From IMG/VR virus record IMGVR_UViG_3300035698_035310, positions 1 through 64,000 of that record: a DNA stretch of 64,000 nt; one strand, given 5' to 3'. The notes beneath the pieces were generated by a model, which worked only from the letters and a program-made list of their open reading frames with translations, ran no database searches and was not told where the DNA came from. Shown here in pieces: positions 1 through 64,000 of the stretch. The translations under genes and the position numbers were made by a program. Each line of letters starts with the position of its first letter. Within the stretch, counting starts at the first letter, position 1.

Positions 1-287
1 ATGGGAATTATGAAATACATTGTTAAAAAATTAAATGAGAAGAAATTTCGCGAAGAAATGGAACGATTTTATAGAAACGAATATGGTAGTGAATGGAACA
101 GATGCGAGAAAATGTATCCATTTAGAACAACAGAATTATTGGTTGATTCCTGCTTTGCAGGTAAAATCTAACACACAAAGGAGACTACGGTTATGACAAA
201 ATATATTAAATGGTGCATGCGTGCAATATGCGATTCGATTGTTAAAAATAACGTTAGATCATTGCCTAATAGCAGAGGATAATAACG

Positions 288-344
288 AAAAAACCTCTTT
301 TTTTGGATAAATACATATACTAGTTATTCAAAAAAGAGGTTTTT
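288..344 (+). promoter_or_regulatory. Late promoter GATAAATA (306-313) inside a hairpin whose 3' arm holds the RBS of ORF 348
   Basis: aaaaacctctttttttgga / ttcaaaaaagaggttttt inverted repeat; T4-type late translational switch. Confidence 0.7.
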
Positions 345-347
345 AAT

Positions 348-1532
348 ATGATACCTATGTGGATTTTCATGGGTTTGGGTGCTTTTTCATTAGCGGCGTG
401 TGCTGCTTTTTTTAGTATTACCGGACTTGCTTCATTATATGCCGCCGCGTTTATACCGGTTGTTATAATGGCGACAGTAGTAGAATACGGAAAAGTAACG
501 GCGACTTTTTGGTTACACCAAAATCATAAAAAAGCCCCAAAGATATGGTGTGTATTATTAACACTGGCAGTTTTGGGCGCAATGGCAGTGACAAGTGGTG
601 GTGTTTATGGATATTTGTCTAAAGGACATCTAGAACAAGAAACACCCATCGTTGATACCAATCTTCAGATAGAACGGATAGATGGCAAGGTAACGTCGCA
701 CAAAAATGCGATAAAACGCGCACAGCAACGAATAGATCAGTTGGATGGCGTTGTGGAAAAGTTGATAGAATATTCTAGAATACGTGGCGCAGATGGCGCA
801 ACGGCGACTCGTAAATCACAAACCGGCGAACGTGCAGAAATGCAAGAATCTATTAATATGGCATATGTTGAAATAGATACATTGATGGAAAAACGATTGC
901 CATTAAGGCGAAAAACCGCAGCAATAGAAGCAAAGCTTGGGCCGGTTAAGTATCTAGCAGAGTTATTTGGCGCGGATACAGATACATCGGTGCAATGGTT
1001 TACGTTATTGATTGTTTTATTGCTCGATCCATTTGCTATTGTTATGGTTATAGCAACTAGTATTAATTATAATGAATGGAAAGAAGAAAAGAATAAAGCA
1101 AAAGACAAAGATGAAAAAACTCAAGCAGCGATAGAAACTATCGAAAATATAGTCGAAGTCATAAAAGAAGTTGAAGTCATAAAAGAAGTTGAAGTCATAA
1201 AAGAAGTTGAAGTTATAAAAGAAATTGAAGTTATAAAAGAAGTTGAAGTTATAAAAGAAGTTGAAGTTATAAAAGAAATTGAAGTTATAAAAGAAGTTGA
1301 AGTTATAAAAGAAGTTGAACCATTAACGATGGACACAATGTCTGATTTTCTTAACGATAAACATGTTCAAGCCGAATTGGTTAAAAATCCAGAACTTATT
1401 GCTACGGTGGAAACAATTTTAGATGAAGCTAAAATCAAAGATGAAAAAACAACATCGGATGGATGGATTTCGCGTATTGGTGAAAATATTAATTTTACAG
1501 CTAATCCCACAAGCACTGACGATACGAAATAA
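348..1532 (+). CDS. Membrane-anchored coiled-coil hypothetical protein with EVIKEV repeat
   Basis: N-terminal hydrophobic helices, coiled coil, further TM near residue 215-240; late promoter upstream. Confidence 0.8.
   Translation: MIPMWIFMGLGAFSLAACAAFFSITGLASLYAAAFIPVVIMATVVEYGKVTATFWLHQNHKKAPKIWCVLLTLAVLGAMAVTSGGVYGYLSKGHLEQETPIVDTNLQIERIDGKVTSHKNAIKRAQQRIDQLDGVVEKLIEYSRIRGADGATATRKSQTGERAEMQESINMAYVEIDTLMEKRLPLRRKTAAIEAKLGPVKYLAELFGADTDTSVQWFTLLIVLLLDPFAIVMVIATSINYNEWKEEKNKAKDKDEKTQAAIETIENIVEVIKEVEVIKEVEVIKEVEVIKEIEVIKEVEVIKEVEVIKEIEVIKEVEVIKEVEPLTMDTMSDFLNDKHVQAELVKNPELIATVETILDEAKIKDEKTTSDGWISRIGENINFTANPTSTDDTK
1155..1316 (+). repeat. Nine tandem 18-nt coding repeats (EVIKEV/EVIKEI)
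   Basis: gaagt(c/t)ataaaagaa(g/a)tt x9, in frame. Confidence 0.95.
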
Positions 1533-1544
1533 TAAATAAAACGA

Positions 1545-1573
1545 TTGACTTGGCGTTAATAACCTGTTATAAC
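1545..1573 (+). promoter_or_regulatory. Sigma70-type promoter for the EF-G operon
   Basis: TTGACT-N17-TATAAC with TG extension. Confidence 0.7.
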
Positions 1574-1617
1574 TCTATACAATCAAATGATAATAATTTT
1601 AAAGTTAGGAACCAATT

Positions 1618-3735
1618 ATGACTAGAATGACAGACCTAAATCGATATAGGAATATCGGCATCGTCGCACACGTCGATGCAGGAAAAACAACAACAACAGA
1701 ACGTATTCTATATTATACTGGTAAAAATCATAAAATAGGTGAGGTGCATGATGGCGAGTCTAAAATGGATCACATGCCGCAGGAATCTGAGCGCGGTATT
1801 ACCATCACTAGTGCTGCTACTACAGTGTTTTGGAATAATCATCGTATTAACATTATTGATACTCCAGGACATGTTGATTTTACTATTGAAGTCAATCGTA
1901 GTTTACGTGTTTTGGACGGTGCGGTGGTTGTATTTGATGCTGTTGCAGGCGTTGAACCTCAATCAGAAACAAATTGGAGATTAGCGGATCAATATAATGT
2001 CCCGCGTATGTGTTTTGTCAACAAAATGGATCGCGATGGTGCAAACTATATTCGTTGTATTACCATGATTAGAGAACGTCTTGGCGCTAAACCGCTTGTG
2101 ACGCAATTGCCTATTGGTTCTTATGAAAAATTTGCTGGCATCGTGAACCTAGTTAAAATGGAAGCATATATCTATAATTCCGAAGACTTGGGAACAGATT
2201 GGGAAACCTATGATGCTGGATCAGATGAATTTGCTGCGGTTGTAGCAAAAATGGACTTACTTCCAGAAGACCAAGTGTTGATGGATTCTATTGCTGATTA
2301 TCGTGAACAACTTCTTGAAGAAGCGGCTTCCGTTGATGAAAAAGCATTGGAAAAATATTTTGAAAATATGGACTTGGATCATGATACACTTATTGCATGT
2401 TTGCGTAAGGGCACGATTGATGGCGACTTTGTTCCTATCCTTTGTGGTTCCGCATTTAAGAACAAAGGTGTTCAGCCATTATTGGATGCAGTTATTGATT
2501 ATATGCCAGCCCCAACAGATGTTGAATCTATTAACACATTGGATGATGATGGTGAAATCAATGGTGATCGTAAATCACGCGATGATGAACCGTTTTCTGC
2601 ACTTGTGTTTAAGGTGGTTAATAATCAATATGGTGAACTTTCATATGCACGTGTATATTCTGGTTTTATTGCCAAGGGGACAAGTGTATTAAATTCAACT
2701 GTTGGAAAAACAGAACGAGTTGGTCGATTGGTTGAAATGCACGCTAATGACATGAATCCGTTGACGGAATGTTATGCTGGCGATATTATTGCTTTTGTTG
2801 GATTGAAAAATGCAACAACCGGTGATACGTTGTGTGCAGTTAATAAACCATGTACGCTAGAGCGTATGGTTTTCCCTGATCCTGTTATCGATATTGCGGT
2901 TGAACCAAAAACAAAAGCCGACCAAGAGAAATTGGGCGTAGCGCTTAGTAAAATGGTCAAAGAAGACCCGTCTTTGCATCTTAAAACAGATGAAGAAACC
3001 GGACAGGTTGTTCTTTCTGGTATGGGCGAATTGCATCTTGAAATCATCATTGACCGCATTCAGCGTGAATATGGCGTCGAAGCAAACATTGGTGCACCAC
3101 AAGTTGCTTACCGTGAGACTATCACTGATACTATCACGCACGTGCAGACACACAAAAAACAAACTGGTGGGTCTGGACAGTTTGCCGAGATCAAGGTAAT
3201 TCTTTCGCCACAAGAACAAGGCGAGGGATTCTTATTTGAAAACACGATTTCTGGTGGTAATGTTCCTAAAGAATATATACCATCAGTAGAACATGGTTTT
3301 AAAATGGCTGCTAATGGTGGTATTCGCGCAGGATATCCTTGTGTTGATTTCAAAGTTACGTTAACCGATGGTAAATATCACGACGTTGATTCTAGCACCA
3401 TGGCTTTCGAAACCTGTGCAGGAGCAGCGTTCCGTGAAGGTATGAAGAAAGCAGGACCGGTCATTCTAGAGCCTGTGATGAAAATCGAAGTTATCACACC
3501 AGATGAATATACTGGCGATGTTATTGGCGATTTGATGCGCAGACGTGGTATGGTTTCTGGACAAGAAATGAGAGCGAATGCAGTTGTTATTAATGCAAGT
3601 GCACCATTGTCAGAAATGTTTGGATACATGACTACATTGCGTTCTATGACTTCTGGACGTGGCACCTTCGCTATGGAACTTGAGAAATACGCAGAACTAC
3701 CAAAGAGTCTTGCTGAAGCAATGGAGATTGATTAA
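1618..3735 (+). CDS. fusA: Elongation factor G
   Basis: [49 protein letters not shown]; full length 705 aa. Confidence 0.98.
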
Positions 3736-3738
3736 CTT

Positions 3739-4248
3739 ATGGCAGATAAAGAGTATGATTATTCTAGCTCACAAATAAACATGAATGAAGAATGGACTTC
3801 TATTTTTCTTGATCGTGGGCGAGAATTAATATCAAAAAAAGATTTATCCGGTACGGGTTTAGAAACTAATCCACATGTAACTGTTTTATATGGGATTCAC
3901 GATCTAGACCCGTCCCCGAAAATCGTAGATATCATTGAAACTTATCCAAGGTTTAATATTACACTTGGTGCCGTTTCGTTATTTAAAGAGGATGCTTTTA
4001 ATGTAGTCAAAGTCGATGTTGAAAGTTCTGATTTATATTCATTGCGTGGCGCATTCATGAATAATTGTTATTTTACAGACAAACATCCTGAATATATTCC
4101 ACATATGACAGTGGGTTTCGTTAAACCAGAGTCGTGCAATCATTTAGATGGCAGTCTTGCATTTAAAGGTATGTCGTTTGTGGCAGAAGAAGTAGTTTAT
4201 AGTTGTAAAGATGGTGTCAAACGATTTTTAACATTGGGTTTGCGATAA
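3739..4248 (+). CDS. 2H phosphoesterase (LigT/Acb1-like fold)
   Basis: Two HxT motifs: PHVTVLYG and PHMTVGF. Confidence 0.8.
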   Translation: MADKEYDYSSSQINMNEEWTSIFLDRGRELISKKDLSGTGLETNPHVTVLYGIHDLDPSPKIVDIIETYPRFNITLGAVSLFKEDAFNVVKVDVESSDLYSLRGAFMNNCYFTDKHPEYIPHMTVGFVKPESCNHLDGSLAFKGMSFVAEEVVYSCKDGVKRFLTLGLR

Positions 4249-4764
4249 ATGAATGAAGCGTGGAATAACGAAGTTAAAGTAAATTTTACAACAGTAACAG
4301 TCCCCATACTATACACGCCAAATAATGGTGTTAAAATATTTTTAGCAGGAAGTATTGATCCTGATAACGATAACCATTGGCGCAATTTAATCCAAAAATA
4401 TATTAAAGGTTATTGGTTTGATGCTGAAGATAATAACGACAGTATCACTATATATAGCCCACGAAGAGATGAAGATTGGTCTGATGACTTTGAGACAGAG
4501 CAGGCAACGTGGGATGTCGCCATGATGAAATCTGCGGATTATATAATAATGCATTTGACTGGAGAATCGGTTTCGCCGGTATCTTTATTAGAACTTGGAT
4601 TATTTTTATCAAATGATAAAATGTTTGTGACTATTGATGATGATTATGTAAGAAAACATATTGCAGATTTGCATGTTTCCTGTTATGGTTATAATACGAT
4701 ATCTAAATCATTGTATCATACGGTAGAACGTATTAAGAATAATTGGAATAACAGAACGAGGTAA
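4249..4764 (+). CDS. Nucleoside 2-deoxyribosyltransferase-like protein
   Basis: IFLAGSID...W, YSPRR, Q..W, ADYII, SPVSLLELGL. Confidence 0.8.
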   Translation: MNEAWNNEVKVNFTTVTVPILYTPNNGVKIFLAGSIDPDNDNHWRNLIQKYIKGYWFDAEDNNDSITIYSPRRDEDWSDDFETEQATWDVAMMKSADYIIMHLTGESVSPVSLLELGLFLSNDKMFVTIDDDYVRKHIADLHVSCYGYNTISKSLYHTVERIKNNWNNRTR

Positions 4765-4767
4765 CTA

Positions 4768-5928
4768 ATGAGCAATAATGAAAATGACGAAATGAAAGAT
4801 TTTTTTGGTAAAGCCGGTACACAATCATCTGGTAGATCGCCATCACCGAAAGCACAAGGAAGTTCCGCCGAGACCGTAGAAGTAGCATCAGACGGCGATG
4901 TATCGATGACACATGGTGGCATTGTAACAGAAGATGCAGAACGCCGTTGGGCTGCTAACGATCAAAATTTTTGGGCATGTTCAGCAACGTATGATAATAT
5001 ACCCGCTGGATTGTATAAACCAAAGCATAGTAACAATATTGGTCACTATTTAGAAAAACAAATTGTAGATACTGACGAGTTGTTATATTTACCAGACACT
5101 GCAAGTGAATCAGTGATTGAAGAAATTGAAAAATTTTGGACTTTAAAAGATCAATTCAACGAGCGTGGATTTATTCACAAACGTGGCATATTGATGTGGG
5201 GCGACCCTGGTTCTGGAAAAACCGCAACCATTCAACTTATGATTAAAAGCATTATTGAATCTGGTGGCTTGGCTATCTTTGCACAGCATCCAGATATCAC
5301 AACTGCGTGTTTGCAAATGATTCGTCGCATCGAACCAGACCGCAAAATCATCGTAGTTTTAGAAGACTTTGAATCAATGGTTCGTGAATTCGGCGATTCT
5401 GAATTCCTTGCTATGTTGGACGGTGAAAGTCAAGTTGGCGACGTTGTATTTGTCGCAACTACCAATTATCCAGAAAAACTCGATAAGCGTTTCATTGACC
5501 GACCAAGTCGTTTTGATACAATTAAGAAAATTGGTATGCCGACTGCCGCTGCTAGAGAATTCTACCTATCACACAAAGAAAGCACTTTGGTTGGCGAAGA
5601 ATTGGCACATTGGGTTAAGAGTTCTAAGGGTATGAGTATTGCACACCTTAAAGAAATGATCATATCCAATAGATGTTATGGTATTCCTATCGAAAAAGTT
5701 ATCAAGCGTTTGGACTTCATGAAAAAGCGTGATATTTCTAGCGATGACGCTATAGATAAAAATGGTGATAAATTTGGTTTCGATAACGCATCAGCAAATG
5801 ATGACGATTCTGATTCTGGTGGTTCTGTTGGTTTTACACCACCTGCTACAAAACCTAAAAAAACACCAAAAATAGAAAAAAAGCCGAAAAAATCTAAAAC
5901 AACAAAGACGACGAAGAAAGCCGCTTAA
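4768..5928 (+). CDS. AAA+ ATPase with Lys-rich C-tail
   Basis: Walker A GDPGSGKT, Walker B VVLED, ATTNYPEKLD..RPSRFD. Confidence 0.9.
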   Translation: MSNNENDEMKDFFGKAGTQSSGRSPSPKAQGSSAETVEVASDGDVSMTHGGIVTEDAERRWAANDQNFWACSATYDNIPAGLYKPKHSNNIGHYLEKQIVDTDELLYLPDTASESVIEEIEKFWTLKDQFNERGFIHKRGILMWGDPGSGKTATIQLMIKSIIESGGLAIFAQHPDITTACLQMIRRIEPDRKIIVVLEDFESMVREFGDSEFLAMLDGESQVGDVVFVATTNYPEKLDKRFIDRPSRFDTIKKIGMPTAAAREFYLSHKESTLVGEELAHWVKSSKGMSIAHLKEMIISNRCYGIPIEKVIKRLDFMKKRDISSDDAIDKNGDKFGFDNASANDDDSDSGGSVGFTPPATKPKKTPKIEKKPKKSKTTKTTKKAA

Positions 5929-5981
5929 CCGGTTGAAATAATAAATAAAAATAGTATAATAACGTATAAAAAAGGTATTTC

Positions 5982-7241
5982 ATGACGGATAATGATGCGA
6001 ATGTTAAATGTTCTTTTTGTGAAAAAACAAAAGAAGACGTAAAAAAAATAATAGCAGGACACAGTGTTTATATATGCGATGAATGTGTAGACGTTTGTCA
6101 TCAGATAATATTAGAGGATGTCGTTCCTTCTGTTAAGTTGGACGGATCGGTTCCAAGCCCAAGACAAATTAAAGAGTTCTTGGATATGTACGTTATTGCG
6201 CAAGATTATGCTAAAACTGTATTAGCGGTGGCGGTACACAATCATTATAAGCGGCTAGAACATCCGGTTATTGATGATGTGGAAATCCAAAAAAGTAATG
6301 TTTTACTTATCGGACCAACTGGTTGTGGTAAAACATTACTGGCGCAAACTATATCACGCATGTTAGATGTACCATTTGCTATGGCGGATGCAACAAGTTT
6401 AACCGAGGCTGGATATGTTGGCGATGATGTAGAAAATATAATTGTGAAATTATATCAATCTGCTGATGGAGATATTGAGAAGACACAGCGTGGGATTGTA
6501 TATATCGATGAAATCGATAAACTTTCCCGACGCGGTGATTCAGCAAGCATTACACGCGATGTTGGCGGTGAAGGTGTCCAGCAAGCAATTCTTAAAGTTA
6601 TTGAAGGAACTGTTTGTAGAATTCCACCAGAAGGTGGAAGAAAGCACCCGAATCAAGAAATGGTAGAAATCGATACTACAAATATATTGTTTATTTTGGG
6701 TGGTGCATTTGTAGGATTGGATAAATTAATAGAAAGTCGTTCAAATGATGGAGTAAATATTGGCTTTGGTGCTGATGTTAAAGAAGTTCAAACAACTCAT
6801 AAAGATTTGAGCCATTTCTTAGAAGATATACAATCAACCGATTTACATAAGTTTGGCATGATACCGGAATTTGTTGGCAGAGCGCCAGTTCGTGCACCAT
6901 TGCGCGAATTGACTGAACCACAATTGGTATTAGTTCAACAAGAACCAAAAAATGCGATAACGCGCCAGTTTATAAAAATGTTTAGTTTAGAAAATATTGA
7001 ATTGGAATTCAGTGATGATGCATTGAAGTCTATTGCTAAAATGTGTATCGAAGATGGAACAGGTGCCCGTGGACTTAGAAGTATATATGAAAAACGATTA
7101 TTGCAAGTTCAATATGATCTACCAGAATTATCACAAAAAGGGTTAGAAAAAATAATTATCACCAATGAATTCATCAATGGTGATACTGATACCCCTATTA
7201 TGGTTTATGATACTAACACGCAGGATCAACCCGCCAATTAA
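5982..7241 (+). CDS. clpX: ATP-dependent Clp protease ATP-binding subunit ClpX
   Basis: CSFC...CDEC zinc finger, GPTGCGKT, DEIDK, RKHP, GARGL. Confidence 0.97.
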   Translation: MTDNDANVKCSFCEKTKEDVKKIIAGHSVYICDECVDVCHQIILEDVVPSVKLDGSVPSPRQIKEFLDMYVIAQDYAKTVLAVAVHNHYKRLEHPVIDDVEIQKSNVLLIGPTGCGKTLLAQTISRMLDVPFAMADATSLTEAGYVGDDVENIIVKLYQSADGDIEKTQRGIVYIDEIDKLSRRGDSASITRDVGGEGVQQAILKVIEGTVCRIPPEGGRKHPNQEMVEIDTTNILFILGGAFVGLDKLIESRSNDGVNIGFGADVKEVQTTHKDLSHFLEDIQSTDLHKFGMIPEFVGRAPVRAPLRELTEPQLVLVQQEPKNAITRQFIKMFSLENIELEFSDDALKSIAKMCIEDGTGARGLRSIYEKRLLQVQYDLPELSQKGLEKIIITNEFINGDTDTPIMVYDTNTQDQPAN

Positions 7242-7312
7242 TCCTTGACAATAAATTTTATATATGTATAATGAAATGATTGTATAATATTAATTGATCG
7301 AGGAGACCTAAT

Positions 7313-8488
7313 ATGAAACGGATTTATATGTTTCCGCTTTTTGGCATCATTGCATTGTTTTTTGCTATTACGCCACAAAAAGTGCAAGTTACACAAACTG
7401 TTGACGCCGGAGTATCAATTTCGGTTGAAGACAATACAGCAGAGGCAGGCAAGCGTTCAAGTAAACGTTCGAAGCCAAGGCGTGCGACCAAAAAACGAAC
7501 TTCGCGACCCAAATCGCGACCCACCAAACGAAAGACAACTAAGAAAAAAAAGGGTTGTACTTCTAATTGCACCAAAGGTGGTAGTGCAGGCAAGTTGAAT
7601 ACCAAAAAACTTTTCAAAAAAGGTGATTCAAAAGGTAAAGCAACGGCTGCAAAAGAACGCAAAAAAGCACCAAAGGCAGTTAAGACGACTAAAGCGAAAT
7701 CCACTTCAAGACCAACGGCTAAGAAGTCAAAACCCGTTGCTAAGGTTGGTTCTAAATCACGTCCTGTGATGAAAAAGTCTAAAAAGAAAGCGGTTACAGC
7801 ATAACGTGCTAAATCAGTTTCAGCGCCACAGGCAAGAAAATCACGTATGACTGCGAATAAGACTCGCGCAAGTAAGACGATGCGTTCACGAACACGTGCA
7901 CAAAGCCGAAATATGCGTTCTACGCGAGGTTATTACCCATCACGCTATCAATATAGCCGAAATCGACATTATGCCTCTTATGATAACTATGGTTGGGGTT
8001 ATGGATATATGCCAGGTAGAACTTATCACAGAGGTTGGGGCAATTATGGTTATGGTTATACGCGTGGCGGATTAGGCGTTGTTGACTATATGGTATTGTA
8101 TTCCATCTTTGGACACAGCAATACTTCAAGTGGTGATACGGTTGTTAACAACACATATGTTATCAACGGTGAAGAATCAGAAGTTACTGCGGTTCCAGAA
8201 GGTTCACATCTTGCCGGATTCGGTGATAAGAAAACATTGACTGTTCCTTCTGAGGATGGTGATGAAGTTATCGAAATCCCTGCTGGAAGCACGTATACAC
8301 AAACCGACAATGGTTTGCTGATTACTACACCAGACGGCGTTTCGGTGTTAGTGCCAAATGGCGATGATGCATATAAAGCGGAAGATGGATATGAAGTTCC
8401 AGAAGAAGCCGCTGAACCAATGGTATACGACGAACTTAAAGAAGCGAGTGCCGCAGAAGCGGATGAGCCTTGGTATAAGGTTTGGTAG
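7313..8488 (+). pseudogene. Secreted/membrane Lys-Arg-rich protein interrupted by in-frame TAA at 7802-7804 (ORFs 7313-7804 and 7847-8488 are one frame)
   Basis: ...KKAVTA*RAKSVSAPQARKSRMTANK: same low-complexity composition on both sides of the stop; N-terminal signal/TM. Confidence 0.65.
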
Positions 8489-8496
8489 AATAAAAA

Positions 8497-8535
8497 TGGG
8501 TGATCGCAATAAATGTGATCACCCACAATTTTAAT
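8497..8535 (+). terminator. Intrinsic terminator-like hairpin
   Basis: tgggtgatcgc/gtgatcaccca followed by T-rich tract. Confidence 0.6.
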
Positions 8536-8552
8536 AAAAAGGAGAATAGTTT

Positions 8553-9137
8553 ATGGAACCTGCATTTATAGTGTTTGGTGGTACGGTGTTTTATACAATA
8601 GTGGCAATTGTTTTTGTTGCATTGTTGGTGTTTATTGAATATGATATGGGTTGGGGTGCCTCGATAGTTACGCTAGCCGCAGTTTTGGCATTGACGTTCG
8701 GTGTAGAGATTAATATTTTTGTTTGGACATTGGCAAATCCATGGCTTGCGTTTAAATATTTGGTATATTATTTTGCCCTTGGAACTGGTTGGGCAATCGC
8801 TAAATGGTGCTTTTACTGTTTCAAATTGCGTCCGATTATTAAAGATGCAAAGATTAAATTTTTGAATACCCATAAGATAGCTGGTGATAAAATTCCTGTT
8901 GATAAAAAAGACGAATTTGCTAAAACAGTGACAGGCGATCCTTATTATACTGATAAAAATTATCCGCCACAATCAATGGAACATAAATCGGATTGGTTAA
9001 TGTGGGCAACTTGGTGGCCTACATCATTTTTCTGGACCATATTGAATCAACCGATTAAAAATGCATGGTTATTCATATATTCAAGAATTGCTGGAACAAT
9101 GCAACATATTGCAAATAAAATAACGTTGGTTGATTAA
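8553..9137 (+). CDS. Hypothetical multi-pass membrane protein
   Basis: AGGAG RBS, several hydrophobic segments. Confidence 0.8.
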   Translation: MEPAFIVFGGTVFYTIVAIVFVALLVFIEYDMGWGASIVTLAAVLALTFGVEINIFVWTLANPWLAFKYLVYYFALGTGWAIAKWCFYCFKLRPIIKDAKIKFLNTHKIAGDKIPVDKKDEFAKTVTGDPYYTDKNYPPQSMEHKSDWLMWATWWPTSFFWTILNQPIKNAWLFIYSRIAGTMQHIANKITLVD

Positions 9138-9160
9138 TATAACTGAATATGAGTTAGGTA

Positions 9161-9228
9161 AGTCCTTGGGATCACGTGCCGAGAGTTATTAGCATAAGCA
9201 ACGTGTGTCGTTGCCGCCCCAAGGGACT
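9161..9228 (+). ncRNA. Candidate small structured RNA
   Basis: agtccttggg/cccaagggact end pairing with one bulge; inner cacgt/acgtg helix. Confidence 0.35.
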
Positions 9229-9363
9229 GCCATGTTCTATTATACACTTGAAAAAATTTATTGAGTTTAAAAGGATTTATGCACATTATGGTATCTAGCA
9301 CCCGCATCCATGCATGGATGTTGAAGCCGGTGATTTAATCCAATAAATTTTTTCACTTTTTTA

Positions 9364-9392
9364 TTGACAATGTAATCGATATTTGATATATT
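9364..9392 (+). promoter_or_regulatory. Sigma70-type promoter of ncRNA block 1
   Basis: TTGACA-N17-TATATT. Confidence 0.75.
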
Positions 9393-9397
9393 ATAAG

Positions 9398-9747
9398 AAC
9401 GTTGGGACTGCGATCCCAATTGCACGGAGATGCAGTTTTCCCCCAATTGTGTTGCTGGGTTAACACACCATTCTGATGATGCACAGATAAAATTGCATTT
9501 CGCTAGGTATTCCGATCAATATACCTCGTTTGGTTTTACGTTAAAAACACTGTATTATGATAACACAGTGAATAATCAATAGTTTTGTTTAGTTTCCCTT
9601 TAAGAATTAAACTAGGTCGTAAGTTCCGAAATCAGTTTAATCATATTAATGGTTAAGACCTTTCGCAAAGGAATAGCTTATATCTAAAATCACGAAAGTG
9701 AGCATGGTGATTGAATCCGATATCAGATTAATTACCATGTAGATCGA
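9398..9747 (+). ncRNA. Candidate multi-hairpin ncRNA (block 1), ends at AGATCGA
   Basis: About ten consecutive hairpins e.g. ttggga/tcccaa, aggtat/atacct, cactgt/acagtg, cac-GAAA-gtg, catggtgatt/aattaccatg; no ORF. Confidence 0.6.
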
Positions 9748-9763
9748 ACAAAGGAGATAATTA

Positions 9764-9994
9764 GTGGAATTAAAATATGCAAAAGAACGATTTGGTGATA
9801 GTTTAACGTGTGGTTATTGTGGGATTGATCCTTTTGAAGAATTGTCATGGTTCGAAAAATTTTTTAATACACGCGGTGATAATTTTTCTTTTTTATATAA
9901 ACAATTGATGGAAGAAAGTTGTGTTATAGATTTGACGTGTGATAAATGTGGAAATAAATCATCGTTAACAAAAGATATGATTAATCATGATTAA
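9764..9994 (+). CDS. Small CxxC...CxxC zinc-ribbon hypothetical protein
   Basis: AAGGAG RBS; CGYC and CDKC. Confidence 0.65.
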   Translation: MELKYAKERFGDSLTCGYCGIDPFEELSWFEKFFNTRGDNFSFLYKQLMEESCVIDLTCDKCGNKSSLTKDMINHD

Positions 9995-10047
9995 TCAAAA
10001 AAGCAAAAAAATGCATTTGATAAAACACGATTAATCAAAAATAACTG

Positions 10048-10076
10048 TTGACAATGCATTAATTTTATGGTATTTT
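10048..10076 (+). promoter_or_regulatory. Sigma70-type promoter of ncRNA block 2, preceded by three GATTAATC palindromes (9979, 9989, 10029)
   Basis: TTGACA-N17-TATTTT with TG extension. Confidence 0.65.
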
Positions 10077-10148
10077 AGTCAAAATGAACAAAACAACGGG
10101 TATTTTAGCGTATTTTAATATACGGTTATAAATACCCACTAGATCGAT

Positions 10149-10285
10149 CATTGCTGCGTAGTTATTGGTTACTTCGATATAAAACAGCAAAGACATGGTG
10201 GAAATCCATGACGGTAGGGGAAACCCAACTATGAGAATTGCGCTATACTGATTGTTGACAAAACTGTTTTTTTAAGTGGCGAATG
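10149..10285 (+). ncRNA. Y-RNA-like element 1 (with T-loop arm)
   Basis: GCGTAG-N6-GTTACTTCG; catgg-TGGAAAT-ccatg arm; weaker end pairing. Confidence 0.5.
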
Positions 10286-10734
10286 CGCTTAATAAGATAG
10301 GGATGAGATTCTCGGGAAGTAATTCGAAATCACTCAGAAGAGTGGGTCCAATTGCGATATTTCACAATGGTCGAACAAATTTATTAAGAAGTTGCCTGAA
10401 TTTGAAATAACGGTAACAGATGACAAGCATATCAAAATGCTCTGGTTGTAGGCGGTAGGAAGTATAGACTCTCTTATCATGTCATGGAGGAACGGGCTTT
10501 AATATAGCTGAAAAGCGTATATAAAGGGTTCATTGGCTGAAAGCCTTTGATGTAGCTGTGGACGTTCAAGGGTGGTGGCACCATGACACTAGATCGAATA
10601 AAAGAACGTGGTCGTGCGATAAGGCGCGGGGTGGGTACCAGGACTCCACCGAAACAGATCGAACACTGGATAGGATAATCGGGACGGCCTCCGACCTATC
10701 GACGGATTAATATCCTTAGCCGATTAATAAATTC

Positions 10735-10799
10735 TGCCGTTGCGTAGAGATAAGATACTTCGATTGATGAAAACAGCTTATTTCGTTACTTTCTCGGCG
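10735..10799 (+). ncRNA. Y-RNA-like element 2 (short)
   Basis: GCGTAG-N6-GATACTTCG; gagataag/cttatttc and tgccg/cggcg helices. Confidence 0.65.
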
Positions 10800-10895
10800 A
10801 TACTAATTAACTGCTAAAGTATACTTTTTCAGTTACAACGTTAGTAAATGATTCACCAGATCATTTACTAACAGATCGATTTTTGAGGAAAATAT

Positions 10896-11153
10896 ATGAT
10901 AATACTCGACCAAAATACAGTAGAAGGCGACTTTGATCTTATAAGCGAAATTCATGGCGAACTTATAAAAGATTTGATGCTTGAAATCGTTGACGAAATA
11001 TCCCCACTGGGTTTAACCGTTATGCAATCATCATTGATATCAGTTGATGTCATCGTTAAAAAACACAAAGACGCAATAAAACCACATCTTGAAAAATATG
11101 ATTATAAAATAGGCGATAAAAAATATAAACTTGAAAATATAACATTCTATTGA
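10896..11153 (+). CDS. Hypothetical protein
   Basis: GAGG RBS, 85-aa ORF. Confidence 0.6.
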   Translation: MIILDQNTVEGDFDLISEIHGELIKDLMLEIVDEISPLGLTVMQSSLISVDVIVKKHKDAIKPHLEKYDYKIGDKKYKLENITFY

Positions 11154-11192
11154 TATATGATAAAAAATAAATGACATACAGGAGACCAAACC

Positions 11193-11945
11193 ATGTCAAA
11201 ATTTAACAACGCTGGCGTTGCACCAATCAATGTAACTACAATTCCAAATACACGCACCAAAGAAGGTTCACGATCATTTAAGTTTGATCATAAAATGGAA
11301 CTATATCAAACGGTAGTTACTACACTGTTTGGTGAAAGTAATTTTTATGAAAGCAAAGATGAACGCACCAGTCGTATTACACGTCTTGTTCGCAAGTGTG
11401 TAGAAGGCGGCGATGCACAATATGTTGCTAACCTTGCAGTATATGCTCGTGAGAAAATGTATCTTCGTTCTATTCCTGTATTTTTAACCGTTACACTTGC
11501 AAAAGAAATTCGCGCAGTTGATAGTTCCGACTACAACGTTCGATTATTGACAGGTCGTGTTATTCAACGTGCAGATGAAATTCGTGAAATGTTCGCTGCT
11601 GCGGAAGCAGTATTTGGTAATTCAAAGGATAATAAAACATTTAAGAAAGTTGTACCACGTGCGCTTCTTAAAGGTATCGCTGATTCGTTTAATAAATTTG
11701 ACGCTTACCAATTCAAAAAATGGTCCGGTGGAAAAGGTTCAATTAAATTCACCGACGTAATGCGCGTTGTTCATCCAACACCAAAGGATGAAGCACAGAA
11801 CGCAATCTTTAAGAACATCATGGAAGACACCTTGCCAGCAATCGATACTTGGGAAACCAATATCTCTGGTGATGGTTCTAATACAGAAAACTGGCAGTTA
11901 GTTGCTGATGCCAAAATAGAAAAAACTGCTTGGATTAGGGTATAA
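11193..11945 (+). CDS. rsr: TROVE/Ro60 RNA-binding protein, N-terminal half
   Basis: FGESNFYE, YAREKMYLRSIP, QRADEI, FDAYQFKKW, DVMRVVHPTP, TWET. Confidence 0.88.
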   Translation: MSKFNNAGVAPINVTTIPNTRTKEGSRSFKFDHKMELYQTVVTTLFGESNFYESKDERTSRITRLVRKCVEGGDAQYVANLAVYAREKMYLRSIPVFLTVTLAKEIRAVDSSDYNVRLLTGRVIQRADEIREMFAAAEAVFGNSKDNKTFKKVVPRALLKGIADSFNKFDAYQFKKWSGGKGSIKFTDVMRVVHPTPKDEAQNAIFKNIMEDTLPAIDTWETNISGDGSNTENWQLVADAKIEKTAWIRV

Positions 11946-11964
11946 TCAGTTATATTTTTGTTTC

Positions 11965-12016
11965 TTTACTGCTTTATTGATAAATAGATATAACAGGTTA
12001 TCATAAAGGCGGTAAA
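11965..12016 (+). promoter_or_regulatory. Late promoter GATAAATA (11979-11986) with RBS-sequestering hairpin for the endonuclease
   Basis: tttactgctttattgataa / ttatcataaaggcggtaaa; same logic as T4 I-TevI control. Confidence 0.7.
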
Positions 12017-12019
12017 AAC

Positions 12020-12973
12020 ATGAAGACAATAAAAGAATGGATTGAATGCAATCTTATAAAAGAAAATGGTTCATTGAATGAACGACGAATGGGAAAGTTG
12101 TCCAAAAAAGATAGTAGAACGTGGGTGGAAAAACATCATATCGATAGATTTGATGTTATAATAAAATGGGGAAATGGAAGGTCGTTTAAAGAATGCGTCT
12201 ATATGATATTACAAAATATAATAAACATACCATCATGTAAGATATGTGATAATGATGTAGCATTTATAGATAATAAAAATGGTTATAGATTATATTGTTC
12301 AACTGTATGTATGAATAATGACCCAGAAAGAATAATAGAAATAGAAAAAACTAAAAGATCAAATGGTTCATATGATCAAAAAAGAAAACGATTAGAAGAA
12401 ACTAATATAAAAAAATATGGAAAACCGTTTTTTGTTAATAGAAAAAAAGGAAAAGACACATTAAGAAAAAACTTTGGCGTTGATCATCCGGCACAATCGT
12501 CTATCGTTAAAAAGAAAATGAAAGATACAATGGTTAAAAAATGGGGCGTAGAAAATCCCATGTATATATCAACTTTTGTTGATAAAATGATACAAAGTAG
12601 AGGAAATAAAATAACCGGAAGTATCAGGTGTAGAATAAAACGATTTGGTGATAAAGAGATTCCATATCAAGGAACATATGAAAAAATATTTTTAGAAAGT
12701 TTATCGAATAAAAATATCGAACGAATAAAAAGAGGTAATAAAGCAGTTTATTTTATAGACGGGAAACAAAAAACATATTATCCAGATTTTGTTATAGAAA
12801 ACACAGTTTATGAAATAAAATCGAAATGGACGTGGGATAATAAAGGTAAGAATAAAAGATTAAGAGTAATAAACAAGTTGAAGTTGAGATCGGCTAAACG
12901 GCAAGGTCATAATGTCATTTTGGTATTAGATCATAAACAGTTAACTTACAACGAAGCAATACGCTTGTTATAA
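12020..12973 (+). mobile_element. Free-standing homing endonuclease (PD-(D/E)XK, TnsA-like C-terminus) inserted in the TROVE gene
   Basis: CKIC, YCSTVC, KKWGVENP-type repeats, YYPDFVIENTVYEIKS. Confidence 0.8.
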
Positions 12974-12987
12974 AGGAGACCAAACCA

Positions 12988-13983
12988 ATGCAAGTTATAG
13001 ATAAGAAATTTTTAAAAGATAAAGATAATGTTGTATTCACAGATGAATTTGATATTATTAATGGTGTAAAATACCAAAAAGTTAAATGGGATATAGAGCA
13101 TCCAAAAATGGGTCTGATGGCAAGAGTTCGAAATCTTCGTAATTTAACCAAGCATGATGTTGATTTGGATTACACTATAAAATGTTTGACTGATGCTAAC
13201 GCAGTCAAAAAATCAAAGATGCTCCCGTTTCGCTGGTATTCGGCGTATAGAGAACTTGGTGGTTCTGGAATAGAAGCAAACAATCATTGGTATTATAAAG
13301 AACCAGCTAAACCAGACGTTATGGCTTCACCACATTTGTTGGCTGCATTGGAAGATGCATTTGACATGAGTGTATCCAATTTGCCAGACTTGGGCGATGA
13401 TGTACTTATCGTAGTTGACCAAAGTGGTTCTATGTAAGACACTATCAGCCAACATAGCACAGTAACATGTGCTGAAATCGCTAGTGTGCTTGGTGCTGCG
13501 GTGTGGTTCAATCAGATTCGCCAAGGTAAAAAAGCTATGGTAGCAGGTTTTGCATCCACTGGAAAGGTTTACAATTGGAGTGCACGAACTAGTGCGCTTG
13601 CTGCGGCTAAAGAAATGATGAACACCAGTTTGGGTGGTGCAACGAATATCGGCACTGCGTGGGGTGCTGCAAAAATGGCTAATCTTAAACCATCAACTAT
13701 TGTGGTTCTTAGTGATATGCAAATGACTGGCGATAGCCGCGCTCGTTATAATACAATTATGGTTCCAGAGCAATACGGTCTTGCTGATGATGACACTTTG
13801 AAAATAAGTATCAACATTAAAGGTTATGATAATAGCCCGTTGGCTATGAACAATGGCTGGATTCAAATTGCTGGATGGTCAGAAAAAATATTTGATCTTA
13901 TTGACGCAATGCGCAAACCAGGTGATGCTGTTAAGTTGATTAATGATCTTGATTTAAACTTGACAAAGTCGCAACAGGTATAG
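12988..13983 (+). pseudogene. rsr: TROVE/Ro60 C-terminal half incl. vWA domain, with in-frame TAA at 13435-13437
   Basis: KMGLMARVRNLRNL, SKMLPFRWYSAY, VDQSGSM*DTISQHSTVTCAEIASVLGAA, GGATNI, LSDMQ, GWSEKIF. Confidence 0.8.
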
Positions 13984-14019
13984 TAATATGAATATTATAA
14001 ACATAGACATAAGGAGATT

Positions 14020-14538
14020 TTGTTGAACAATAATACTACTTTGCTTAATGAGCAAATAAATTTACATTTGATTCGTTTAGTCAGTGATGACGGTGAACAG
14101 GATGGAATAATGACATCCAGTGCAGCGTATACTATAGCGCAATCGAAAGGATTGGATTTAGTTTTAATATCACCCGAAGCAATTCCACCTGTATGTAAGG
14201 TGCTTAATTGGGGCAAACATTTATTTGATTTAAAGAAACGACAAAAAGAATCTAAATCAAAACAAACCGTAGTTGATACAAAAGAAGTTCAATTAAGACC
14301 AACTACTGATGTTCATGATTTGGAAACAAAAATGAATAAAGCAAAGAAGTTTTTAGAGAAAGGCAAACATGTTCGTTTTCATATGCGTTTCCGTGGACGA
14401 GAAGCATCACATGCTGAAATAGGCATGGAAATGATGAATGGCATCCTTGAAACGTTAGGAGATACTGTTGTTATTGACAAGAAACCCATATTAAAAGGTA
14501 AGAATATCATAATGTTAGTGGCTCCAGCGACTAAATAG
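14020..14538 (+). CDS. infC: Translation initiation factor IF-3 (TTG start)
   Basis: LNEQI, GLDLVLISP...PPVCKV, VKEVQLRP-like segment, FLEKG, FRGRE. Confidence 0.95.
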   Translation: MLNNNTTLLNEQINLHLIRLVSDDGEQDGIMTSSAAYTIAQSKGLDLVLISPEAIPPVCKVLNWGKHLFDLKKRQKESKSKQTVVDTKEVQLRPTTDVHDLETKMNKAKKFLEKGKHVRFHMRFRGREASHAEIGMEMMNGILETLGDTVVIDKKPILKGKNIIMLVAPATK

Positions 14539-14558
14539 TTATAATACTATTTAACCAG

Positions 14559-14789
14559 TTGGAGTATGTTATGAATTTATACGGTCAAGCACAATTAACT
14601 AAAACAATAACCGATCAAAAAAATATAGAACGTAATTATTGGCGCATTTTTAGCGAATTGGAAGAAGCAAACAAAAAAATAAAAACATTAGAAGCAGAAA
14701 ATAAAAAATTAAAAGAGAGTGCTAAAAAAGTGCCAAAGAAAAATATATTAACATCAACAAGTGCTGATATATTTTCATCTGATGACTAA
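14559..14789 (+). CDS. Small coiled-coil hypothetical protein
   Basis: ORF track; probable start ATG 14571. Confidence 0.55.
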   Translation: MEYVMNLYGQAQLTKTITDQKNIERNYWRIFSELEEANKKIKTLEAENKKLKESAKKVPKKNILTSTSADIFSSDD

Positions 14790-14796
14790 CAAAGTT

Positions 14797-15040
14797 TAGT
14801 TTAACGGCGGCGAGTGTTTTTACACTTGTATTTCAAAGATGGTCTCCTGATTGTCGTTAAACTAATAGGGGCGATGATTGTGGCAAAACAGTTCATCGTC
14901 CCTTCTACATTACCTGCGGATGGAATAATATTCTTTATCGCTCGCCCACCATCCTTTCTTCGGAATGCACTGATGAGTAAGGGATTAAAAATAACAAACC
15001 TATTGTACGGTGGTTCTAGAACATCTAATCGGCGATAGAC
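14797..15040. ncRNA. Candidate structured RNA
   Basis: 13-bp tagtttaacggcg/tgtcgttaaacta helix, gggcgatga/tcatcgtcc, ggatgg/ccatcc, c-UUCG-g loop. Confidence 0.45.
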
Positions 15041-15055
15041 AAATGGTTTTTATAA

Positions 15056-15091
15056 AGGCGAGACTACACAAGAGGTAGTCTCGCCTATTTC
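15056..15091 (+). terminator. Intrinsic terminator
   Basis: aggcgagactac/gtagtctcgcct perfect 12-bp stem. Confidence 0.75.
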
Positions 15092-15156
15092 ATTTAGCCC
15101 TTGACATATTATATTAATCGTATATAATAATAAAAATTGCACGAAAGGATTTAATA

Positions 15157-17001
15157 ATGACATATAGAAATATTAATGTGAATGGCACTGATTACAAATA
15201 TGTGATCGGTAAGACTTATATTAAAGTTGTCGGCATTGGATCGATATTAAAATATCGTGTGGGCACACCGGCTGGTATAACATATAAAACATATCTTGAG
15301 TGGATGAAATTGTCCGATTCAGAGTTACAAGAAAAAACTAAAGGTCATAGAGTTCAAACTGGACCCGGTGATGTTAAAAAGTTTATATTAAATCCAGACG
15401 GCAACATTCCTTTATTGGAACCGTTTCGCTGCAATGGATATAGATATATCCATGAAGAGTCGGGACGAGTTCAGGATGATGTAAGATTAAGATCCGACCC
15501 ATTTGATGGTGAAATCTATCGCAAACTTAATTTTTCATTTTATTGCCAAGAATGCCACGATGAACGCGCAATGGATATTTAAAGGAGTTAAATTATGAAT
15601 AAAAATAAAGCAGTGCGAAATCTTCAGTTGATGATTGATATCAGAGAAGGCAAGCCACCGGTTAGAACTACGGAGAAATCTGCGTTCAACAAAGGCATTG
15701 AAGTAAATCAACCAAAGCACGATGTTTCACGATATCAATATTTTTCTTCGTATACAGGAAGAATGTTATCGCAGCATGAAATGGGCATGATTCGGAGATT
15801 TCAACAAGCAGAAAATCTTATGTTTGATGGATCGCATACGCAGATTTTTGCAAATGCAATTCGTGGGCATCAAGTTGAAGCAGTTAATAGGGGATAATTA
15901 TTATAATGCATATTGATAAAATACTTAATCTGCCAATGCAAGAAAATGATGCTGAAGCGAAAACAATACGGGATTATTTGAAAGAGTTGCTTAAAGAACT
16001 TTGGGTGGAGGGTGAAGGATTTTCGGGTAAACGTCCTTTCGGAAATAGCGGCTGGCATCACGAACTCTATACTACATTAATTATACATAAAGTGATTGAT
16101 GGAACGTTGGACGAAGATGGATATATAGATCATTGTGATGATGCACAAGGAGATACCATTATAATTGCTGTGATAAATGCTTTATAATTATTTAAAAATG
16201 AGGAATGTTTTATATGTTGTATGAAAAGTTATCAGATCATGAAACACTTGATTTAAACAGTGTTGTTTATATTCATTATAGACAGGGTGTGATTTTTAAA
16301 AAACCGCCATTTTGGGTTAGATGGATTCCAATGGTAATGATCGGCGAAGATATACCTGCTCGAATTCAAATATTACTTGACAATAAGGAACGGTTGATGT
16401 ATTATTATGAAACTAACGAAGAAGCAAATACAGCTTATAATGATGTAGTTGCTAATTGGAAAAAGATCGCGGGACCGTTGTAGACCTTGTATTATGGTTT
16501 TGTATTTCATACCCCGCAAAAAGACCATGTAATTGCGGATACTGAACATGGTAATTTTTTTTAATAAAAGGCGACAATATGGTTAATACTAAAACACTTA
16601 ATAAAATAGCCACCGACATAGAAAAAAATAAAAAACGTAAAGAACGACGTCGCGAGTTATATGCTTTAAAAAAAGAAGAAATAAGAAAAGAAGCAGTGAT
16701 ACAAAAAGGTGTTAAAAAGGCATTAAGACGATTGGGACCACGTTGCGAAGAATCCGCAAAAAACGGCGAAAAATATCTTCCGTTGATTACAACAAGATCA
16801 ACAAGCGGAAATGACTCTATTGATTTTTGGCATCCAAGTGAACGCGACGAGCCAGAATGTTTTCATGAAATTGCTTCTAGGATAGAAGAACATTTAGAAA
16901 AGAAAAATATTGATCATGACTGGCGGCATTGGGATGATAGTGGAGTGGCAACTTGGAGCAATTATGCGCTTTGTGTTGTATGGGATGGTATAAATAAATA
17001 A
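15157..17001 (+). CDS. Run of small hypothetical genes: 15157-15582, 15595-15897, 15906-16187, 16205-16483, 16579-17001
   Basis: Co-oriented ORFs with RBSs after promoter TTGACA at ~15100; no recognised motifs. Confidence 0.65.
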
Positions 17002-17095
17002 GATGTTTGGCACCGGTTGTAAGTCACCTGACGACATAGGGCGGATCGGCTAAGAGAGTGCATGTAGGACTACCAAATATTTTCAAGGAGTTAAT

Positions 17096-17287
17096 ATGAA
17101 CGATAAAGATGAAATGCTACAAATTATTGGCGAACTTAAAAATGGTGCGATGGATATTCTTAAAAAAATACAAAATCATGAATTATCAGAAGACGAGTTG
17201 TTATACTATATGAATATAGCAGATGATGCAAACAGCATACTTGCTGGAACAATTAAAAAAATAGATGAAGCGCAAAAAACTACTTGA
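17096..17287 (+). CDS. Hypothetical protein
   Basis: AAGGAG RBS, 63 aa. Confidence 0.6.
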   Translation: MNDKDEMLQIIGELKNGAMDILKKIQNHELSEDELLYYMNIADDANSILAGTIKKIDEAQKTT

Positions 17288-17312
17288 CAATCTAAAAAGG
17301 GTGTTGTATAAT
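17284..17312 (+). promoter_or_regulatory. Consensus sigma70 promoter of the attenuator/tRNA array
   Basis: TTGACA-N17-TATAAT. Confidence 0.85.
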
Positions 17313-17484
17313 GCCTAAAGTTAAAAAATGATAAATACTTTTACGGTGAACATCTTCGCCATGGTGAAATACCCAAAACCCAATTAAGTGGATGTGAAAA
17401 AACATAGAACAAAACGCCATGGTGGCGTATTATTTGAATCGGCTTTAAAAACTTTTTAAGCCTAACGAGAAAAGGAACCGAGAT

Positions 17485-17646
17485 ATGACTTCTACTTTTA
17501 AACATAAACATATAGATACAGGGACCATTTGTAATGGTAACGGTATTGTTGTGTTTATGCGCAATGTAGTGAGAAATACAAATGATACAAAACGAGGTTG
17601 GGATTTTACCAACTTTATCAAAGGCAAAGGAGTTAACGGGCATTAA
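17485..17646 (+). CDS. Attenuator leader peptide, 53 aa (MTSTFKHKHIDTGTICNGNGIVVFMRNVVRNTNDTKRGWDFTNFIKGKGVNGH)
   Basis: AAAGGA RBS at 17471; below the ORF-track cutoff; contains antiterminator segment tatcaaaggc (17616-17625). Confidence 0.75.
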   Translation: MTSTFKHKHIDTGTICNGNGIVVFMRNVVRNTNDTKRGWDFTNFIKGKGVNGH

Positions 17647-17674
17647 AACCTAAAATTCCAGTTCAAACAGAACT

Positions 17675-17710
17675 AAAAGCCTTTGATAGAAATATCAAAG
17701 GCTTTTTTTA
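17675..17710 (+). terminator. Attenuator terminator
   Basis: gcctttgata-gaaa-tatcaaaggc followed by ttttttta. Confidence 0.9.
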
Positions 17711-17721
17711 TTGAGCAAACG

Positions 17722-17960
17722 AGATCGAATACAGTGTTAACGCGGAACGAGACTGCTAGGAACACTTAAAATATACCTAATATGGGCGCGTTGTGGATGG
17801 ATTTCCTTTTGTGGAATGATAAAAGCAATGGTAGGAAGCAAAGCGACCTACTAGGGAAAGCGTTATATGCTTTCCTGATAAGTTATTTTGTATGGAAGTG
17901 CCATTAAAGCAGAACAATTGGTTTGGCGACCAAGCACCTTCGGGGCATAAAATCTGCTAC
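17722..17960 (+). ncRNA. Candidate ornate RNA immediately after the attenuator, opening with AGATCGA
   Basis: tagg/ccta, tggtagg/cctacta, ggaaagc/gctttcc, gcaga/tctgc, ttggt/accaa, c-UUCG-g. Confidence 0.5.
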
Positions 17961-17996
17961 TACTATACTATTTTAATCATAACTAAGTGTCACAAA

Positions 17997-18400
17997 ATAT
18001 TGTATGGTGTAGTGGTAACACGCTGCCTTTATCGGCGGAGCCGTGGGTTCGAGTCCTACTATGATATTTGGATTACGTTCAGTGTGCACACCGAACGCCA
18101 CAAATTATCTGTTATTATCGCGATAGTGATAGATAATGTTGGGTCACTTAGTTATGATTAAAGTTTTTAGGGTGTTCGTCTAGTGGATTAGGACGCGCCG
18201 CCTTGGGTAGTTGGAGTTCGATTCTCCTTAGCAACGGTTACGTAAATCCGCACGGTGAGACATTGGTTCGAATCCAATACATGTTAAAATAACGATTTCA
18301 CATGAGATGTATAGTTTTAATGGATAAATCAGGCATGAGCCTTGTGCGGCAAGATAGTGGGTTCGATTCCCCTTGCGTTGAATGTGAAATGATGCTATAT
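17997..18400 (+). ncRNA. Degenerate tRNA-like elements (17997-18068, ~18169-18285, ~18295-18390)
   Basis: Four GGTTCGA/GAGTTCGA T-arms and D-arm-like segments but defective anticodon or acceptor arms. Confidence 0.55.
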
Positions 18401-18425
18401 TGGTTTTTTAATATAGGAGATAATA

Positions 18426-18980
18426 ATGGAACTAGAAACATATCTTAAAGATTATGGCTTAACTGATGATATTATACGTTATGCTATATTCACTGGTACA
18501 TTAACCAAATATAGTATTTCAGATTGGCGTGTTATATGTTATATAATCGACGATCCTGATTTAGATCGTGAAACAAAAGTAGCCATGATTGAAAAAGCAT
18601 TTAAAGATGATAAATGGCGTGCCAAAGAATTATTTGTTTTTATTGAAACATTAAATCAATTTGTAAAAGCAGATGATATTCTTTCAGGGGCACACGAAAA
18701 AGATTCATGGGGAAAAGGTACACCATCTGAGCAATTTGCCATATCAGTGTCGCTCTGTGAAGCACTTAAAAAAATGAAAACCGAAAATAAATTAAACAGC
18801 GATGAACAAATTGATGTTTTTGACCGATTTGTTGTATACATTATGGATATGTTTTCACCCGAAATGGTTGTGTTGACATTCAGACATGCTATCAAACAAT
18901 ATGGTATAAAATTCGATATACATAAACATTCCGAATTTAAAAAAGCAATGAAAGCATATAATCGTATAATATTAGCATGA
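18426..18980 (+). CDS. Hypothetical protein resembling the C-terminal part of phage MoxR-like ATPases
   Basis: DDILSG...ISVSLCEAL...EMVVL segment; recalled similarity only. Confidence 0.4.
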   Translation: MELETYLKDYGLTDDIIRYAIFTGTLTKYSISDWRVICYIIDDPDLDRETKVAMIEKAFKDDKWRAKELFVFIETLNQFVKADDILSGAHEKDSWGKGTPSEQFAISVSLCEALKKMKTENKLNSDEQIDVFDRFVVYIMDMFSPEMVVLTFRHAIKQYGIKFDIHKHSEFKKAMKAYNRIILA

Positions 18981-19282
18981 AAGCATATAAATTATTCAAA
19001 AAACGAAAAGATGGTTCAATTGGACCACTTTTCATTAATGCCAAAATGCGTATACCATTAAATGTGTGGCTGGATGCTGAAGATCATCCAACCAAAGGTT
19101 ATGCACATAGACCAGGATGGCATGCTGGCGCTGAACCAAATGCACCACACCTAAGTGAAAAAGGACGCGTTTGGTATGAAGTAGAAATAAAAGACTTTGT
19201 GACATTTAAACGACCCATCAATCAAGGTGGTGAATGGTTGATTGCACAAAAAATCAAAGTGATAGGTGAATATCACAAATAA
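18977..19282 (+). CDS. Conserved phage hypothetical protein
   Basis: MKAYKLF..RKDG..GPLFIN...HPTKGYAHRPGWH. Confidence 0.7.
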   Translation: MKAYKLFKKRKDGSIGPLFINAKMRIPLNVWLDAEDHPTKGYAHRPGWHAGAEPNAPHLSEKGRVWYEVEIKDFVTFKRPINQGGEWLIAQKIKVIGEYHK

Positions 19283-19285
19283 TAT

Positions 19286-19360
19286 GGACCGGTAACTCAG
19301 AGGCAGAGTGTTCGCCTTTTAAGCGAAACGTCGGGATTTCGAAATTCCCCCGGTCTACCA
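19286..19360 (+). tRNA. tRNA-Lys(TTT)
   Basis: ttcgc-ctTTTaa-gcgaa; CCA encoded. Confidence 0.9.
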
Positions 19361-19369
19361 ATCACTTAT

Positions 19370-19444
19370 GCACGATAGATAACTGGGGTTACGACGGCTT
19401 TTACATGGCTGTTGTGGTGGGTTCGATTCCCACATCGTGTACCA
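19370..19444 (+). tRNA. tRNA-Val(TAC), atypical D arm
   Basis: cggct-ttTACat-ggctg; CCA. Confidence 0.75.
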
Positions 19445-19455
19445 ATACAATATAT

Positions 19456-19530
19456 GGACCGGTAGCTCAGAGGCAGAGCGTTCGCCTCTTAAGCGAAATG
19501 TCGAGATTTCGAAATTCTCCCGGTCTACCA
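19456..19530 (+). tRNA. tRNA-Lys(CTT)
   Basis: ttcgc-ctCTTaa-gcgaa; CCA. Confidence 0.9.
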
Positions 19531-19539
19531 ATACCTTAT

Positions 19540-19614
19540 GCTCGATAGATAACTGGGGTTACGACGGCTTTAACATAGCTGTTGTGGTGGGTTCGATTCC
19601 CACATCGAGTACCA
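19540..19614 (+). tRNA. tRNA-Val(AAC)
   Basis: cggct-ttAACat-agctg; CCA. Confidence 0.75.
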
Positions 19615-19697
19615 ATATTTTTGATACACATAATGGTTTAGTGTATTGATAAACCGGCTGTGGGTGAAGCGGTATAACAAATGTCTACCCCCAATAT

Positions 19698-19772
19698 GGT
19701 CGTGTAGCTCAAAGGCAGAGCATTCGCTTTACATGCGAAAGGTTGTGATATCGTAATTCACCACGACTACCA
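19698..19772 (+). tRNA. tRNA-Val(TAC)
   Basis: ttcgc-ttTACat-gcgaa; CCA. Confidence 0.85.
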
Positions 19773-19827
19773 ATATTGCTTTTTAGTTGTATAGTATGCT
19801 ATTATTGTTTTTTATAGGAGATATATA

Positions 19828-20220
19828 ATGGAATATGCATGGAATGATAAAATAGTTGAAGCGAATTTTAATTTTGATTCTGCGTATGAACATACGGAAT
19901 GGGGATGTGATGATGGATATACATCATTATCGGTGTTGATTAATCGATGCCAAAATATGATAAAACTAAGATACACAAATGTTAATCGCATCCCGCCAAA
20001 AGTGCCTATGCCGATAACGCCGTGGTCGTTTGTTCTTGATGACATAGATATAGTAGTATATATGACATTGCGGTGCTATGATATATTTCTTATGGACACA
20101 AAAACGTTTGATTATAGGCAGCATTTTACTATTAAAATCGATGACGATATGGATGATAATATAATAATAGTGTCATCTGTTGATAATGTATATACAGAAG
20201 CAATAAGAATTCTAAAATAA
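19828..20220 (+). CDS. Hypothetical protein
   Basis: AGGAG RBS, 130 aa. Confidence 0.65.
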   Translation: MEYAWNDKIVEANFNFDSAYEHTEWGCDDGYTSLSVLINRCQNMIKLRYTNVNRIPPKVPMPITPWSFVLDDIDIVVYMTLRCYDIFLMDTKTFDYRQHFTIKIDDDMDDNIIIVSSVDNVYTEAIRILK

Positions 20221-20256
20221 TATCTAACGCAGTGCTAATCACATAAGCCGTTATTT

Positions 20257-20331
20257 GCAGGGGTAGCTCAGTGGTAGAGCGGTTGGTTGAAGCCCAGCGC
20301 GTGAGGAGTTCGATTCTCTTTCCCTGCACCA
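20257..20331 (+). tRNA. tRNA-Phe(GAA)
   Basis: gttgg-ttGAAgc-ccagc; CCA. Confidence 0.9.
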
Positions 20332-20343
20332 ATACAATAATAT

Positions 20344-20419
20344 GGAACCCAGGTATATCTGGTGAGTACGCGTGGTTGAAGTTCACGAGGACGCAGTTCG
20401 ATCCTGCGGGGTTCCACCA
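20344..20419 (+). tRNA. tRNA-Phe(GAA)
   Basis: cgtgg-ttGAAgt-tcacg; CCA. Confidence 0.85.
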
Positions 20420-20434
20420 ATCAAAGACCATTAT

Positions 20435-20509
20435 GGACCGTAGGTGTAATGGCTGCATCCGAGCCTTTTAAGCTCAGGGGACAGAGTTCGATTCTCTGAT
20501 GGTCTACCA
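20435..20509 (+). tRNA. tRNA-Lys(TTT)
   Basis: gagc-ctTTTaa-gctc; CCA. Confidence 0.85.
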
Positions 20510-20518
20510 ATAATCAAT

Positions 20519-20594
20519 GCCGTATTAGTGACACTGGCTAACACGCCTGTTTTGTAATCAGGAAAATGGGGATCGATACCTCAATATGGCACCA
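20519..20594 (+). tRNA. tRNA-Thr(TGT)
   Basis: cctgt-ttTGTaa-tcagg; CCA. Confidence 0.8.
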
Positions 20595-20611
20595 ATAAAT
20601 AATACTATAGA

Positions 20612-20686
20612 GCCTCTGTAGTTAATCTGGTATAACGGTAGATTTGTAATCTTCAATGCGCGGTTCGAGTCCGTGTGGAGGCACCA
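20612..20686 (+). tRNA. tRNA-Thr(TGT)
   Basis: gtaga-ttTGTaa-tcttc; CCA. Confidence 0.85.
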
Positions 20687-20692
20687 ATAAAA

Positions 20693-21457
20693 TTAATCAT
20701 TGTGTAGTTGCGTTTTTTCATATTCATCGACATCAAGTTTTAATTGTTTATATGTGATAGATGATGTATTACGTTTTTTTACATTATCTTTCTGAAGCAT
20801 TATTTCACAATTTAATGGATGTGTAATATAATATGGATCATACTTGTTAACAATTGATTCATTTATAGATATTTTATGATCCCTCGCTACACCGTTTGAA
20901 TTTTTCTTTGGGACATACCAACCATGTTTTTTTATTAAATCTAAATTGAGTAGATTGGGATAATCATTGACATCAAATTTGAAATAATATGGACGTTTCG
21001 TAGTTTGAAGTTCTTTTGCTGTTCTACCATATTGTTCAACGCAGCATTGACATTTTGATATATACCGATCTTTGGCGGTGAAAAGTGTAATACAGGTGGA
21101 GCAAGTTCTAAACCATACCATGGAATATTCACCATCGATATATTTTTTTAGTTTATCCCATCTTTTTGGATAATGACCAATATCTTTTATGATTTTGATA
21201 TGACTTTTACTCATTCGTTCTTTAGTTTCATTGCTATGTTTGCGACGGCTATTATTATATTTGGCGGCACAAGATTGATTACAATATTTCTTTTTTATAA
21301 GTGCTTCATCGTATGACCATGATTTGCCGCATTGGTTGCATGTTTTTGGATTTTTATTATATTCGGCAATGCGATGGTTTTTTTGATTTATTTGCGTTTT
21401 TCGTGAAGCTATAAATCCTAATTTACCAGCTTCAGATTTGGACAATTTACATGTCAT
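20693..21457 (-). mobile_element. Free-standing HNH-type endonuclease, tRNA-array family copy 1
   Basis: CNQC/YCNQSC fingers; FKFDVNDYP...GVARDH...HPLNC...N. Confidence 0.75.
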
Positions 21458-21570
21458 GGCATATTTTTCCTTGTTATAAATAACTATGGCGGTAGATCAA
21501 TCCTTGTGTCTTTAGTGATAAGTGCTTCAACACTTGTCACGCCGCTACTACTATTTATAACTTATACTAA

Positions 21571-21664
21571 GTCGGATTTCCCTAACTGGTGTGGGTAGAA
21601 TCCATAATATGCACTGGGTGATCCTTATGTGCTGCACGTGGTTCGATTCCACGATCCGGCTCCA
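21571..21664 (+). tRNA. Atypical tRNA-like gene, CAT loop with long variable arm
   Basis: gtcggat/atccggc acceptor, T-arm, CCA; anticodon stem pairs poorly. Confidence 0.4.
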
Positions 21665-21707
21665 ATTAATTTTGTTCAATTAAATTCGAATCACTGATTG
21701 AACAATT

Positions 21708-21802
21708 GCTCATCCGGCGGGTTACATGAGCCACGCCATAACGGATTGAAATGAGCCATGCCGTTGGGTATGGATATCAGGAGTTTCGGTGATGAGCTAC
21801 CA
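21708..21802 (+). ncRNA. Unclassified RNA with acceptor-like stem and CCA-like end
   Basis: gctcatc/gatgagc + tacca; no T-arm. Confidence 0.4.
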
Positions 21803-21910
21803 ATTAACTAAGGTGAACGGTAGTAACCTTTAATGTGCGGCAGTGGTGCAATTCCCTAACTGATTGAGTTCGACTCTCATTCGGGTCTAGATGACAAAAC
21901 ATTATAATAT

Positions 21911-21994
21911 GGACGGTGATGTTAAGACTATGGCTGGGCCAGCGCAAGCCTCTTAAGCTTGTATAAAAGAGTTCGATTCTCTCACCGTCTTCCA
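21911..21994 (+). tRNA. tRNA-Lys(CTT) with enlarged D loop
   Basis: caagc-ctCTTaa-gcttg; CCA. Confidence 0.7.
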
Positions 21995-22296
21995 ATTATG
22001 CAGGCCATAGATGTTCCCTTTGTCCATTATTGGGAACTGTGGATGAAAACAAAAACGAAAGCAGGGTTAATGGACTGTGTGTAAGTTTTGTGATTAAAAG
22101 GGATGGTGCAAATCCAATTCCCCTGCGCCAAATTTGTTTGATCGTCTTTGGAATACAAGATACCGTTGTCGAAGGCGGAGACGTTGGTTCGAATCCAACT
22201 TGAACACTTATTGTTAGTAATGATTTTATGTACATAAATGATTTGCTAGGCGAAAGCCAATAGTTTGCTGGTTCTATTTCTTAAAAATCCTCTTAT

Positions 22297-22373
22297 GGTA
22301 GGTGTAGTGTTAACGGTTAGCACGTCAGACTGTGACTCTGAAAGTGCCGGTTCAAATCCGGTCATTTACCCCA
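22297..22373 (+). tRNA. tRNA-His(GTG) with encoded G-1
   Basis: tcaga-ctGTGac-tctga; G-1:C73; CCA. Confidence 0.9.
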
Positions 22374-22457
22374 AATTTAATGCTGCTTGAGTTCAGGGTT
22401 CCAAGTAGATATTGTGGCTAAACCTAGCCGGTTCTAGCGTGATAATAAATTTTTAAT

Positions 22458-22533
22458 GGCTACGTAGTAATCTGGGATTACGGTGCACTGTCGATGCACG
22501 TCGAGGAGGGTTCAATTCCCTTCGTAGCCGCCA
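22458..22533 (+). tRNA. tRNA-Asp(GTC)
   Basis: gtgca-ctGTCga-tgcac; GCCA. Confidence 0.9.
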
Positions 22534-22535
22534 AT

Positions 22536-22607
22536 ACCCCAGCCGATGCATTCGGACTCGAGTTTTCGAAACTTGACGGGAAGGTTTGATTCCTTCTTGG
22601 GGTGCCA
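22536..22607 (+). tRNA. tRNA-Arg(TCG)
   Basis: cgagt-ttTCGaa-acttg; short D arm; GCCA. Confidence 0.8.
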
Positions 22608-22723
22608 ATTTAAAGAACGAGGGTGTAAACCGGTAGGAACTTACGTTGAACGGGATTTGCGGCAAAACCTACTTGCCAATTAACCTGTGATTTTAATAGT
22701 CGGTAGCACCCCGCAGAAATAAT

Positions 22724-22798
22724 GGTCTATTCGTATAGTGGCTAATACACCGGATTGTCGATCCGGGAACGAGAGTTCAATTCTCTCATAGACCGCCA
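22724..22798 (+). tRNA. tRNA-Asp(GTC)
   Basis: ccgga-ttGTCga-tccgg; GCCA. Confidence 0.9.
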
Positions 22799-22803
22799 AT
22801 TAA

Positions 22804-22881
22804 GGCCCATCGGTCCAGCATGGAGTGGACATTTCCCTGTCACGGAAAAGATCACCGGTTCAAGTCCGGTATGGGTCGCCA
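22804..22881 (+). tRNA. tRNA-Asp(GTC)
   Basis: tttcc-ctGTCac-ggaaa; GCCA. Confidence 0.9.
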
Positions 22882-22889
22882 AAATTCAA

Positions 22890-22965
22890 TTCAGATGACC
22901 AAGCAAGTGAACGGGACCGCCTGTTAAGCGGATATTGCAGGGAGCGTTACCCTGATCTGGAGCCA
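22890..22965 (+). tRNA. tRNA-Asn(GTT)
   Basis: ccgc-ctGTTaa-gcgg; U1:A72, G73; non-standard T loop. Confidence 0.8.
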
Positions 22966-23594
22966 ATAACTTTATATTTTTTGTCCCATTCATTTATTCG
23001 ATGGTATAAATCATATAATGATAAACTTGAATGACGATTTTTAGATGAATTTTCTGGCTGTGGCATTATCTTGCAGTTCGCTGGATGTGATATATGATTT
23101 GGGTCTATTTTGTTTACAAATCCATCATGTACACTATACATGTGATCTCTTGTTAATCCGTTTTTATTTTTGGTACTATGATACATGCCCTGTTGATGTA
23201 TCATTATAAAATCAAATTCTTCTGGAAATGTTTGAAATGAAAATATAAATTTACATTGTTCTTTATATTTTATCTTCTCAATCATGTATTCTTGTGGTGT
23301 CACCCTCATGGCATTTGTGCAAGTAACTGCACAACTTCTTCCGCAATAATATTCACGAGTTCCGGTTATAGGGCTAAATTTATTATTACATGTTGGATTT
23401 TTACACTCGATTAGTCGTTTTTGATATTTTGTTAAATTTTTTACCGATATTTCTTTTTTGGTGAATATGCAACTACATGTAATATGTGATATTTTACCGT
23501 TGCTTTTGCCATGCATACGTGAATGACCATTCAATGCCATTAAGGATTTAAATTGATTATCGCATATATTACATGTATAAATATCTTTAGACAT
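22947..23594 (-). mobile_element. Free-standing HNH-type endonuclease copy 2 (true start ATG 23594; 3' end overlaps tRNA-Asn antisense)
   Basis: GGAGG RBS at 23601-23605; C2H2 finger; CKFIFSF..FP...GLTRDH...HPANC. Confidence 0.75.
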
Positions 23595-23683
23595 TATCAA
23601 CCTCCATTGGTTGTTATAGTTTAGAAGATATGGGGAATTCCAGTTCTCTATATCTTCGTTAGTATTTATCAATAACATATTAT

Positions 23684-23769
23684 TCGGATATAGGAGAATT
23701 GGTAGACCCAGAAGATTGTTAATCTTCCGCAGCAATGCATTCCAGGTTCGAGTCCTGGTATCCGAGCCA
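23684..23769 (+). tRNA. tRNA-Asn(GTT) with long variable arm
   Basis: gaaga-ttGTTaa-tcttc; gca-gcaa-tgc V arm; GCCA. Confidence 0.8.
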
Positions 23770-23770
23770 A

Positions 23771-23908
23771 TAACACCGTAGCGTAGAAAATAGTTACTTC
23801 GTTTCACTCACGACTGGAATGGGTTCGATTCCCATGCCCTGCGTAAGCAGGGTTTAGTGTAATGGTAGCACAGTATATCTCTATTTTCGTTTTTTACTCG
23901 GTGTTGTT
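23771..23908 (+). ncRNA. yrlA: YrlA-class Y RNA (tRNA-mimic)
   Basis: taacaccg/cggtgttg and gaaaatag/ctattttc end helices enclosing T-arm (atggg-ttcgatt-cccat), loop-closed acceptor (ccctgc-gtaa-gcaggg) and D-arm in permuted order. Confidence 0.8.
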
Positions 23909-23956
23909 ATTAATAAATAGAATTATACAAATTATTAGATTGGAGTTGTTATTTAA

Positions 23957-24280
23957 ATGAGTGACGAACGACGAAATAGTTCCAGATTTTCGACTGGGCG
24001 TGTATCATATTTACGATTGAACGATTATTATTTTCCATTGGTTGATATTAGTGATGATGGATTTTTTGCGGAATGCAGTGATGGTTCATTGAGTATTGGC
24101 GATGTTGTTGATATTGAAATACATATCAGTGATCGACATGGAATAGCTACATTTAACACTGAAACAGAGATACTGCGTGTTGGCGGTAGATTTATTGCAG
24201 GAAAATGGGATTTAGAATTAAACAGGGCTACGGATTGCGTTAAAACTTATTTTGACAATAGGCACGCACAAGTAGCATAA
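23957..24280 (+). CDS. PilZ-domain protein
   Basis: ERRNSSR (RxxxR) and DISDDG (DxSxxG). Confidence 0.75.
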   Translation: MSDERRNSSRFSTGRVSYLRLNDYYFPLVDISDDGFFAECSDGSLSIGDVVDIEIHISDRHGIATFNTETEILRVGGRFIAGKWDLELNRATDCVKTYFDNRHAQVA

Positions 24281-24287
24281 TACAAAT

Positions 24288-24444
<157 letters not shown>

Positions 24445-24452
24445 GATTTCAT

Positions 24453-24526
24453 AGGGGTATCGTATAGTGGTAATACGGTGGATTCCAAACTCACAGACCG
24501 GGGTTCGATCCCTCGTTCCCCTGCCA
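24453..24526 (+). tRNA. tRNA-Trp(CCA)
   Basis: gtgga-ttCCAaa-ctcac; GCCA. Confidence 0.85.
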
Positions 24527-24542
24527 ATTTAACGAGAATAAC

Positions 24543-25769
24543 ATGCATTTTATAATAAGTATCGATAGTGTATCAACGGATAGTCGGCATTATGACTGTG
24601 CCAAAAGTGATGAAAACTGTTGGCTTGATATATACGATGGCAATATCTATAACGATACTATATTAACCAATGCATTTTCATATAAAAACAAAACGATAAA
24701 ACTTGATAAAGGTTGGCATACATTAGACCGCGACAAAGATGTTGTATGGTTTAAGGGTTATTCAACAGAAGCAAGATTGATTGATAGGGTTGAAGCCCGT
24801 AATTATTCATCAATGGATGGAAATTATTGTTTTATTGTGTTTGATAAAACGACAGAATGTATTAACATATATCATGATACCAATCGTGGATTTGGTATAT
24901 ATTATACAGATTCTATTATAACCAATTTATATACAATCAAAACATGCGTTAAGTTTGACGGGTGTATCATGGTAGATCACAATGACGAAATAATTGTTTC
25001 ATCGTTACAGACAACGTTCACATTGCCTGATATAATTAAAGACAAATCTATTGACGATATGGCTGCTATTATAGCGCCTATGATGATTAAGAAAATCGAA
25101 GGATTTATGAAATATAATAATGTGGTTGATTTAGAAATACAAGCAACTGGCGGTTTAGATACATTAACGGTGCGTGCATTATTAGATATCTGCGCGATTG
25201 ATTATAAATTGATTGATATAAAACCATTTAAAGATGGATGCAACTGGACTAATGATACAAATTCAATGATGGATATATTATCAAAATATCATTGGGGATT
25301 TCAGCAATGCAATTATTATGATGATATTACATATGTTGCCACTGGTTTTTGGGGCGATGAGTTATTGATGCGCAATCCGCTTCAAGTTCATTGGATATTG
25401 AATCATTATGATATTGATTTATCGAATGAATATACAAAGCACCCTGATTCATATATGCTAGGATATTTTCAACAAGCGTATAAAGAGAAACTTATAGAAC
25501 GCGATAAAATATTTTCCAATGAAAATGAATTATATCAATATTCATTAGATTATGCACTTGATGAACCACAGATAACGCATGTTGATAATGTTATAATGTT
25601 TTCACCATTTAAGGGTATTGACATATATATGAAAACACTCAATATGACGAATGAGGCAATATTAGAACAGGTTATAAATGGTGCACTGCAAAAGAAAATT
25701 ATATACGATATTAATCCTAAGTTATTGGATTGCTTAGAAAAATATAAAAATAGAAGAATACCAGTGTAA
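24543..25769 (+). CDS. Asparagine-synthase-like / adenine nucleotide alpha-hydrolase family protein
   Basis: TGGLDT (SGGxDS-like PP loop), TGFWGDE, upstream G.Y...D..R.F segment. Confidence 0.5.
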   Translation: MHFIISIDSVSTDSRHYDCAKSDENCWLDIYDGNIYNDTILTNAFSYKNKTIKLDKGWHTLDRDKDVVWFKGYSTEARLIDRVEARNYSSMDGNYCFIVFDKTTECINIYHDTNRGFGIYYTDSIITNLYTIKTCVKFDGCIMVDHNDEIIVSSLQTTFTLPDIIKDKSIDDMAAIIAPMMIKKIEGFMKYNNVVDLEIQATGGLDTLTVRALLDICAIDYKLIDIKPFKDGCNWTNDTNSMMDILSKYHWGFQQCNYYDDITYVATGFWGDELLMRNPLQVHWILNHYDIDLSNEYTKHPDSYMLGYFQQAYKEKLIERDKIFSNENELYQYSLDYALDEPQITHVDNVIMFSPFKGIDIYMKTLNMTNEAILEQVINGALQKKIIYDINPKLLDCLEKYKNRRIPV

Positions 25770-25831
25770 TATACCCCGCCCGAAAAGTAAAAATAGCTGT
25801 TAAGTATTTCATAAATAAGCATAAATACTAT

Positions 25832-26101
25832 ATGGATAATAGTACATTAATAGCGTTAGGAAGTTTGTTGTTTGCCATGATTGGTGGATTTTGGGGTGTC
25901 ATAACATACATCCTTGGAATCATCAAGGTGGAAAACGTTGAACGTCGTGGTGTCCAAGAAAAATTATATATGCGCGATGATGTAGCCAAAGATGTAATGA
26001 ACGAAAGTTTAACAGAAGTAAAAAGTACCATCCGTGATACGAATGATAGACTCATACGTGTAGAAACAATATTATATGAAAGAACTGATAGAACAAAATA
26101 A
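25832..26101 (+). CDS. Small late membrane protein (single TM + coiled coil)
   Basis: CATAAATA x2 upstream. Confidence 0.6.
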   Translation: MDNSTLIALGSLLFAMIGGFWGVITYILGIIKVENVERRGVQEKLYMRDDVAKDVMNESLTEVKSTIRDTNDRLIRVETILYERTDRTK

Positions 26102-26147
26102 AATATGGTTTTTAAGCAAAACGGTAATACGTTGTATAAATAGTTAT

Positions 26148-26711
26148 ATGGTTGATTTAAGAAAGAGTTTGCAAACACCAAAAGTTTGCTGTATTGAATG
26201 TAAAACAATATTTAGAACTAATCATTTTGTTAGACACTCGAAGAAGCGATGTATTGAGTGGAAAAAGAAAAACGGCATGATCCCAAAAGGGAAGCGTGGC
26301 GGTTGGAATAAAGGATTAACGAAAATGACTAGTTCGTTGGTCAAAAAAGGAACCGATACTTATCGTCGCCGTTATGAAAATGGTGAATATACACGACGCA
26401 CACAAACCGATGATATAAAGAAACAATATTGGCAAGATTGTAAATTTAAATTCAATGTTTATAATTATCCTGAAATATTTGACTTAAATTTACTCGATAA
26501 ATTTGGGTGGTATCATCCTGTAGAAAATCCAAGTGGCGTAAGTAGAGATCATATTATTTCTGTATCATATGGATGGAAAAATGGTATAGATTCGAATATT
26601 ATTAATCATATAGCCAATTGTAAATTGATGATTCATTTAGAAAATAACAAAAAAAATAATCGATCTGATTTATTATTAGAAGAATTATTACAAAAAATAC
26701 ACTCTATGTAG
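26148..26711 (+). mobile_element. Free-standing HNH-type endonuclease copy 3 (probable start ATG 26148)
   Basis: TATAAATA at 26135; CKFKFNVYNYP...GVSRDH...HIANC. Confidence 0.75.
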
Positions 26712-26742
26712 GGGTGGTGTGAATCTGAACCCTTACTCCAAT

Positions 26743-26816
26743 GTTCCGTTGACAGAATGGTTATGTGCGTGGCTGCAACCCGCGTTATCCCGGTTCGATT
26801 CCGGGACGGAACTCCA
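26743..26816 (+). tRNA. tRNA-Cys(GCA)
   Basis: cgtgg-ctGCAac-ccgcg; TCCA. Confidence 0.92.
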
Positions 26817-26824
26817 ATACATAT

Positions 26825-26899
26825 GCCCGGTTCGTCCAACGGTTAGGACACTCTCCCGATAAGAGAGGAATAGTGGTTCGATTCCACTACTGGGTACCA
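26825..26899 (+). tRNA. tRNA-Ile(GAT)
   Basis: ctctc-ccGATaa-gagag; ACCA. Confidence 0.88.
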
Positions 26900-26920
26900 A
26901 TCAAACAATTTGACCTTAAT

Positions 26921-26994
26921 GGTCCGTTAGCTTAATAGAAAAGCACATGGCTGATAACCGTGCGACGGTGGAGCGTAACCATCACGGACTACCA
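26921..26994 (+). tRNA. tRNA-Ile(GAT)
   Basis: catgg-ctGATaa-ccgtg; ACCA. Confidence 0.85.
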
Positions 26995-27110
26995 ATTATG
27001 ACATGATAGTTTAAACAGCTTATTAAATCCATGGATTGTGAGCAAAAGTAGAACATGCCCGTATTCGGGGCAAGATGAGGTGAAATGCCTTGAATGTCGC
27101 CAAGTTTAAT

Positions 27111-27184
27111 GCGGGTATCGTATAATGGAATTACTACACATTGCCTATGTGTAGACGGGGGTTCGATTCCCCCTACCCGCTCCA
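27111..27184 (+). tRNA. tRNA-Gly(GCC)
   Basis: acaca-ttGCCta-tgtgt; TCCA. Confidence 0.88.
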
Positions 27185-27196
27185 ATAAATAGAAAT

Positions 27197-27451
27197 ATGA
27201 ACAGAGAAACATTTGCCAATGCGTTAGAATACTATAGAAATATCAATATCCCACATGGATTTGATACGTGGGCTTATTTTGATGATATGCCGCCTGTTTT
27301 AAAGGAACGTGTTCGTGAATCGATGTCAAATAGAAATAGTGTAGCCATACATCAGATATTCAATGACGATGGCATGGAAGTGGCTATTGCAGTTCTAAAT
27401 TTTTTAGACGAAACTGAAAAAGCGCAATATTATAAAACATACGACGATTAA
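27197..27451 (+). CDS. Hypothetical protein
   Basis: 84-aa ORF between tRNAs. Confidence 0.55.
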   Translation: MNRETFANALEYYRNINIPHGFDTWAYFDDMPPVLKERVRESMSNRNSVAIHQIFNDDGMEVAIAVLNFLDETEKAQYYKTYDD

Positions 27452-27454
27452 TAT

Positions 27455-27541
27455 AGAAGTACTTTGTATTGGTGAACTCAGCAGTCTCCAAAACTGTGTC
27501 GCATTTGTGACTGGTAGGTTCGAATCCTACTACTTCTGCCA
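27455..27541 (+). tRNA. tRNA-Trp(CCA) with long variable arm
   Basis: gcagt-ctCCAaa-actgt; gtcgc-attt-gtgac V arm; GCCA. Confidence 0.8.
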
Positions 27542-27596
27542 ATTTAACTCCCCATGATAAATATCATTTGTGACATAACGCGAATGGGGTAATATC

Positions 27597-27929
27597 ATGA
27601 TGGACGATGATACAAAAAACAGGTTCATAAAAACATTCAGTGATTATATCACAATGATTAAAGGCAAGCATGAATGTGCAAGACTTGTTGATATTAAAAT
27701 GATGGATTTATATACAATTGCGCCACATATATGCATTGTAGATATAGAACATCCATCGTTACGAAAGAAAATTATATTTTTTGGAACACAATTGGTATTA
27801 AACGCTAATGCTGATTTAACTGGAACATACCTCGACTATGATGAATTAAACATTGATGATATATCCTTTCCATTATATGGTGATGGTGATATTATTGATC
27901 ACATTATAAGTGTTTCATTCAAAAATTAA
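27597..27929 (+). CDS. PAS-like domain protein
   Basis: L...APHICIVDI...FFGT.L...ADLTG.YLD pattern. Confidence 0.55.
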   Translation: MMDDDTKNRFIKTFSDYITMIKGKHECARLVDIKMMDLYTIAPHICIVDIEHPSLRKKIIFFGTQLVLNANADLTGTYLDYDELNIDDISFPLYGDGDIIDHIISVSFKN

Positions 27930-27932
27930 TAT

Positions 27933-28003
27933 ACCTCCGCTGATGGTTCAGACATAAGCTTGCGAAGCTTGTTGGGAAAGTTCGATTCTTTTCGGGGGTT
28001 CCA
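27933..28003 (+). tRNA. tRNA-Arg(GCG)
   Basis: taagc-ttGCGaa-gcttg; short D arm; TCCA. Confidence 0.75.
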
Positions 28004-28004
28004 A

Positions 28005-28150
28005 TATTGTTATAGCTATGGAAATTAGTTCCTTCTTATCCCAACCTGTAGGTCGTAGGTTCGAATCCTGCTCCTCGCGCCAATTATGCGGGGATAGCTC
28101 AGTGGTAGAGCAACTGGCAATTTTACTGGTTCCAATTATTATAGCAATAT
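28005..28150 (+). ncRNA. Circularly permuted tRNA-like RNA / YrlA variant
   Basis: 3' tRNA half with GCCA, linker attat, then 5' half, all inside atattgttata/tatagcaatat stem; CTATGG-N6-GTTCCTTC variant motif. Confidence 0.75.
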
Positions 28151-28165
28151 TTTATTAAATAGGTC

Positions 28166-28360
28166 ATGAACAAGTATGACACGGCGTATAGAAATCGCAT
28201 TGCTGCCCAACGCAAACAGTGGGCAAACAATACGAAACAGCGTTTGTGGAATAAACGAATAAAGATATTGTATATTGCATGTGTATGTATTATAATCTCT
28301 TTATCGGTTGCGGCAGAAGTATTTGGATATTTAAATATAATATTTGGTTTTTTGTTGTAA
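28166..28360 (+). CDS. Small membrane protein
   Basis: C-terminal hydrophobic helices. Confidence 0.5.
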   Translation: MNKYDTAYRNRIAAQRKQWANNTKQRLWNKRIKILYIACVCIIISLSVAAEVFGYLNIIFGFLL

Positions 28361-28368
28361 CATGATAT

Positions 28369-28446
28369 TGACTAGTAGCTCAGTGGTTTAGAGCGGGGAG
28401 TTCTAAACTCTCGACAGCGTTGGTTCAAATCCAACCTGGTCAACCA
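28369..28446 (+). tRNA. Amber suppressor tRNA (CTA)
   Basis: gggag-ttCTAaa-ctctc; intact cloverleaf; ACCA. Confidence 0.85.
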
Positions 28447-28453
28447 ATACTAA

Positions 28454-28625
28454 GCGGGTATCGTATAATGGTATTATCGCAGCCTTCCATGTGATATGTT
28501 TAACATATCTCAGGTTGAGCCATTTATTGGCTCCTTGAAGGTCGAGGGTTCAGACCCCATCCGGTTTAAGCCCGGTAGACCAACTTAAGCTGATGACGGG
28601 AGTTCGATTCTCCCTACCCGCTCCA
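28454..28625 (+). tRNA. tRNA-Gly(TCC) with 98-nt intron at 37/38 (28490-28587)
   Basis: 5' exon ends cagc-ctTCCa; 3' exon a-gctga...TCCA; exons make a standard Gly cloverleaf. Confidence 0.85.
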
Positions 28626-28629
28626 ATAT

Positions 28630-29421
28630 TTGATAAATAGTTATATGAAATGTAAACAATGTAAAATATCATTTACCCCTATCCCACAAGCAAAAAAAGG
28701 TATATTTTGTTCGCACGATTGTCATAATGTATACCAGCGCGTAAATACTCGTGAGCAATACTTAAAAAATCCCAAACGGTGTATTTTTTGTGATGATATA
28801 ATATCATATAGAGAAAATATAAAAGTGGCGAAGTTTTGCAATAGGTCTTGCGGGGCAAAATATAATAATAAAAGACGTACAGAATGCGGATACACCCCAA
28901 GTCATAAAAAATGGTCTAGTGGTAAAATATCTGCTAAAATGTCATCAAAAATGCGCCGTGCGGATATCAAATCAAGTGTCGTGTTTGGTGATTTTACTAT
29001 AATAACATTTGCTATATGCAATATTACGAATAAACCATATGTTCTACAAACACCGCATGGTGGTATAAAGCAAATATCACCATATATTAAATCATCTAAA
29101 CAGATATATTATGAGCAAGCCAAATTTCGATTTAATGTATATGACTATCCAGATATATTTGATATAACACTTTTAGAAAAATATGGATGGTATACATGTC
29201 CCGGCAAGAAACGAAAAAATCAAAAAAAGAATATAAATGGTGTAAGTAGAGATCATATAATATCTATCAATGATGGATTTAAGAATGGGTATGATCCATA
29301 TATTTTAGCACATCCTGCTAATTGTCGATTGATTAAACAAGTGGATAATGTTAAAAAATTAGATAAATCTAATATGTCATATGACGAGTTATTGATTAAC
29401 ATAAAACAATGGAATGGATAG
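28630..29421 (+). mobile_element. Free-standing HNH-type endonuclease copy 4 (probable start ATG 28646)
   Basis: GATAAATA at 28633; CKQC, FCSHDC, FCNRSC; KFRFNVYDYP...GVSRDH...HPANC. Confidence 0.75.
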
Positions 29422-29428
29422 ACTATTC

Positions 29429-29503
29429 GCCCCTATAGTACAATGGTTAATATGATCGCCCGGTAAGCGATAGATGAAAGTTCGATTCTTTCTAGAGGCA
29501 CCA
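29429..29503 (+). tRNA. tRNA-Thr(GGT)
   Basis: atcgc-ccGGTaa-gcgat; ACCA. Confidence 0.88.
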
Positions 29504-29515
29504 ATAAATAACAAT

Positions 29516-30331
29516 ATGACAATGACACCACCAAATATTATAATTTATAGTAATCCACGTTCAGGAACCACATTGCTTCATCATACATTATTATTATTTT
29601 TTCAAGAATATTATGGTGATTATTATTGTGATTTACATGAATTCTTTACAACATCGCATATGACAACGAGACATCGTAATAATATAGATGAAATAAATTC
29701 CATTACGTATGAACAGAATAACAATATATTAATAAAGACATACAAGCCAGCAGATACCGAAAGCAATGACTTCGAAGAAGAATTGCAACAACGAATTTCA
29801 CAATGGAACAATTGTGTAATAGCTGATAACAATCAGCCGTTTATAACAAAAATATTTCACAAAAATTTGATTGATCACAATTTTTCAAATACAATATTTG
29901 ATCATTCATTAAATTTGGTTCTTGTAAGAAAAAACGTACAAGATATGATATTGAGTTTTATAATATCAAATAGCAACAATAACTGGTTTTATTATGAAAA
30001 TGAAAATATAGAAACATTGCGCGGAAGTTTGATTGGTGATATAGATATAATACGCATTCATTTGGAACGCAATAAATTATTTCTTGAAAATATACCCAAT
30101 ATACCCAATGCATTAATCATTGATTATGATGAACTTAATGACTATGAATATTTTTATCAAGTTATTATAGATATGGGCATTGTTGATATTCGTGAATTGC
30201 ATGCCATGGAAATATTTGATAACATACAGCTAAAACGTAAAATTATTCCAACACCATATACAATGGATCGTATAGATTATTTTAAGAATGCCAATGAAAT
30301 AAAAACACTCATGGATGAATATTGTTCTTGA
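29516..30331 (+). CDS. Sulfotransferase-like protein (start ATG 29516)
   Basis: IIIYSNPRSGTTLL PAPS loop; LVLVRKN....LS; IDYDEL. Confidence 0.7.
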   Translation: MTMTPPNIIIYSNPRSGTTLLHHTLLLFFQEYYGDYYCDLHEFFTTSHMTTRHRNNIDEINSITYEQNNNILIKTYKPADTESNDFEEELQQRISQWNNCVIADNNQPFITKIFHKNLIDHNFSNTIFDHSLNLVLVRKNVQDMILSFIISNSNNNWFYYENENIETLRGSLIGDIDIIRIHLERNKLFLENIPNIPNALIIDYDELNDYEYFYQVIIDMGIVDIRELHAMEIFDNIQLKRKIIPTPYTMDRIDYFKNANEIKTLMDEYCS

Positions 30332-30381
30332 CAATTTGTATCATTATGTTATTATAAACTCTTGAAATATGGAGAATTCCA

Positions 30382-31189
30382 ATGGATGATTATGATAAAA
30401 TGTTTGATAATATGATAGAAGGATTCAAATCTGGTAGATTTAATGCTAAGGATTGGAATTTTTGTATTGATATAAATCTTGCTAATAAAAAAGATGTTTA
30501 TGATGGTTATATCATGGGAACTGGTGCTGAACAATGCGCTGGTTGTAAATCGTTTTCGACAAGGGAAGAACTTGTTGATTTGTTTACCAAAGTAGGCGCA
30601 AGGTTTATAATGAATGGAGTTGGTTGATGGCACCTCATAGAGTACGACAATTGCATCGACCACGAAAAAAACCATATGGATTTGAAATATATGAAGATTC
30701 AACACCACTTAGTCTTGCCAATATTAGAAAGTGGTGCAAAAGTGTTATTGGTAATCTCGGCGAGCCACGCGGATGGTCATTAAAAGATGATACCATTTAT
30801 ATTAGAGGTCAAAAACGTGGTGGAAAACCCATGATTTATTTTATGGAAGAAAAACACGCTTTAGCATTTAAAAAAATGATAAACACAACAAATGTTGATG
30901 ATATACTTCTTTTTAAATTTATGTATTATTAATGGCAAACCGAATAAGACAAATGGTTCGCCCTAGAATAATGCCGTATGCGTTTAAAATTTATAGTGAT
31001 TTTATGGATCGACGTAATGTACATAAAGATCACAACAAACAAATGGCAATATATGGATGGGTTAAAGACACGTTTGGTGAATCTAACTATGATGTATGGA
31101 CTTCGCGGCGTGAACCCACACGATATGCAACAATGATATATTTTATGGATGATACATCCGCCATGGCATTTAAGCTGCAATGGATGTAA
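30382..31189 (+). CDS. Three small hypothetical genes (30382-30627, 30624-30932, 30932-31189); last two are paralogs with F....A.AFK motif
   Basis: YFMEEKHALAFK and YFMDDTSAMAFKLQW; same motif in 52075-52308. Confidence 0.6.
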
Positions 31190-31358
31190 ATAAAGCGTGA
31201 TGATCGGGTATCTAGTTCGATTTTTATCGGGATACCAAAATTTTTAACCCAAATAATAGGAGTTCGACATGAAAACGGGATAACTTAGCGGCGGTTTGCC
31301 GCACACATGGATTACAGCTAAAATCAAGAAATTTAAACTTTAATTAAGGAGATACACA

Positions 31359-31732
31359 ATGAGTAATGAAAACTCAAGGGTATCGCAGAAAGTTTAGACA
31401 GTATGGATAAAGCTGCGCTAAAAACACTTTCCGATACTCTTAATCGGATATGGGGAATCCCTGAACCAAGGGTCTATTATCCGAATAAACATTTCGAAAA
31501 ACCTGAACCAGTTGAACAGACAATGTTCTCAGTGTTCATTCTTGACGCTGGTCCTAAACGGATTAACGTCATTAAAGAAATCAGATCAATCTTAGGATTG
31601 ACCCTGAAAGAATCAAAGGATTTTGTTGATAATATAGACAAGAGCCTTGTTCAAGAAGACTTAGAAAAATGGGATGCAGATGCATTAGCCGAAACATTAT
31701 CAAATGTTGGAGCAACTGTTGAAGTTTCTTAA
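31359..31732 (+). pseudogene. rplL: Ribosomal protein bL12 (L7/L12) homolog; one A short at 31369-31372, or translated from ATG 31403
   Basis: C-domain F.V.I.DAGPKRINVIKEIRSILGLTLKESKDFVD...GATVEV; RBS AAGGAG before ATG 31359, and a -1 shift gives MSNEKLKGIAESLDSM N-terminal helix. Confidence 0.85.
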
Positions 31733-31844
31733 AATATACCAGTTTGGTGTCTGGGGTATAAACAAAACACCACCTTCCTCTTTCGTATAGTGGTTATGAT
31801 CTTTGTGTCGCAATCAGAGGACGATTTTTTGTGGAGGCAATTAT

Positions 31845-31928
31845 GCGCGTAGCCGGTATGTTGGTACTACCACTGGTCTTCCAAACCAGCGCGAAAGCAT
31901 TGGGGTTTGATTCCCCCTACCCGCTCCA
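31845..31928 (+). tRNA. tRNA-Gly(TCC)
   Basis: ctggt-ctTCCaa-accag; extended V loop; TCCA. Confidence 0.8.
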
Positions 31929-31933
31929 ATCAA

Positions 31934-32008
31934 GCCCCATTCGTATAGTGGTCATTATCTCTGTGTCGTACTCAGAGGACGGCAGTTCGATTCCGCCATG
32001 GGGCACCA
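31934..32008 (+). tRNA. tRNA-Thr(CGT); decayed duplicate at ~31774-31840
   Basis: tctgt-gtCGTac-tcaga; ACCA. Confidence 0.7.
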
Positions 32009-32074
32009 ATTACATATTGCATTATATCCTATTTTTTTATATAATAAATAAAAAGAACAATAGGACACGAAACT

Positions 32075-32626
32075 ATGCGCGGAACATTAGAAGTGATTAC
32101 TGGCCCAATGTTTGCCGGTAAGACGACAGAAATAATAAAACGATTATTATGGTCAAAACATCAAGGTAAATCAACAATTATATACAAACCAGCAATGGAT
32201 GATAGATATAGTGAAACTGAAATAGTTACACATACCAAATTTTCATACGAAGCAACATCCATCATTGATAGTTTTAATATCAATCCAACATACGATCATT
32301 ATTTTTTTGATGAAATACAGTTTCATGATAAAAATATTGTTCCATCTATAACTAAATTATTAGATGAAGGAAAAAATGTAACGGTGGCTGGTTTAGACGC
32401 TGATTATAAAGGTGTTGCATTTGCGAACACTGCTACGTTAATGGCGATGGCAGACGAAGTATTTAAGATAAAATCGCATTGTAGTTTATGTGGCAAAGAT
32501 GCTGCTAAAACATTTAAAACTGGTTCGACAAGCGACCAGCGCATAGAATTGGGTGAAAATGACTTATACCGTGCCAGATGTAATGAGCATTGGTATGTAT
32601 CAGGAACTGACGATAGTTTTTCTTGA
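32075..32626 (+). CDS. tdk: Thymidine kinase
   Basis: GPMFAGKTT, DEIQF, AGLD.D, CSLC...C..H. Confidence 0.95.
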   Translation: MRGTLEVITGPMFAGKTTEIIKRLLWSKHQGKSTIIYKPAMDDRYSETEIVTHTKFSYEATSIIDSFNINPTYDHYFFDEIQFHDKNIVPSITKLLDEGKNVTVAGLDADYKGVAFANTATLMAMADEVFKIKSHCSLCGKDAAKTFKTGSTSDQRIELGENDLYRARCNEHWYVSGTDDSFS

Positions 32627-32682
32627 CAATATTTTTTATATAGCATATAATGTTAGTATACAAAATTTTTAGGAGATATTAA

Positions 32683-33666
32683 ATGGATAACAACAATTAC
32701 AACGATTTAAAACAGCGTTTGGTTAATGCAGGATGTTTCGAACGAGCGACATCGCATTATGTTCTACGTATTACAGCAATTCTAATTGCTTATGTGGGAG
32801 CATATTTTGTTCTGCTTACACAGCCACTAGGATTGGTTGCAGTGGGTGCATTGATTATTGCAGCCTTTGCCAGCGTTCAGGCTGGTTTCATTTCACACGA
32901 TGCTGGTGATGGCGGTATTACATCAAATAAGATGCTATCTACCGGTATGCGACAATTCTTTTTATCGTTTGTTACTGGTGTGAGTAGTTCATATTTTCAT
33001 GCACTACATAAAGTGCATCACAAAACAATGTTTAAAGGATCATCGAAATCATCCGACACAGTTTCAGAAAATGAATACGAAGGCAAATGGTTGAAGAAAT
33101 TAGTTTCACGTGATGGTTTGTTATTCATGGTAACGATGGTTACATTACGGGGATTCACATTCAAATTTGAAAGTGTAAAATATATGCTTAAACACGCCAA
33201 TAAAACCGCCGCAGATCAACTGTTGGTGGGATTGCACGTTGTAGCATGGCTGATCGTTCCAATGATGATTATTGGACCAGTAGCCATTCTAAACTATGCA
33301 TTATTGACGTTGTTGATTGGACCTTATATCGGAACGGTATTGGTTATTAATCATGCCGGTATGGTAACAGCAAACCGACAAATGCATTTGCCTAAATTTG
33401 AACGCGTAGTAAATACTACACGCAATCTTGGTGACGGCGTTTGGAACAATCTGTTCTTCGGTGGTGTAAACAACCATATTGAACACCATTTGTTTCCGGG
33501 TGTGCCAGTGCCAAATCTAGGTGAAGCTAGAAAGATTACTGAAGCCTTTTGTGAAGAACGTGGTATTAAATACACCAAAGCTTCATATTTCAGCGCATTA
33601 ATCGAAGCCAAAGACCATTTCAAGGGTTTGTCTTCACAGAGATTAGTTGCTGAAGCACTCAACTAA
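32683..33666 (+). CDS. Fatty acid desaturase family protein
   Basis: TM helices, HDAGD, HKVHH, HIEHHLFP; own TTGACA-N17-TATAAT promoter at 32624. Confidence 0.88.
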   Translation: MDNNNYNDLKQRLVNAGCFERATSHYVLRITAILIAYVGAYFVLLTQPLGLVAVGALIIAAFASVQAGFISHDAGDGGITSNKMLSTGMRQFFLSFVTGVSSSYFHALHKVHHKTMFKGSSKSSDTVSENEYEGKWLKKLVSRDGLLFMVTMVTLRGFTFKFESVKYMLKHANKTAADQLLVGLHVVAWLIVPMMIIGPVAILNYALLTLLIGPYIGTVLVINHAGMVTANRQMHLPKFERVVNTTRNLGDGVWNNLFFGGVNNHIEHHLFPGVPVPNLGEARKITEAFCEERGIKYTKASYFSALIEAKDHFKGLSSQRLVAEALN

Positions 33667-33676
33667 GGGAAACTAT

Positions 33677-34153
33677 ATGTTTAAATTTAATGTATGTAAT
33701 TACAGTGATTCACTGTATTCAATGGACAACTATACCAAGGCTATTGGTATAGTTGATCCAGATGAAAAAGTAACACCATCAGAAAAATATCATGTTGCAC
33801 GATGCCACGATATAGTAATGCAGGAACACCCTTGGGTGGCTCCCACAATAGACCAGTTTGTCGCAATTATGAATTTTGCAGAAGATTTTACAGACGATGA
33901 TGTTGTAATGATTCATTGCTCTGCTGGTATATCACGCAGCACTGCAACTGCCATATTGTTATTAATGTTGCATGGCGCTGACGAAGAAGAAGCATTTAAT
34001 GCTGTTGAACAAAATAGACCAAACATGAATCCAAACACATTGATTCTTCGCTTTGCTGATGAATTATTAGGAATGGATGGCGGTTTGATTGAATATCATA
34101 AACAATGGATGGCGAAACGGGTTATTAAACCAGTTAGTTTCGCAGGACAATAA
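33677..34153 (+). CDS. Protein tyrosine/dual-specificity phosphatase-like (start ATG 33677)
   Basis: IHCSAGISRSTA (CX5R), RP...PN. Confidence 0.88.
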   Translation: MFKFNVCNYSDSLYSMDNYTKAIGIVDPDEKVTPSEKYHVARCHDIVMQEHPWVAPTIDQFVAIMNFAEDFTDDDVVMIHCSAGISRSTATAILLLMLHGADEEEAFNAVEQNRPNMNPNTLILRFADELLGMDGGLIEYHKQWMAKRVIKPVSFAGQ

Positions 34154-34165
34154 AAAGGAAATAAT

Positions 34166-34300
34166 ATGCATCGCGATAAATTAAAAACAGACCCAGCCAA
34201 TAAAGAGTATATTGACGGTTGGAATAGAATCTTCAATAAAAAAGAAGAAGTAGTTAAACCAAAAAAGAAAACGGCTAAGAAAAAACCTGCTAAGAAATAA
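34166..34300 (+). CDS. Small Lys-rich phage protein (44 aa)
   Basis: AAGGAA RBS; Y.DGWNRIF.KK. Confidence 0.55.
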   Translation: MHRDKLKTDPANKEYIDGWNRIFNKKEEVVKPKKKTAKKKPAKK

Positions 34301-34341
34301 AATTCTATTGACATATATCAACAATAGTGTATTATTAACTT

Positions 34342-34882
34342 ATGATAGATTTAGGATACATATTGGTAGCATTCATATGCTCTACCCCGATTGATACACC
34401 AGATGGGCACCACAAGTGCTACAGTGGTTCATACGGATGGCATGCGACTGTTAGCCAATGTAGGGCTGCTGGCAAGGAGAAGCTAGCAGTATGGGAACAG
34501 CACGGCTTACGTTTAGTCGCGGGAGTATGTAGAACACCCTTACCAGACGATGTTGAATATGAACAAGCGAGAAAAGAAAAATCATTTTAAAAGGATATTA
34601 TGAATGAATAAAATTTATGAATTTCATTGGGAAGTTGGTAGAATGGGTGACGTTGAAGGTTTGTTCGTTGCCGATGATGCTGACGTTGCTAATTTGATCG
34701 GTAAAGAAATTTACTTTGGTGAAATTCTTGGAAAACATTCCGAAGTTTATGGAACGTTGGAAAAGGGCGATCTTGTTGTGAAATCAGATGATCCAGAATT
34801 TGTTGAAAAATTCATCGAAATAATGGGTTACGGAACAGTATCTGGTTATAATCCATTTGATTATTATGATCCAGATCAATAA
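34342..34882 (+). CDS. Two hypothetical genes (34342-34590, 34604-34882)
   Basis: After promoter TTGACA ~34307. Confidence 0.6.
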
Positions 34883-34931
34883 TAAAATATAGACAAACAC
34901 TTCGTTTGGGTGTATAAATATAGAATAATAT

Positions 34932-35039
34932 TTCCAAGTAGCTCAGATGGTAGAGCGTCTGACTGTGGAACAGATGAGCCTAAAGCTTTGAAGTTCAAAT
35001 TTAATCAGAATGTCGGCGGTTCGATCCCGTCCTTGGAAG
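34932..35039 (+). tRNA. tRNA-Asn(GTT) body with 35-nt insertion in the anticodon
   Basis: tctga-ctGT[insert]Taa-tcaga; U1:A72, G73; no encoded CCA. Confidence 0.75.
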
Positions 35040-35178
35040 CAAATAAAAGTTTTAGGTCGTTCAATAAGCCATGTTTAGCGGCATGGTTAGGACAAGCGGG
35101 TATAACCGCTAAATGGTATGCTGCAATCGGGGTTAACACTTATTGCAACGAGGTGAAAATCCACCCATAGAAATCAAT

Positions 35179-35270
35179 GCCTCGGTAGCTCAGAAAAGCA
35201 ACGTAAGTTGTAGTGTAGTAGCAGGTGACTGAACCTCACCGTGTCGGTAGTTCGAATCTATCCTGGGGCA
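35179..35270 (+). tRNA. tRNA-Phe(GAA) with hairpin insertion in the D loop
   Basis: ggtga-ctGAAcc-tcacc; caac-gtaa-gttg in D loop; no CCA. Confidence 0.65.
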
Positions 35271-35314
35271 CAAATAATACAAAGGAAGATAACAATATCA
35301 AGTGAATAACATAT

Positions 35315-35390
35315 AGTTCCGTAGCTCAGTGGATAGAGCGCAACTTTGCGAAAGTTGAAGTCGGTGGTTCGATCCCACTCGGGACTGCCA
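35315..35390 (+). tRNA. tRNA-Arg(GCG)
   Basis: caact-ttGCGaa-agttg; GCCA. Confidence 0.9.
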
Positions 35391-35409
35391 ATAACGATGA
35401 GGATGTGAT

Positions 35410-35910
35410 ATGATCAGATTTTTTGATTACGAAGCAAGTGGATTGGACGCCGAGTCTTATCCTATTCAAGTTGCTTGGTGTGATGTGAATGGTGTTGGCG
35501 AATCGCATTACATTATACCAAAAGATGAATGGACATATTGGGATTTTCACGCACAACGAGATGTGCATCATATTTCCAGAAGTATGCTTTATGAACAAGG
35601 AAAGCCAGTTGAAATAATCATTGAATTAATGGAAAAGGCATTGATGTGCCGTGATGTATATTGCGATGGTGGTCACTTAGATGAACATTGGCATGAACAG
35701 TTATATGGTGATAACACCCCAACATTTTGGCTGAATGATTATTTTGCTTTTTTATATGATGTTGTAGACCCATTTAACAGAAAACCTAAATTACCGCATT
35801 TCTATACAGAAGTGCGTGCCGCTGCTAGATTAGAATGTCCACCTACGCATGATGCCTTGGCTGATTGCCAATTTCTTGCTACTGGATATAGATTAGCAAA
35901 AGCGTTATAA
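35410..35910 (+). CDS. DnaQ-like (DEDDh) 3'-5' exonuclease
   Basis: FDYEASG...D...HDALADC. Confidence 0.8.
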   Translation: MIRFFDYEASGLDAESYPIQVAWCDVNGVGESHYIIPKDEWTYWDFHAQRDVHHISRSMLYEQGKPVEIIIELMEKALMCRDVYCDGGHLDEHWHEQLYGDNTPTFWLNDYFAFLYDVVDPFNRKPKLPHFYTEVRAAARLECPPTHDALADCQFLATGYRLAKAL

Positions 35911-35914
35911 CAAT

Positions 35915-35987
35915 GCCTCCGCCGCTGGGTCGGAGTTGGGACTTCTAATCCCAAACTGGATGAGTTCGATTCTCTCCGGGGGCACCA
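35915..35987 (+). tRNA. tRNA-Arg(TCT)
   Basis: tggga-ctTCTaa-tccca; ACCA. Confidence 0.85.
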
Positions 35988-36052
35988 ATATTTCCTTGAC
36001 ATTATGATACAATTATGATACATTTATCCTTTAACAGCAAGGAGTTTGTTCA

Positions 36053-36779
36053 ATGTCTAAAAAAGCAAAAAGAGAAAACGCGGCAAAACTTATTGCTGAA
36101 AAAGTAACTGCTGCTGAAAATTTAATCAAAGACGCAGAAAAAATCGCAAATAAGTATGGTTTAAGTTTTCGCCACAGTGTTGCATATGGCATGGGTGGCG
36201 AATATGAAGGTGACAAAAATTTACGAACAGATCGTTGGGGCGACGCTGATCCAGCAGAAGATGGATGGAGTCCTAGTTCACATAGTTGTTAAGGAGATAA
36301 AATGGCAGATAAAATGACAAACGAAGAAGCAGCAAAGGCGATTTCTGAAAAAGTTTCAGAAGCATATGCTGCTATCAATGCAGCAGAATCAATAGCCGAT
36401 GAATATAAATTGGACTTTAATTTTAGTGTCGCATATGGCATGGGTGGTTATTATAACGGCGATCCAGAAGACCGCGACGACGATGATGATGAAATGAATG
36501 ATGGATGGAGTCCTAGTTCACAGGGCTGCTAACAAACGGGATTAAGCGATGACTGAATTTACAATGGAACAAGCTGCGCATGTTATTGCGTTAAATGTCG
36601 AAAAGATTAACAAACTGGCACAAGAAACTAAAAATCTTGCTAATGAGCATGGATTAGAGTTTGAATTACAATTGGGTGATACTACTGATGCGCCCTTGCA
36701 GTTTGACGAGAATTGGGATTCTAGCGACTGTGGTTATGATGACCCACCGCATTGGGATTCATCCGACTGTGAGTATTGA
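36053..36779 (+). CDS. Three tandem small paralogs (36053-36292, 36302-36532, 36549-36779) ending in W-x-(P/S)-S-(S/D)-x0-2-C
   Basis: GWSPSSHSC, GWSPSSQGC, WDSSDC twice; shared helical N-terminus. Confidence 0.75.
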
Positions 36780-36795
36780 TTGAAAGGACATCGTT

Positions 36796-37704
36796 ATGCT
36801 TTTTATTGGGTCTACTGCATTTAAACAACATCATAATTTACCGGGAATTTTACCGAAAGATATTGATGTTATGGGAACATACGAAGATGTTTCAAAGTAT
36901 GTAAAAAGTCTTCATGGTGATCTGGTTGCTGCAAGACCATTTGCGGAAGGTAAGAAATATCTTTTCGTTAAGGCTGGTGATCATAAATCACCCGAAACAA
37001 TTATTGAAGCAGAGATTGCGTGGGAAGGATCGTTAGCAGAAGAATTTATCAAATTGATGGATGATACTGCTGGACATACACGATATGCTACATTGAATGG
37101 TTTATATACCCTTAAGATGTCGCATCGATATTTGAGAAACTCGCCACATTTTTTAAAGACAATGCGTGATATTCATTTTATGAGAACACTGAAGGCTAGA
37201 ATTCCAGATGAGTTGAAGGATTTTTACAAACGGCGAATGGCAGCAACGTATGATTATTCTCATCCTAATTTGAGTGTTACGAAAAAGACATTTTTTGATG
37301 GTGATGGTATTGATTATAAATATGACCATGATTCAATCCATGAGACAGTTAAGATTGGTGAACATCCGGCTTATTGGTATTTTAAGCCAGATACAAGTGA
37401 AGTTGCGGTAAGCAAGGATTTGTTTGAAGCACTTGATTATGAATCACGAATCAATTCGGTTTTGGAAGAGGCGTATGTTCTTGCTATTGAACGTTCACAG
37501 GTTCCACATCCGGGTGTATTAACACGTAGAAAGAGTTTTGTTCTTGCATTAAATAAAGTATGCTCAAGCATTACTTCTGGATGGTGGAGAGAGTTCGCAT
37601 GGGAGAATTATGATTCTGTGTATGAACGATATGACGATTCATATATGTATCGTTTTAACGCTGGAATAGATAGTGGATTGGTAAAACCATTCAATGAGGG
37701 ATAG
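36796..37704 (+). CDS. Phage nucleotidyltransferase-like protein
   Basis: IGS.A...PKDIDV (GS..DxD), LKMSHRY, HDSIHE. Confidence 0.6.
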   Translation: MLFIGSTAFKQHHNLPGILPKDIDVMGTYEDVSKYVKSLHGDLVAARPFAEGKKYLFVKAGDHKSPETIIEAEIAWEGSLAEEFIKLMDDTAGHTRYATLNGLYTLKMSHRYLRNSPHFLKTMRDIHFMRTLKARIPDELKDFYKRRMAATYDYSHPNLSVTKKTFFDGDGIDYKYDHDSIHETVKIGEHPAYWYFKPDTSEVAVSKDLFEALDYESRINSVLEEAYVLAIERSQVPHPGVLTRRKSFVLALNKVCSSITSGWWREFAWENYDSVYERYDDSYMYRFNAGIDSGLVKPFNEG

Positions 37705-37706
37705 CA

Positions 37707-38164
37707 ATGATATATGTTTCTTTTTATAATTATTCATTGGATGCTTATGCAATAGTAGAAGCAGAAAACGTGGATATAGCAAAAGGCAAGTTTAAAAATT
37801 ATTCTACCAGTGCTGATGGTTGGAGTAGTGGCGATGTGTTAAAATTTCCTAGAGTTAGCGTTCATGGAAATCTTTATACGATAGAAACTATTGAAGCATA
37901 TATATCAGATACTCGTAGAAATTCAAAATCTATAGTTCTAATAAGGGATAAATAATGAGAGATATAAATCGCATACCAGAAATTCTAGAGGCAATATATA
38001 ATGCTTGGACTATTAATACTGAGTGTAGATTGGGACAAGTGCTTAATAATTCAATTCTTGGCAATCAGAGATTGGTTGATATTGAAGATGAGGAATTGCT
38101 TAAGGGGTTGAATGATTATTATGATAAATTAAATTTTAAGACGCATACAAAGGGTGACGTTTAG
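37707..38164 (+). CDS. Two hypothetical genes (37707-37955, 37955-38164)
   Basis: Coupled ORFs; second has MRD.NRI...L..I...W...RLGQ motif. Confidence 0.6.
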
Positions 38165-38320
38165 GACGTTAGTCTGGGGGCAGTATAACTAGCACATCAG
38201 ATACCTGTATGTAAGGGTCATTTCAAGGAATGGCTGTTGACGCAGTATTCCGAAGAGAACGACGGTTGGTTGTAGGGCTGATACTGCCTGATGGGTTCGA
38301 TTCCCGCTGTGTCACTAATT
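38165..38320 (+). ncRNA. Structured RNA with T-arm upstream of the HisRS-like gene
   Basis: catcag/ctgatg, gcagtat/atactgc, gtcatt/aatggc, ggg-ttcgatt-ccc. Confidence 0.4.
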
Positions 38321-38343
38321 AATGTAACAAAAGGAGAAAGACA

Positions 38344-38971
38344 ATGCTTAGAGGAACACGTTTGATGACTGGTGCGGAAGCATCTACATACACGAACACT
38401 GTTGACACACTACGGAGGTGTCTTCATCGATAATAATGTCGAAGAAGTTATAGTTCCGTCGTTATGGGAACAGCAGACATTTATTGATAAAGCAGGAAGT
38501 GAAATTGTAAATCAGATGTGGGCATTTGAAGATAAGAAAAATCGCCCCGTATGTTTGATACCAGAAGTTACTGGTGTTATACAAGAAATGTGGCGCGATG
38601 ATTGGAGTAAATCCAAACCAAAGCCATATTCTATTTTTTATGTGAATCGTTGTTATCGTTATGAACGACCACAGAAGGGTAGATATAGAGAATTCACACA
38701 AATCGGATTAGAAATTCTTGGTGATACATCAGGGAATGATTACGATATGGCAATTAATTTATTGCAAAAGTGTCTCGATTGTTTTACTATAGATTATAAA
38801 CTTACAGAAACGGTACAACGCGGTTTGGCGTATTATGTTGATGATGGGTTTGAAGTCGAATGTGAGAAGTTGGGCGCACAGAAGCAAATTGCTGGTGGTG
38901 GTCGATACAATGAAGGTATTGGTTGGGCTATCGGCGTTGATAGATTAATATTGGGGATTGATGATGACTAG
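38344..38971 (+). pseudogene. hisS: Minimal histidyl-tRNA synthetase catalytic core (~208 aa) with +1 frameshift near 38413-38420
   Basis: AAAGGAG RBS, MLRGTR N-terminus in one frame; YRYERPQKGRYREFTQIGLE, RGLAYY, GGGRY, GWAIGVDRL in the other. Confidence 0.8.
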
Positions 38972-39565
38972 TTTACACCTTATTACTTCACCGCGTGAAT
39001 ATGTGACAACTATGACACATAACTCGGATTATCTTCAGTCTTGCAAGACTAATAAACCATCATGGAAAAAAGCGGATCGTTCATTTCATACACTCGAAAA
39101 TGGTGACAAATTATTTAATGTGTACTATGATAATGGTAAATTATGCGTGCAAAGATGGTATCAAAAAAGTGCTAAAATTGAATCTAATGATCTTCATCGA
39201 TTGGATGGTCCAGCATATATATCTTATTATGAAAATGGCATGTATTATCGATCTTCGTGGTGGATCAATGGAAATTCTATTTCAGGCAAAGTGATGCGAT
39301 CATGGTTAAAAGAAAATAATATTTCTTCGCCATATTCAGATGAAGATCAAATGGCAATAATATTAAGGTGGGGATGAAAACTGATATATCATCAGATGAT
39401 GAAAAAGAATTGATGTATTATATTAAAATGTATAGTCTTGGTTTTCATGGCGCAATTAATTTATTGCGATCTGATGGTATGTTAGAATATTTGGTTGATA
39501 CTGAAACAGTTAAGTTAGATATTTTAACACACGCAATAGCGAAGAAAATACGTGATACTAAATAA
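38958..39565 (+). CDS. HRLDGPA-repeat protein (38958-39377) and small hypothetical (39368-39565)
   Basis: LHRLDGPAYISY...WWING. Confidence 0.6.
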
Positions 39566-39658
39566 CAATGGGCGATTAATCTGGCGAAAATAGGGGTAAA
39601 AGGTGAAGCTCCCCCTTCAGGCGGGTTCAATTCCACGCATCGTCCACAAATACCCTAT

Positions 39659-39731
39659 GGCTGGGGTGCTAGGAACACAGTTGTCCTTCATATGGATAAT
39701 GCGCAGGGGGCGGAACCCTGACCAGCTACCA
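39659..39731 (+). tRNA. tRNA(CAT), Met or Ile2
   Basis: tgtcc-ttCATat-ggata; ACCA; non-standard T loop. Confidence 0.6.
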
Positions 39732-39738
39732 ATACCAT

Positions 39739-39813
39739 GCTCTTGTAACATAATGGCTAATGTGAGCGTCTCATAAACGTTTGAAGAAGGTTCGATTCCT
39801 TCCTGGAGTACCA
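39739..39813 (+). tRNA. tRNA(CAT), probably Ile2 (lysidine)
   Basis: agcgt-ctCATaa-acgtt; ACCA. Confidence 0.8.
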
Positions 39814-39973
39814 ATAAAAGACTTGACATAACTTTCAAGTTTTGATATATTGTACATAGAAGAAACATACATTACATATCCGCCTAGCGGAAATTTAAAT
39901 CAAGGAGGTGAGCCTAGCTTACTATTCGTGATGTATGTTTCTTCTATTTTTTTGACTAAAATAAAGGTAACAC

Positions 39974-40621
39974 ATGACGAACAGAGTAGTTTTAGTAAGA
40001 CACGGACAAAGCACCGGAAATGCAGACGGTAGTTTTTATAAACACAATGTAGACGCCGCTGTATGTTTAACGCAACTTGGTGTAAGCCAAGCGTTACATG
40101 CTGGTCAAAAACTTGATGAATTGCGTGGTCATTTAAAATGGCCTTGGCACGGTGTTTTAGCGTTCACCTCAGAATATACAAGAGCGCAACAAACAGGTAG
40201 AATTGTTCTTGATAAAATGGGTCTTAAGCATATTGATATGACAATAACACCCGCGATAAATGAACGCATGTATGGTGATAATGACACGCCACCAGATTGG
40301 CATAAAAACGCTTATGCAGTATGTTCTAATGGTGAATCGTTATTAGCCGCACAGGCAAGATTTAACGGATGGTGGGCAACGATGGAGCCTAATCTATCAC
40401 AGAGAGATATCGTTTTATTTTGTCATGGTGAAATAATGAAAAGTATAACTGCGACATTACTCAATCTATCACCAACAGAATTGGTTAAAGTGTCGACACC
40501 GAATGCGGTCCCAGTTATATTTGAACGAACTGTTGATTCTTTAACGGGACGATCAACATACAATCCATCAATTCATACATTTAAACGTTATGATGATACA
40601 GCAACCGACGTAATTCATTAA
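39974..40621 (+). CDS. Histidine phosphatase (phosphoglycerate mutase family)
   Basis: LVRHGQS, S...RA.QT, INER..G, FCHGE. Confidence 0.9.
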   Translation: MTNRVVLVRHGQSTGNADGSFYKHNVDAAVCLTQLGVSQALHAGQKLDELRGHLKWPWHGVLAFTSEYTRAQQTGRIVLDKMGLKHIDMTITPAINERMYGDNDTPPDWHKNAYAVCSNGESLLAAQARFNGWWATMEPNLSQRDIVLFCHGEIMKSITATLLNLSPTELVKVSTPNAVPVIFERTVDSLTGRSTYNPSIHTFKRYDDTATDVIH

Positions 40622-40630
40622 GGGGGTAAC

Positions 40631-40840
40631 ATGACAATACCAGTTGCATTATATATAAAAAAGGCTGATGATGGATTTGATTTGGTCGTGAAAACATTAA
40701 ATGATGGCGTTGAGCATTTTGTAAATGATAATACAATAACAACCACGACAGAAGCGTTTGAATTGTTTGAGTTTTTGAAAGATAAATCAAATGAGAATGA
40801 AAATTATGACATTCAATATGTTAGTGATAATATATTATAA
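40631..40840 (+). CDS. Hypothetical protein
   Basis: AAGGGGG RBS. Confidence 0.5.
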   Translation: MTIPVALYIKKADDGFDLVVKTLNDGVEHFVNDNTITTTTEAFELFEFLKDKSNENENYDIQYVSDNIL

Positions 40841-41386
40841 GATTTTCATAACAGTTAATAACTGTATTATTCCTACGACACCTGCTTCAACACTTTCGTC
40901 ATGCATTTCGTCGACTCCTTCAAATGTTAATGAAGGAATATTATGTTGATCACAAAAATATCTTAAACTGTGTTCGGGTGCAGGTTGATAATAGTGTGGC
41001 AATCCCATTAACGATGCTATATTACTGGCACATTTATTTGGGAATACTGCTATTTCGTCAAGACCCGTTATAGGGGTGCTATGACAATCGATAACCAATT
41101 GTGATTGTTTGGTTTTCTCTTTAATTATATTGACCATATCGTCTAATTCAAGTATATTAGTTGATTGGTCGCCATATGCACGATTTAAGTTAACTCCGTT
41201 GAATTCACGGGTTTTATCGATGAATGCAGGTCGATTGGCGATAGGTATTATATGCACCCCATTATTTGGTGGTATTATTTTTGATAATTCTTGACATATT
41301 TCCACACCTATAGGCTCATTGCCATGTTGTCCGCCAATTATTAAACATTTAGAGGATGGTTTATCATATAATTCAAACAGTTTCAT
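40835..41386 (-). CDS. Succinylglutamate desuccinylase/aspartoacylase-like M14 hydrolase, late
   Basis: GGQHGNE, NLNRAY, DCHS, TFEG; GATAAATA upstream on minus strand. Confidence 0.8.
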   Translation of the reverse strand: MKLFELYDKPSSKCLIIGGQHGNEPIGVEICQELSKIIPPNNGVHIIPIANRPAFIDKTREFNGVNLNRAYGDQSTNILELDDMVNIIKEKTKQSQLVIDCHSTPITGLDEIAVFPNKCASNIASLMGLPHYYQPAPEHSLRYFCDQHNIPSLTFEGVDEMHDESVEAGVVGIIQLLTVMKIL

Positions 41387-41450
41387 ATTTATATTTATCG
41401 ATTACATAAATAATAAATAATATAGGATCGTATGAAAACCGGAACAAATT

Positions 41451-42050
41451 ATGAATCAAAAACAATTTAAAAATTATCTTAATGATGTCATCGAAGAGAA
41501 AAGCACCATTGTTGAAGATGATGCCAACAAGAAACCCGATGAAAGCGCTGTCTCCAGCAAAATAACTCCTATTTCTTCCAAGATAAAAAATATCAAAGAA
41601 GCCAACGCAACCGTTGCGTCAGAACGGATACCAATTGAAGAAATTAAAACTGATATTGTCGAAGAAACAAAAAATATTGTTGCTGTTATCGCAGAAAATC
41701 CTGATCTTAATGAACATCAAGAACTTGGCGCTGGAACGGTGTTAATTCTTGAAGCATTAAACAAATTAATAGACAAAGTGGATGTTCTTATCAACACCGC
41801 GCCGCCTGAAATTATCGTCCCTGCACCAATAGTAAAACTTACTTTACCGGAAAGCAAGAATGTTGTTAAAAGAATTGTTCGCAATGAAGAAACTGGTTTA
41901 ATAGACCATATAGTAGAATCACCAGAAGAACCACTTTTAGAACAAGTCGTTGTTACGCCAGAAAAACCAACAATTAAAAAAGCAGTGGCAAAGAAGGCAC
42001 CAGTTAAGAAGGCACCTCCTAAAAAAGCAACAAAGGAAAAAAGTAAATGA
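41451..42050 (+). CDS. Late hypothetical (possibly virion) protein with KKAP-rich tail
   Basis: CATAAATA upstream; VKRIVRNEETGLI. Confidence 0.6.
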   Translation: MNQKQFKNYLNDVIEEKSTIVEDDANKKPDESAVSSKITPISSKIKNIKEANATVASERIPIEEIKTDIVEETKNIVAVIAENPDLNEHQELGAGTVLILEALNKLIDKVDVLINTAPPEIIVPAPIVKLTLPESKNVVKRIVRNEETGLIDHIVESPEEPLLEQVVVTPEKPTIKKAVAKKAPVKKAPPKKATKEKSK

Positions 42051-42661
42051 CCTTATTAGTACCAGATGCAGCAGAAACAATAATTTAATCCAATTTTTTG
42101 AATAAAACCCCATCGGAAGATTTAGTCATTAGATTATATGCTAACGATGTGACACCCGCAGAGTCCGATACAGAAGCAGATTACACAGAAGCAACTGGCG
42201 GCGGCTATGTTGATGGAACGGCAGAAGTTAATGATGATAATGTTCTTGAACTTTCGACCTTCGAATTTGTTGCTTCTGGTGGTGTAGATGTTGATGGAAC
42301 TGCTGATATAGACAATACCGATATAGATAATATCAAAATACTTGACGAAGAATATATTGTCGGTGTATATCTTAACGCGAATGATCTGGTAATTGAAGAA
42401 GCATATAGCACAGAAGAAATATTGGCATTAGATGATGAATTCTTATTAAATTATCAATTGTTCGAACATTCTGATTTTGTTAAAAAAGACGAATCACAAA
42501 CCATATTGCAATTCGTTGAAGAGTGTATATTGTTATACGATATGAATGATGAAAAACGTTCTGTCGTTTTAGAAGAAACATTGAATACAATTCAAATTAA
42601 AAACATTAAAAGTGCAAACGATATAGAAAACGAAATATTTGCACTTTACGAACTGCTTTAA
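42047..42661 (+). pseudogene. Acidic phage protein with in-frame TAA at 42086-42088
   Basis: ATG overlaps upstream stop; MTLLVPDAAETII*SNFLNKTPSEDLVIRLYANDVTPAE...EATGGGY. Confidence 0.55.
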
Positions 42662-42951
42662 TATATCACAAATTACATTTAAAGATTGACAATTGTGGCA
42701 ACACGTGATAAAAATATCATGCGTAAGTTTCGAAGAAAACGTCGTGTATAAAATAGATTATAAGATTAGGCGCATGTAGGTACATTGGATATCGAGCGTG
42801 ATATATGATTTATGTAGATGTGAAAAATTAACATAAGTTTCTTGAGCGATAAGTACTATATTTAACTATGTTACTTGAATAAGTGTCCCACTAACCGTCT
42901 AATATTAGAAGAATAAAGTGGGACACTTATCACAATTTAAAGGAGAATAAA

Positions 42952-43155
42952 GTGTTTAATCGTAAAAAGCCACATTGTCATTATTATCGCAACGGTGAAT
43001 ATTTTGATCATGGTAGATATATATTCGATAAAAAACCCAATCGCGGTGATATCATAGCACCATTTAGAAATAATGCGGGTGATATAAAATTTAGAGTATT
43101 ATCAATTGAATTGGATGATGATGTGTTTAAAATAGAAATAGAAACAGTGGAGTAA
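42952..43155 (+). CDS. Hypothetical protein
   Basis: AAGGAG RBS, GTG start. Confidence 0.6.
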   Translation: MFNRKKPHCHYYRNGEYFDHGRYIFDKKPNRGDIIAPFRNNAGDIKFRVLSIELDDDVFKIEIETVE

Positions 43156-43159
43156 AAAA

Positions 43160-44974
43160 ATGATTACAAAAACAAACAAACTGCTAATTTGTAAAGCTGG
43201 TGAAGTAGTGACTATTCAGGGTTGGGTTCATAGAACACGCGACCATGGCGGACTTACTTTCATCGATTTCCGCGATTATGAAGGATTGGTGCAGTGTGTT
43301 TTTGACAATTATGGTGGTACGGTTGATTATCATCATTTGCGGGATGAGTCTGTCGTCCGAATGACTGGTGCTGTCAGATTGCGACCAACGGGAACGGAAA
43401 ATCCTAACTTGCGTACAGGCGACATTGAGATTGAAGTTAGTGAGATAGAAATATTGAACGGCGCGGATGTGTTGCCATTTAAGGTGTTTGCTGAAGAAGA
43501 AGAATATACGCCGTCTTTGGAACAACGATTAAAATATCGTTATTTGGACTTGCGTCGTGATGAAAATCAAAAAATGTTGAAGTTGCGGTCTGATGTTCAG
43601 CATTTTATCAGAAACTACATGCATGATCAAGAATTCATAGAAGTTCAAACGCCTACCTTATCGTCGACGTCACCAGAAGGAGCAAGAGATTTTTTGATTC
43701 CGAGCAGAATACACAAAGGTCAAGTATATTCATTAATTCAATCACCACAAATTCAAAAACAATTGCTAATGGCGAGCGGTGTAGAAAAATACTATCAATT
43801 ATGTCGCTGTTGGCGCGATGAGGCGTCACGTTCTGATCGCGCACTTGAATTTACACAGTTGGATTTAGAAATTGGATTTGGCACACAAGAAATGGTGTTT
43901 AGTTTAGTTGAACCATTGTTGACAGAGATGTTTGAATCATATGGACTAGGATGGAAGTTGAATCAATCACCGAGATATGATGATGGCGATCATGGATTTG
44001 TGAGAATACCATATAAAGAATCAATTGAAAAATATGGCACGGATAAACCCGATCTACGGGCGAGTCTTGAAATGACCGATGTGACTATTTTATTCAAGAA
44101 GCAAGGGCCGCAATTCATTGTGGATGCTGTTGAATCAGGACAAATAGTTAAAGCAATACATCTTACGGATGCAGATGGATTAAGTGGTAAATTCTACAAA
44201 GATATTGAAAAATATGCTCAAGAGTTGGGTATGCCGGGATTGGGATATGTCAAATCTGGTTTCAGTGTAGATAATGGCGGAAACCCCGGACCATTGGCTA
44301 AAATGATGAATGCTGGACAATTGACGCAGTTAAGATCAATAGTTGGGTTTAATCCTTTATCTAGTGACACACAGGCAACCTTCCTTATGGTTGGGCATCC
44401 TAAAGCAGTAAACGCATGGGGTGCCGATTTACGGGTTGAGTTATCCAAGCGAACCAAAAACTTTGATGAAGAATCTTATGAGTTTTGTTGGATTGTAGAT
44501 TTTCCATTTTTTGAAGAAAATGAAGAAACGGGAAAGATTGATTTCTCGCATAATCCATTTAGTATGCCAAAAGGTGGCATGGAAGCATTGGAAAATAAAA
44601 ATCTGTTGGATATTTTAGCTTGTCAGTATGACACGGTTCTGAACGGAATGGAAATTAACAGTGGTGGCGAACGAAACTATAATCCAGAAATTATGAAAAA
44701 AGTTTTTGAAATAGTCGGATATGATGAATCGGTAGTTGAAGAAAAGTTTCCTTCGTTGTGGGGGGCGATGAAACTTGGTCATCCCCCTTGCGCTGGTTGT
44801 GCACCGGGTATAGACCGATTGATACAATTATTGATGTTTAAAGATGGTGGGCATATAAGAGATGTGACGGCATTTCCAATAGGTTCAAATGGGATTGATT
44901 TATTAATGGGGGCACCATCTGTGCCATCGGATGAACAAATTAAAGAGTTGGGTATTAAATTTCAGAAGAAATGA
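43160..44974 (+). CDS. aspS: Aspartyl-tRNA synthetase (bacterial GAD-domain type, probably non-discriminating)
   Basis: RDHGGLTFIDFRD, RLKYRYLDLRR, TPEGARDF, QSPQ..KQLLM, WRDE, HNPFSMP, APGIDRL. Confidence 0.97.
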   Translation: MITKTNKLLICKAGEVVTIQGWVHRTRDHGGLTFIDFRDYEGLVQCVFDNYGGTVDYHHLRDESVVRMTGAVRLRPTGTENPNLRTGDIEIEVSEIEILNGADVLPFKVFAEEEEYTPSLEQRLKYRYLDLRRDENQKMLKLRSDVQHFIRNYMHDQEFIEVQTPTLSSTSPEGARDFLIPSRIHKGQVYSLIQSPQIQKQLLMASGVEKYYQLCRCWRDEASRSDRALEFTQLDLEIGFGTQEMVFSLVEPLLTEMFESYGLGWKLNQSPRYDDGDHGFVRIPYKESIEKYGTDKPDLRASLEMTDVTILFKKQGPQFIVDAVESGQIVKAIHLTDADGLSGKFYKDIEKYAQELGMPGLGYVKSGFSVDNGGNPGPLAKMMNAGQLTQLRSIVGFNPLSSDTQATFLMVGHPKAVNAWGADLRVELSKRTKNFDEESYEFCWIVDFPFFEENEETGKIDFSHNPFSMPKGGMEALENKNLLDILACQYDTVLNGMEINSGGERNYNPEIMKKVFEIVGYDESVVEEKFPSLWGAMKLGHPPCAGCAPGIDRLIQLLMFKDGGHIRDVTAFPIGSNGIDLLMGAPSVPSDEQIKELGIKFQKK

Positions 44975-45965
44975 TGTCCCATTCTGATTCCCATATTTCA
45001 ACTAGATTATAACCTGCATTTATTATACGCTGGCGTTTTAGTTGAGTTTCTTCGTGTAAATGACCCATCGTTTTATGGTTTACTTTGTTTATGATATCTG
45101 GGGTATATTTATTTGGATTGCCGTGCCAATAATCGCCCCAGAATTCATATATTGTATTATCTATAAGACCATCAACGCAAATTTTACCAGTTTTTATATT
45201 ATCATTTAACGATATAACGACTTGCCTATTATTATGATTATTTGGCACCGAGATATGATCTAACCAACTATCTTGTTTTTTCCATTTTATCTTACATAGT
45301 TTACATCCTCCTGATGATGTATCCAGCAACGATTTAGAAGCCGTAAGGATGGGCTGGTTGTGTTTTTTGCATACCAAGTTAGTTATAGGATAATGAACGC
45401 CTGTATGCGCCGCATTTGCCCAATCTAGGTTATTGTATTGTTCCATTCCAAACACTGATATGTATCTATTTTTATATTCTTCTAATGTGATTGATTTAAA
45501 TAATGATAACGATTCGTTTCCACACTTAAGACATCCACCAGTAGCAGATTTTAATAAATCTTTTGGGCAAGACATTATAGGTTCATTATGGATTTTACAT
45601 ATTAAATTATCAACGGATGATAACGCCCCGTTATATGATGAATCGCACCAATTTAATTTATCGTGTTTATATATGCCGAATATTTTTATATATTCATTTC
45701 GAAATATAATAAGTGATTTTTTATTGGGATTGCAGTTGGATTTATGTTCAGTTATGCATTGGGGGCAACCACCATTGCCATTATATATCAAATTGTTGGC
45801 ATGCTGTGAAACTAATTGATTGTGTATTATACATAGTAAATTGTTTATTGGTTTATGTATACTAATATATTCAGCATTTGACCAATTTAGATTATCAAAT
45901 TTGTTTTGACCATGCTTTTTAATATAACGTTCTTTTATTGTGTTTAGGTTTATATTTCTTGACAT
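44955..45965 (-). mobile_element. Free-standing endonuclease with Vsr/DUF559-like C-terminus and repeated C-x2-H/CxxC modules
   Basis: LCIIH...GCPQC repeats; IYEFWGDYWHG; GYNLVEIWESEW; late promoter upstream. Confidence 0.75.
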
Positions 45966-46091
45966 TATTGCTTCCTTGCTTTACTATATAAATAGTTTTG
46001 GGGACACCAGTTACTTCCTTGCAACTGCTGTTTAGATGTCCTACCATCTAAACTTACCCTATATCTATTTATCAATAAAATTGGAAATCAA

Positions 46092-46598
46092 ATGCTTAAA
46101 TTAATGGAACAAATTGAAAACTTCAACGATCCACGTAAAGATGGGTTGTTGAAGTTCCATCAAGATAATATGGATTTTGTTAATACCGCAAAAGGGTCTT
46201 CGCATAACCATCAGGCATGGGAAGGTGGATATAAAGATCATATTGCTGAAACCTTGCGTATTGCTGATGTCGTTTATGCTGGAATGTCGCAAATACGTGA
46301 AATGCCATTTGAACTTGATTCGGGCAAAATTTGTTTATTATTGCACGATATTGAGAAAATATGGAAATATTCAACGGGTGAAGATATCAATAAACAGTCT
46401 TGGTATACTAATATCTTACCAACAGTTTATAAAGTTGAATTGACCGATGATGAAATGAATGCATTAGAATATACACATGGCGAAGTTGACGATCACTCTA
46501 AAACAGAGAGAAAAATGGGTCGACTAGCAGCATTTGTTCATGCTTGTGATTGTATGTCAGCAAGATTGTGGCACGATGAAGGTAAAGGATTGGGCTAA
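46092..46598 (+). CDS. HD-domain phosphohydrolase
   Basis: HQAWEGG..DH, LLHDIEK, H..D. Confidence 0.85.
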   Translation: MLKLMEQIENFNDPRKDGLLKFHQDNMDFVNTAKGSSHNHQAWEGGYKDHIAETLRIADVVYAGMSQIREMPFELDSGKICLLLHDIEKIWKYSTGEDINKQSWYTNILPTVYKVELTDDEMNALEYTHGEVDDHSKTERKMGRLAAFVHACDCMSARLWHDEGKGLG

Positions 46599-46701
46599 AT
46601 AAAAACATAGGCGGTAGGATAAGTGCTCCACACATGGTGGTAATGATTATTTAATCGGCAATATGCTATACCCAGCGCCCGTTGATGCGTGGTAACAGAA
46701 A

Positions 46702-47130
46702 TCAACTACTTTCTAATTTTGCTACTTCTGATTCCCAATCGATGGGAAGTATTTCACGAATATGGCTATATTTAAATTTTATAATATGTTTTGCTGGATC
46801 GCTGTCGCCATAATCGAAATCAAGTTTGTGCTCTATGCATTCACTTGATACAAGTTCAATTGAGCAATATGGATTGGATGAACTAGCGAGTGGTTCTACA
46901 TATATTGGTAATGTGTTTTTGACTATGAAATTAACCACATTAATCATCGATAGTTCTACTGATTGTCTAATGGTTACATCAAATGTTTTATTTTTCATGT
47001 CGATTGAGCATTTTTCAATATTTCGTGTAATACATGCTTGATCTTTGTAAAATATAGCATGACCAAAAATCACACGAAATTGATATTTAAGAACAGGCAT
47101 CATCATGCCTTGTTTTTCTTTTTTTGTCAT
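46702..47130 (-). CDS. Possible tail-tube-like late protein
   Basis: MMPVLKYQFRVIF resembles jumbo-phage tube N-termini; TATAAATA upstream. Confidence 0.4.
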   Translation of the reverse strand: MTKKEKQGMMMPVLKYQFRVIFGHAIFYKDQACITRNIEKCSIDMKNKTFDVTIRQSVELSMINVVNFIVKNTLPIYVEPLASSSNPYCSIELVSSECIEHKLDFDYGDSDPAKHIIKFKYSHIREILPIDWESEVAKLESS

Positions 47131-47191
47131 TATTAATTCCTATAAAGATGAGGGGGTATAATAATATTTATACTATAAATTAAGTGTGGTT

Positions 47192-47951
47192 TTAAAGGGT
47201 TTCGTCGGATTTATTTTTTTCACGCGATCCCTGTGATAACAAATCAAATAATGCTTCTTTGTTTGCTTTTTTTAGGTCATTGTCGACCATATATGATTTA
47301 TAATCTTTTATGATTTTTTGTACTGCTTGTTTATCACCAGTATGCAATGCTGTTTTATATGCATCATATATATCATCGCGATTTACTTTTTCTAAATTGT
47401 ACTCAGTTCTTATTATATTTCTTAATCGAACGTCGTCTGGAAGGTTTCTGCCGACACCACGACCACGTTCGTTTTTGTCCCATGTTTTACCAGCATACTT
47501 TTTTAACGCTGCTTTGGCGTCGGGTCCGCCAGCCCCCACAATGCCAGCATTTGCTGCATTTGCGGTATTTGCAATACCTTTGCCGACGTTTTTTGCAATA
47601 TCTGCAACGCCTTCATCTATATTTTCAAATAGTTCTATAAGTTTCATACTATTATTTATAAATAACTACATGAGAGCAAAAGAATTTATAACAGAATACA
47701 TCGGTGATTTGAGTGATTGGGTAATATTATCCAAAAATGCTATATTGTCGAGAATTGCAAAGGGTGAAATACCCAATAATCCAGATTCCATAAAGAAAGC
47801 CGCTATGGATTTGGCTTCACGTATAAAAGATTCCAATGGTGATCCAATACAAGATGTAAGTCCTGAAATGCTTGCTGCCGAAGTAGAACGTCAGATTGAA
47901 TATGATAATTTGTATGACAATTCTCATCTGGGTGGAAAAATACCACAATAA
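47192..47951. CDS. Divergent late genes 47192-47647 (-, MKLIELFE) and 47670-47951 (+, MRAKEFITE)
   Basis: Overlapping back-to-back TATAAATA at 47653-47664. Confidence 0.6.
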
Positions 47952-48015
47952 CTATTGACACGTATATATAACGTGTTATTATCATAAACTATTATATCGA
48001 ACAAGGAGAAGTATT

Positions 48016-48444
48016 ATGGCCTTACTTAAGGGTACTGGTGTTCTTGTATACGATCCTCCTCGTCCGGGTATGAAAAATACTGATTGGTGGATTGTAGTGA
48101 ACACCGATAATGAAATTTGCCGCTACTATCGTTGGTGGGTTTGGAAACGGTACATGATCGTTCTGAACCAGCCTTCTTGGGGTGCACACATTTCCGTTCT
48201 TCGTGGTGGTAAGCCACGCGAGGACAAAATTCATTTGTGGAAAAAGTATCAAGGTGAAAAAATTGATTTTGAATATTCACCAAACATTCATCAACAGGGT
48301 GATGACACTGGTGATTTAGGACCACACTGGTTTGTTGATGCATGGTCTGAGCGTCTTAGCGACATTCGCGAAGAACTTGGTTTCACAAACGAATTTGGTG
48401 GGAAAAAGATTAAGTATCACCTAACTTGTGGGCGTACCAACTAG
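48016..48444 (+). CDS. Second 2H phosphoesterase-like protein
   Basis: WGAHISV and YHLTCG. Confidence 0.65.
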   Translation: MALLKGTGVLVYDPPRPGMKNTDWWIVVNTDNEICRYYRWWVWKRYMIVLNQPSWGAHISVLRGGKPREDKIHLWKKYQGEKIDFEYSPNIHQQGDDTGDLGPHWFVDAWSERLSDIREELGFTNEFGGKKIKYHLTCGRTN

Positions 48445-48496
48445 GTACGTCCTTTTTTCTTGACTTAATTTAATATGAGTGTATAATATATTTAAT

Positions 48497-48572
48497 GTCG
48501 TGGTGGCGAAATTGGTAACGCGATGGCTTGCAAAGATATTTATTGGGTGTTCGAGTCACCCCCACGACTCCA
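48497..48572 (+). tRNA. tRNA-Cys(GCA)
   Basis: atggc-ttGCAaa-gatat; TCCA; own promoter at ~48460. Confidence 0.75.
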
Positions 48573-48591
48573 AATTTTAAAGGAGATATTC

Positions 48592-49416
48592 ATGAGTAAC
48601 GTTATTGGTGGGCAACAACGGGTTAGATTAATATTTGATAAACGTGCGTCAAATGTTCTATTTGCGAAAGGTCAAAAACGATTATTCAGTGAACCAAATG
48701 GCACTAATCTTATGTTGACTCCTATTATGGGCGGTGGCATCGAAAAAGCAGGTCGCCGTGGTAGTAATAAAAACGGTAAAGTCAATATGGGTGATGAGAT
48801 ATTTCACGATAAAAAAACTGATTGTGCAGAAACTGTTTTATATTATGGAACAAAAGATGCAATGAATTACTATCCTGTTCGGGGACAAGCGCAAATCTAT
48901 CGATCTGGTTATCAATATTATATTGATGAAGTCGATAAATCAAAATATGCGGAATTTGGAAAAGTAACCATTGATTATATTGACGCGTTCGATGAGGATG
49001 ATATTGAAAAATTAAGTTTCGACTTCAATACACCCGCATCGAATAAATATTTTTCTGATATTTTAAGAAATCGCGCAAATGGCGTAGTTGAACCGGGTCG
49101 TATGGCATTATTTTTATATAACGGCAAACCAGCAATTAATTTTTCACCAACTGGTAATGCCATGGCGTTTGCCAAGGTATGGGCAAAAGGACCAGGTACG
49201 GTAAAGGGTGATTTCCATAAAGATGTTGTTAGAAATTTAAAACTTATCCCTGGATCGAGATATAAATTCATCGTTGATGCTTATGATGCTTATGATGCTG
49301 ATATTGTGTATTTGGAATATTTGTCGGAAGTTACTCATTTTGCACAAGTTGAGAAGTATGATTTTCCAGTTGTGACTGCATCCATTGTTCGTAAAAAAGG
49401 CGATTCTTGGGAGTAA
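48592..49416 (+). CDS. Hypothetical protein (true start ATG 48592)
   Basis: AAGGAG RBS; track start overlaps tRNA. Confidence 0.7.
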   Translation: MSNVIGGQQRVRLIFDKRASNVLFAKGQKRLFSEPNGTNLMLTPIMGGGIEKAGRRGSNKNGKVNMGDEIFHDKKTDCAETVLYYGTKDAMNYYPVRGQAQIYRSGYQYYIDEVDKSKYAEFGKVTIDYIDAFDEDDIEKLSFDFNTPASNKYFSDILRNRANGVVEPGRMALFLYNGKPAINFSPTGNAMAFAKVWAKGPGTVKGDFHKDVVRNLKLIPGSRYKFIVDAYDAYDADIVYLEYLSEVTHFAQVEKYDFPVVTASIVRKKGDSWE

Positions 49417-49424
49417 TAGAGTTT

Positions 49425-49853
49425 TTATGCTTGTAGTAAGTGTTTTTCTTGCATAAATTCAATAAATTTCATATCGGTTTTTTTAACATGTTCTTCGACG
49501 ACTAATGCGAACGATGTTAAGACTTCAATGTGTGATAAAGGGTCATTTGGGTCATTTGCGACACTTAATAGCATATCAGTCATAATTTTCATGTATTTAG
49601 CATGTTCAATTATGTGTTCATTAGCATATGGATATTTTTGTTTTTTCATGTATATATTTTCATCATGAAAGTGTATAAGCATAAAATCTATGAGATATAG
49701 TGCTTGTTCTTTGATTGTCGCATGATCTTTATCGTCGGCGAGACATTCCACTAGAATATTATATCTGTTAAATATTTCTTTGTGTGCATCATCGGTTGAT
49801 TTATCGAAGCACGTTAGAGTGTCGTCCCATTTAATCATTTGATAGTTTTCCAT
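49425..49853 (-). CDS. Hemerythrin family protein
   Basis: D..H, HF.DE..M, YP...EH..EH, H....D. Confidence 0.85.
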   Translation of the reverse strand: MENYQMIKWDDTLTCFDKSTDDAHKEIFNRYNILVECLADDKDHATIKEQALYLIDFMLIHFHDENIYMKKQKYPYANEHIIEHAKYMKIMTDMLLSVANDPNDPLSHIEVLTSFALVVEEHVKKTDMKFIEFMQEKHLLQA

Positions 49854-49926
49854 AGTGCTATAGTTTATTTATTGACATATATAAATAGATTTGTTATAAT
49901 TATTTATTAAAAGAGGAGAAATTAAT

Positions 49927-51661
49927 ATGGGATTCCCAATAGTAGCAGCGTTTGGACTTGGAATGGTAGGCGCAGTAGGCGCAAAAGTTGGAACACAGCA
50001 TGTTTATCCATGGTTGGTTGAAAATGCTAGCAAAGGCAAAGAAACATTGAATGATTGGTTAGATTATACACTCGCCAAGGTGGAAACAAAGTTTGATTTC
50101 GAACATGCTGAGTTAAAAGGCGACATTGAAGAAAAAAATATCGAAAGAAATATGAACATCATCAAATAAATGTTGACTAAATGTTGACTATATGCAATAT
50201 TGTGATAATATAAGTAAATATTACAAACATTGGAGTAAAGCGCATGTCTATAAAAAATTTAAAAGAAGGTAAATGTGAATTCCGTTAGGTAACTTAACTT
50301 AATGGAGAAAACACATGAGCAACACAAAAACTACCGACAAGATCATTCTTATACATGAGGATGGCAATCGTTGGGTATTTAATGACATATATGATGCTGC
50401 AATCAAATTGATTGATTGGAAATTAATTTATCATTGGGGGTCTGATTCTCACATTGGTGATCATTTTGGATTGATTTATGATACCGGCATCAATTGTTTT
50501 GGCAAACCAATAGGTCGTGTATCGTATATTTTACGCTCGGAATTTGGCGACGTTATCACCAAAGACGACATATCCGAAGCATTCGCAAAAATACGAACAG
50601 ATTCACGAAATGCTAGAATTGATAAAGAAATAGCACGCGCACAACGAAATTTCCGTTGTGCTCCAGAACCAAGTACTGGTTACAGACGATATGGAAATTG
50701 TTATCGTCATATTAGCACATATTCTGAACATCGCGATAATGATGCACTCAATTACGATGATGATGCAATAGAATACAATATTAAATCTCGTTCAAAACGC
50801 ACTAAGTCATATCTTCCTAATTATTGGGATGATCGCATTCGTTCTGATTATGACGTTAAAAATTGGAAACGACAGCGCAAAACACAGTGGAAGCAAAAGG
50901 ACTAAATATATTCATGAGAGCACATGAAATACTTATTGAAGCAAATCTTGAAACTTTAAAAAAGAATAAAGTTGTATTGAGCGACGAAGAGCGTACCAAA
51001 GTTATGGATGCTGGCGCAATTTGGCATCATGGGCCTAATGGCGCACCTTCACCAGCTATATGGAAAGGTAAAGATAGTAAAGGTAAAATGTGGTATGCAT
51101 GTAATACACATAGGGCTTGCGCAATAGAAGATTCATTAAGTAAAGCAATTAAAGAATATCCATCAATAGAGGCATCAGCATAATATGAGTTTTGTAAAAA
51201 CCATAGAACTTCCACCCAATGCATTGATAATAAACCCAGAAGATAGAAATTCTAATGGTCGTTATGAAATTGCATCAGGTTTTATTAATATATTTCAATT
51301 TGAAATAGTAGCAGATGGTCAATTTCGTGTTCCAGTTAGGCATTTGAACACCAATGAACGATCACATGAATCGTTTTCGTTGCGTGCGTGGATTAGCGTT
51401 GATCCAAACGGAATAGAATTATTTTATAGATTTCATCCAACCTCTGGTGGTTTATCGCATTTAATATACGATGAATCGATAGACCCACCACCAGAACCAA
51501 CAAAACATTCACCGATGCGAAATGAACATTCACCTATAACATTTACACCACAAGACAGCCTTGTTCCATTAGCCCCAGGTGTATATTATTATAATATATT
51601 AAATATGATATTAAAACCAAATGCTTATGAAATATCGTTTGACGTGCCATTCGTATTTTAA
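49927..51661 (+). CDS. Hypothetical genes 49927-50169, 50315-50905, 50914-51183 (MRAHEILIE), 51185-51661
   Basis: RBS-preceded ORFs; 50315 has LP.YWDD..R...KNWK..RK.QWK phage motif. Confidence 0.6.
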
Positions 51662-51664
51662 TTT

Positions 51665-51735
51665 ACCCCCGCCGATGATTCGGACATGACTTTCCTAAAG
51701 TTATTGAAACGGTTTGATTCCGTTCGAGGGTACCA
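51665..51735 (+). tRNA. tRNA-Arg(CCT)
   Basis: tgact-ttCCTaa-agtta; short D arm; ACCA. Confidence 0.8.
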
Positions 51736-51744
51736 CAATCAAAC

Positions 51745-51776
51745 GCCATCTTTTTTCGGAAGGGTGGCTTTTTTAT
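51745..51776 (+). terminator. Intrinsic terminator
   Basis: gccatctttt-ttcg-gaagggtggc + T tract. Confidence 0.75.
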
Positions 51777-51810
51777 TGACTTTTTTCATACATGTTTGTA
51801 TACTTTGTAA

Positions 51811-52308
51811 ATGATAAAACTACCAAAAAATAAAATAGATTGGATTGATGAAATTGGTTCTTGGACCGGAATAATAAGTGTGCTAATGCTTTCTAGTAAT
51901 ATAGGAATGAATGGATTAGCGTTTACTATATTCACAGTGACGTCTATATGTTTTGTATATGTCGCACATGAAAAAAAACTGAATGGCATGAGGCGAATGA
52001 ATGTTGTCATGTTTTTTATTAATATATGGGGTATATGGAGATGGGCAATTCAACCTTGGATGATTGGTGTTTAAATGAGTTTGTTTGAATACAAAAAAAT
52101 TGTAAATAAAAAAACGACACTTGAATACGTCGTTAATATGGAAGATGTGCCATATGATGAATTTCATCGATTAAAAAAATGGATTCAAGGTAATATTCCA
52201 TCATCTGATCGATATACACCAGATTGGAATGATCATACGGAAAAAATGGAATTTAGATTTAGGTATGAAGAACACGCAATGGCGTTTAAATTAATAATAC
52301 AATATTGA
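51811..52308 (+). CDS. PnuC-like small membrane protein (51811-52074) and AMAFKL-motif protein (52075-52308)
   Basis: Three TM helices ending INIWGIWRW. Confidence 0.5.
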
Positions 52309-52365
52309 CTTTTTAATGATTGATATTGTATAATGAAAGAAATTATAAACAAGGAGAGATTACTA

Positions 52366-52631
52366 TGAAGTGGAATTTAACAAAAGATAGAAGAAGTGTT
52401 GAACGTGATACAGAAGAAGCATCTAATGATCCAGTATGGATTGAAGTGGATTCTAGTTTTGTAGAAGCAATTGCTTATAACGATGATGGTTTGTATGTGA
52501 CGTTGTCGCATGGATCATACCTTTATAACGGTGTTCCTGAACAAGTATTCGAAGATTTCAAGAATGCATCTTCAAAAGGTCAATTTTTTAATTTAAATGT
52601 TAAAGATATATACACATTTAGCAACCGTTAA
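52366..52631 (+). CDS. KTSC-domain protein (start ATG 52366)
   Basis: SSFVEAIAYN...Y.Y.GVP...F..ASSKGQFFN..VK..Y. Confidence 0.88.
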
Positions 52632-52655
52632 GGTATTATAAACTAAATATTAACA

Positions 52656-53222
52656 GTGGTTATAATACAAGGAATGAACATGAAATTTTTTCAATGGCTA
52701 GATAATAAAGAAGCTGAAAAAATGCCGGAACGAGATATTGATGACATAAAACCGATATCAAGTAAAAAATCAGAGTTAGATAAAAAGATTTTTGAAGTAG
52801 AAAATGGGGTAATTGATATTACTGCATTGGATAATGATGAAATCATAGAAAAGAAATTTGTTCATGCTGCGACAGGTAAAAAATATAAAACTGAACGTGC
52901 GCTAAAAGCTGGAATAACACGATATAATAAGAAACAGAATGTTTCACCTAGCTCGATAAATCTTGCAGGTAGAAACACACCAGAAGCACGAGATAAAGCA
53001 AAAAAAATTATTAAAAAAATGAATGCTGCTGAGAATCTTACATTGATAAAAACGGGTTTAAAATACGATAAACCCGACGATAGTGTAAATCAAGTTAAAA
53101 CAGATAAAGAATTAAAAATATTTGTCGATGCAGAAACAGGCAAAACGTATAAAACAGCACCTGCTTTAAAAGCAGGTATAACTAGACGATTAAAAAAACA
53201 AAAACAAGGCGATAAAATATGA
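52656..53222 (+). CDS. Hypothetical protein with two TGK.YKT..ALKAGITR repeats
   Basis: Internal duplicated motif. Confidence 0.7.
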   Translation: MVIIQGMNMKFFQWLDNKEAEKMPERDIDDIKPISSKKSELDKKIFEVENGVIDITALDNDEIIEKKFVHAATGKKYKTERALKAGITRYNKKQNVSPSSINLAGRNTPEARDKAKKIIKKMNAAENLTLIKTGLKYDKPDDSVNQVKTDKELKIFVDAETGKTYKTAPALKAGITRRLKKQKQGDKI

Positions 53223-53461
53223 GTAATAGACACGGAAAATGTGAAATCGGTAAAGGATTATCAGTAGCTGTACGCGGCGATGAAATCGAAAAAGCGATGA
53301 AAAAATTCAAAAAAATGATTATCAATGAGGGATTTTTAAAAGAACTAAAAGCCCGTCAAGAATATGAAAAACCAAGTGATAAAAGACGTCTTGCTAAAAA
53401 AGAAGCAGTGCGTAGACAGCAAAAAGCGATAGCGTTACGTATTAAACACGACGGTTATTGA
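53219..53461 (+). CDS. rpsU: Ribosomal protein bS21
   Basis: IEKAMKKFKK...G..KE.K.R..YEKPS.KRR..K..A.RR. Confidence 0.9.
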   Translation: MSNRHGKCEIGKGLSVAVRGDEIEKAMKKFKKMIINEGFLKELKARQEYEKPSDKRRLAKKEAVRRQQKAIALRIKHDGY

Positions 53462-53991
53462 ACATAATGCGAGTAGGTAGAGAGTTAGACGCGACTATCG
53501 CATTAACTATCATGGGGCTGAAGGCAGTGGAGCCTGAGCATATACCAAAATATTCTTCTGATATATTTGCCGCACATAAAATAATATCTAAATTACAAAC
53601 CATTGGATGGTTTTGCAATGTTGGTTCACGTATAGGCAATGATGGATCGTTGTTTTACAGAGCTAGATTCTTCCAAAATGGACGTGAATGTGAACGATTT
53701 GCAGATACGATTCCTATGGCATTATGTACCGCATCGCTTGCAGTAATAAAAGATGAATATTTTGAATATGTAGATATATTAAAAGACAACGACGATGATT
53801 CCCCCATTGATATAATACCAAGTGCGACCACTGGATTTTCAAAAATAGACGCCGATGATGATATATCTGATATTGTCCAACAAGTGATGTTAAAACATAG
53901 CGATGTGCATCCCAATTGGAATGTTATAACAAAATCATTAATAGATGATTTACGAGAAAAAAATTATATAATAATAAAAAAACCATCATAG
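53458..53991 (+). CDS. Phage ABA-sandwich-domain protein
   Basis: PKYSSDIFAAH.II...A.T.PMALC.A.L. Confidence 0.7.
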   Translation: MNIMRVGRELDATIALTIMGLKAVEPEHIPKYSSDIFAAHKIISKLQTIGWFCNVGSRIGNDGSLFYRARFFQNGRECERFADTIPMALCTASLAVIKDEYFEYVDILKDNDDDSPIDIIPSATTGFSKIDADDDISDIVQQVMLKHSDVHPNWNVITKSLIDDLREKNYIIIKKPS

Positions 53992-54041
53992 TCTATTGAC
54001 CTTTTAGATATATATGGTATTATTACATATATTTAAAGGAG

Positions 54042-55067
54042 TTGAAAATGTTATTAGAACGTGATAAATTTAGAGAAGGTGTGTTTGAACGCGATAGTCA
54101 TAAGTGCGTCATGTGTGATGCACCTGCTCAAGATGCTCATCACATCATTGAACGTAGGCTCTTTACGGATGGTGGCTATTACTTAGATAATGGGTCTAGC
54201 CTGTGTGGTGAACATCATTTAGCAGCCGAATATACAACGCTTTCGCCACAAGAAATTCGTGAAAAAATAGGCATCACTAAAGTCGTATTACCAGAGCATT
54301 TATACCGCGATCAAGAGTATGACAAATGGGGCAACCCTATGTTACCTAACGGCACACGCCTTAAGGGTGATTTGTTTGATGATTTGTCGGTTCAGAAAGC
54401 ATTAAAGGCTGGTGGCGTTTTGGGAAGTTTTACGCACTTAGTGAAATATCCAAGAACATATCATGTAATGTGGAGTCCCGGTTTAAGTAATGATGACCGT
54501 GCGCATAACTCATTGGATCAGTTTGAAGGAAAAAATGTTGTCGTCCATTTGAAGATGGACGGTGAAAACGCAAGTTTTTATAATGATCATTATCACGCAC
54601 GTTCGTTAGATACTGTTAATCATCCATCTCGCAAATGGGCTAAAATGCTTCATGCGCGTATTATGGGTGATATACCAGAAAGCTGGCGTGTGTGTGCTGA
54701 GAATTTGTATGCTGAACATTCGATTCATTATGACGATCTTGAAGCCTTCGTTCTTGCTTTTTCTATATGGAATGAAAAAAATGAATGCCTTGGTTGGGAT
54801 GAAACCCAAGATTGGTTTGAGTTGTTAGAAGTTCCACAAGTTCCAGTTTTGTATGAAGGATTATTTTCAGAAGAAAAGTTGCATGAAATTGAATCAACGC
54901 TTGATTTTGAAATTGATGAAGGATATGTGATGAGAACGCGAGATAGTTTCCATTATAATGACTTTCGGCAAAATGTCGCTAAATATGTTCGTAAAGGGCA
55001 TGTTCAACATTCAACCGAAGGACACTGGATCAATCGACCAATTACGCCTAATGAACTGAGAAAATAA
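54042..55067 (+). CDS. HNH domain-RNA ligase (Rnl2-like nucleotidyltransferase) fusion
   Basis: CVMC...DAHHI...N..LC..HH; KYPRTYH, KMDGEN, AEN, EGYVMR, KYVR. Confidence 0.85.
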   Translation: MKMLLERDKFREGVFERDSHKCVMCDAPAQDAHHIIERRLFTDGGYYLDNGSSLCGEHHLAAEYTTLSPQEIREKIGITKVVLPEHLYRDQEYDKWGNPMLPNGTRLKGDLFDDLSVQKALKAGGVLGSFTHLVKYPRTYHVMWSPGLSNDDRAHNSLDQFEGKNVVVHLKMDGENASFYNDHYHARSLDTVNHPSRKWAKMLHARIMGDIPESWRVCAENLYAEHSIHYDDLEAFVLAFSIWNEKNECLGWDETQDWFELLEVPQVPVLYEGLFSEEKLHEIESTLDFEIDEGYVMRTRDSFHYNDFRQNVAKYVRKGHVQHSTEGHWINRPITPNELRK

Positions 55068-55077
55068 GGAGACTATA

Positions 55078-55386
55078 ATGGGACTTAGAATATGTTTCGA
55101 GCCACACGAAAAAATGGAAATCAACGATGCTGGCGTATTTAGATATTACGCAGAGAACTATTTGTCTGATTTTGATGTAGAATTTGGCGGTTGTTATGCA
55201 ATGGATGCTGGAAAGAAGAAACTCCAACGTTTGGAGCCAGTGTGGCAATTTTTAACAACTTGGCAAATTTATGGCGATTCCGACCTAGTTAGTTTGTTGG
55301 GTTATTTTGACGAGAATCCATTGAATGGTTATTATATTCATGTATTCGAATCAGTGTATAATGGAAATGAAGTAAAAATTTACTAA
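55078..55386 (+). CDS. Hypothetical protein
   Basis: AAGGAG RBS. Confidence 0.6.
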   Translation: MGLRICFEPHEKMEINDAGVFRYYAENYLSDFDVEFGGCYAMDAGKKKLQRLEPVWQFLTTWQIYGDSDLVSLLGYFDENPLNGYYIHVFESVYNGNEVKIY

Positions 55387-55397
55387 AATCAATAAAA

Positions 55398-55533
55398 CCA
55401 TGTTTTTCTCTTAAAGTATTAAATACTATTATAATTATATTGCAGTAATGGATATAGTTATAGTAATATAGTGATCGCAGCATTTGTTGGATCACGGAAT
55501 AAGTTCAACTTGCTTTAAAGGAGAAGAACATGG
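55398..55533 (+). promoter_or_regulatory. Long-range hairpin sequestering RBS/ATG of ORF 55530, TAAATA at edge of loop
   Basis: ccatgtttttctcttaaagta / tgctttaaaggagaagaacatgg. Confidence 0.6.
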
Positions 55534-56576
55534 CAAATACCTATTCAAAGGCGGAGATGACTCCTGCCCTAATAAAACTAAACTTACAATATTTTTTCGA
55601 TAAACCAGCGCGTGAATACAAAGCGGAAATGGATGAAGTATTAGCAAATCACAATCCCGATACACACAATCAAAGTTCGCGTGCCGAAGTAGGGCATATG
55701 CGAAAATGGGCATCTATCACAGGGTTATGGCATAAAAATATGAAAGCTATGCCGTTGACTGAATCCCCGTTCCAAAATATAACTGAAAAACTCGCTGAGT
55801 TAGCAACGGATGAAAATACATCATTGATTCTTGATATATTTGATGATTTTACCGCATTGCTAACAGATGATGTTGATCGTTCAAAAGATGAGCTATTATT
55901 GTTTAAAACTGAGTTGTATGAAACTACAGCCCAAGAAGAATTTGATAAAAAACAACAAAAAATAGATGATGTAAATAAAGTGCACGATGAAGCAGTGAAA
56001 GATATGTTAGCCGCATTGATTGTTGATTTAAAAGAGCGTGATGTTAATAATAAAGCAAACGAATCTACGGAAGACTTGCAGCCACAGATTAATGCCCTCA
56101 TTAAAGTTATGGAAGACATCGACGTTGTTGTTCTAGATGTACGTGATGAAACACCTACGCTTAATACACCAACTGAGGTATTTGATCGTATGATGAAAAT
56201 GTCGAGGATTAAAAATACTGAACTTGCTGATACAAGAGCAAAAGAAATCGCCGATGCGTTAGAAGAAGCAGAAAAGTTGCTCTCCGAACTCAGCAAAGAA
56301 CAAAATCAAGAACGATCTGAAAAACTGATAGAGAACAAAGACGCGATAGATAGTTTTAATGATTGTTGGGACTCGTATGTATTGAAATATACCACCGCGA
56401 GTGAAAAACCAACAGCAACGTTATTTGAAATGTTTTTAATTGACGTCGGTGATATGACCCGAAATCAAGTTAAAATGATGAAAGTTCATGCTGATATCTA
56501 TGACGATAACGGCATTGAAAACTATATAGAATTTCAAGCAGAAATCGATAGAGTTAAAGAAAAATATCCAGAATAA
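55530..56576 (+). CDS. Acidic coiled-coil hypothetical protein
   Basis: 348-aa ORF, AAGGAG RBS. Confidence 0.75.
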   Translation: MANTYSKAEMTPALIKLNLQYFFDKPAREYKAEMDEVLANHNPDTHNQSSRAEVGHMRKWASITGLWHKNMKAMPLTESPFQNITEKLAELATDENTSLILDIFDDFTALLTDDVDRSKDELLLFKTELYETTAQEEFDKKQQKIDDVNKVHDEAVKDMLAALIVDLKERDVNNKANESTEDLQPQINALIKVMEDIDVVVLDVRDETPTLNTPTEVFDRMMKMSRIKNTELADTRAKEIADALEEAEKLLSELSKEQNQERSEKLIENKDAIDSFNDCWDSYVLKYTTASEKPTATLFEMFLIDVGDMTRNQVKMMKVHADIYDDNGIENYIEFQAEIDRVKEKYPE

Positions 56577-56587
56577 CAAAATATGAC

Positions 56588-56645
56588 TTGACATGATTCA
56601 TCCCTGATATTATAATAGATTTTTTAATATTGGGGATGAATCATG
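56588..56645 (+). promoter_or_regulatory. TTGACA-N17-TATAAT promoter embedded in hairpin that occludes the start of ORF 56643
   Basis: acatgattcatccctgatatta / taatattggggatgaatcatgt with G-U pairs. Confidence 0.7.
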
Positions 56646-57617
56646 TCCGAAAGAACAAAAATGGATTATTCTATATCGTTTAAAATATTAGTATCTTTTA
56701 TGTTATTGCTTTGGTCGACGTTGATGTATGTATCATATGTAAATCAACCAGAGCCAAAAGTAGTATACAAAACACCAGTTAAAACACACGCGGTTGTAGA
56801 AATTGAAATCGCAGATATTAAACCACTCAATGTTATATCATCAATCAAATCCGAAGATGTAGTGAATAAATTCAATTCTTTGAGATATGATTTAAATGAT
56901 TATATTGTTCCTAGAGTCATTGTGGCAACATTGCCTACTGATTTGAACAAATTGAGTATTCCAGAAAAAAAAGAATTATTTGTAAAAATAGTGCTACCAC
57001 TTATTTTACATGAAAATGAATCAATCAACCACGAACGCAATCTTGCGATTTTTAATATAAATCGAGATACCGAAGGTTCGCGATTGATTATGGCGTATTT
57101 GTATAAAAAATATCGTATATCTACAAATTCTGCCACGAACCCTATTATAAAGACTGATGAAGAATTGCTGACTAAAATTATGCCTATACCTGTATCATTG
57201 GTATTGGCGCAAACAGCAATTGAATCTGGTTGGGGAACGTCGTATTTCGCAAGGCATGGAAATGCACTATTTGGGCAACACGCCTATAAAGGTCAAAAAT
57301 CATTGAAGCCAAGAAACATAGTAGCGCCTCGAGTAGCAGCGTTTAAAACGTTGGGAGTTTCTGTTAGTGCGTATATGAGAAATCTTAACACGCATTTGGC
57401 ATACAGTGATTTTCGAAAAAAACGAATGAATTTGTCAAATTTTAAAGGGGTTATTTTAGCAGAACATTTAGATTTATATTCGGAGCGTGGTGCTGCGTAT
57501 ATTAAAGATGTTAAACAAATGATAAAATATAACAAATTTGACAGATTTGAACGACATGTATTAGAGGATGATACATATCGTGCTAAAAAATCCCTTGACA
57601 TGATATCCGTTCCATAG
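56643..57617 (+). CDS. Membrane-anchored glucosaminidase (GH73, Bax-like)
   Basis: N-terminal TM; AQ.AIESGWGTS.FA..GN.LFGQ; Y..NLNTH.AY; YSERG..Y. Confidence 0.88.
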   Translation: MSERTKMDYSISFKILVSFMLLLWSTLMYVSYVNQPEPKVVYKTPVKTHAVVEIEIADIKPLNVISSIKSEDVVNKFNSLRYDLNDYIVPRVIVATLPTDLNKLSIPEKKELFVKIVLPLILHENESINHERNLAIFNINRDTEGSRLIMAYLYKKYRISTNSATNPIIKTDEELLTKIMPIPVSLVLAQTAIESGWGTSYFARHGNALFGQHAYKGQKSLKPRNIVAPRVAAFKTLGVSVSAYMRNLNTHLAYSDFRKKRMNLSNFKGVILAEHLDLYSERGAAYIKDVKQMIKYNKFDRFERHVLEDDTYRAKKSLDMISVP

Positions 57618-57671
57618 TATAACTAACAGCATGAATGAATTTATTTTATTAACAATGTAGGAGACTGACCA

Positions 57672-58825
57672 ATGAATGACACTGTAACAGTAGAAGTAGC
57701 AACTGTTGAAGGCAAAGATATTAAAGCCGAAATGGATTTAAGCCTTTCCGAAAGTAAAGGAGCACTTGCGGTTGCTTCTGAAAACACTTCCCCCGCAGAT
57801 CAAAAGCGCGTTAAAGAATTGATATTGGTAGCACCGATTCAATTATCAACTTCGGCGTTGAAGCGCAGGGTGGTTTAAGTAAACAATCTGATGCGATGCT
57901 TAAAGGAGTTCGCAATAAAGATACTGGACCTGCTGGTGAAGTTATGAACGGTCTTATGGTTCAAATTCGTGGTTTGGGTCTTAGTGATCTCGATCCTGGT
58001 GAAAAACGAGGATTTTTCGGCAAAATGTTAGGTAAACTTACACCTGTTCAAAAATTCCTTCAATCATATGAAAGCGTTGAAAGTCAAGTTGACGCCATGG
58101 TTGCGAAATTGACGCAAGAAAAAAACACACTACAGCGCGATGTTATTATGCTTGATGCAATGTATAATGAAGCATTGGTATTTTTTGATGATTTGGCTTT
58201 TTATATTGAAGCCGGTGAATTGAAACTTGCTGATGTTAAAAACGTTGATATTCCAGCATTGGCGGATAAAGCACAGCAATCAGATAATATGCTTGACGCA
58301 CAAGCACTTCGTGATATTAACGAACGCACACTCGATCTTGAACGTAAAATTCAAGACCTTATGCTTACACGCCAAGCAACAATGCAAATGCTTCCGCAAT
58401 TACGCATGATTCAAGATGTTGATAAAGGTCTTGTAACAAAGATTCAATCTTCTATTCTTGTTACCATTCCACTTTGGAAAGGCCAAATTGCTATGGCTAT
58501 CACACTTTGGAGACAGGCTGGTGCAATCAAAACACAAAAAGCAGTTTCCGATGCCACCAATGATATGTTGCTACAAAATTCTGCATTGTTGAAGCAGAAC
58601 AGTGGTGACGCTCGATGCGAAATGGAACGTGGCGTTCTTGACATGGCAACATTGAAGCAGGTTAATGATGATCTTATCGCTACCATCGTGGAAGCCGGTC
58701 AGATTGCTGAAGAAGGCAAACGAGCGCGTATTGCTTCAAGGGTTGAAATGGATAAGTGTGAAACTGAACTTAAAGCTGCTTTGAAAAATTCAGGTGCTAA
58801 TGCCCTGAACGCAATCGCAGCCTAA
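57672..58825 (+). pseudogene. telA: Toxic anion resistance protein TelA, frameshifted near 57818
   Basis: -1 shift restores KEIDIGSTDSIINFG.EAQ..L....D.ML..VR; Q..PQ.R.IQ, IPLWK.Q. Confidence 0.8.
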
Positions 58826-58855
58826 TTATTGAAAAATAGGAAAGGAGACTATATT

Positions 58856-60582
58856 ATGAATAATCGACTTAAGATGAGTATCTACGCCGCAGCATTGGTA
58901 TTAACCAGTGCTGTGTCGGCGCAGGCGGCTAGCAATTATGTTGGCATGGATTCTGTGAACAACGTTGTCACAGAAGGCGTTCGTGATTGCCGTGGTGGTG
59001 AGGGTAATAATATTCCCATTATCACGTGGGGTGGTGATATGATTACCATTCATGCAAACGGTGATGCGCTTGTAACCAAAGCAGGTAGTGTGTTTGACAA
59101 AGAAGGTCTTGCACTTACCTTGAAACGTGAAGACGTATTCACCAAACAGGTTGCCGGATATCTTCGTTGTGATACGCCATATATTCGTGGCACACAAGGT
59201 CAGTTAAATCTTGCTGCGGCGGTTACTGAAAACGATCCACGCACAAAAATGGTTACTATCTTCCAGCACACATGGTCGAATGGCGGTGATGCGTTGGTTG
59301 TTAAAGATGGCATCAAATCATTGGCGGATTTGAAAGGCAAAACTATCGCGTTGCAAGCATATGGACCACATATTAGTTATTTGTTTAAAATTCTTTCTGA
59401 TGCAGGACTTAAACCAACCGATGTTAAATTGAAATTCACCAAAGATTTAGTTGGACTCGACGAGGATACAACGCCGGGTGTTGCGTTACTTGAAGATAAA
59501 AGCATTGATGCGGCGATGGTTATTATTCCTGATGCATTAACACTTACCTCTGGTGGAACAGTAGGAACTGAAGCCGAAGGTGCTGTAGAAGGGGCAACTA
59601 TTCTTCTTACTACAAAATCAGCAAGTCGTGTTATTTCTGATGTATACGCAGTTCGTCAAGATTATTTTGACGCTCATAAAGCAGAAGTTCAATCTTTTGT
59701 TCATGGGTTGATGGGTTGATGGTTGCAGAAGAAAATTTAGTTGCTGCCGCACGTGGTAAAACCGCCGCGTTTAAGAGTACTGTTGCTGCTACAGCAACCA
59801 TTCTTCTTGGTGCCCCTACCGCGATTGGTGATGCAGGCGACCTATGGATTGATGCTGAAACCACAGGTATCAACGGGAATGTGAAGTTTTTCACAAATAA
59901 TAATTTTTCACGCAACTTTACGGCTATTACTGCCGAAATTCAACAATCATATGTGGATTTAGGGCTTCTACCAAAAGCAATGGTTTTGGCTGACGCTGGT
60001 TGGGACTACAGTGTATTGGCGATTGACTTGAAAACTGCTGGTAAGATTGAAGCACCCAGGTTTGATACTAAAAAACTTACTGCGGCTGTAACGGCAAAGG
60101 CTGCTACTGGTGATCTTGACAAAGGCGCATTGTTTACCTTCGAAATCAATTTTAAGCCAAACGTTAAGGAATTTCCAGTAGCGTTATACATGGACGCATT
60201 TAAGAAGGTGATTGATCTATCAAACACTTATTCTGGTGCAGTGATTACGGTTGAAGGACATTCCGATCCTTATGGTTATCAGAAAAAGCAGGAAAAAGGT
60301 GTAGGCGAAGGAATTCTTTCTAAAATCAAGCAATCTGGACGCACATTGAGTATTAAACGTGCTGGTGCGGTTCGTGATGCGATTATTGCCCTCGCCGAAC
60401 AAGATGGTATTACGATTGACAAAAGTCAGTTTGTTGCCATCGGACTTGGTATCTCTAGCCCAAAGAATGCAATTATGCCTAAATCCATAGCGGAATGGAC
60501 TACAATTACTGCGCAAAATCGTCGAGTTGTGTTTAAATTGATTAATATCGAAGCAGAATCTTCTGAATTCGAAGCACTTTAA
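58856..60582 (+). pseudogene. ABC-type substrate-binding + OmpA-like domain protein split by 8-bp tandem duplication at 59706-59721
   Basis: ggttgatg x2; removing one copy gives HGLMVAEEN and a 572-aa ORF; WSNGGDALV, EGHSD, QNRRV. Confidence 0.8.
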
Positions 60583-60597
60583 GGGGGGATTAATAAT

Positions 60598-61386
60598 ATG
60601 AAAATATATAACAAACTCTTTATTTCATCTATCCTTGTAGCCAGCGTTCTTTTAGTTGGCTGTGAGGAAAACGCCGCACCTCTTGCCCCAAAAGCGGCAG
60701 TTGCTACAACTCAAACTTCGGATAATACACCACAGGCGGAACAAGCGCCTTGGGTTTGGCCGGGAACATCAAAAGGTGCTATTGCGTTAGCATCAGATTT
60801 GACAGCAAATAACTATATGGTAGTATATGATGGTTCTGGTAGCATGGGTGACCCATCATGTGATAAAAATAGCCAAACATCTAAGCATGCAGAAGGCAAA
60901 ATTGCTCTTAAATCATTTATCAATGCGATACCCGATGAATCTAATATTGGTTTTTACGCATTTGATAATAATGGAAAAGGTGTACGAACACAACTTAATA
61001 CAGGCAACAAATCAAAAATCGTTGCTGAGATTGATAGTGTTAGTCCTGGTGATGGAACTCCGTTAAAAAGTGCGGTTAGAACAGGTTATGATGCATTGAC
61101 TTTACAAGGTCAAAAACAACTCGGTTATGGAAGATATGTGTTAGTTATTGTGACTGATGGTGTTGCAAGTAGCGGTGAAAGTCCAACCAATATTGTTAAT
61201 GACATCATTGACGATACACCAGTTGAAATACATACTGTTGGTTTTTGTTTGGGTGATAAACATACACTTAATCAACCGGGACGAACATTTTATGCTTCTG
61301 CGACAAGTTCCGAGGAAGTGTTGAAATCTCTGGAAGATGTTCTTTCAGAATCTTCGGATGTTGATGATAACGACTTCAGTAACTAA
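60598..61386 (+). CDS. vWA-domain lipoprotein
   Basis: Lipobox LLVGC; DGSGSM, GTPL, TDG. Confidence 0.88.
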   Translation: MKIYNKLFISSILVASVLLVGCEENAAPLAPKAAVATTQTSDNTPQAEQAPWVWPGTSKGAIALASDLTANNYMVVYDGSGSMGDPSCDKNSQTSKHAEGKIALKSFINAIPDESNIGFYAFDNNGKGVRTQLNTGNKSKIVAEIDSVSPGDGTPLKSAVRTGYDALTLQGQKQLGYGRYVLVIVTDGVASSGESPTNIVNDIIDDTPVEIHTVGFCLGDKHTLNQPGRTFYASATSSEEVLKSLEDVLSESSDVDDNDFSN

Positions 61387-61397
61387 CACTTGACATG

Positions 61398-61435
61398 TTG
61401 GGTGGTCATGTTAATATATGATCACCCAATATTAT
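61398..61435 (+). terminator. Terminator-like hairpin overlapping a TTGACA promoter (61390)
   Basis: ttgggtggtcat/atgatcacccaa. Confidence 0.55.
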
Positions 61436-61451
61436 TTTATAAGGAGTTATT

Positions 61452-61802
61452 ATGGAAGAAAATACGTATACTGTAAAACAATCACCAAATGGATCGACGC
61501 ATTGGTATGATGAAGATGGAGCATTGCATTGTATCGGTGCACCTGCTATTATTACACTCAGCAAAGGTTTAATGATTAGTGAAGAATGGTATAAGCATGG
61601 TAGATTGCATAATTTAAACGGACATGCAAGAATTGGCTACAAACAAAACGCCGATGGTGATATGGATGTGACGTGGTCGCAACATTGGATTGATGGTGAA
61701 CAATTGTCGGAAAAAGAATTCACCGAACAGACCACTGTTAAACAAATGACCATGGATGAAATAAACACTAAGTTGGGTTGTATTGTTGATATTGTTGAAT
61801 AA
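61452..61802 (+). CDS. LH(R/C)..GPA-repeat hypothetical protein
   Basis: LHCIGAPAI, EWYKHGRLHNLNGHA. Confidence 0.6.
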   Translation: MEENTYTVKQSPNGSTHWYDEDGALHCIGAPAIITLSKGLMISEEWYKHGRLHNLNGHARIGYKQNADGDMDVTWSQHWIDGEQLSEKEFTEQTTVKQMTMDEINTKLGCIVDIVE

Positions 61803-61829
61803 TATTTTTACTAAAGAAAGGATTATAAA

Positions 61830-63383
61830 ATGAAACCATTACATATCGTAATTGCTTTAATTTTAACACTTATTGGTGTTGGAGGAATGGTCGGGTATAA
61901 AGTGTTTGACGATGCTTCGTTGACTGCTTCCACGGATTCCGCTAATGTTCGCGAAACTGTAAATATTGGTGTTGATAGTTGGGCTGGTTATACAGTGTTA
62001 TGTTCAACTGAAACGAGACGATTAGCGCTTGTTGATGGCATTCTTGTAAAGTGTCACGATGATAAAGCCAACTATACAGATCGTATGGCTAAACTAGCCA
62101 GTGAAGAATTGCAAATGGCTGCTGCTGCGGTTGATGGTTATGTTCTTGCAGGTGATGCAGTTAAATATCCGGGCAGTGTTACATTTGTTATCGATGAATC
62201 ACAAGGTGGTGATGTTATTATCGCCAACGCAAGTGTAGCAAAAAATATCAATGATTTGAAAAATCGCAGTGGTGTTAAAATTGCATTTACCCCTGATTCA
62301 CCAAGTCAGACGTTACTTACTAAATGGAGTAGCGACTTTGATGTTAAAATTAATGATCCCAAGGCGATAACATTGGTTCACGCTAATGGTGCAGCAGACG
62401 CTGCTAAAAAACTTCAAAATGGTGAAGTAGATGTTGCAGTTGTTTGGGAACCACACGCATCCAAATTGTTAAGTAATGCAAATTTTGTTAAACTTATTGG
62501 CACAGAAAGCACTAAAAACCTTATCGTTGATGTGTTACTCACCAATCAGCGTTATGCAAAAAGCAATCCAGATGTAATGAAGACGGTTGTTAAATCATAC
62601 TTTTTAGCATTGGAGCATTATAAAACAAACACCAAAGAATTTGATGATGAGATTATTCGTTATGCTGGTGCCAGCCGTGATCAAGTTGACGCAATTAAAG
62701 CGGGTATCAATTGGGTTGATTTACCACACAATGCCGCAGATTGGTTGGGTATTAGTCAAACTGGCGGTAAAGCGCAACGACAGTTGTATGACACCTTCAA
62801 CTCTGCGGTTCGTTTATATGTCAATAGTGGTGATTTTACTACAAGCCCTATTCCTGGTGATGATCCGTTTCGTTTGATTGATTCAAGTGCATTCAATGAC
62901 GTATATACATTGGGAATGACTGGAAAACTTGGTGTTATGTTTCAACCTATCACAGTTATCAAAGACGTTAGTGTTACACGCCCCTTTAAGAAACTTTCAC
63001 CGGGTCGTTGGGCTAAACTTAAAGATATTGGATCATTGAAATTACAAGCTATTACGTTCAAGCGTGGAACATACGAACTTGAATCAACAGGTCAATCCGC
63101 ATTCAAATCATTGGTTGAAATGCTTGAAACATATCCAAATTATCGCATTAAAGTTGTGGGTCATTCGGGCAAGCGCGGAGATCAAGCGGCTAATATGGTT
63201 CTTTCTAAAAAACGTTCTATATCTGCGGCAAAATATTTGATGGACAAATATGGCATTGACAAAAATCGAATTTACGCGTATGGTGTAGGCAATGGACAGC
63301 CACCTCGCCGTGAAACCGGTGAAACGAAACGTGCATATAATGCAAGGTGGCCTCGTGTTGAACTTATTTTAGTGGAAGGATAA
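61830..63383 (+). CDS. Second ABC-type substrate-binding + OmpA-like domain protein
   Basis: N-terminal TM; DES.GGD..I, WEP, VGHS, RRVE-like PRVE. Confidence 0.85.
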   Translation: MKPLHIVIALILTLIGVGGMVGYKVFDDASLTASTDSANVRETVNIGVDSWAGYTVLCSTETRRLALVDGILVKCHDDKANYTDRMAKLASEELQMAAAAVDGYVLAGDAVKYPGSVTFVIDESQGGDVIIANASVAKNINDLKNRSGVKIAFTPDSPSQTLLTKWSSDFDVKINDPKAITLVHANGAADAAKKLQNGEVDVAVVWEPHASKLLSNANFVKLIGTESTKNLIVDVLLTNQRYAKSNPDVMKTVVKSYFLALEHYKTNTKEFDDEIIRYAGASRDQVDAIKAGINWVDLPHNAADWLGISQTGGKAQRQLYDTFNSAVRLYVNSGDFTTSPIPGDDPFRLIDSSAFNDVYTLGMTGKLGVMFQPITVIKDVSVTRPFKKLSPGRWAKLKDIGSLKLQAITFKRGTYELESTGQSAFKSLVEMLETYPNYRIKVVGHSGKRGDQAANMVLSKKRSISAAKYLMDKYGIDKNRIYAYGVGNGQPPRRETGETKRAYNARWPRVELILVEG

Positions 63384-63387
63384 TAAC

Positions 63388-63573
63388 GTGGGCATTTGGA
63401 GAGGTTGCACACAAAAAGATTTGGTCAAGCAGTTTATCATCGATAAAGGCACCCTCGACGCTATATATATTGCTAAACGGTTATGGCCTTCCCATCCACA
63501 ACCATCCGAATGGATTGAGTTTACCGAAGATGATATTAATCAGTTACAACAGTATGAAATGGAGAATAAATGA
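63388..63573 (+). CDS. Small hypothetical protein
   Basis: 61-aa GTG ORF. Confidence 0.4.
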   Translation: MGIWRGCTQKDLVKQFIIDKGTLDAIYIAKRLWPSHPQPSEWIEFTEDDINQLQQYEMENK

Positions 63574-64000
63574 TGGACGCACAATTTATTGATTTATCAC
63601 AGATGACACCGGAAGCGGTTAAAAGCGCAGTGTTTAAAAATACCGCTACTAACCCATTAACGATTTTTCCAATTCTTGCAAGTTTGCCGATATTGGGTGT
63701 TTGGGCGATTTTTGATGCAGGTTTGTTATTTGTTGCGTTAAGTGTTTTATCGGCTGCGGGTGGTGGTAGCATGTTTGCTATAAATTACTTTGGTCGTTAT
63801 GCAGTGTTCTCTAACAAATATTTCATTCAACTTCGAAAAGATAATGAAGCGAAAGCAAAACAGAAACTCGTCGAAGTTGAAGAATTTCTCGATGAACGCG
63901 AATTTGAGCAAGGTGCAAGACAGGTAACTAAATTGCAAGCATCAATGACTGCTTTTGAAAAGGTTCTTGATCGTAAATTTGAACCGCATGAATTTGCACG
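63570..64000 (+). CDS. Two-TM membrane protein, runs off the window
   Basis: GGAG RBS; MMDAQFIDL...; open to window end. Confidence 0.7.
   Translation, partial: MMDAQFIDLSQMTPEAVKSAVFKNTATNPLTIFPILASLPILGVWAIFDAGLLFVALSVLSAAGGGSMFAINYFGRYAVFSNKYFIQLRKDNEAKAKQKLVEVEEFLDEREFEQGARQVTKLQASMTAFEKVLDRKFEPHEFA

What the first reader, a model, noticed from the sequence alone, without database searches (positions are those of the whole stretch)
9398..10879. About 1.5-kb structured ncRNA island upstream of Ro60, punctuated by AGATCGA after closing helices
Seen: two promoter-driven, almost ORF-free blocks packed with hairpins and closed multi-helix domains. AGATCGA occurs at 9741, 10141, 10591, 10656 and 10873, each 0-5 nt after the 3' strand of a helix. 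A sixth copy (17722) follows the tRNA-array attenuator. My rough estimate at ~33% GC is under 0.1 expected copies in this span. Two Y-RNA-like modules are embedded. Inference: an array of RNA modules with a shared processing or protein-binding tag (or a boxA-like antitermination site), or one large ornate RNA comparable in size class to GOLLD/ROOL. I do not recognise it as a named family.
Basis: partly seen in the sequence, partly recalled or inferred. Interest (0 to 1): 0.82.

Follow-up and report, generated by a model that had tools for sequence, protein, structure and literature searches.

The report
Phage Y-RNA array with AGAUCGA junctions
The gene-free stretch upstream of this giant phage's Ro60 gene is a promoter-driven string of separate folded RNAs, two of them relatives of the known Ro60-partner "Y RNAs", joined by a conserved 7-letter linker (AGAUCGA) whose job, probably marking where the string is cut or where a protein docks, is still unknown.

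Summary
AGATCGA lies at all six stated + strand sites, five of them within 1.14 kb where about 0.1 is expected. It recurs in the homologous gene-free island of at least eight related uncultured huge phages.

The island runs from 9138 to 10895, wider than reported, and holds one 76-aa ORF. It is an array of separately folding RNAs behind two conserved sigma70-type promoters, not one ornate RNA.

Two units (10146-10372 and 10735-10799) carry the stem of the known YrlA Y RNAs: P1, GCG-UAG, a 7-bp P2, then UACUUCG. Covariation supports this fold strongly. The same core occurs in about 79 bacterial Ro60 loci, in RNAs that Rfam's YrlA model hits below threshold.

The other units (block A, C, D, E, X, Y) match no Rfam family.

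AGAUCGA is specific to this phage clade. AGAUC is an accessible linker, and GA forms the first two base pairs of the next stem.

My best guess for its function is an RNA-level junction signal for processing or 5'-end definition. A Ro60-docking role (compare vertebrate GGUCCGA) is not excluded. No RNA-seq data were available.

Overall this is a new variant of a known kind.

The parts
9145..9237 (+). Element X: structured RNA in the 3' UTR of the 194-aa gene. It has an outer helix (GAAUAUG/CAUGUUC), a 10-bp helix with a bulged G, and an inner hairpin.
   Evidence: Aligned with L013 and L019. The outer helix and the inner hairpin change in a compensatory way between the window and L013. In L013 this element is followed by GAU-AGAUCGA; the window has no motif here.
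9250..9362 (+). Element Y: structured RNA closed by a 14-bp stem (9250-9263 / 9341-9354) followed by a U-run, so it looks like a terminator. It ends the upstream transcript.
   Evidence: the window stem GAAAAAAUUUAUUG/CAAUAAAUUUUUUC corresponds to GAAAGAGUUUAUG/CAUAAACUCUUUC in L013 and L019, with changes on both sides. The internal blocks are conserved.
9364..9392 (+). Promoter PA (TTGACA-17-TATATT with an extended TG). The inferred transcription start is near 9399.
   Evidence: 11 of 12 positions match. A TTGACA-type promoter sits at the same place in L019 and L020. All 13 such promoters in the window are on the + strand.
9399..9740 (+). Block A: a structured RNA of about 340 nt that ends in hairpin 9703-9739, whose loop (C/G)GAUAUCA is conserved.
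   Evidence: MFE z-score -3.1. Homologs exist in L019 and L020. RNAalifold predicts 68 pairs, 17 of them with compensatory changes, in the 5' and terminal hairpins among others. No Rfam match. L013 lacks this block.
9741..9747 (+). AGAUCGA copy 1. It lies 1 nt after the terminal hairpin of block A and 4 nt before the AGGAG ribosome-binding site of the 76-aa ORF.
   Evidence: The same position is occupied in L019 (4699) and L020 (2649).
9764..9994 (+). Small ORF of 76 aa (GTG start, two CxxC pairs). It interrupts the 'ORF-free' island.
   Evidence: No Pfam hit. Relatives carry an unrelated small membrane-protein ORF at this place.
10048..10076 (+). Promoter PB (TTGACA-17-TATTTT with an extended TG). 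The inferred transcription start is near 10083.
   Evidence: Conserved in L013, L019, L023, L024, L111 and L112.
10098..10137 (+). Leader hairpin B1, which contains the conserved GGTTATAAATA.
   Evidence: GGTTATAAATA sits 6 nt before the first motif in the window, L013, L020 and L024, and 11 nt before it in L019.
10141..10147 (+). AGAUCGA copy 2. It forms the 5' base of the large Y-like module.
   Evidence: Orthologous copies are at L013 10945, L019 4979, L024 3076 and L112 1937. In this module UCGA also pairs with the 3' UCGA of GGUCGAAC.
10146..10372 (+). Large Y-RNA-like module. P1 is 10146-10153 / 10365-10372. The core GCGUAG is at 10156-10161. P2 is 10162-10168 / 10348-10354. UUACUUCG follows. 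The apical domain of about 180 nt includes a T-loop-like hairpin (CAUGGUGGAAAUCCAUG).
   Evidence: model R1, E = 2.5e-4, 5' part only; 4 orthologs; 23 of 67 predicted pairs show compensatory changes. It shares the core with YrlA-type RNAs.
10377..10590 (+). Element C: structured RNA with a conserved core, CAUGGAGGAAC...GUUCAAGGG..GGUGGCACCAUG (10483-10585).
   Evidence: Read; L013 has two copies of the core. No Rfam match. GC content rises to 0.41-0.48 here.
10591..10597 (+). AGAUCGA copy 3, between elements C and D.
   Evidence: The ortholog is at L013 11542.
10598..10655 (+). Element D: a 58-nt unit with two hairpins (ACGUGGUC, then CGUGC-GAUAAG-GCGCG, then GGUGGGUACCAGGACUCCACC).
   Evidence: Conserved in L013 (11549 onward) and L019 (5225 onward). 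The first hairpin shows a G-C to A-U compensatory change in L019.
10656..10662 (+). AGAUCGA copy 4, between elements D and E.
   Evidence: L019 has a copy after its D element (5273). L013 has none at this junction.
10663..10734 (+). Element E (ACACUGGAUAGG...): a conserved structured spacer before the small Y-like module.
   Evidence: A similar stretch lies in L013 at about 11769-11837.
10735..10799 (+). Minimal Y-RNA-like module of 65 nt with no tRNA-like domain: P1 UGCCG/CGGCG, UU, GCG-UAG, P2 AGAUAAG/CUUAUUU, AUACUUCG, and a 3' CGU...CUC.
   Evidence: model R1 scores 72.7 bits, E = 1.5e-16. On 13 modules the fold has 92% of cells paired, 10 of 15 pairs changed on both sides, 0 of 500 shuffles as good, and slid controls at 30-44%.
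10840..10872 (+). Hairpin H: a perfect 13-bp stem directly abutting the last motif.
10873..10879 (+). AGAUCGA copy 5, 5 nt before the GAGG ribosome-binding site of the 85-aa ORF that precedes Ro60.
   Evidence: Relatives have a copy in the Ro60 5' leader: L013 11990, L019 5802, L112 2896, and L024 3759 (as AGAUCGC).
11193..13983 (+). Ro60 (TROVE) gene, the protein partner expected for the Y-like modules. In this window it is interrupted.
   Evidence: Residues 1-240 map to 11193-11912 and residues 239-525 to 13096-13956, with an in-frame TAA at 13438.
17722..17728 (+). AGAUCGA copy 6. It lies after a terminator-like hairpin and at the 5' side of a conserved leader RNA of about 270 nt that precedes the tRNA array.
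   Evidence: L013 lacks a copy here but has one at the start of the neighbouring transcript (15175). L024 has copies at 8340 and 8884 in the same kind of leader.
23771..23906 (+). Y-RNA-like module inside the tRNA array. Its apical part is a T arm, a hairpin and a D-arm-like stem, which is the YrlA order. It is not preceded by AGAUCGA.
   Evidence: model R1 scores 57.6 bits. Rfam YrlA model positions 24-84 align to 23813-23874 with a weak score of 15.4 bits.
24360..24445 (+). Minimal Y-RNA-like module between tRNA-Gly and tRNA-Trp. It is not preceded by AGAUCGA.
   Evidence: model R1 scores 71.5 bits. The ortholog is L013 19717-19798.

Best explanation
The region from 9138 to 10895 is a multi-unit non-coding RNA locus belonging to the Ro60 gene cluster of an uncultured huge phage. 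The contig is at least 359 kb, and a sister contig is 571 kb.

Host-type sigma70 promoters (PA, PB) drive long transcripts made of separately folding RNAs. Two of these are Y RNAs of the YrlA lineage reduced to, or elaborated from, the Ro60-binding stem. The rest are unnamed structured RNAs. The downstream mRNAs (small ORFs and Ro60) are inferred to be co-transcribed with them.

AGAUCGA is the junction element of this array. AGAUC is an exposed single-stranded linker that starts 0-5 nt after the previous closing helix. GA forms the first two base pairs of the next stem.

I infer that it acts in the RNA as the recognition site of a trans-acting factor that delimits the units. Most likely this is an endonucleolytic processing or 5'-end-defining signal that releases the individual Y-like RNAs and gives the downstream mRNAs short leaders. 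This would play the part that flanking tRNAs (RNase P/Z) play for the Y-like modules sitting in the tRNA array.

Shown here: the motif's excess, its conservation, its structural context, and the Y-RNA homology of the modules.

Inferred only: transcription, cutting, and the identity of the factor.
For: Motif excess and conservation:
- The window has 5 copies where 0.13 are expected (P = 2.7e-7).
- Across nine related islands there are 20 copies in 8.6 kb, against 8 in 132 kb of the same strand outside them, a 38-fold difference in rate.
- L112 adds six more copies and L111 adds one.
- Copies sit at orthologous junctions while the neighbouring linker bases vary.

Structural context:
- AGAUC is predicted to be more accessible than the background (median unpaired probability 0.21 against 0.07, Mann-Whitney P = 2.6e-5, n = 30).
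- In every module directly preceded by AGAUCGA/AGAUCGU, P1 starts at G6. The 3' strand ends UC or UU. A7-to-U in L022/L023 is matched by U-to-A on the other strand.
- The distance to the downstream stem is fixed at 0. The distance to the upstream helix varies from 0 to 5 nt.

The modules are Y RNAs:
- The fold shows strong covariation.
- The same GNCGUA(N0-1)G-N7-(U/A)UACUUCG core is found in 107 + strand hits against 1 - strand hit across about 79 bacterial Ro60 loci and in distant viral Ro60 loci. There it is followed by a T arm, a hairpin and a D arm.
- Those RNAs are hit by Rfam RF02553 YrlA with E-values down to 5.7e-9.
- The layout matches the published one: a 5' motif GNCGAAN0-1G, a 7-nt stem strand, then YUAY at nt 22-25 (PMC4201824 sections 5-6; bioRxiv 10.1101/312249).

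Independence of motif and module:
- The Y-like modules in the tRNA array (23771-23906 and 24360-24445) lack AGAUCGA and are flanked by tRNAs.
- AGAUCGA also precedes non-Y units, ribosome-binding sites and a tRNA.

Precedent: Y RNAs of M. smegmatis and D. radiodurans are cut out of polycistronic precursors (PMC4201824 sections 8-9).
Against: - No RNA data: no RNA run holding the sequence was listed, so transcription and ends are unobserved.
- No candidate nuclease was identified.
- The 7-mer is not avoided on the coding strand outside the islands (9 seen, 8.6 expected). A nuclease that cut every naked AGAUCGA is therefore unlikely, and recognition would have to depend on context.
- Some junctions lack the motif. 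The 'GCCG' module has none on its 5' side in any lineage, and the motif comes and goes at single junctions between relatives.
- In L013 one copy lies at or within 2 nt of a predicted transcription start. Cutting there would be pointless, which fits a 5'-terminal tag or docking site better.
- The motif resembles the vertebrate Ro60 contact sequence GGUCCGA, including a GA paired with UU or UC.
Confidence: 0.45

Rival explanations
1. AGAUCGA is itself a Ro60 (or other protein) docking site. It would be the conserved 5' strand at the base of each stem, analogous to GGUCCGA of animal and Deinococcus Y RNAs. The island would then assemble several Ro60 particles, or mark RNAs and mRNA leaders as Ro60 clients, without necessarily being cut.
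For: - Compared with GGUCCGA, 4 of 7 letters are identical, and positions 1 and 4 keep their purine/pyrimidine class.
- As in vertebrate Y RNA, C5 is unpaired and G6-A7 pair with UC or UU on the 3' strand.
- The motif is glued to the downstream stem with zero spacing.
- Variants GGUCGAAC, AAUCGAAC and AGUCGAAC close the 3' side of the large module.
- GAUCG and GGUCG sit at the same junction in the more distant relatives L026 and L028.
- One copy lies at a predicted transcript 5' end.
- There is no avoidance of the motif in coding sequence.
Against: - By homology, the YrlA-type Ro60 motif in these modules is GCGUAG, 8-10 nt further up the stem.
- Y-like modules in the tRNA array keep GCGUAG but have no AGAUCGA.
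- AGAUCGA stands in front of units with no Y-like stem, and 0-5 nt before ribosome-binding sites, where a bound 60-kDa ring would block translation.
- The motif is absent from all other Ro60 loci examined, viral or bacterial.
Confidence: 0.27
2. AGAUCGA is a transcription-level signal. It could be a boxA-like antitermination site, or the initial transcribed sequence of a phage-specific promoter, for example the T4-late-like TATAAATA placed 6 nt upstream.
For: - TATAAATA-N6-AGATCGA is conserved at the first motif in the window, L013, L020 and L024.
- One L013 copy is at a sigma70 transcription start and one L024 copy is at about +13.
- The array is long and untranslated.
Against: - Only the first copy of each island has TATAAATA upstream.
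- TATAAATA occurs at chance frequency in the window, 10 on + and 4 on - against about 7 expected.
- Copies repeat every 60-450 nt inside transcripts.
- The untranslated tRNA arrays lack the motif.
- There is no similarity to boxA.
Confidence: 0.08
3. The whole span is one large ornate RNA of the GOLLD/ROOL size class, and AGAUCGA is a repeated tertiary or closing-helix element within it.
For: - The 803-nt span folds better than shuffles (z = -4.5).
- In the MFE structure the 10141 copy pairs with the 10873 copy, because the motif is semi-palindromic.
Against: - No Rfam hit to any large RNA family.
- The units are individually present, absent or duplicated in relatives. L013 lacks block A and has C twice. 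L023 has four Y-like modules in 0.5 kb. L026 and L028 have one.
- An ORF, promoters and a terminator-like stem lie inside the span.
- The long-range pair is not supported in the relatives.
Confidence: 0.03
4. The motif is a passive relic. It would be the flank of a tandemly duplicated module, or a chance cluster, with no function of its own.
For: The Y-like modules are clearly paralogous, and the GA of the motif is part of their P1 stem.
Against: - The motif flanks non-homologous units.
- It is invariant while adjacent bases diverge, in lineages whose anchor protein is only 54-63% identical.
- P = 2.7e-7 in the window alone.
Confidence: 0.04

Closest known systems
YrlA / bacterial and phage Y RNAs (Rfam RF02553; Chen et al. 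2014, PMC4201824)
   Same: - Encoded next to Ro60 on the same strand.
- A stem formed by the 5' and 3' ends carries G-N-CG-x-A-(N)-G, followed by a 7-bp helix and YUAY.
- Multiple copies per locus.
- Polycistronic with tRNAs, or upstream of Ro60, and processed from a precursor.
- One window copy (23771-23906) has the T arm, hairpin and D arm order.
   Different: - The island copies have no tRNA-like domain. One is a bare 65-nt stem and one carries an unrelated apical domain of about 180 nt.
- The motif reads (U/A)GCGUAG rather than GNCGAA.
- They have an extra basal helix P1 and the AGAUCGA flank.
- They do not reach the Rfam score.
YrlB / Yrn2-type stem-only Y RNAs (PMC4201824 section 9)
   Same: A second Ro60-bound RNA of the same locus, consisting of a long hairpin without a full tRNA-like module.
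   Different: No sequences were available to compare. The apical loop here is not notably pyrimidine-rich.
Vertebrate Y RNA Ro60-binding helix (GGUCCGA / UUGAC)
   Same: A 7-nt conserved 5' strand at the base of the terminal stem. GA pairs with UU or UC, and the C before it is unpaired.
   Different: - Positions 1-4 (AGAU) have no conserved 3' partner.
- The motif also occurs away from any Y-like stem.
Punctuated precursors: tRNA-punctuated operons, CRISPR pre-crRNA with a Cas6 tag, T7 RNase III sites
   Same: A short conserved signal at the foot of hairpins between functional RNAs of one transcript, and immediately upstream of mRNA ribosome-binding sites.
   Different: - The hairpins here are all different, so they are not repeats.
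- There are no spacers, no long double-stranded RNase III-type stems, and no known enzyme.

Membership tests
YrlA / Y RNA (RF02553) | Encoded within about 4 kb of Ro60 on the same strand | tested here: met
   Modules 10146-10372 and 10735-10799 lie 0.4-1.0 kb upstream of the Ro60 start at 11193, on the + strand.
YrlA / Y RNA (RF02553) | Long stem formed by pairing of the RNA's 5' and 3' parts | tested here: met
   P1, GCG/CGY and P2 together give 92% of cells paired. Ten of 15 pairs change on both sides, 0 of 500 shuffles do as well, and slid controls reach 30-44%.
YrlA / Y RNA (RF02553) | 5' motif GNCGAAN0-1G (the putative Ro60 site) in that stem | tested here: inconclusive
   The island modules read (U/A)GCGUAG, so CG, A and G are kept, position 5 is U, and the first G is missing. 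The form GNCGUA(N0-1)G is the rule in about 79 bacterial Ro60 loci, whose RNAs are hit by RF02553. This is probably the same site, but it does not match the published consensus literally.
YrlA / Y RNA (RF02553) | Conserved YUAY after the 7-nt stem strand | tested here: met
   UUAC or AUAC comes directly after P2 in every copy. The spacing agrees with YUAY at nt 22-25 of Salmonella YrlA (PMC4201824; bioRxiv 10.1101/312249).
YrlA / Y RNA (RF02553) | tRNA-like domain (T arm, acceptor-like hairpin, D arm) | tested here: not met
   Absent from 10735-10799. Module 10146-10372 has only a T-loop-like hairpin. It is present only in the tRNA-array copy 23771-23906, weakly. The island copies are therefore Y-RNA relatives, not YrlA in the strict sense.
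YrlA / Y RNA (RF02553) | Reaches the Rfam gathering score (69 bits) | tested here: not met
   No RF02553 hit in 8500-13500 even at E <= 10. Bacterial and viral relatives also stay at 31-44 bits.
YrlA / Y RNA (RF02553) | Bound by Ro60/Rsr | not testable with these tools
   This needs RIP or gel-shift experiments with the phage Ro60.
Large ornate RNAs (GOLLD, ROOL, HEARO, OLE, raiA) | Match to the family covariance model; one closed multi-domain fold | tested here: not met
   No hit at gathering score or at E <= 10. The unit content differs between relatives.
boxA / nut antitermination sites | boxA-like sequence, one or two promoter-proximal copies, associated with a boxB hairpin | tested here: not met
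   The 7-mer is unrelated to boxA (from my own knowledge of the consensus). The island has five copies 60-450 nt apart, and the tRNA arrays have none.
Small self-cleaving ribozymes (hammerhead, twister, pistol, hatchet, HDV-like) | Match to the Rfam models around the putative cut site | tested here: not met
   No hit at E <= 10 in 8500-13500, or at E <= 1 in L013, L019 and L020.
CRISPR-like repeat arrays | Near-identical direct repeats separated by unique spacers | tested here: not met
   Only 13-15-nt repeats centred on the motif itself were found, and the hairpins differ from one another.

The most novel reading that the evidence does not exclude
AGAUCGA is the recognition tag of a dedicated, sequence- and context-specific system in a clade of huge phages. 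The system would be either an endoribonuclease or Ro60 itself. It would either cut a 'Y-RNA operon' into a set of different Ro60 partner RNAs, or load several Ro60 rings along it. This would be a punctuation code for non-coding RNA arrays distinct from tRNA/RNase P, RNase III and Cas6. The island would also contain several new structured RNA classes (block A of about 340 nt, C, D, X, Y, and the tRNA-array leader).
Probability: 0.3. Interest if true: 0.75.

Novelty: new variant of a known kind. Interest (0 to 1): 0.6.

Why it matters
Ro60 and Y RNAs form an RNA quality-control and decay machine found from bacteria to humans. How bacterial Y RNAs are released from precursors, and what Ro60 recognises in them, is only partly known.

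This locus offers three things:
- A natural series of stripped-down and elaborated Y-RNA stems, from 65 nt to about 230 nt, next to a phage Ro60.
- A sharply defined 7-nt junction motif, conserved in at least 8 phage lineages, that can be mutated and mapped directly.
- Several conserved structured RNAs with no family assignment, in genomes that also carry tRNA arrays, EF-G, IF3 and a 2H phosphoesterase.

If the motif proves to be a processing or docking code, it would show how huge phages organise their own non-coding RNA production. If not, the locus is still a useful extension of the YrlA family beyond what Rfam detects.

Tried and rejected
- Rfam at gathering score and at permissive E-values on the window region and on relatives gave nothing except tRNAs. 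Sub-threshold YrlA hits appeared only in distant loci.
- blastn of the island against GenBank phages found no match. tblastn of Ro60 found no phage above 32% identity, so no cultured relative exists there.
- Three IMG/VR pattern or protein scans were unhelpful. One found only distant Ro60 loci. One found nothing. One found three identical chance matches inside a GC-rich coding region.
- The JGI metagenome scan returned only the 571-kb sister contig.
- The RNA-seq run search listed none. Laying DNA contigs of four salt-lake runs gave only identical low-depth fragments with no variants.
- I tested whether the motif pairs with UUCGAU of the module, with the next motif copy (GAUC/GAUC), or with upstream UUUGGUUUU in block A. 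None of these is consistently possible or conserved. Only the large module pairs UCGA with its own 3' UCGA.
- A hammerhead-type AUC cleavage triplet has no supporting core and no Rfam hit.
- A T4-late-type promoter is not supported, because TATAAATA occurs at chance frequency.
- A search for avoidance of the 7-mer in coding sequence found none.
- A literature search for the 7-mer found nothing relevant.
Full report
**Origin of the window.** The window is the first 64 kb of IMG/VR contig UViG_3300035698_035310 (359 kb). A 570,750-bp JGI contig carries the same locus, and the DNA is found in salt-lake metagenomes. GC content is 36%, and 27-28 tRNA genes lie on the + strand. All 13 strong sigma70-type promoters in the window are on the + strand.

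**The observation.** AGATCGA is at 9741, 10141, 10591, 10656, 10873 and 17722 on the + strand, and the four other copies are on the - strand. From the shuffles, about 0.07 copies are expected in the reported span on one strand. The composition-based expectation for the 1758-nt island is 0.129, giving P(>=5) = 2.7e-7. No other arrangement of the same seven letters occurs more than three times. Each copy lies 0-5 nt after the 3' strand of a helix that can be read directly from the sequence. The two promoters are the best sigma70 matches in the region. There are two corrections. The structured, gene-free stretch begins at 9138, right after the 194-aa gene. A 76-aa ORF with a good ribosome-binding site (9764-9994) separates the two blocks.

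**Relatives.** GenBank phages hold nothing similar. The upstream 194-aa protein has only four other clusters among 5.8 billion proteins. Their contigs (L013/L014, L019, L020) show the same order: ClpX, an unknown gene, the 194-aa gene, a gene-free island, Ro60, then IF3.

The Ro60 of L013 defines a tight clade at 64-80% identity, well separated from the next group at 47-50% and from bacterial Ro60 at 38% or less. I fetched further members: L022, L023, L024, L026-L030, L111 and L112. All have a gene-free island of 0.35-1.9 kb in front of Ro60.

AGATCGA is in these islands 20 times in 8.6 kb, against 8 times in 132 kb of the same strand outside them, a 38-fold difference in rate. L112 adds six copies and L111 one. 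Four of the 'outside' copies are in other non-coding leaders. Copies sit at orthologous junctions while the bases next to them differ. The motif is absent from every more distant Ro60 locus, viral or bacterial. In L026 and L028 the corresponding junction reads GAUCG or GGUCG.

**What the units are.** The relatives made a repeated module obvious. It consists of:
- a closing stem P1;
- two unpaired bases;
- GCG;
- an unpaired UAG;
- a 7-nt strand of P2;
- (A/U)UACUUCG;
- an apical part of 20 to about 190 nt;
- the other P2 strand;
- CGY, pairing with GCG;
- a U-rich stretch ending in CUC, whose last C closes P1.

On 13 short copies, 92% of cells are paired and 10 of 15 pairs change on both sides. 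None of 500 shuffles reaches any of the five measures, and sliding the partners drops pairing to 30-44%. A covariance model built from them finds four copies in the window: 10138-10254 (5' part of the large module), 10724-10806, 23763-23910 and 24352-24449.

The same core, G-N-CGUA-(N)-G, then seven bases, then (U/A)UACUUCG, occurs on the Ro60 strand of the distant viral loci. It also occurs in about 79 bacterial Ro60 loci, mostly Bacteroidota, with 107 hits on the + strand against 1 on the - strand. There it is followed by a T arm, a capped hairpin and a D arm. That is the published architecture of YrlA Y RNAs: a 5' motif GNCGAAN0-1G thought to be the Ro60 site, YUAY at nt 22-25, then V, T, AS and D (PMC4201824 sections 5-6; bioRxiv 10.1101/312249).

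Rfam's YrlA model (RF02553) hits these RNAs below its threshold but significantly, at 31-44 bits with E-values down to 5.7e-9. Its consensus (ggCgaAUGC, a 7-nt stem strand, then CUAc) lines up with the module. The window copy at 23771-23906 has the T, AS and D domain, with a weak RF02553 local hit.

The two island copies do not have this domain. Copy 10735-10799 is a bare 65-nt stem. Copy 10146-10372 carries a different apical domain of about 180 nt with a T-loop-like hairpin, conserved in L013, L019 and L112 (23 of 67 predicted pairs compensatory). They are Y-RNA relatives but fail the tRNA-domain criterion of YrlA proper.

The remaining units are conserved and show compensatory changes, but match no Rfam family:
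- X (9145-9237) and Y (9250-9362), the latter with a terminator-like closing stem;
- block A (9399-9740);
- the leader hairpin B1, and elements C, D, E and H.

Units are lost, duplicated or replaced between relatives. L013 lacks block A and has the C core twice. L023 has four Y-like modules in 0.5 kb. L026 and L028 have one. This, together with the internal promoters, the terminator-like stem and the ORF, rules out a single large RNA.

**Anatomy of AGAUCGA.** In every module directly preceded by AGAUCGA/AGAUCGU, P1 begins exactly at G6, the 3' strand ends in UC or UU, and an A7-to-U change in L022/L023 is matched on the other strand. AGAUC is predicted to be unpaired more often than the island background (median 0.21 against 0.07; P = 2.6e-5, n = 30). 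The spacing to the downstream stem is fixed, while the spacing to the upstream helix varies from 0 to 5 nt. The motif therefore belongs to the unit that follows it.

The motif also precedes units that are not Y-like (D, E and the tRNA-array leader), ribosome-binding sites (9741, 10873, L020 2649, L024 3759) and a tRNA (L024 8884). One copy lies at a predicted transcription start (L013 15175). Conversely, the Y-like modules in the tRNA array have no AGAUCGA and are flanked by tRNAs. Motif and module are thus independent elements.

**Mechanism.** These points are shown: a strand-specific, accessible, conserved junction element in a promoter-driven array of structured RNAs next to Ro60. Everything further is inferred.

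I favour an RNA-level delimiting signal, meaning processing or 5'-end definition by a trans-acting factor, for three reasons:
- Y RNAs are known to be cut from polycistronic precursors (PMC4201824 sections 8-9).
- The motif stands where tRNAs stand for the array-embedded modules.
- It separates non-coding units from mRNAs.

Several points count against a simple sequence-specific nuclease:
- The 7-mer is not avoided on the coding strand outside the islands (9 seen, 8.6 expected).
- Some junctions lack it.
- One copy is at a transcript start.

The main rival is that AGAUCGA is a Ro60 (or other protein) docking site. It resembles GGUCCGA, with the same unpaired C and paired GA. Variants GGUCGAAC, AAUCGAAC and AGUCGAAC close the large module. 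By homology, however, the YrlA-type site in these RNAs is GCGUAG, and modules without AGAUCGA exist.

Transcriptional roles are weakly supported. The conserved GGTTATAAATA six bases upstream of the first copy is intriguing, but TATAAATA is not enriched in the window.

No RNA run was listed, and DNA contigs from other runs showed no variants. The decisive data, RNA ends and Ro60 binding, must therefore come from experiments.

**Verdict.** The locus is a new variant of a known kind: a Y-RNA/Ro60 locus carrying a clade-specific junction code and several unclassified structured RNAs. Interest is moderate to high for RNA and phage specialists.

Noticed in passing
window 11193-13983: The Ro60 gene is interrupted. 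Residues 1-240 map to 11193-11912 and residues 239-525 to 13096-13956. A 1.18-kb insert between them carries ORF 12020-12973 (317 aa; Pfam DUF7487 at E = 6.9e-13, weak CdiA_C). This looks like an intron with a homing-endonuclease-like gene, but there is no Rfam intron hit. The 3' part also has an in-frame TAA at 13438. Relatives have intact Ro60 genes of 518-543 aa.
   Followed up: partly
L007 8272-8407; L008 7592-7718: These are true tRNA scaffolds with an acceptor stem plus CCA, a D arm and a T arm. Their anticodon loop is replaced by a circularly permuted copy of the Ro60-binding-type module (P2', CGYUUG.., a capped P1, GNCGUAG, P2, AUACUUCG). Rfam calls them tRNAs of 127-136 nt.
   Followed up: partly
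window 17729-17990; L013 15585-15850; L024 ~8700-8880: A conserved, GC-richer structured RNA of about 270 nt lies between a terminator-like hairpin and the first tRNA of the array. It has no Rfam match.
   Followed up: no
window 18069-18400: A run of T-arm-like hairpins (GGAGUUCGAUUCUCC, AUUGGUUCGAAUCCAAU, GUGGGUUCGAUUCCCC) and D-arm-like pieces is not called as tRNA by either tool. The adjacent call at 17997-18068 has a 2-nt 'anticodon'.
   Followed up: no
window 10125-10134 and orthologs in L013, L019, L020, L024, L112: GGTTATAAATA, which contains the T4-late-promoter-like TATAAATA, is conserved with a fixed 6-nt spacing to the first AGATCGA in four lineages (11 nt in L019; GGTTATTAAATA in L112). 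It is also the 3' strand of hairpin B1.
   Followed up: partly
window 28369-28446: ARAGORN calls a tRNA with anticodon CUA, which would be an amber suppressor (labelled Pyl). This may be relevant to possible stop-codon read-through in this phage.
   Followed up: no
L022 1824-3008: An IS605-type TnpB gene (OrfB_IS605, Cas12f-like TNB domain) is inserted on the opposite strand at the upstream edge of the Ro60 island. The otherwise near-identical L023 lacks it.
   Followed up: no
L013, L023, L026, L027 (upstream of the islands): A 2H phosphoesterase gene (Pfam 2_5_RNA_ligase2) is conserved in the cluster. In L026 and L027 it directly abuts the Y-RNA/Ro60 unit. EF-G, IF3, PTH2, IMPDH and ClpX are also encoded nearby.
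   Followed up: no
L031 (JALOAT010000054.1): A 25-kb contig binned in a Gammaproteobacteria MAG carries a Ro60 that is 68% identical to the phage clade. It is either a mis-binned phage contig or a hint at the host. The sigma70-type promoters would fit a proteobacterial host.
   Followed up: no
window 7313-7804: An ORF encodes a 163-aa protein with a signal-like N-terminus and an extremely lysine/arginine-rich body. GATCGA sits directly before its ribosome-binding site, at 7296.
   Followed up: no

What the first reader, a model, noticed from the sequence alone, without database searches (positions are those of the whole stretch)
11181..13983. Ro60 gene split by a free-standing endonuclease that supplies a copy of the gene's own translation start
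Seen: TROVE homology stops after WQLVAD and resumes at PKMGLMARVRNLRNL. The upstream contexts of both halves share ggagaccaaacc (11181-11192 and 12976-12987) directly before the ATG. The halves gained short foreign extensions (11 aa C-terminal, ~38 aa N-terminal). No room or motifs for a group I intron or intein. Established: Aeromonas phage Aeh1 nrdA is split by mobE and works as two polypeptides. Inference: a two-chain Ro60 ring. The extra TAA at 13435 would remove most of the vWA domain unless read through.
Basis: partly seen in the sequence, partly recalled or inferred. Interest (0 to 1): 0.7.

Follow-up and report, generated by a model that had tools for sequence, protein, structure and literature searches.

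The report
Endonuclease-split Ro60 gene in a phage
In this giant salt-lake phage a selfish endonuclease gene has cut the Ro60 (RNA quality-control ring protein) gene in two, an arrangement many other phages also carry and seem to tolerate; this copy also has a recent premature stop codon in its second half.

Summary
The Ro60/TROVE gene is in three same-strand pieces: N (11193-11945), C1 (12988-13437) and C2 (13438-13983). A 317-aa endonuclease ORF (12020-12973) lies between N and C1.

- **The break.** It falls in a five-residue loop between two helices. An intact, syntenic relative (528 aa) is continuous there.
- **No splicing element.** No intron or intein signature was found.
- **Not a one-off.** At least ten metagenomic phage lineages split Ro60 at the same loop. 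They share a short N-piece tail, W-[IV]-[EKR]-[VY]. Those with the same endonuclease family also share a ~38-aa leader on the C piece. The gap holds three different endonuclease families, or nothing. C pieces seen whole are intact, and replacement changes are far rarer than silent ones. A second loop is split in other lineages.
- **Duplicated start region.** The 17/18-nt repeat is real and its 12-nt core is unique in the 359-kb genome. Which copy is the original is unresolved.
- **The TAA.** TAA at 13435 replaces CAA (Gln) of the intact relative. It is reproduced in independent assemblies of two runs, and no standard ochre-suppressor tRNA exists. This copy probably makes a C piece that lacks the vWA domain.

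It is a new member of the known "genes in pieces" kind (phage Aeh1 nrdA/mobE). Assembly of the halves is inferred, not shown.

The parts
11176..11193 (+). Translation-initiation repeat, copy 1 (ATACAGGAGACCAAACC + A of the ATG), directly before the N piece's ATG
   Evidence: The intact relative L022 has AAAAGGAGACTTAAA before its ATG.
11193..11945 (+). Ro60 N piece, 250 aa plus TAA. Residues 1-239 are TROVE helical repeats.
   Evidence: Pfam TROVE 21.2 bits, below the cut-off of 23. 76% identical to residues 1-242 of intact P0122, dN/dS 0.09. Alignment.
11910..11942 (+). N-piece tail AKIEKTAWIRV. It ends in the conserved W-[IV]-[EKR]-[VY] motif of site-B splits.
   Evidence: Tails of P0002, P0008, P0016, P0049, P0070, P0075, P0088, L023 and L024. 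The codons differ synonymously between loci.
11946..12019 (+). Spacer before the endonuclease gene. A hairpin covers the endonuclease's SD-like AAAGGCGG. GATAAATA (11979-11986) resembles a T4-type late promoter.
   Evidence: Fold z = -2.68, with 4 of 200 shuffles as good. An ATAAATA-like motif (ATAAGTA in L017) stands before the endonuclease start in all five aligned cassettes. Such hairpins are described for gene-fracturing endonucleases (PMC2677866, section 14). Weak evidence.
12020..12973 (+). Free-standing endonuclease gene, 317 aa. It has an N-terminal four-Cys zinc finger, DUF7487 'KYGV..P.Q' repeats, and a C-terminal PD-(D/E)XK nuclease domain (residues ~202-317; D256, E265, K267).
   Evidence: Pfam DUF7487 E 6.9e-13. 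phrog_3339 'homing endonuclease' E 1.5e-15. Family alignment. Model pLDDT 83. VIA Z 8.3 to TnsA, 6.8 to Vsr, 5.8 to I-Bth0305I. Homologs of 38-40% identity sit at the same place in Ro60 genes of L023 and L024.
12970..12987 (+). Translation-initiation repeat, copy 2 (ATAAAGGAGACCAAACCA). It overlaps the endonuclease's TAA stop and lies just before C1's ATG.
12988..13437 (+). Ro60 C1 piece, 149 aa plus TAA. It holds the rest of the TROVE ring plus the first strand and the DxSGS metal-site motif of the vWA domain.
   Evidence: Pfam TROVE 26.9 bits, above the cut-off. phrog_850. 61% identical to P0122 residues 245-352.
12988..13101 (+). 38-aa N-terminal leader of C1, a conserved element of this cassette family (consensus MNIVT..FL.KQ.NV..HDEF...NGKKYQKV.YG)
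   Evidence: Alignments A2 and A3 with P0125, P0126, P0172, P0173, P0177, P0184 and L017. 61% aa identity between L023 and L024 with silent sites saturated. Low GC.
13435..13437 (+). In-frame TAA, one residue after the DQSGSM motif. The intact relative has CAA (Gln) here, and L014 has AGT (Ser).
   Evidence: Other homologs have Q, E or C at the aligned position. Reproduced in two runs' contigs. Corresponds to residue 353 of the P0122 model.
13438..13983 (+). Ro60 C2 piece: 181 open codons plus TAG, the remainder of the vWA domain. It has no convincing start of its own: GTG at 13486 has no SD, and ATG at 13537 has a weak AAGG.
   Evidence: phrog_850 E 3e-13. 72% identical to P0122 residues 356-527, dN 0.19, as for the N piece. 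Start-codon survey.

Best explanation
This is a Ro60 (TROVE + vWA) gene of a 359-kb phage, fractured by a free-standing homing-type endonuclease cassette.

The cassette is about 1.19 kb (11910-13101). It sits in the short loop between two helices of the ring (site B). It carries four things:
- a short peptide tail and stop codon for the upstream half;
- a spacer with a hairpin and a late-promoter-like motif;
- the endonuclease gene (zinc finger, DUF7487 repeats, PD-(D/E)XK nuclease);
- a Shine-Dalgarno sequence, an ATG and a 38-aa leader for the downstream half.

The mRNA is not spliced and the protein is not ligated. The halves are translated separately and, as in the many other phages with this split, are expected to re-form the ring without a covalent bond. 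The conserved tail and leader probably help that assembly, as shown for the tails of Aeh1 NrdA-a/NrdA-b.

In this genome the two halves' initiation regions have been made identical by a local copying event, which would tend to equalise their translation.

In addition, a recent CAA-to-TAA mutation ends the downstream half after the DxSGS motif. This phage probably makes N (250 aa) plus a 149-aa C1 without most of the vWA domain. The locus is therefore likely impaired or newly inactivated.

Shown: the anatomy, the homologies, the recurrence and the selection signal. Inferred: separate translation, assembly, the role of the tails, endonuclease activity, and the consequence of the TAA.
For: - Break point and intact allele. 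The P0122 model (pLDDT 89) puts site B in loop 241-245 between helices 232-240 and 246-251. That model matches Ro60 structures over its full length (9l5y Thermus phage Ro60 E 1.8e-16; 1yvp TM 0.71).
- Synteny: IF3 lies downstream in the window and in L021/L022; ClpX lies upstream in the window and in L014.
- Endonuclease identity.
- Foreign composition of 11900-13100.
- No intron or intein.
- Recurrence of the same architecture: L016, L017/L018, L023 and L024 hold N, then a DUF7487-type endonuclease (Pfam match faint or below threshold in L017; L016's ORF is cut by the contig end), then C. L019/L020 hold a Vsr-like endonuclease, L027 an HNH_3 endonuclease, and L026 none.
- Intact C pieces: 281-335 aa wherever the whole piece is seen.
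- Conserved tail and leader.
- Selection: silent sites are saturated while pN is 0.2-0.3 in cassette-bearing pairs, the leader included.
- Patchy distribution: cassette-bearing genes are scattered on the Ro60 tree (at least 4 changes forced by starred branches). The window is sister to the unsplit P0122 (support 93; the clade that also holds L014 is starred at 97).
- Repeat.
- TAA. No tRNA with anticodon UUA. No sign of general TAA or TAG read-through.
- Precedent for tails as assembly domains: PMC3045599.
Against: - No expression or protein data exist. No RNA run was listed.
- The complex prediction gave no answer.
- The window's tail is the most divergent of the family: WIRV preceded by seven extra residues.
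- C1 has diverged more than N or C2 (61% against 76% and 72% identity; dN/dS 0.22 against 0.09).
- The TAA means this copy may not be functional at all, so 'how it works' rests largely on relatives.
- Endonuclease activity and homing are inferred from fold, motif and patchy distribution only.
- The order of events is not settled. The split may have come first and the endonucleases later (L026).
Confidence: 0.7

Rival explanations
1. Dead gene: the endonuclease insertion itself inactivated Ro60, and the pieces are decaying relics. The TAA is simply the first visible further lesion.
For: - In-frame TAA.
- C1 is more diverged than the other pieces.
- N-piece Pfam score is below the cut-off.
- No support from the complex prediction, which counts neither for nor against.
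Against: - There are no frameshifts and no other stops in 580 codons of a 36%-GC genome.
- C2 is as conserved as N against the intact relative (72% and 76%).
- The same split is kept in at least ten lineages, with C pieces intact wherever seen whole, saturated silent sites and low pN.
- L026 keeps the split as two overlapping genes with no endonuclease.
- The tail and leader are conserved at the peptide level.
Confidence: 0.1
2. The TAA is bypassed: read-through by an unusual tRNA, or re-initiation downstream. The phage would then still make a full C piece (~331 aa) or a third chain, and a working Ro60.
For: - C2 shows no decay.
- The TAA allele is the consensus in two runs.
- A tRNA-like gene 4.5 kb downstream (17997-18068) has a six-base anticodon loop TTTATC that contains TTA, the complement of TAA.
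- Most relatives have Q or E at this position.
- In-frame GTG at 13486 and ATG at 13537 exist.
Against: - TAA is the genome's main stop: 197 of 301 long ORFs.
- There is no canonical tRNA(UUA).
- A six-base loop is not a known decoding geometry.
- No other gene was found that needs TAA read-through.
- The candidate restart codons lack a good SD and would cut into the first helix of the vWA domain.
Confidence: 0.12
3. The insert is removed by splicing, either RNA (group I or II intron carrying the endonuclease ORF) or protein (a split or degenerate intein whose remnants are the tail and leader), so a single Ro60 chain is restored.
For: - About 238 nt of the insert lie outside the ORF, roughly the size of a small group I core.
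- By eye the leader resembles the C-terminal part of split inteins, and the tail's GW[VI]E[V] resembles the end of an intein N-part (compare P0294 and P0295 in L025).
- PMC3045599 raises a degenerate-intein origin for the Aeh1 tails.
Against: - An Rfam scan at E up to 10 over 11700-13600 found no intron family.
- There is no Hint or intein Pfam hit.
- NCBIfam intein_Cterm hits the true intein control (E 1.6e-7) but none of seven leaders.
- Profile comparison with a true intein C-part gave probability 0.2%.
- The tail is 6-11 aa with no Cys or Ser at its first position. The leader has no terminal Asn and no conserved Cys/Ser/Thr after it.
- Both pieces have their own stop, SD and ATG.
Confidence: 0.03
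4. Order of events reversed. Ro60 first underwent a simple fission at this loop (stop overlapping start, as in L026). The junction between the two new genes then became a landing site that several endonuclease families colonised and exchanged. The tail belongs to the fission, not to any endonuclease.
For: - The same W[IV][EK][VY] tail occurs with three unrelated endonuclease families and with none.
- In L026 the tail's codons (GGAGGTG) form the SD of the C piece.
- Free-standing endonuclease genes typically sit between genes (PMC3045599 discussion).
Against: - The window's nearest relatives are unsplit at this loop (P0122, L014), so the split state must have been transferred or lost repeatedly.
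- The low-GC block covers tail to leader as one unit.
- L006, a close relative of L019, looks like endonuclease loss by deletion. L026 may likewise be secondary.
Confidence: 0.25

Closest known systems
Aeromonas phage Aeh1 nrdA-a / mobE / nrdA-b ('genes in pieces'; Friedrich et al. 2007, cited from my own knowledge; Crona et al. 2010, PMC3045599)
   Same: - A free-standing endonuclease gene splits a conserved gene.
- There is no RNA or protein splicing.
- The halves carry short non-homologous C- and N-terminal tails that arose with the insertion.
- An RNA hairpin lies over the endonuclease's start.
- The halves are translated separately.
   Different: - The host gene is Ro60, not ribonucleotide reductase.
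- The endonuclease is a zinc-finger/DUF7487/PD-(D/E)XK protein, not HNH MobE.
- The split is not unique to one phage. It recurs in many lineages with conserved tails, which Crona et al. expected to be undetectable by similarity.
- Here the endonuclease and the downstream half do not overlap, and the two halves share an identical initiation region.
- Function of the split protein is untested here.
- This copy carries an extra nonsense codon.
'Fractured genes': split intein plus free-standing endonuclease between the halves (Dassa et al. 2009, PMC2677866)
   Same: - The layout is the same: half, endonuclease ORF, half.
- It occurs mainly in phages.
- Hairpins and a TATAAATA-like motif lie upstream of the endonuclease.
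- The endonuclease's 3' end overlaps the start of the downstream half in most relatives of this locus.
- PD-(D/E)XK (Vsr-like) endonucleases are involved (L019 here).
   Different: No split intein is present: no N-part with Cys1 and block B, and no C-part ending in Asn plus a nucleophile. Dassa et al. did note one intein-less case (sbcD).
Phage T4 topoisomerase genes 39 and 60 separated by mobA (cited in PMC3045599)
   Same: A gene is split by an endonuclease gene, and the products have tail-like extensions.
   Different: Different host gene and endonuclease. T4 gene 60 also uses ribosomal bypass, for which there is no sign here.
Ro60 / Rsr ring proteins (Xenopus 1yvp, Deinococcus 2nvo, Thermus phage phiLo 9l5y)
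   Same: The intact relative's model matches them over the full length. The window's pieces align collinearly with it, and the DxSGS...T...D metal-site residues are kept.
   Different: All solved Ro60 proteins are single chains. Here there are two or three ORFs. No Y RNA family was detected nearby.

Membership tests
Gene fractured by a free-standing homing endonuclease (Aeh1 nrdA/mobE type) | The host gene is continuous in relatives and is interrupted at one point, with no loss of homologous sequence | tested here: met
   P0122/L022 is continuous across ENWQQVAD-SETTG-YMAKLRN. The window's pieces cover both sides with at most 1-2 residues unaccounted for.
Gene fractured by a free-standing homing endonuclease (Aeh1 nrdA/mobE type) | The intervening ORF is an endonuclease of a homing-type family with its catalytic residues intact | tested here: met
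   phrog_3339 E 1.5e-15. PD-(D/E)XK fold: Z 8.3 to TnsA, 6.8 to Vsr, 5.8 to I-Bth0305I. D256, E265 and four Cys are nearly invariant in the family, and K267 lies in the conserved EIKS motif. Foldseek alone gave no hit below E 0.1, so the fold call rests on VIA Z-scores of 6-8 plus the motif.
Gene fractured by a free-standing homing endonuclease (Aeh1 nrdA/mobE type) | Each half has its own stop or start and a ribosome-binding site, and no splicing element is present | tested here: met
   TAA at 11943. AGGAG six to eight nt before both ATGs. No intron or intein.
Gene fractured by a free-standing homing endonuclease (Aeh1 nrdA/mobE type) | The halves are expressed and assemble into a working protein | not testable with these tools
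   No RNA run was listed. The complex prediction gave no answer. Only indirect support exists: conservation of the split state.
Gene fractured by a free-standing homing endonuclease (Aeh1 nrdA/mobE type) | The endonuclease cuts the uninterrupted allele and drives its own spread | not testable with these tools
   Only a patchy distribution on the Ro60 tree supports this: at least 4 changes, and the window's nearest relative is unsplit.
Split-intein 'fractured gene' | An intein N-part (Cys/Ser1, blocks A and B) at the end of the upstream half, and an intein C-part ending in Asn plus Cys/Ser/Thr at the start of the downstream half | tested here: not met
   The tail is 6-11 aa beginning with A, F, I, M, T, N or E. 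The leader gives no intein_Cterm hit while the control gives E 1.6e-7. hhalign probability 0.2%. The PDB profile search finds no intein.
Group I or group II intron carrying an endonuclease ORF | A conserved catalytic RNA core flanking the ORF | tested here: not met
   cmscan at E up to 10 over 11700-13600 gave one chance miRNA hit only. The ORF could hide a core split by a long loop, so this is not absolute.
Ro60 / TROVE-vWA protein | A TROVE helical-repeat ring followed by a vWA domain with the metal-site motif, in one chain | tested here: inconclusive
   Domains and motif residues are all present and collinear. They are spread over three ORFs, and a TAA separates the DxSGS motif from the rest of the vWA domain.
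Stop-codon recoding (TAA read as an amino acid) | The stop is depleted as a terminator, a matching suppressor tRNA exists, and many genes carry the stop in frame | tested here: not met
   TAA ends 197 of 301 long ORFs. There is no tRNA(UUA). The 35 same-frame ORF pairs separated by TAA are mostly explained by a start codon shortly after the stop, many with an SD-like motif. The odd six-base-loop tRNA remains unexplained.

The most novel reading that the evidence does not exclude
The site-B split of Ro60 is a portable 'cut-and-glue' module. The junction carries a conserved C-terminal tail (W-[IV]-[EKR]-[VY]). In the DUF7487 cassettes it also carries a conserved ~38-aa leader. Together they would hold the two halves of the ring non-covalently. 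The module could then move between very different Ro60 genes, and different endonuclease families could swap in and out of the gap without harm to the host gene. In this phage the halves are additionally tuned to equal translation by a duplicated initiation region. If true, it would be the first natural family of conserved assembly tags spread by a homing element.
Probability: 0.25. Interest if true: 0.7.

Novelty: new member of a known kind. Interest (0 to 1): 0.5.

Why it matters
Only one endonuclease-fractured gene without splicing has been studied biochemically: Aeh1 NrdA. Its authors predicted that similar assembly tails would exist elsewhere but could not be found by similarity.

Here a second host protein shows the same solution. 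It is a closed RNA-binding ring, and it is split in many lineages at two loops. The tails are conserved enough to align. That gives natural sequence variation with which to test whether such tails are assembly devices.

It also gives a natural pair of split points for Ro60, useful for engineering split versions of the ring. And it shows that phage Ro60 genes are a recurrent target of at least three or four endonuclease families.

For annotation, phage 'TROVE' ORFs of about 180-250 aa and 280-335 aa should be read as halves of one protein, not as fragments or errors.

Tried and rejected
- **Complex prediction.** N + C1 with my own alignments gave ipSAE 0.01, 'no answer'. It is evidence neither for nor against binding.
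- **Nucleotide search.** Megablast of the locus and of 24 kb of the window against the phage collection found no match.
- **Leader-only protein search.** Residues 1-45 of P0125 found only itself, because of word-index limits. Uninformative.
- **Leader profile against PDB sequences.** Only chance-level hits (E 0.49 and 8) and no intein.
- **Intein-remnant idea.** It was raised by eye from L025's true split intein. It is not supported by hhalign or NCBIfam.
- **Intron.** None in Rfam at E up to 10.
- **Y RNA near the gene.** None at gathering threshold or at E up to 1.
- **RNA-seq runs.** None was listed. The four DNA runs laid (of eight listed) show only the endonuclease-bearing allele, and X3/X4 have no piece over 13435.
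- **TAA or TAG recoding.** Not supported. The 35 TAA-separated and the three TAG-separated same-frame ORF pairs that could be read look like neighbouring genes.
- **Promoter and terminator scan.** Hits are at chance level, and there is no + strand terminator between the pieces.
- **dN/dS.** Silent sites are saturated in most comparisons. Only pN well below pS can be stated, not reliable ratios.
Full report
**Context.** The window is the first 64 kb of a single 359,044-bp contig with 36% GC. Public runs that hold it are labelled salt lake metagenome. It encodes EF-G, ClpX, IF3, an aspartyl-tRNA synthetase and about 30 tRNAs. It is therefore a huge phage with many translation genes. No near-identical record was visible in the phage collection.

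**The observation.**
- Four same-strand ORFs lie at 11193-11945 (250 aa), 12020-12973 (317 aa), 12988-13437 (149 aa) and 13486-13983. The open frame after the TAA at 13435 runs from 13438, in the same frame as C1.
- The first and third ORFs hit Pfam TROVE. The third and fourth hit phrog_850, 'RNA-binding protein', at consecutive profile positions.
- Aligned with full-length homologs, the N piece is homologous up to ...ENWQLVAD. C1 is homologous from PKMGLMARVRNLRN onward.
- The 12-mer GGAGACCAAACC lies before both ATGs, at 11181-11192 and 12975-12986. It extends to 17 of 18 nt and occurs nowhere else in the genome.
- Logan contigs of two runs reproduce the whole 3.6-kb stretch with no differing letters at word depth 32 and 14. 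Low-coverage pieces from two further runs cover both insert junctions.

**An intact allele exists.**
- The representative-library search with C1 found P0122, a 528-aa single-chain protein. It is 76%, 61% and 72% identical to N, C1 and C2.
- Its contigs L021 and L022 have IF3 directly downstream, as in the window.
- It reads ENWQQVAD-SETTG-YMAKLRNLRN with no interruption, and has CAA (Gln) where the window has TAA.
- An AlphaFold model of P0122 (pLDDT 89, pTM 0.90) matches solved Ro60 proteins over its full length: Thermus phage Ro60 9l5y, Xenopus 1yvp, Deinococcus 2nvo.
- In that model the window's break falls in the five-residue loop 241-245, between helices 232-240 and 246-251. The TAA corresponds to residue 353, one residue after the DxSGSM metal-site motif of the vWA domain.

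**The inserted gene.**
- The 317-aa ORF matches DUF7487 (E 6.9e-13) and phrog_3339 'homing endonuclease' (E 1.5e-15).
- Its family alignment shows four nearly invariant cysteines, repeated KYGV..P.Q units, and a C-terminal Y.PDF...EIKS block in which the Asp and Glu are nearly invariant.
- The model (pLDDT 83) has a C-terminal alpha/beta domain at residues 202-317. Its best structural matches are all PD-(D/E)XK nucleases: TnsA Z 8.3, Vsr 6.8, Hjc 6.1, and the homing endonuclease I-Bth0305I 5.8. Foldseek alone was not significant.
- GC drops to 22-33% from about 11900 to 13100, against 38-46% in the flanking Ro60 sequence. The tail and the 38-aa leader therefore belong compositionally to the insert.
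- The 74-nt spacer before the endonuclease folds into a hairpin over its SD-like sequence (z = -2.7). It contains GATAAATA, and an ATAAATA-like motif is present before the endonuclease start in all five aligned cassettes. This resembles the hairpin and late-promoter arrangement described for gene-fracturing endonucleases (PMC2677866). The evidence here is weak.

**No splicing element.**
- An Rfam scan at E up to 10 over 11700-13600 found no intron family.
- No Hint or intein domain is seen.
- I noticed by eye that the leader and tail resemble the C-part, and the end of the N-part, of a real split intein found in L025. The tests do not support this. NCBIfam intein_Cterm hits that control at E 1.6e-7 but none of seven leaders. 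Profile comparison gave probability 0.2%.
- The catalytic first residue, block B, the terminal Asn and the +1 nucleophile are all absent.

**The split is a family trait, not an accident of this genome.**
- A length-limited protein search with the N piece returned many proteins that stop at the same place. They end in a similar short tail...FEGWIEVE...FEGWVEVK...NEGWVKVN...MWIEVGR...MWVEVEG...TWIKVLN and ...NWIEYE. The window has ...KTAWIRV.
- Their contigs show the same layout.
  - L017/L018, L023 and L024 carry N, then a DUF7487/PD-(D/E)XK endonuclease (38-40% identical to the window's in L023 and L024), then C. L016 shows N and the start of such an endonuclease before its contig ends.
  - L019/L020 carry a different endonuclease, with a zinc finger, NUMOD3 and a Vsr-like motif.
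  - L027 carries an HNH_3 endonuclease.
  - L026 has no endonuclease at all. The N stop overlaps the C start (ATGA).
- C pieces that are seen whole are intact, at 281-335 aa.
- The C pieces that accompany the DUF7487 endonuclease share a conserved ~38-aa leader with the window (alignments A2 and A3).
- The tail's codons differ synonymously between loci. In cassette-bearing pairs silent sites are saturated while pN is 0.2-0.3, the leader included. So the peptides, not just the DNA, are under constraint.
- On a tree of Ro60 C-terminal regions the cassette-bearing genes are scattered: at least four changes are forced by well-supported branches. The window groups with the unsplit P0122 (support 93) and with L014 (clade support 97). 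This fits transfer or repeated loss of the split state.
- A second loop (site A, after KFD.YQ..KY; loop 178-186 of the model) is split in other lineages.
  - L014, among the window's closest relatives, has an HNH endonuclease there and ClpX upstream as in the window.
  - L011 has only about 146 nt between the halves.
  - A dozen 161-187-aa proteins end there.

**The duplicated initiation region.**
- In related cassettes the C piece's SD lies inside the endonuclease's last codons, and its ATG overlaps the endonuclease's stop (AAAGGAGTTACAACCATGA in L023).
- The window instead has the endonuclease's TAA, then AGGAGACCAAACCA, then ATG.
- The N piece's own region (ACAGGAGACCAAACC ATG) is clearly related to that of the intact relative (AAAAGGAGACTTAAA ATG). 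The C1 copy also resembles the cassette family's spacer.
- Eight identical spacer bases beyond the SD are far beyond chance: about 3e-5 from base composition, by my own arithmetic. A copying or conversion event therefore happened in this lineage, but its direction cannot be decided.
- L014 also has similar initiation regions on its two halves (AAAGAAGGAGA), though that sequence is too generic to weigh much.
- Equalised translation of the two halves is a reasonable functional reading. It is an inference.

**The TAA.**
- It is a single C-to-T difference from the relative's CAA.
- C2 shows no decay: 181 open codons, and dN 0.19, as for N. The change is therefore recent, or C2 is still used.
- The genome uses TAA as its main terminator and has no tRNA with anticodon UUA, with or without introns.
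- A survey of same-frame ORF pairs found no other case that needs read-through of TAA or TAG.
- Candidate restart codons are poor.
- One loose end remains. A tRNA-like gene at 17997-18068 has a six-base anticodon loop TTTATC that contains TTA. Whether it could read TAA is unknown.
- My estimate: about 0.75 that C2 is not made in useful amounts, about 0.12 that it is rescued, and the rest for error or polymorphism.

**Verdict.**
- The locus is a new member of the known 'genes in pieces' kind created by free-standing homing endonucleases. Its closest match is Aeh1 nrdA/mobE, whose insertion-derived tails are essential for assembly (PMC3045599).
- It is not a split-intein fractured gene (PMC2677866) and not an intron.
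It recurs at two loops, carries conserved tails, and hosts several exchangeable endonuclease families.
- The limit on this particular copy is the recent nonsense codon. I found no paper describing split Ro60 genes or DUF7487 in the searchable library.

Noticed in passing
window 17997-18068: A tRNA-like gene (Rfam tRNA 46.9 bits; ARAGORN 'tRNA-???') has a six-base anticodon loop TTTATC between stem CTGCC/GGCGG. The loop contains TTA, the complement of the ochre codon.
   Followed up: partly
window 20519-20591, 34932-35040, 35179-35270, 18169-18286: These further unusual tRNA-like genes were found by Rfam but mostly missed by ARAGORN. One has a nine-base anticodon loop (TTTTGTAAT). One is a tRNA-His with a 17-nt insertion after the anticodon. 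One is a 92-nt element. One is a 118-nt element with two T-arm-like motifs.
   Followed up: partly
window 28369-28446 and genome 221822-221895: Two tRNAs carry anticodon CTA (amber suppressors). Yet TAG still ends 34 of 301 long ORFs, and the three TAG-separated same-frame ORF pairs that could be read (of four) look like neighbouring genes, so no TAG recoding was seen.
   Followed up: partly
window 1618-3735, 5982-7241, 14020-14538, 43160-44974: The phage encodes EF-G, ClpX, IF3 (apparent TTG start) and an aspartyl-tRNA synthetase. This is an unusually rich translation and proteostasis set around the tRNA cluster.
   Followed up: no
L026:3001-4544: Ro60 is split at the same loop with no endonuclease. 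The N piece ends ...MWVEVEG and its stop overlaps the C piece's ATG. The tail's codons GGAGGTG form the C piece's Shine-Dalgarno sequence.
   Followed up: partly
L011:1350-3166 and L014:2073-4128: A second recurrent split site lies after KFD.YQ..KY. L014 has an HNH endonuclease in the gap. L011 has only about 146 nt and no ORF. About a dozen 161-187-aa proteins end at this point.
   Followed up: partly
L006:5989-7567: This close relative of L019 (84% and 71% aa identity) has no endonuclease. About 17 codons around the split are missing, and the two halves overlap out of frame by 47 nt. It may be endonuclease loss by deletion, a frameshifted gene, or an assembly error.
   Followed up: no
L025:1-2244 (minus strand): Beside a DUF7487 endonuclease homolog lies a textbook fractured gene. 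It has an N half ending in an intein N-part, an MTES_1575-type ORF, and a C half beginning with an intein C-part (...VHN|S).
   Followed up: no
genome 112924-113598 (outside the window): A distant paralog of the endonuclease is present elsewhere in the same genome (tblastn E 1e-4, 26% identity over 183 aa). What it sits in was not examined.
   Followed up: no

What the first reader, a model, noticed from the sequence alone, without database searches (positions are those of the whole stretch)
17284..17710. Codon-sampling leader-peptide attenuator gating the tRNA array: a candidate phage sensor of tRNA loss
Seen: a consensus promoter, then a 53-codon ORF with RBS, then a strong terminator. The ORF's 3' part contains tatcaaaggc (17616-17625), identical to the terminator's 3' arm (17693-17702), so it can pair with the 5' arm as an antiterminator. 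The peptide uses only M,T,F,K,H,I,D,G,C,N,V,R,W plus one S, with no A,L,P,E,Q,Y. The ~40 intact tRNAs downstream cover exactly K,V,F,T,H,D,R,N,G,W,C,I,M and none of A,L,S,P,E,Q,Y. It samples synonymous codons: all four Gly, all three Ile, three Val, three Thr, and Arg CGC/CGA/AGA matching array anticodons GCG/TCG/TCT. If those six residues are about a third of a normal protein, their chance absence is roughly 1e-9 (my estimate). Established: ribosome stalling in leader peptides controls amino-acid operon attenuation, and host anticodon nucleases (PrrC, PARIS, colicins D/E5) deplete tRNAs. Inference: stalling at any sampled codon frees the antiterminator and switches on replacement tRNAs, i.e. 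a multiplexed inducible counter-defence. I know of no description of this design.
Basis: partly seen in the sequence, partly recalled or inferred. Interest (0 to 1): 0.95.

Follow-up and report, generated by a model that had tools for sequence, protein, structure and literature searches.

The report
Conserved leader-peptide attenuator before phage tRNAs
A giant phage carries, just ahead of its block of transfer-RNA genes, a conserved on/off transcription switch driven by translation of a tiny gene. That gene is built almost only from the 13 amino acids whose tRNAs the phage supplies, so it may be a new kind of sensor of tRNA supply.

Summary
The core observation holds. The promoter is a perfect sigma-70 consensus (17284-17312). 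A 53-codon ORF with a Shine-Dalgarno site follows (17485-17646), then a 14-bp terminator (17675-17706). A 10-mer inside the ORF (17616-25) is identical to the terminator's 3' arm.

52 of 53 residues belong to the 13 amino acids served by every confidently called tRNA gene in the window. This is far beyond chance, between 4e-5 and 6e-10 depending on the null.

New evidence: the window is the start of a ~570-kb megaphage. The peptide has 10 homologues, and the whole module is conserved in four related phages.
- The terminator and antiterminator helices covary.
- The geometry is fixed: R2 ends 15-18 nt before the stop codon.
- The reduced alphabet is kept (~91% in-set, and substitutions stay in-set, P~3e-5).
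- The tRNA array of a relative follows the same order and set.

Corrections:
- There are 28-30 good tRNAs, not ~40.
- There is no codon-sampling signal.
- Ten internal consensus promoters mean this genome's terminator can gate only the first ~3 kb (conserved ncRNAs, two ORFs, Lys/Val/Phe/Thr tRNAs).
- The peptide has a conserved core (TND-KRGW), so it is not a pure codon sampler.

Verdict: a real, conserved, translation-coupled attenuator. tRNA-pool sensing is plausible but unproven, and the counter-defence role is conjecture.

The parts
17284..17312 (+). Sigma-70 consensus promoter (TTGACA, 17 nt, TATAAT). The -35 hexamer overlaps the stop codon of the upstream 63-aa gene.
   Evidence: 12/12 match. 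It is one of 20 plus-strand promoters at >=11/12, against 1 on the minus strand and 1.9 expected per strand. It is conserved in L020, L021 and L025.
17320..17484 (+). Long conserved 5' leader (~165 nt) with a small conserved hairpin at 17414-17428 followed by a U-rich stretch. It also holds a direct repeat, CGCCATGGTG, at 17357 and 17415.
   Evidence: The transcript 17320-17715 folds with z = -7.2 against shuffles. Predicted long-range pairing of the leader with ORF codons 31-39 shows no covariation, so it is unproven.
17472..17476 (+). Shine-Dalgarno AAGGA, 8 nt before the ATG.
   Evidence: invariant GAGAAAAGGAA.CC block in the relatives.
17485..17646 (+). Leader ORF, 53 codons plus TAA (protein P0001).
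   Evidence: Codon-usage log-odds +11.9, within the range of real genes (mean 17, sd 6.6). There are 10 homologues of 48-57 aa. dN/dS is 0.33-0.88, and only synonymous changes fall in the TNDTKRGW codons between the window and L022.
17616..17625 (+). R2, the upstream strand of the antiterminator (codons 44-47), identical to the terminator 3' arm.
   Evidence: It pairs with 17679-17688 (dG -12.9 kcal/mol). This pairing is the minimum-energy fold for transcripts ending at 17688-17702. It covaries with R3 in the relatives.
17629..17674 (+). Conserved spacer that contains the stop codon and two small hairpins. These form the inner arms of the antiterminator three-way junction.
17675..17712 (+). 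Intrinsic terminator: 5' arm 17675-88 (R3 = 17679-88), loop 17689-92, 3' arm 17693-17706 (R4 = 17693-17702), then a U-tract.
   Evidence: dG -17.4 kcal/mol. 94% paired across 5 phages, with 3 compensatory pairs.
17735..17895 (+). Conserved structured RNA of unknown family ('RNA X'), the first product downstream of the terminator.
   Evidence: This is the most conserved DNA of the module. 8 of 40 predicted pairs show compensatory changes. No Rfam match.
17968..18166 (+). Y-RNA-like element: a 17-18 bp closing stem around a tRNA-like domain (17997-18068, with a 6-nt 'anticodon' loop).
   Evidence: A TROVE/Ro60 gene lies upstream in the relative. The comparison is with YrlA-type Y RNAs (PMC4201824).
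18169..18381 (+). Two degenerate or insertion-bearing tRNA-like genes.
18426..19282 (+). Two protein genes (184 aa; 101 aa = phrog_12224) in the same promoter-less stretch.
19286..20686 (+). First tRNA cluster (Lys, Val, Lys, Val, Val, a 130-aa ORF, then Phe, Phe, Lys, Thr, Thr). It is the last part of the unit that this terminator can gate. The next consensus promoter is at 20804.

Best explanation
The element is a conserved, ribosome-dependent transcription attenuator. It sits at the head of the non-coding-RNA and tRNA operon of a ~570-kb phage.

Proposed mechanism:
1. Host RNA polymerase starts at the consensus promoter.
2. A ribosome loads on the 53-codon leader ORF.
3. While the 5' arm of the terminator emerges, it can pair with a 10-nt segment (R2) lying 15-18 nt before the leader's stop codon. 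That pairing blocks the terminator, so transcription runs on. The downstream products are the conserved RNA X, a Y-RNA-like RNA, tRNA-like genes, two small proteins and the first tRNAs.
4. If the ribosome has already run over R2 and sits at the stop codon between R2 and R3, the antiterminator cannot form. The 14-bp terminator then folds and transcription stops.

Smooth translation of the leader therefore shuts the operon, and slow or blocked translation opens it.

The leader, and its homologues through evolution, is written almost only in the 13 amino acids for which the phage array encodes tRNAs. All 13 are present in every homologue. The most likely signal is therefore the decoding capacity for exactly those tRNA species. 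That would give a feedback or induction loop for phage tRNA supply.

Shown: the anatomy, its conservation, the covariation, coding constraint on the ORF, and the alphabet bias with its maintenance.
Inferred: ribosome control of the switch, tRNA supply as the signal, and any link to host anticodon nucleases.
For: Anatomy:
- The parts are present and rarer than chance.
- The antiterminator is the minimum-energy fold for nascent transcripts ending at 17688-17702. The terminator wins only from 17706 onward. The energies, -12.9 against -17.4 kcal/mol, are close to those I recall for the classical trp leader.

Conservation:
- The whole module is conserved in L020, L021, L022 and L025.
- R2:R3 is 94% paired with 2 compensatory pairs. 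R3:R4 is 94% paired with 3 compensatory pairs. Slid controls give 18-69% pairing.
- The window and L022 each have a perfect R2 = R4 10-mer, although the two 10-mers differ at 2 positions.
- Spacing is fixed: R2 to stop 15-18 nt, stop to R3 34-36 nt.

The ORF is translated:
- 10 homologues of the same length.
- Only synonymous changes in the core codons between the window and L022, and dN/dS below 1.
- Coding-like codon usage.

Alphabet:
- 52/53 in-set, P from 4e-7 to 6e-10 per window.
- 3 of 77,520 random alphabets do as well.
- Homologues are 87-100% in-set, and every member contains all 13.
- 81 of 106 minority residues stay in-set, against 60.6 expected from BLOSUM62 (P 3e-5) and against 58% from single-nucleotide neighbours (P 8e-5).
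- The in-frame codons just upstream of the ATG contain L, P and E.

Context:
- The tRNA set is the same 13 over -37 to +92 kb of the genome.
- The relative's array holds K F T H H C D D G C I M I G R.
- No promoter at >=11/12 lies between the terminator and 20804 here. In the relative, none lies between the leader promoter and 15510, a span holding 13 tRNAs.
- No described precedent turned up in four full-text searches.
Against: - Ten consensus promoters lie inside the tRNA region, plus two minus-strand genes. In this genome only Lys, Val, Phe and Thr tRNAs are directly behind the terminator, while the leader uses 13 amino acids.
- There are no tandem runs of regulatory codons and no excess of synonymous-codon diversity.
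- The peptide has an invariant core kept through synonymous changes. A mere codon sampler would not need one.
- More distant homologues carry 3-7 out-of-set residues, some upstream of R2.
- In three of five phages R2:R3 has a central A.C mismatch. A synonymous AAA-to-AAG change would repair it but has not occurred.
- R2 lies 1-4 nt behind the footprint of a ribosome at the stop codon, not under it. No 1:2 anti-antiterminator was found, so blocking by a terminating ribosome rests on a steric argument (inference).
- All five DNA sequences are related, so the covariation counts are small.
- Only ~130 of ~570 kb was inspected for tRNAs.
- There are no expression data.
Confidence: 0.45

Rival explanations
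1. This is an attenuator driven by a regulatory (arrest-type) nascent peptide rather than by tRNA supply. The conserved core (R-VVG-HTNDTKRGW, with Trp 12-15 residues before the stop) would interact with the ribosome tunnel. It would stall the ribosome in response to a small molecule, a phage or host factor, or general translation stress, and that would set the antiterminator/terminator choice. The comparisons are TnaC, SpeFL and the antibiotic-sensing leaders.
For: - Invariant and near-invariant residues are kept through synonymous substitutions.
- The position of the stop relative to R2 and R3 is fixed.
- AlphaFold gives no folded structure, even with the family alignment (pLDDT 46-52). That fits a peptide acting as a nascent chain.
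- Known leader-peptide attenuators sense generic ribosome stalling, e.g. bmrCD (PMC4191407) and the ribosome-stalling leader upstream of the MexXY regulator in P. aeruginosa, which I name from memory. Both papers appeared in the search hits.
Against: - It does not explain why variable positions stay within the 13-letter alphabet.
- It does not explain why that alphabet equals the phage tRNA set.
- There is no similarity to any known arrest peptide or family.
- Part of the core may instead be constrained by RNA pairing with the 5' leader.
Confidence: 0.2
2. This is an ordinary stand-alone small gene. A 53-aa trans-acting protein would have its own promoter and a simple terminator. The R2 copy and the match between the peptide alphabet and the tRNA set would be by-products: the peptide's own functional constraints plus coincidence. 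Downstream genes would be expressed from other, unrecognised promoters.
For: - The family is conserved at the protein level, with an invariant core.
- The terminator is very strong and is thermodynamically favoured in the full transcript.
- The phage might also use non-sigma-70 promoters that my scan cannot see.
- An all-beta or loop-rich mini-protein would naturally be poor in A, L, E and Q.
Against: - R2 tracks the terminator arms through two substitutions in L022 against the window. A simple terminator has no reason to do this.
- The antiterminator is the predicted nascent fold in 4 of 5 phages.
- The stop codon to R2/R3 spacing is fixed.
- The non-coding spacer and the downstream RNAs are co-conserved with the ORF as one block.
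- No fold is predicted.
- The alphabet match has P of 4e-5 or lower under every null.
- Ser, Pro and Tyr, which are common in beta and loop-rich proteins, are avoided too.
Confidence: 0.2
3. This is a structured non-coding RNA. The ~390-nt transcript from promoter to terminator would be an sRNA, the ORF fortuitous and untranslated, and the conserved sequence a reflection of RNA structure only.
For: - The transcript folds much better than shuffles, z = -7.2.
- The 5' leader and the spacers are highly conserved.
- Long-range pairings between the 5' leader and ORF codons 31-39 are predicted.
Against: - The reading frame, start, Shine-Dalgarno site and length are kept in 10 homologues, despite 35-60% amino-acid divergence and indels in multiples of three.
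- Five synonymous third-position changes and no replacement fall in the core between the window and L022.
- Codon usage is coding-like, while the shifted frames score strongly negative.
- The predicted leader-to-ORF pairings show no covariation and are not kept in L022.
Confidence: 0.05
4. The real gene is the 100-codon ORF on the opposite strand (17341-17643). It is in register with the leader codons, which would indirectly remove Leu and Ser codons from the plus frame.
For: - The antisense ORF is longer than the leader and codon-aligned with it. Its codon log-odds are mildly positive.
Against: - It is not conserved. The longest open antisense stretch falls to 60-78 codons in the four relatives.
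- The promoter, Shine-Dalgarno site and U-tract are all on the plus strand.
- Gene callers chose the plus ORF.
- It would explain only the loss of TTA, CTA and TCA, not the whole alphabet.
Confidence: 0.02

Closest known systems
Classical ribosome-mediated transcription attenuators of enterobacterial amino-acid operons and pheST (trpL, hisL, thrL, ilvL, pheL, pheM)
   Same: - A short translated leader ORF lies behind the promoter.
- An intrinsic terminator precedes the regulated genes.
- A mutually exclusive antiterminator uses the terminator's 5' arm.
- Control is kinetic, with helix energies of the same order as trp.
- thrL and ilvL already respond to more than one amino acid, and pheM controls a translation-apparatus gene.
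- Rfam His_leader and Phe_leader give weak, sub-threshold matches to the 3' half.
   Different: - There are no runs of regulatory codons. Instead, 13 amino acids are spread over ~40 codons and the other seven are nearly excluded.
- The leader is 50-57 codons, against 14-32.
- R2 lies inside the ORF, upstream of the stop, and no 1:2 anti-antiterminator is evident. An untranslated transcript is therefore predicted to read through, not to terminate.
- The 5' leader is long and structured (165 nt).
- The regulated products are non-coding RNAs and tRNAs of a phage, not biosynthetic enzymes.
Regulatory nascent-peptide leaders (TnaC, SpeFL; antibiotic-responsive leaders such as those of bmrCD, ermC/ermB and the one upstream of the MexXY regulator in P. 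aeruginosa)
   Same: - The leader peptide sequence is conserved, with an invariant Trp about 12-15 residues before the stop.
- Ribosome position decides a transcription-termination outcome.
- Some of these leaders sense general ribosome stalling.
   Different: - There is no sequence similarity to any of them.
- Termination is intrinsic, not Rho-dependent as in tna and speF.
- No ligand is known.
- The alphabet match to a tRNA set has no counterpart.
T-box riboswitches
   Same: They work on the same logic: sense tRNA status and choose between antiterminator and terminator ahead of translation-related genes.
   Different: - T-boxes bind uncharged tRNA directly and need no ORF.
- No T-box or other Rfam family matches here.
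- Each T-box reads one tRNA species.
Phage tRNA clusters as counter-defence (T5, T4 and others; PMC10264068) and the Salmonella rsr-yrlBA-rtcBA RNA-repair operon induced by damaged tRNAs (PMC7790460)
   Same: - The shared theme is a phage tRNA array next to Ro60/TROVE, Y-RNA-like RNAs and RNA ligases.
- Induction in response to tRNA damage is an established idea for rtcBA.
   Different: - Those phage clusters are not known to be controlled by a leader peptide.
- rtcBA is controlled by the protein activator RtcR, not by an attenuator.

Membership tests
Ribosome-mediated (leader-peptide) transcription attenuator | Short ORF with a ribosome-binding site between the promoter and the regulated genes | tested here: met
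   ORF 17485-17646 with AAGGA at -8. The start, Shine-Dalgarno site and length are conserved in the relatives.
Ribosome-mediated (leader-peptide) transcription attenuator | Intrinsic terminator downstream of the leader ORF and upstream of the regulated genes | tested here: met
   14-bp stem plus U-tract at 17675-17712. It is conserved, with 3 compensatory pairs. No promoter at >=11/12 lies before 20804.
Ribosome-mediated (leader-peptide) transcription attenuator | Alternative antiterminator helix that uses one terminator arm and is mutually exclusive with the terminator | tested here: met
   R2 17616-25 pairs with R3 17679-88, 10/10 bp, -12.9 kcal/mol. It is the minimum-energy fold until 17702. 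It is 94% paired across 5 phages with 2 compensatory pairs, and has one A.C mismatch in 3 of them.
Ribosome-mediated (leader-peptide) transcription attenuator | Geometry in which ribosome position on the leader decides which helix forms | tested here: inconclusive
   R2 is inside the ORF and ends 15-18 nt before the stop. The stop lies 34-36 nt before R3, and both distances are conserved. However, a ribosome at the stop would not cover R2. Blocking by that ribosome is a steric inference. No 1:2 helix was found.
Ribosome-mediated (leader-peptide) transcription attenuator | Regulatory codons cognate to the regulated product, enriched in the leader | tested here: inconclusive
   There are no tandem runs and no codon-sampling excess. 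Even so, 52/53 residues, and ~91% across the family, are amino acids whose tRNAs the array encodes. All 13 are present in every member.
Ribosome-mediated (leader-peptide) transcription attenuator | Read-through depends on translation of the leader | not testable with these tools
   This needs reporter, Term-seq or in-vitro coupled assays.
Regulatory arrest peptide (TnaC/SpeFL/SecM type) | Conserved peptide motif required in cis | tested here: inconclusive
   The invariant residues C16, R26, V29, D34, K36-W39 and G47 are kept through synonymous changes. A cis requirement was not tested. There is no homology to known arrest peptides.
Regulatory arrest peptide (TnaC/SpeFL/SecM type) | Sequence-specific ribosome arrest | not testable with these tools
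   This needs toeprinting or ribosome profiling.
T-box riboswitch | Stem I/specifier and T-box sequence recognised by the covariance model | tested here: not met
   No T-box hit at the gathering threshold or at E<=10 in 17200-19300.
Stand-alone small protein family with a known fold or function | Match to a described protein family or solved structure, or a confident predicted fold | tested here: not met
   - Pfam: none.
- PHROGs: a single-member hit at E 0.004, not shared by the family.
- PDB: best E 0.5.
- AlphaFold pLDDT 52 (single sequence) and 46 (11-sequence alignment).

The most novel reading that the evidence does not exclude
The leader is a multiplexed tRNA-pool sensor. Its peptide is kept by selection within exactly the 13 amino acids whose tRNAs the phage supplies. 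A shortage of any one of those tRNAs would therefore slow the ribosome before R2 and switch on the operon. The shortage could come early in infection, from codon-usage mismatch, or from cleavage by host anticodon nucleases. The operon encodes replacement tRNAs and Y-RNA/Ro-type RNA-repair RNAs. Shortage of the seven host-supplied species would be ignored.
Probability: 0.3. Interest if true: 0.95.

Novelty: new variant of a known kind. Interest (0 to 1): 0.8.

Why it matters
Leader-peptide attenuation is textbook regulation for amino-acid operons. It has not, as far as four literature searches and my own knowledge show, been described for tRNA genes, for phage RNA-repair-type RNAs, or with a leader that reads a whole set of tRNA species.

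If the switch works as proposed, it shows three things:
- Giant phages that carry their own translation apparatus also monitor translation and adjust their tRNA output.
- There is a compact, portable sensor of tRNA availability or ribosome stalling.
- The idea that phage tRNA arrays answer tRNA-targeting host defences becomes directly testable with a simple reporter.

Even the conservative reading is new: a conserved translation-coupled attenuator ahead of a Y-RNA-like/tRNA operon in a 570-kb phage lineage. It comes with clear mutational predictions.

Tried and rejected
- **Near-identical relatives.** All other copies of the locus (IMG/VR, JGI, ENA, Logan) are 99.9-100% identical, so they add no comparative power. 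Megablast and tblastn against INPHARED phages found nothing for the locus or the peptide. The word-indexed protein search found only the peptide itself. Homologues appeared only with the exhaustive HMMER search and a profile search.
- **More relatives by DNA or profile.** An invariant 23-mer from the downstream RNA and a profile scan found only this phage in viral contigs, metagenome contigs and genome contigs.
- **A second array or leader for A/L/S/P/E/Q/Y.**
  - Walking from -37 kb to +92 kb found only one extra Val and one extra Met tRNA.
  - No paralogue of the leader exists in the 359-kb contig.
  - About 440 kb remains unseen.
- **Known RNA families.** No T-box or other family matches. 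Only sub-threshold PyrR, Phe_leader and His_leader matches appear, driven by the terminator.
- **Antisense 100-codon ORF.** Not conserved.
- **Deliberate synonymous-codon sampling.** No signal.
- **phrog_21913 similarity.** Not shared by the family.
- **Structure prediction.** Uninformative or unfolded.
- **Other phages' tRNA arrays (L010-L012).** A quick scan for alphabet-matched small ORFs showed nothing comparable, but those loci are partial.
- **Neighbouring 101-aa gene.** It is widespread in unrelated phages without synteny, so it is useless as an anchor.
- **Weak tRNA-like calls.** At very relaxed ARAGORN settings these gave 'Pro' (21570) and 'Tyr' (35179). I do not accept them.
  - The first is below Rfam significance.
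  - The second reads as a Phe-GAA anticodon arm with a D-loop insertion when inspected by eye.
Full report
**1. What the window is**

The window is the first 64 kb of IMG/VR contig IMGVR_UViG_3300035698_035310 (359 kb). The same phage is assembled elsewhere as ~570.6-kb contigs. It is AT-rich (35% GC).

The neighbourhood is a 'translation island'. It holds EF-Tu, EF-Ts, EF-G, IF3, RF1, ribosomal proteins L33 and S21, AspRS, ClpX, GreA, Cpn10 and RNA ligases. No close relative is in the INPHARED phage collection.

Consensus sigma-70 promoters are a real feature of the plus strand. There are 20 at >=11/12 (six perfect), against 1 on the minus strand and 1.9 expected per strand.

**2. Checking the observation**

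- a 12/12 promoter at 17284-17312;
- an ORF at 17485-17646 (53 aa) with AAGGA 8 nt upstream;
- a perfect 14-bp, 4-nt-loop hairpin with a U-tract at 17675-17712;
- the 10-mer TATCAAAGGC at both 17616-25 and 17693-17702.

The 10-mer occurs only at these places in the window (0.17 expected). Of 15 terminator-like hairpins in the window, this is the only one with an upstream copy of its 3' arm of 10 nt or more.

The peptide has 52 of 53 residues in K,V,F,T,H,D,N,G,W,C,I,R,M and one Ser. ARAGORN at default settings finds 28 tRNAs. Rfam finds 27-30 above threshold. All decode those 13 amino acids, plus one CTA suppressor.

Several estimates show how unlikely the match is:
- The binomial probability against the phage's own protein composition is 6e-10 to 3e-9.
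- A beta-binomial null absorbs frame and composition heterogeneity. It gives 4e-7 per 53-codon window, or 6e-4 over all 1436 windows examined.
- Empirically, the next-best locus among 19,000 stop-free windows scores 48/53, against a mean of 33.
- With the peptide fixed and the alphabet randomised, 3 of 77,520 alphabets do as well.
- The in-frame codons immediately upstream of the ATG contain Leu, Pro and Glu, so the bias starts at the ORF.

Three sub-claims fail or shrink:
- '~40 intact tRNAs' counts degenerate and insertion-bearing tRNA-like pieces.
- No confident tRNA has anticodon TCG.
- Synonymous-codon diversity is exactly what genome codon usage predicts: 26 distinct codons against 25.7+-1.75.

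**3. Homologues change the picture**

The word-indexed search found only the peptide itself. Exhaustive HMMER and then a profile search found 10 homologues of 48-57 aa at 36-65% identity.

DNA could be fetched for four distinct relatives:
- L020, L021 and L022, which are ~1-kb contigs;
- L025, identical to L027 over the 1.2 kb compared, from 234-kb and 257-kb contigs.

The whole module is conserved as one block. The block comprises the promoter, the 165-nt 5' leader with its small hairpin, the Shine-Dalgarno site, the ORF, the spacer, the terminator and about 450 nt of downstream non-coding sequence. In the large contigs it is syntenic: EF-G, RNA ligase, AAA, ClpX, TROVE/Ro60, IF3, a 73-aa gene, then the leader and the tRNAs.

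**4. The ORF is a translated gene**

- The frame, start and length are kept, and indels are in whole codons.
- Between the window and L022, the eight core codons (TNDTKRGW) carry five synonymous changes and no replacement.
- Pairwise dN/dS is 0.33-0.88.
- Codon-usage log-odds are within the range of real genes, while shifted frames are strongly negative.
- The in-register 100-codon antisense ORF is not conserved, so I reject it.
- No known family, solved structure or confident fold matches.

**5. The switch is conserved**

On the five-sequence alignment, R2:R3 (antiterminator) is 94% paired with two compensatory pairs. R3:R4 (terminator) is 94% paired with three. Slid controls give 18-69% pairing.

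The window and L022 each have a perfect R2 = R4 10-mer, although the two 10-mers differ at two positions. In L020, L021 and L025 the antiterminator has one central A.C mismatch.

Nascent-transcript folding predicts R2:R3 as the minimum-energy structure until the last bases of the 3' arm emerge. The terminator wins after that. This holds in the window, L020, L021 and L022. L025 has two alternative 7-8-nt R2 candidates.

Helix energies are -12.9 kcal/mol (antiterminator) against -17.4 (terminator). By my recollection these are of the same order as in the trp leader. Spacing is fixed: R2 ends 15-18 nt before the stop codon, and the stop lies 34-36 nt before R3.

**6. The alphabet is a maintained family trait**

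Homologues are 87-100% in-set. P0002 scores 51/51, P0003 49/50, P0004 49/53, P0005 48/51 and the rest 43-46 of 48-53. Every member contains all 13 in-set amino acids.

Among 106 distinct minority residues at variable columns, 81 are in-set. BLOSUM62 with the phage background predicts 60.6 (z = 4.0, P 3e-5). Single-nucleotide mutational neighbours predict 58% (P 8e-5). Leu appears once and Pro never, although Ile, Val and Met vary freely.

The relative's array, in the 10 kb seen, is K F T H H C D D G C I M I G R. It follows the same order and set as here. Walking this genome from -37 to +92 kb added only one Val and one Met tRNA.

**7. What the terminator can control**

Directly downstream lie:
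- a conserved structured RNA of unknown family, with 8 of 40 pairs compensatory;
- a Y-RNA-like element, which is a long closing stem around a tRNA-like domain (compare PMC4201824);
- two degenerate tRNA-like genes;
- two protein genes;
- tRNAs for Lys, Val, Phe and Thr.

The next consensus promoter is at 20804. Nine more follow inside the tRNA region, and two minus-strand genes of a family that recurs in other phages' tRNA arrays interrupt it. In this genome the terminator therefore gates about 3 kb, not the 30-kb array.

In the relative, 13 tRNAs for nine amino acids lie between the leader promoter and the next promoter at >=11/12. A leader-gated array is thus plausible as the ancestral arrangement.

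**8. Mechanism and its weak points**

My best reading is a translation-coupled attenuator. A ribosome that has passed R2 and sits at the stop codon prevents R2:R3, so the terminator forms. A ribosome delayed anywhere in codons 1-39, or absent altogether, leaves R2 free and transcription continues. The alphabet evidence makes decoding capacity for the phage-supplied tRNA species the most economical signal.

Weak points:
- R2 is just behind, not under, a terminating ribosome.
- There is no anti-antiterminator.
- The peptide has an invariant core that a pure sampler does not need. This suggests an added arrest-peptide or RNA-pairing constraint.
- More distant leaders tolerate a few out-of-set residues.
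- There are only five related DNA sequences.
- Only about 130 of 570 kb was inspected.
- Nothing is known about expression.

The anticodon-nuclease trigger is conjecture. It fits the neighbourhood (Ro60/Y-RNA-like RNAs, RNA ligases, tRNAs) and published ideas (PMC10264068, PMC7790460), but I have not tested it.

**9. Comparison and novelty**

The element works like the classical leader-peptide attenuators and meets their anatomical criteria. It differs in several ways:
- it has no codon runs;
- the leader is longer;
- R2 lies inside the ORF;
- the predicted default state is read-through;
- the cargo is non-coding RNAs and tRNAs of a phage.

It is not a T-box. Four literature searches found no description of a leader-peptide attenuator in front of tRNA genes or phage tRNA arrays.

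I rate it a new variant of a known kind, with a 0.3 chance of being a genuinely new sensing logic: a multiplexed tRNA-pool sensor.

Noticed in passing
window 17968-18166 (also L021 ~760-920, L025 ~10485-10670): A 17-18 bp closing stem encloses a tRNA-like domain (17997-18068, with a 6-nt 'anticodon' loop). This looks like a YrlA-type Y RNA. A 525-aa TROVE/Ro60 gene lies ~2 kb upstream in the relative. In the window the corresponding region appears to be split into ORFs 12020-12973 and 12988-13437.
   Followed up: partly
window ~17735-17895: The most conserved DNA of the whole module is a multi-hairpin RNA of unknown family, between the terminator and the Y-RNA-like element. 8 of 40 predicted pairs are compensatory, and there is no Rfam match.
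   Followed up: partly
window 20693-21457 (-) and 22947-23807 (-); L010, L011, L012: Two paralogous minus-strand genes (phrog_23051, one with a C2H2 zinc finger) interrupt the tRNA array. Homologues sit inside the tRNA arrays of three unrelated IMG/VR phages. They are likely a mobile element that targets tRNA clusters.
   Followed up: partly
window 18169-18286, 28454-28622, 34932-35039, 35179-35270: These tRNA genes or tRNA-like genes carry long insertions (about 17-98 nt; intron-like or a D-loop insertion). Their isotype calls are uncertain.
   Followed up: partly
window 28369-28446: A tRNA with anticodon CTA (amber suppressor; ARAGORN labels it 'Pyl'). It hints at possible TAG recoding in part of the genome.
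   Followed up: no
window 28048-28114: A weak YrlA (Y-RNA-like) Rfam match (32 bits, below threshold) lies inside the tRNA region, next to further tRNA-like fragments.
   Followed up: no
whole window, plus strand: There are 20 sigma-70 consensus promoters at >=11/12 (six perfect) on the plus strand, against one on the minus strand. This part of a 570-kb phage appears to be transcribed by host RNA polymerase.
   Followed up: yes
window 17357-17366 and 17415-17424: A second 10-nt direct repeat (near-palindromic CGCCATGGTG) lies in the 5' leader. Its second copy forms the conserved small hairpin 17414-17428, which is followed by a U-rich stretch. A 19-codon mini-ORF (17328-17387) spans the first copy. 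This may be a second regulatory layer.
   Followed up: partly
window 1155-1310 (in ORF 348-1532): An 18-nt tandem repeat (about 8 copies) lies inside a 394-aa ORF with no family match.
   Followed up: no
L017 8353-10891 (about 18-21 kb upstream of the window): The EF-Tu gene appears split into a 77-aa and a 296-aa piece, with a GIY-YIG endonuclease gene just upstream.
   Followed up: no
L008 18771-21380 (about 70-73 kb on the contig): An 869-aa protein shows major-vault-protein shoulder and Vault_3 domain hits, which is unusual for a phage.
   Followed up: no
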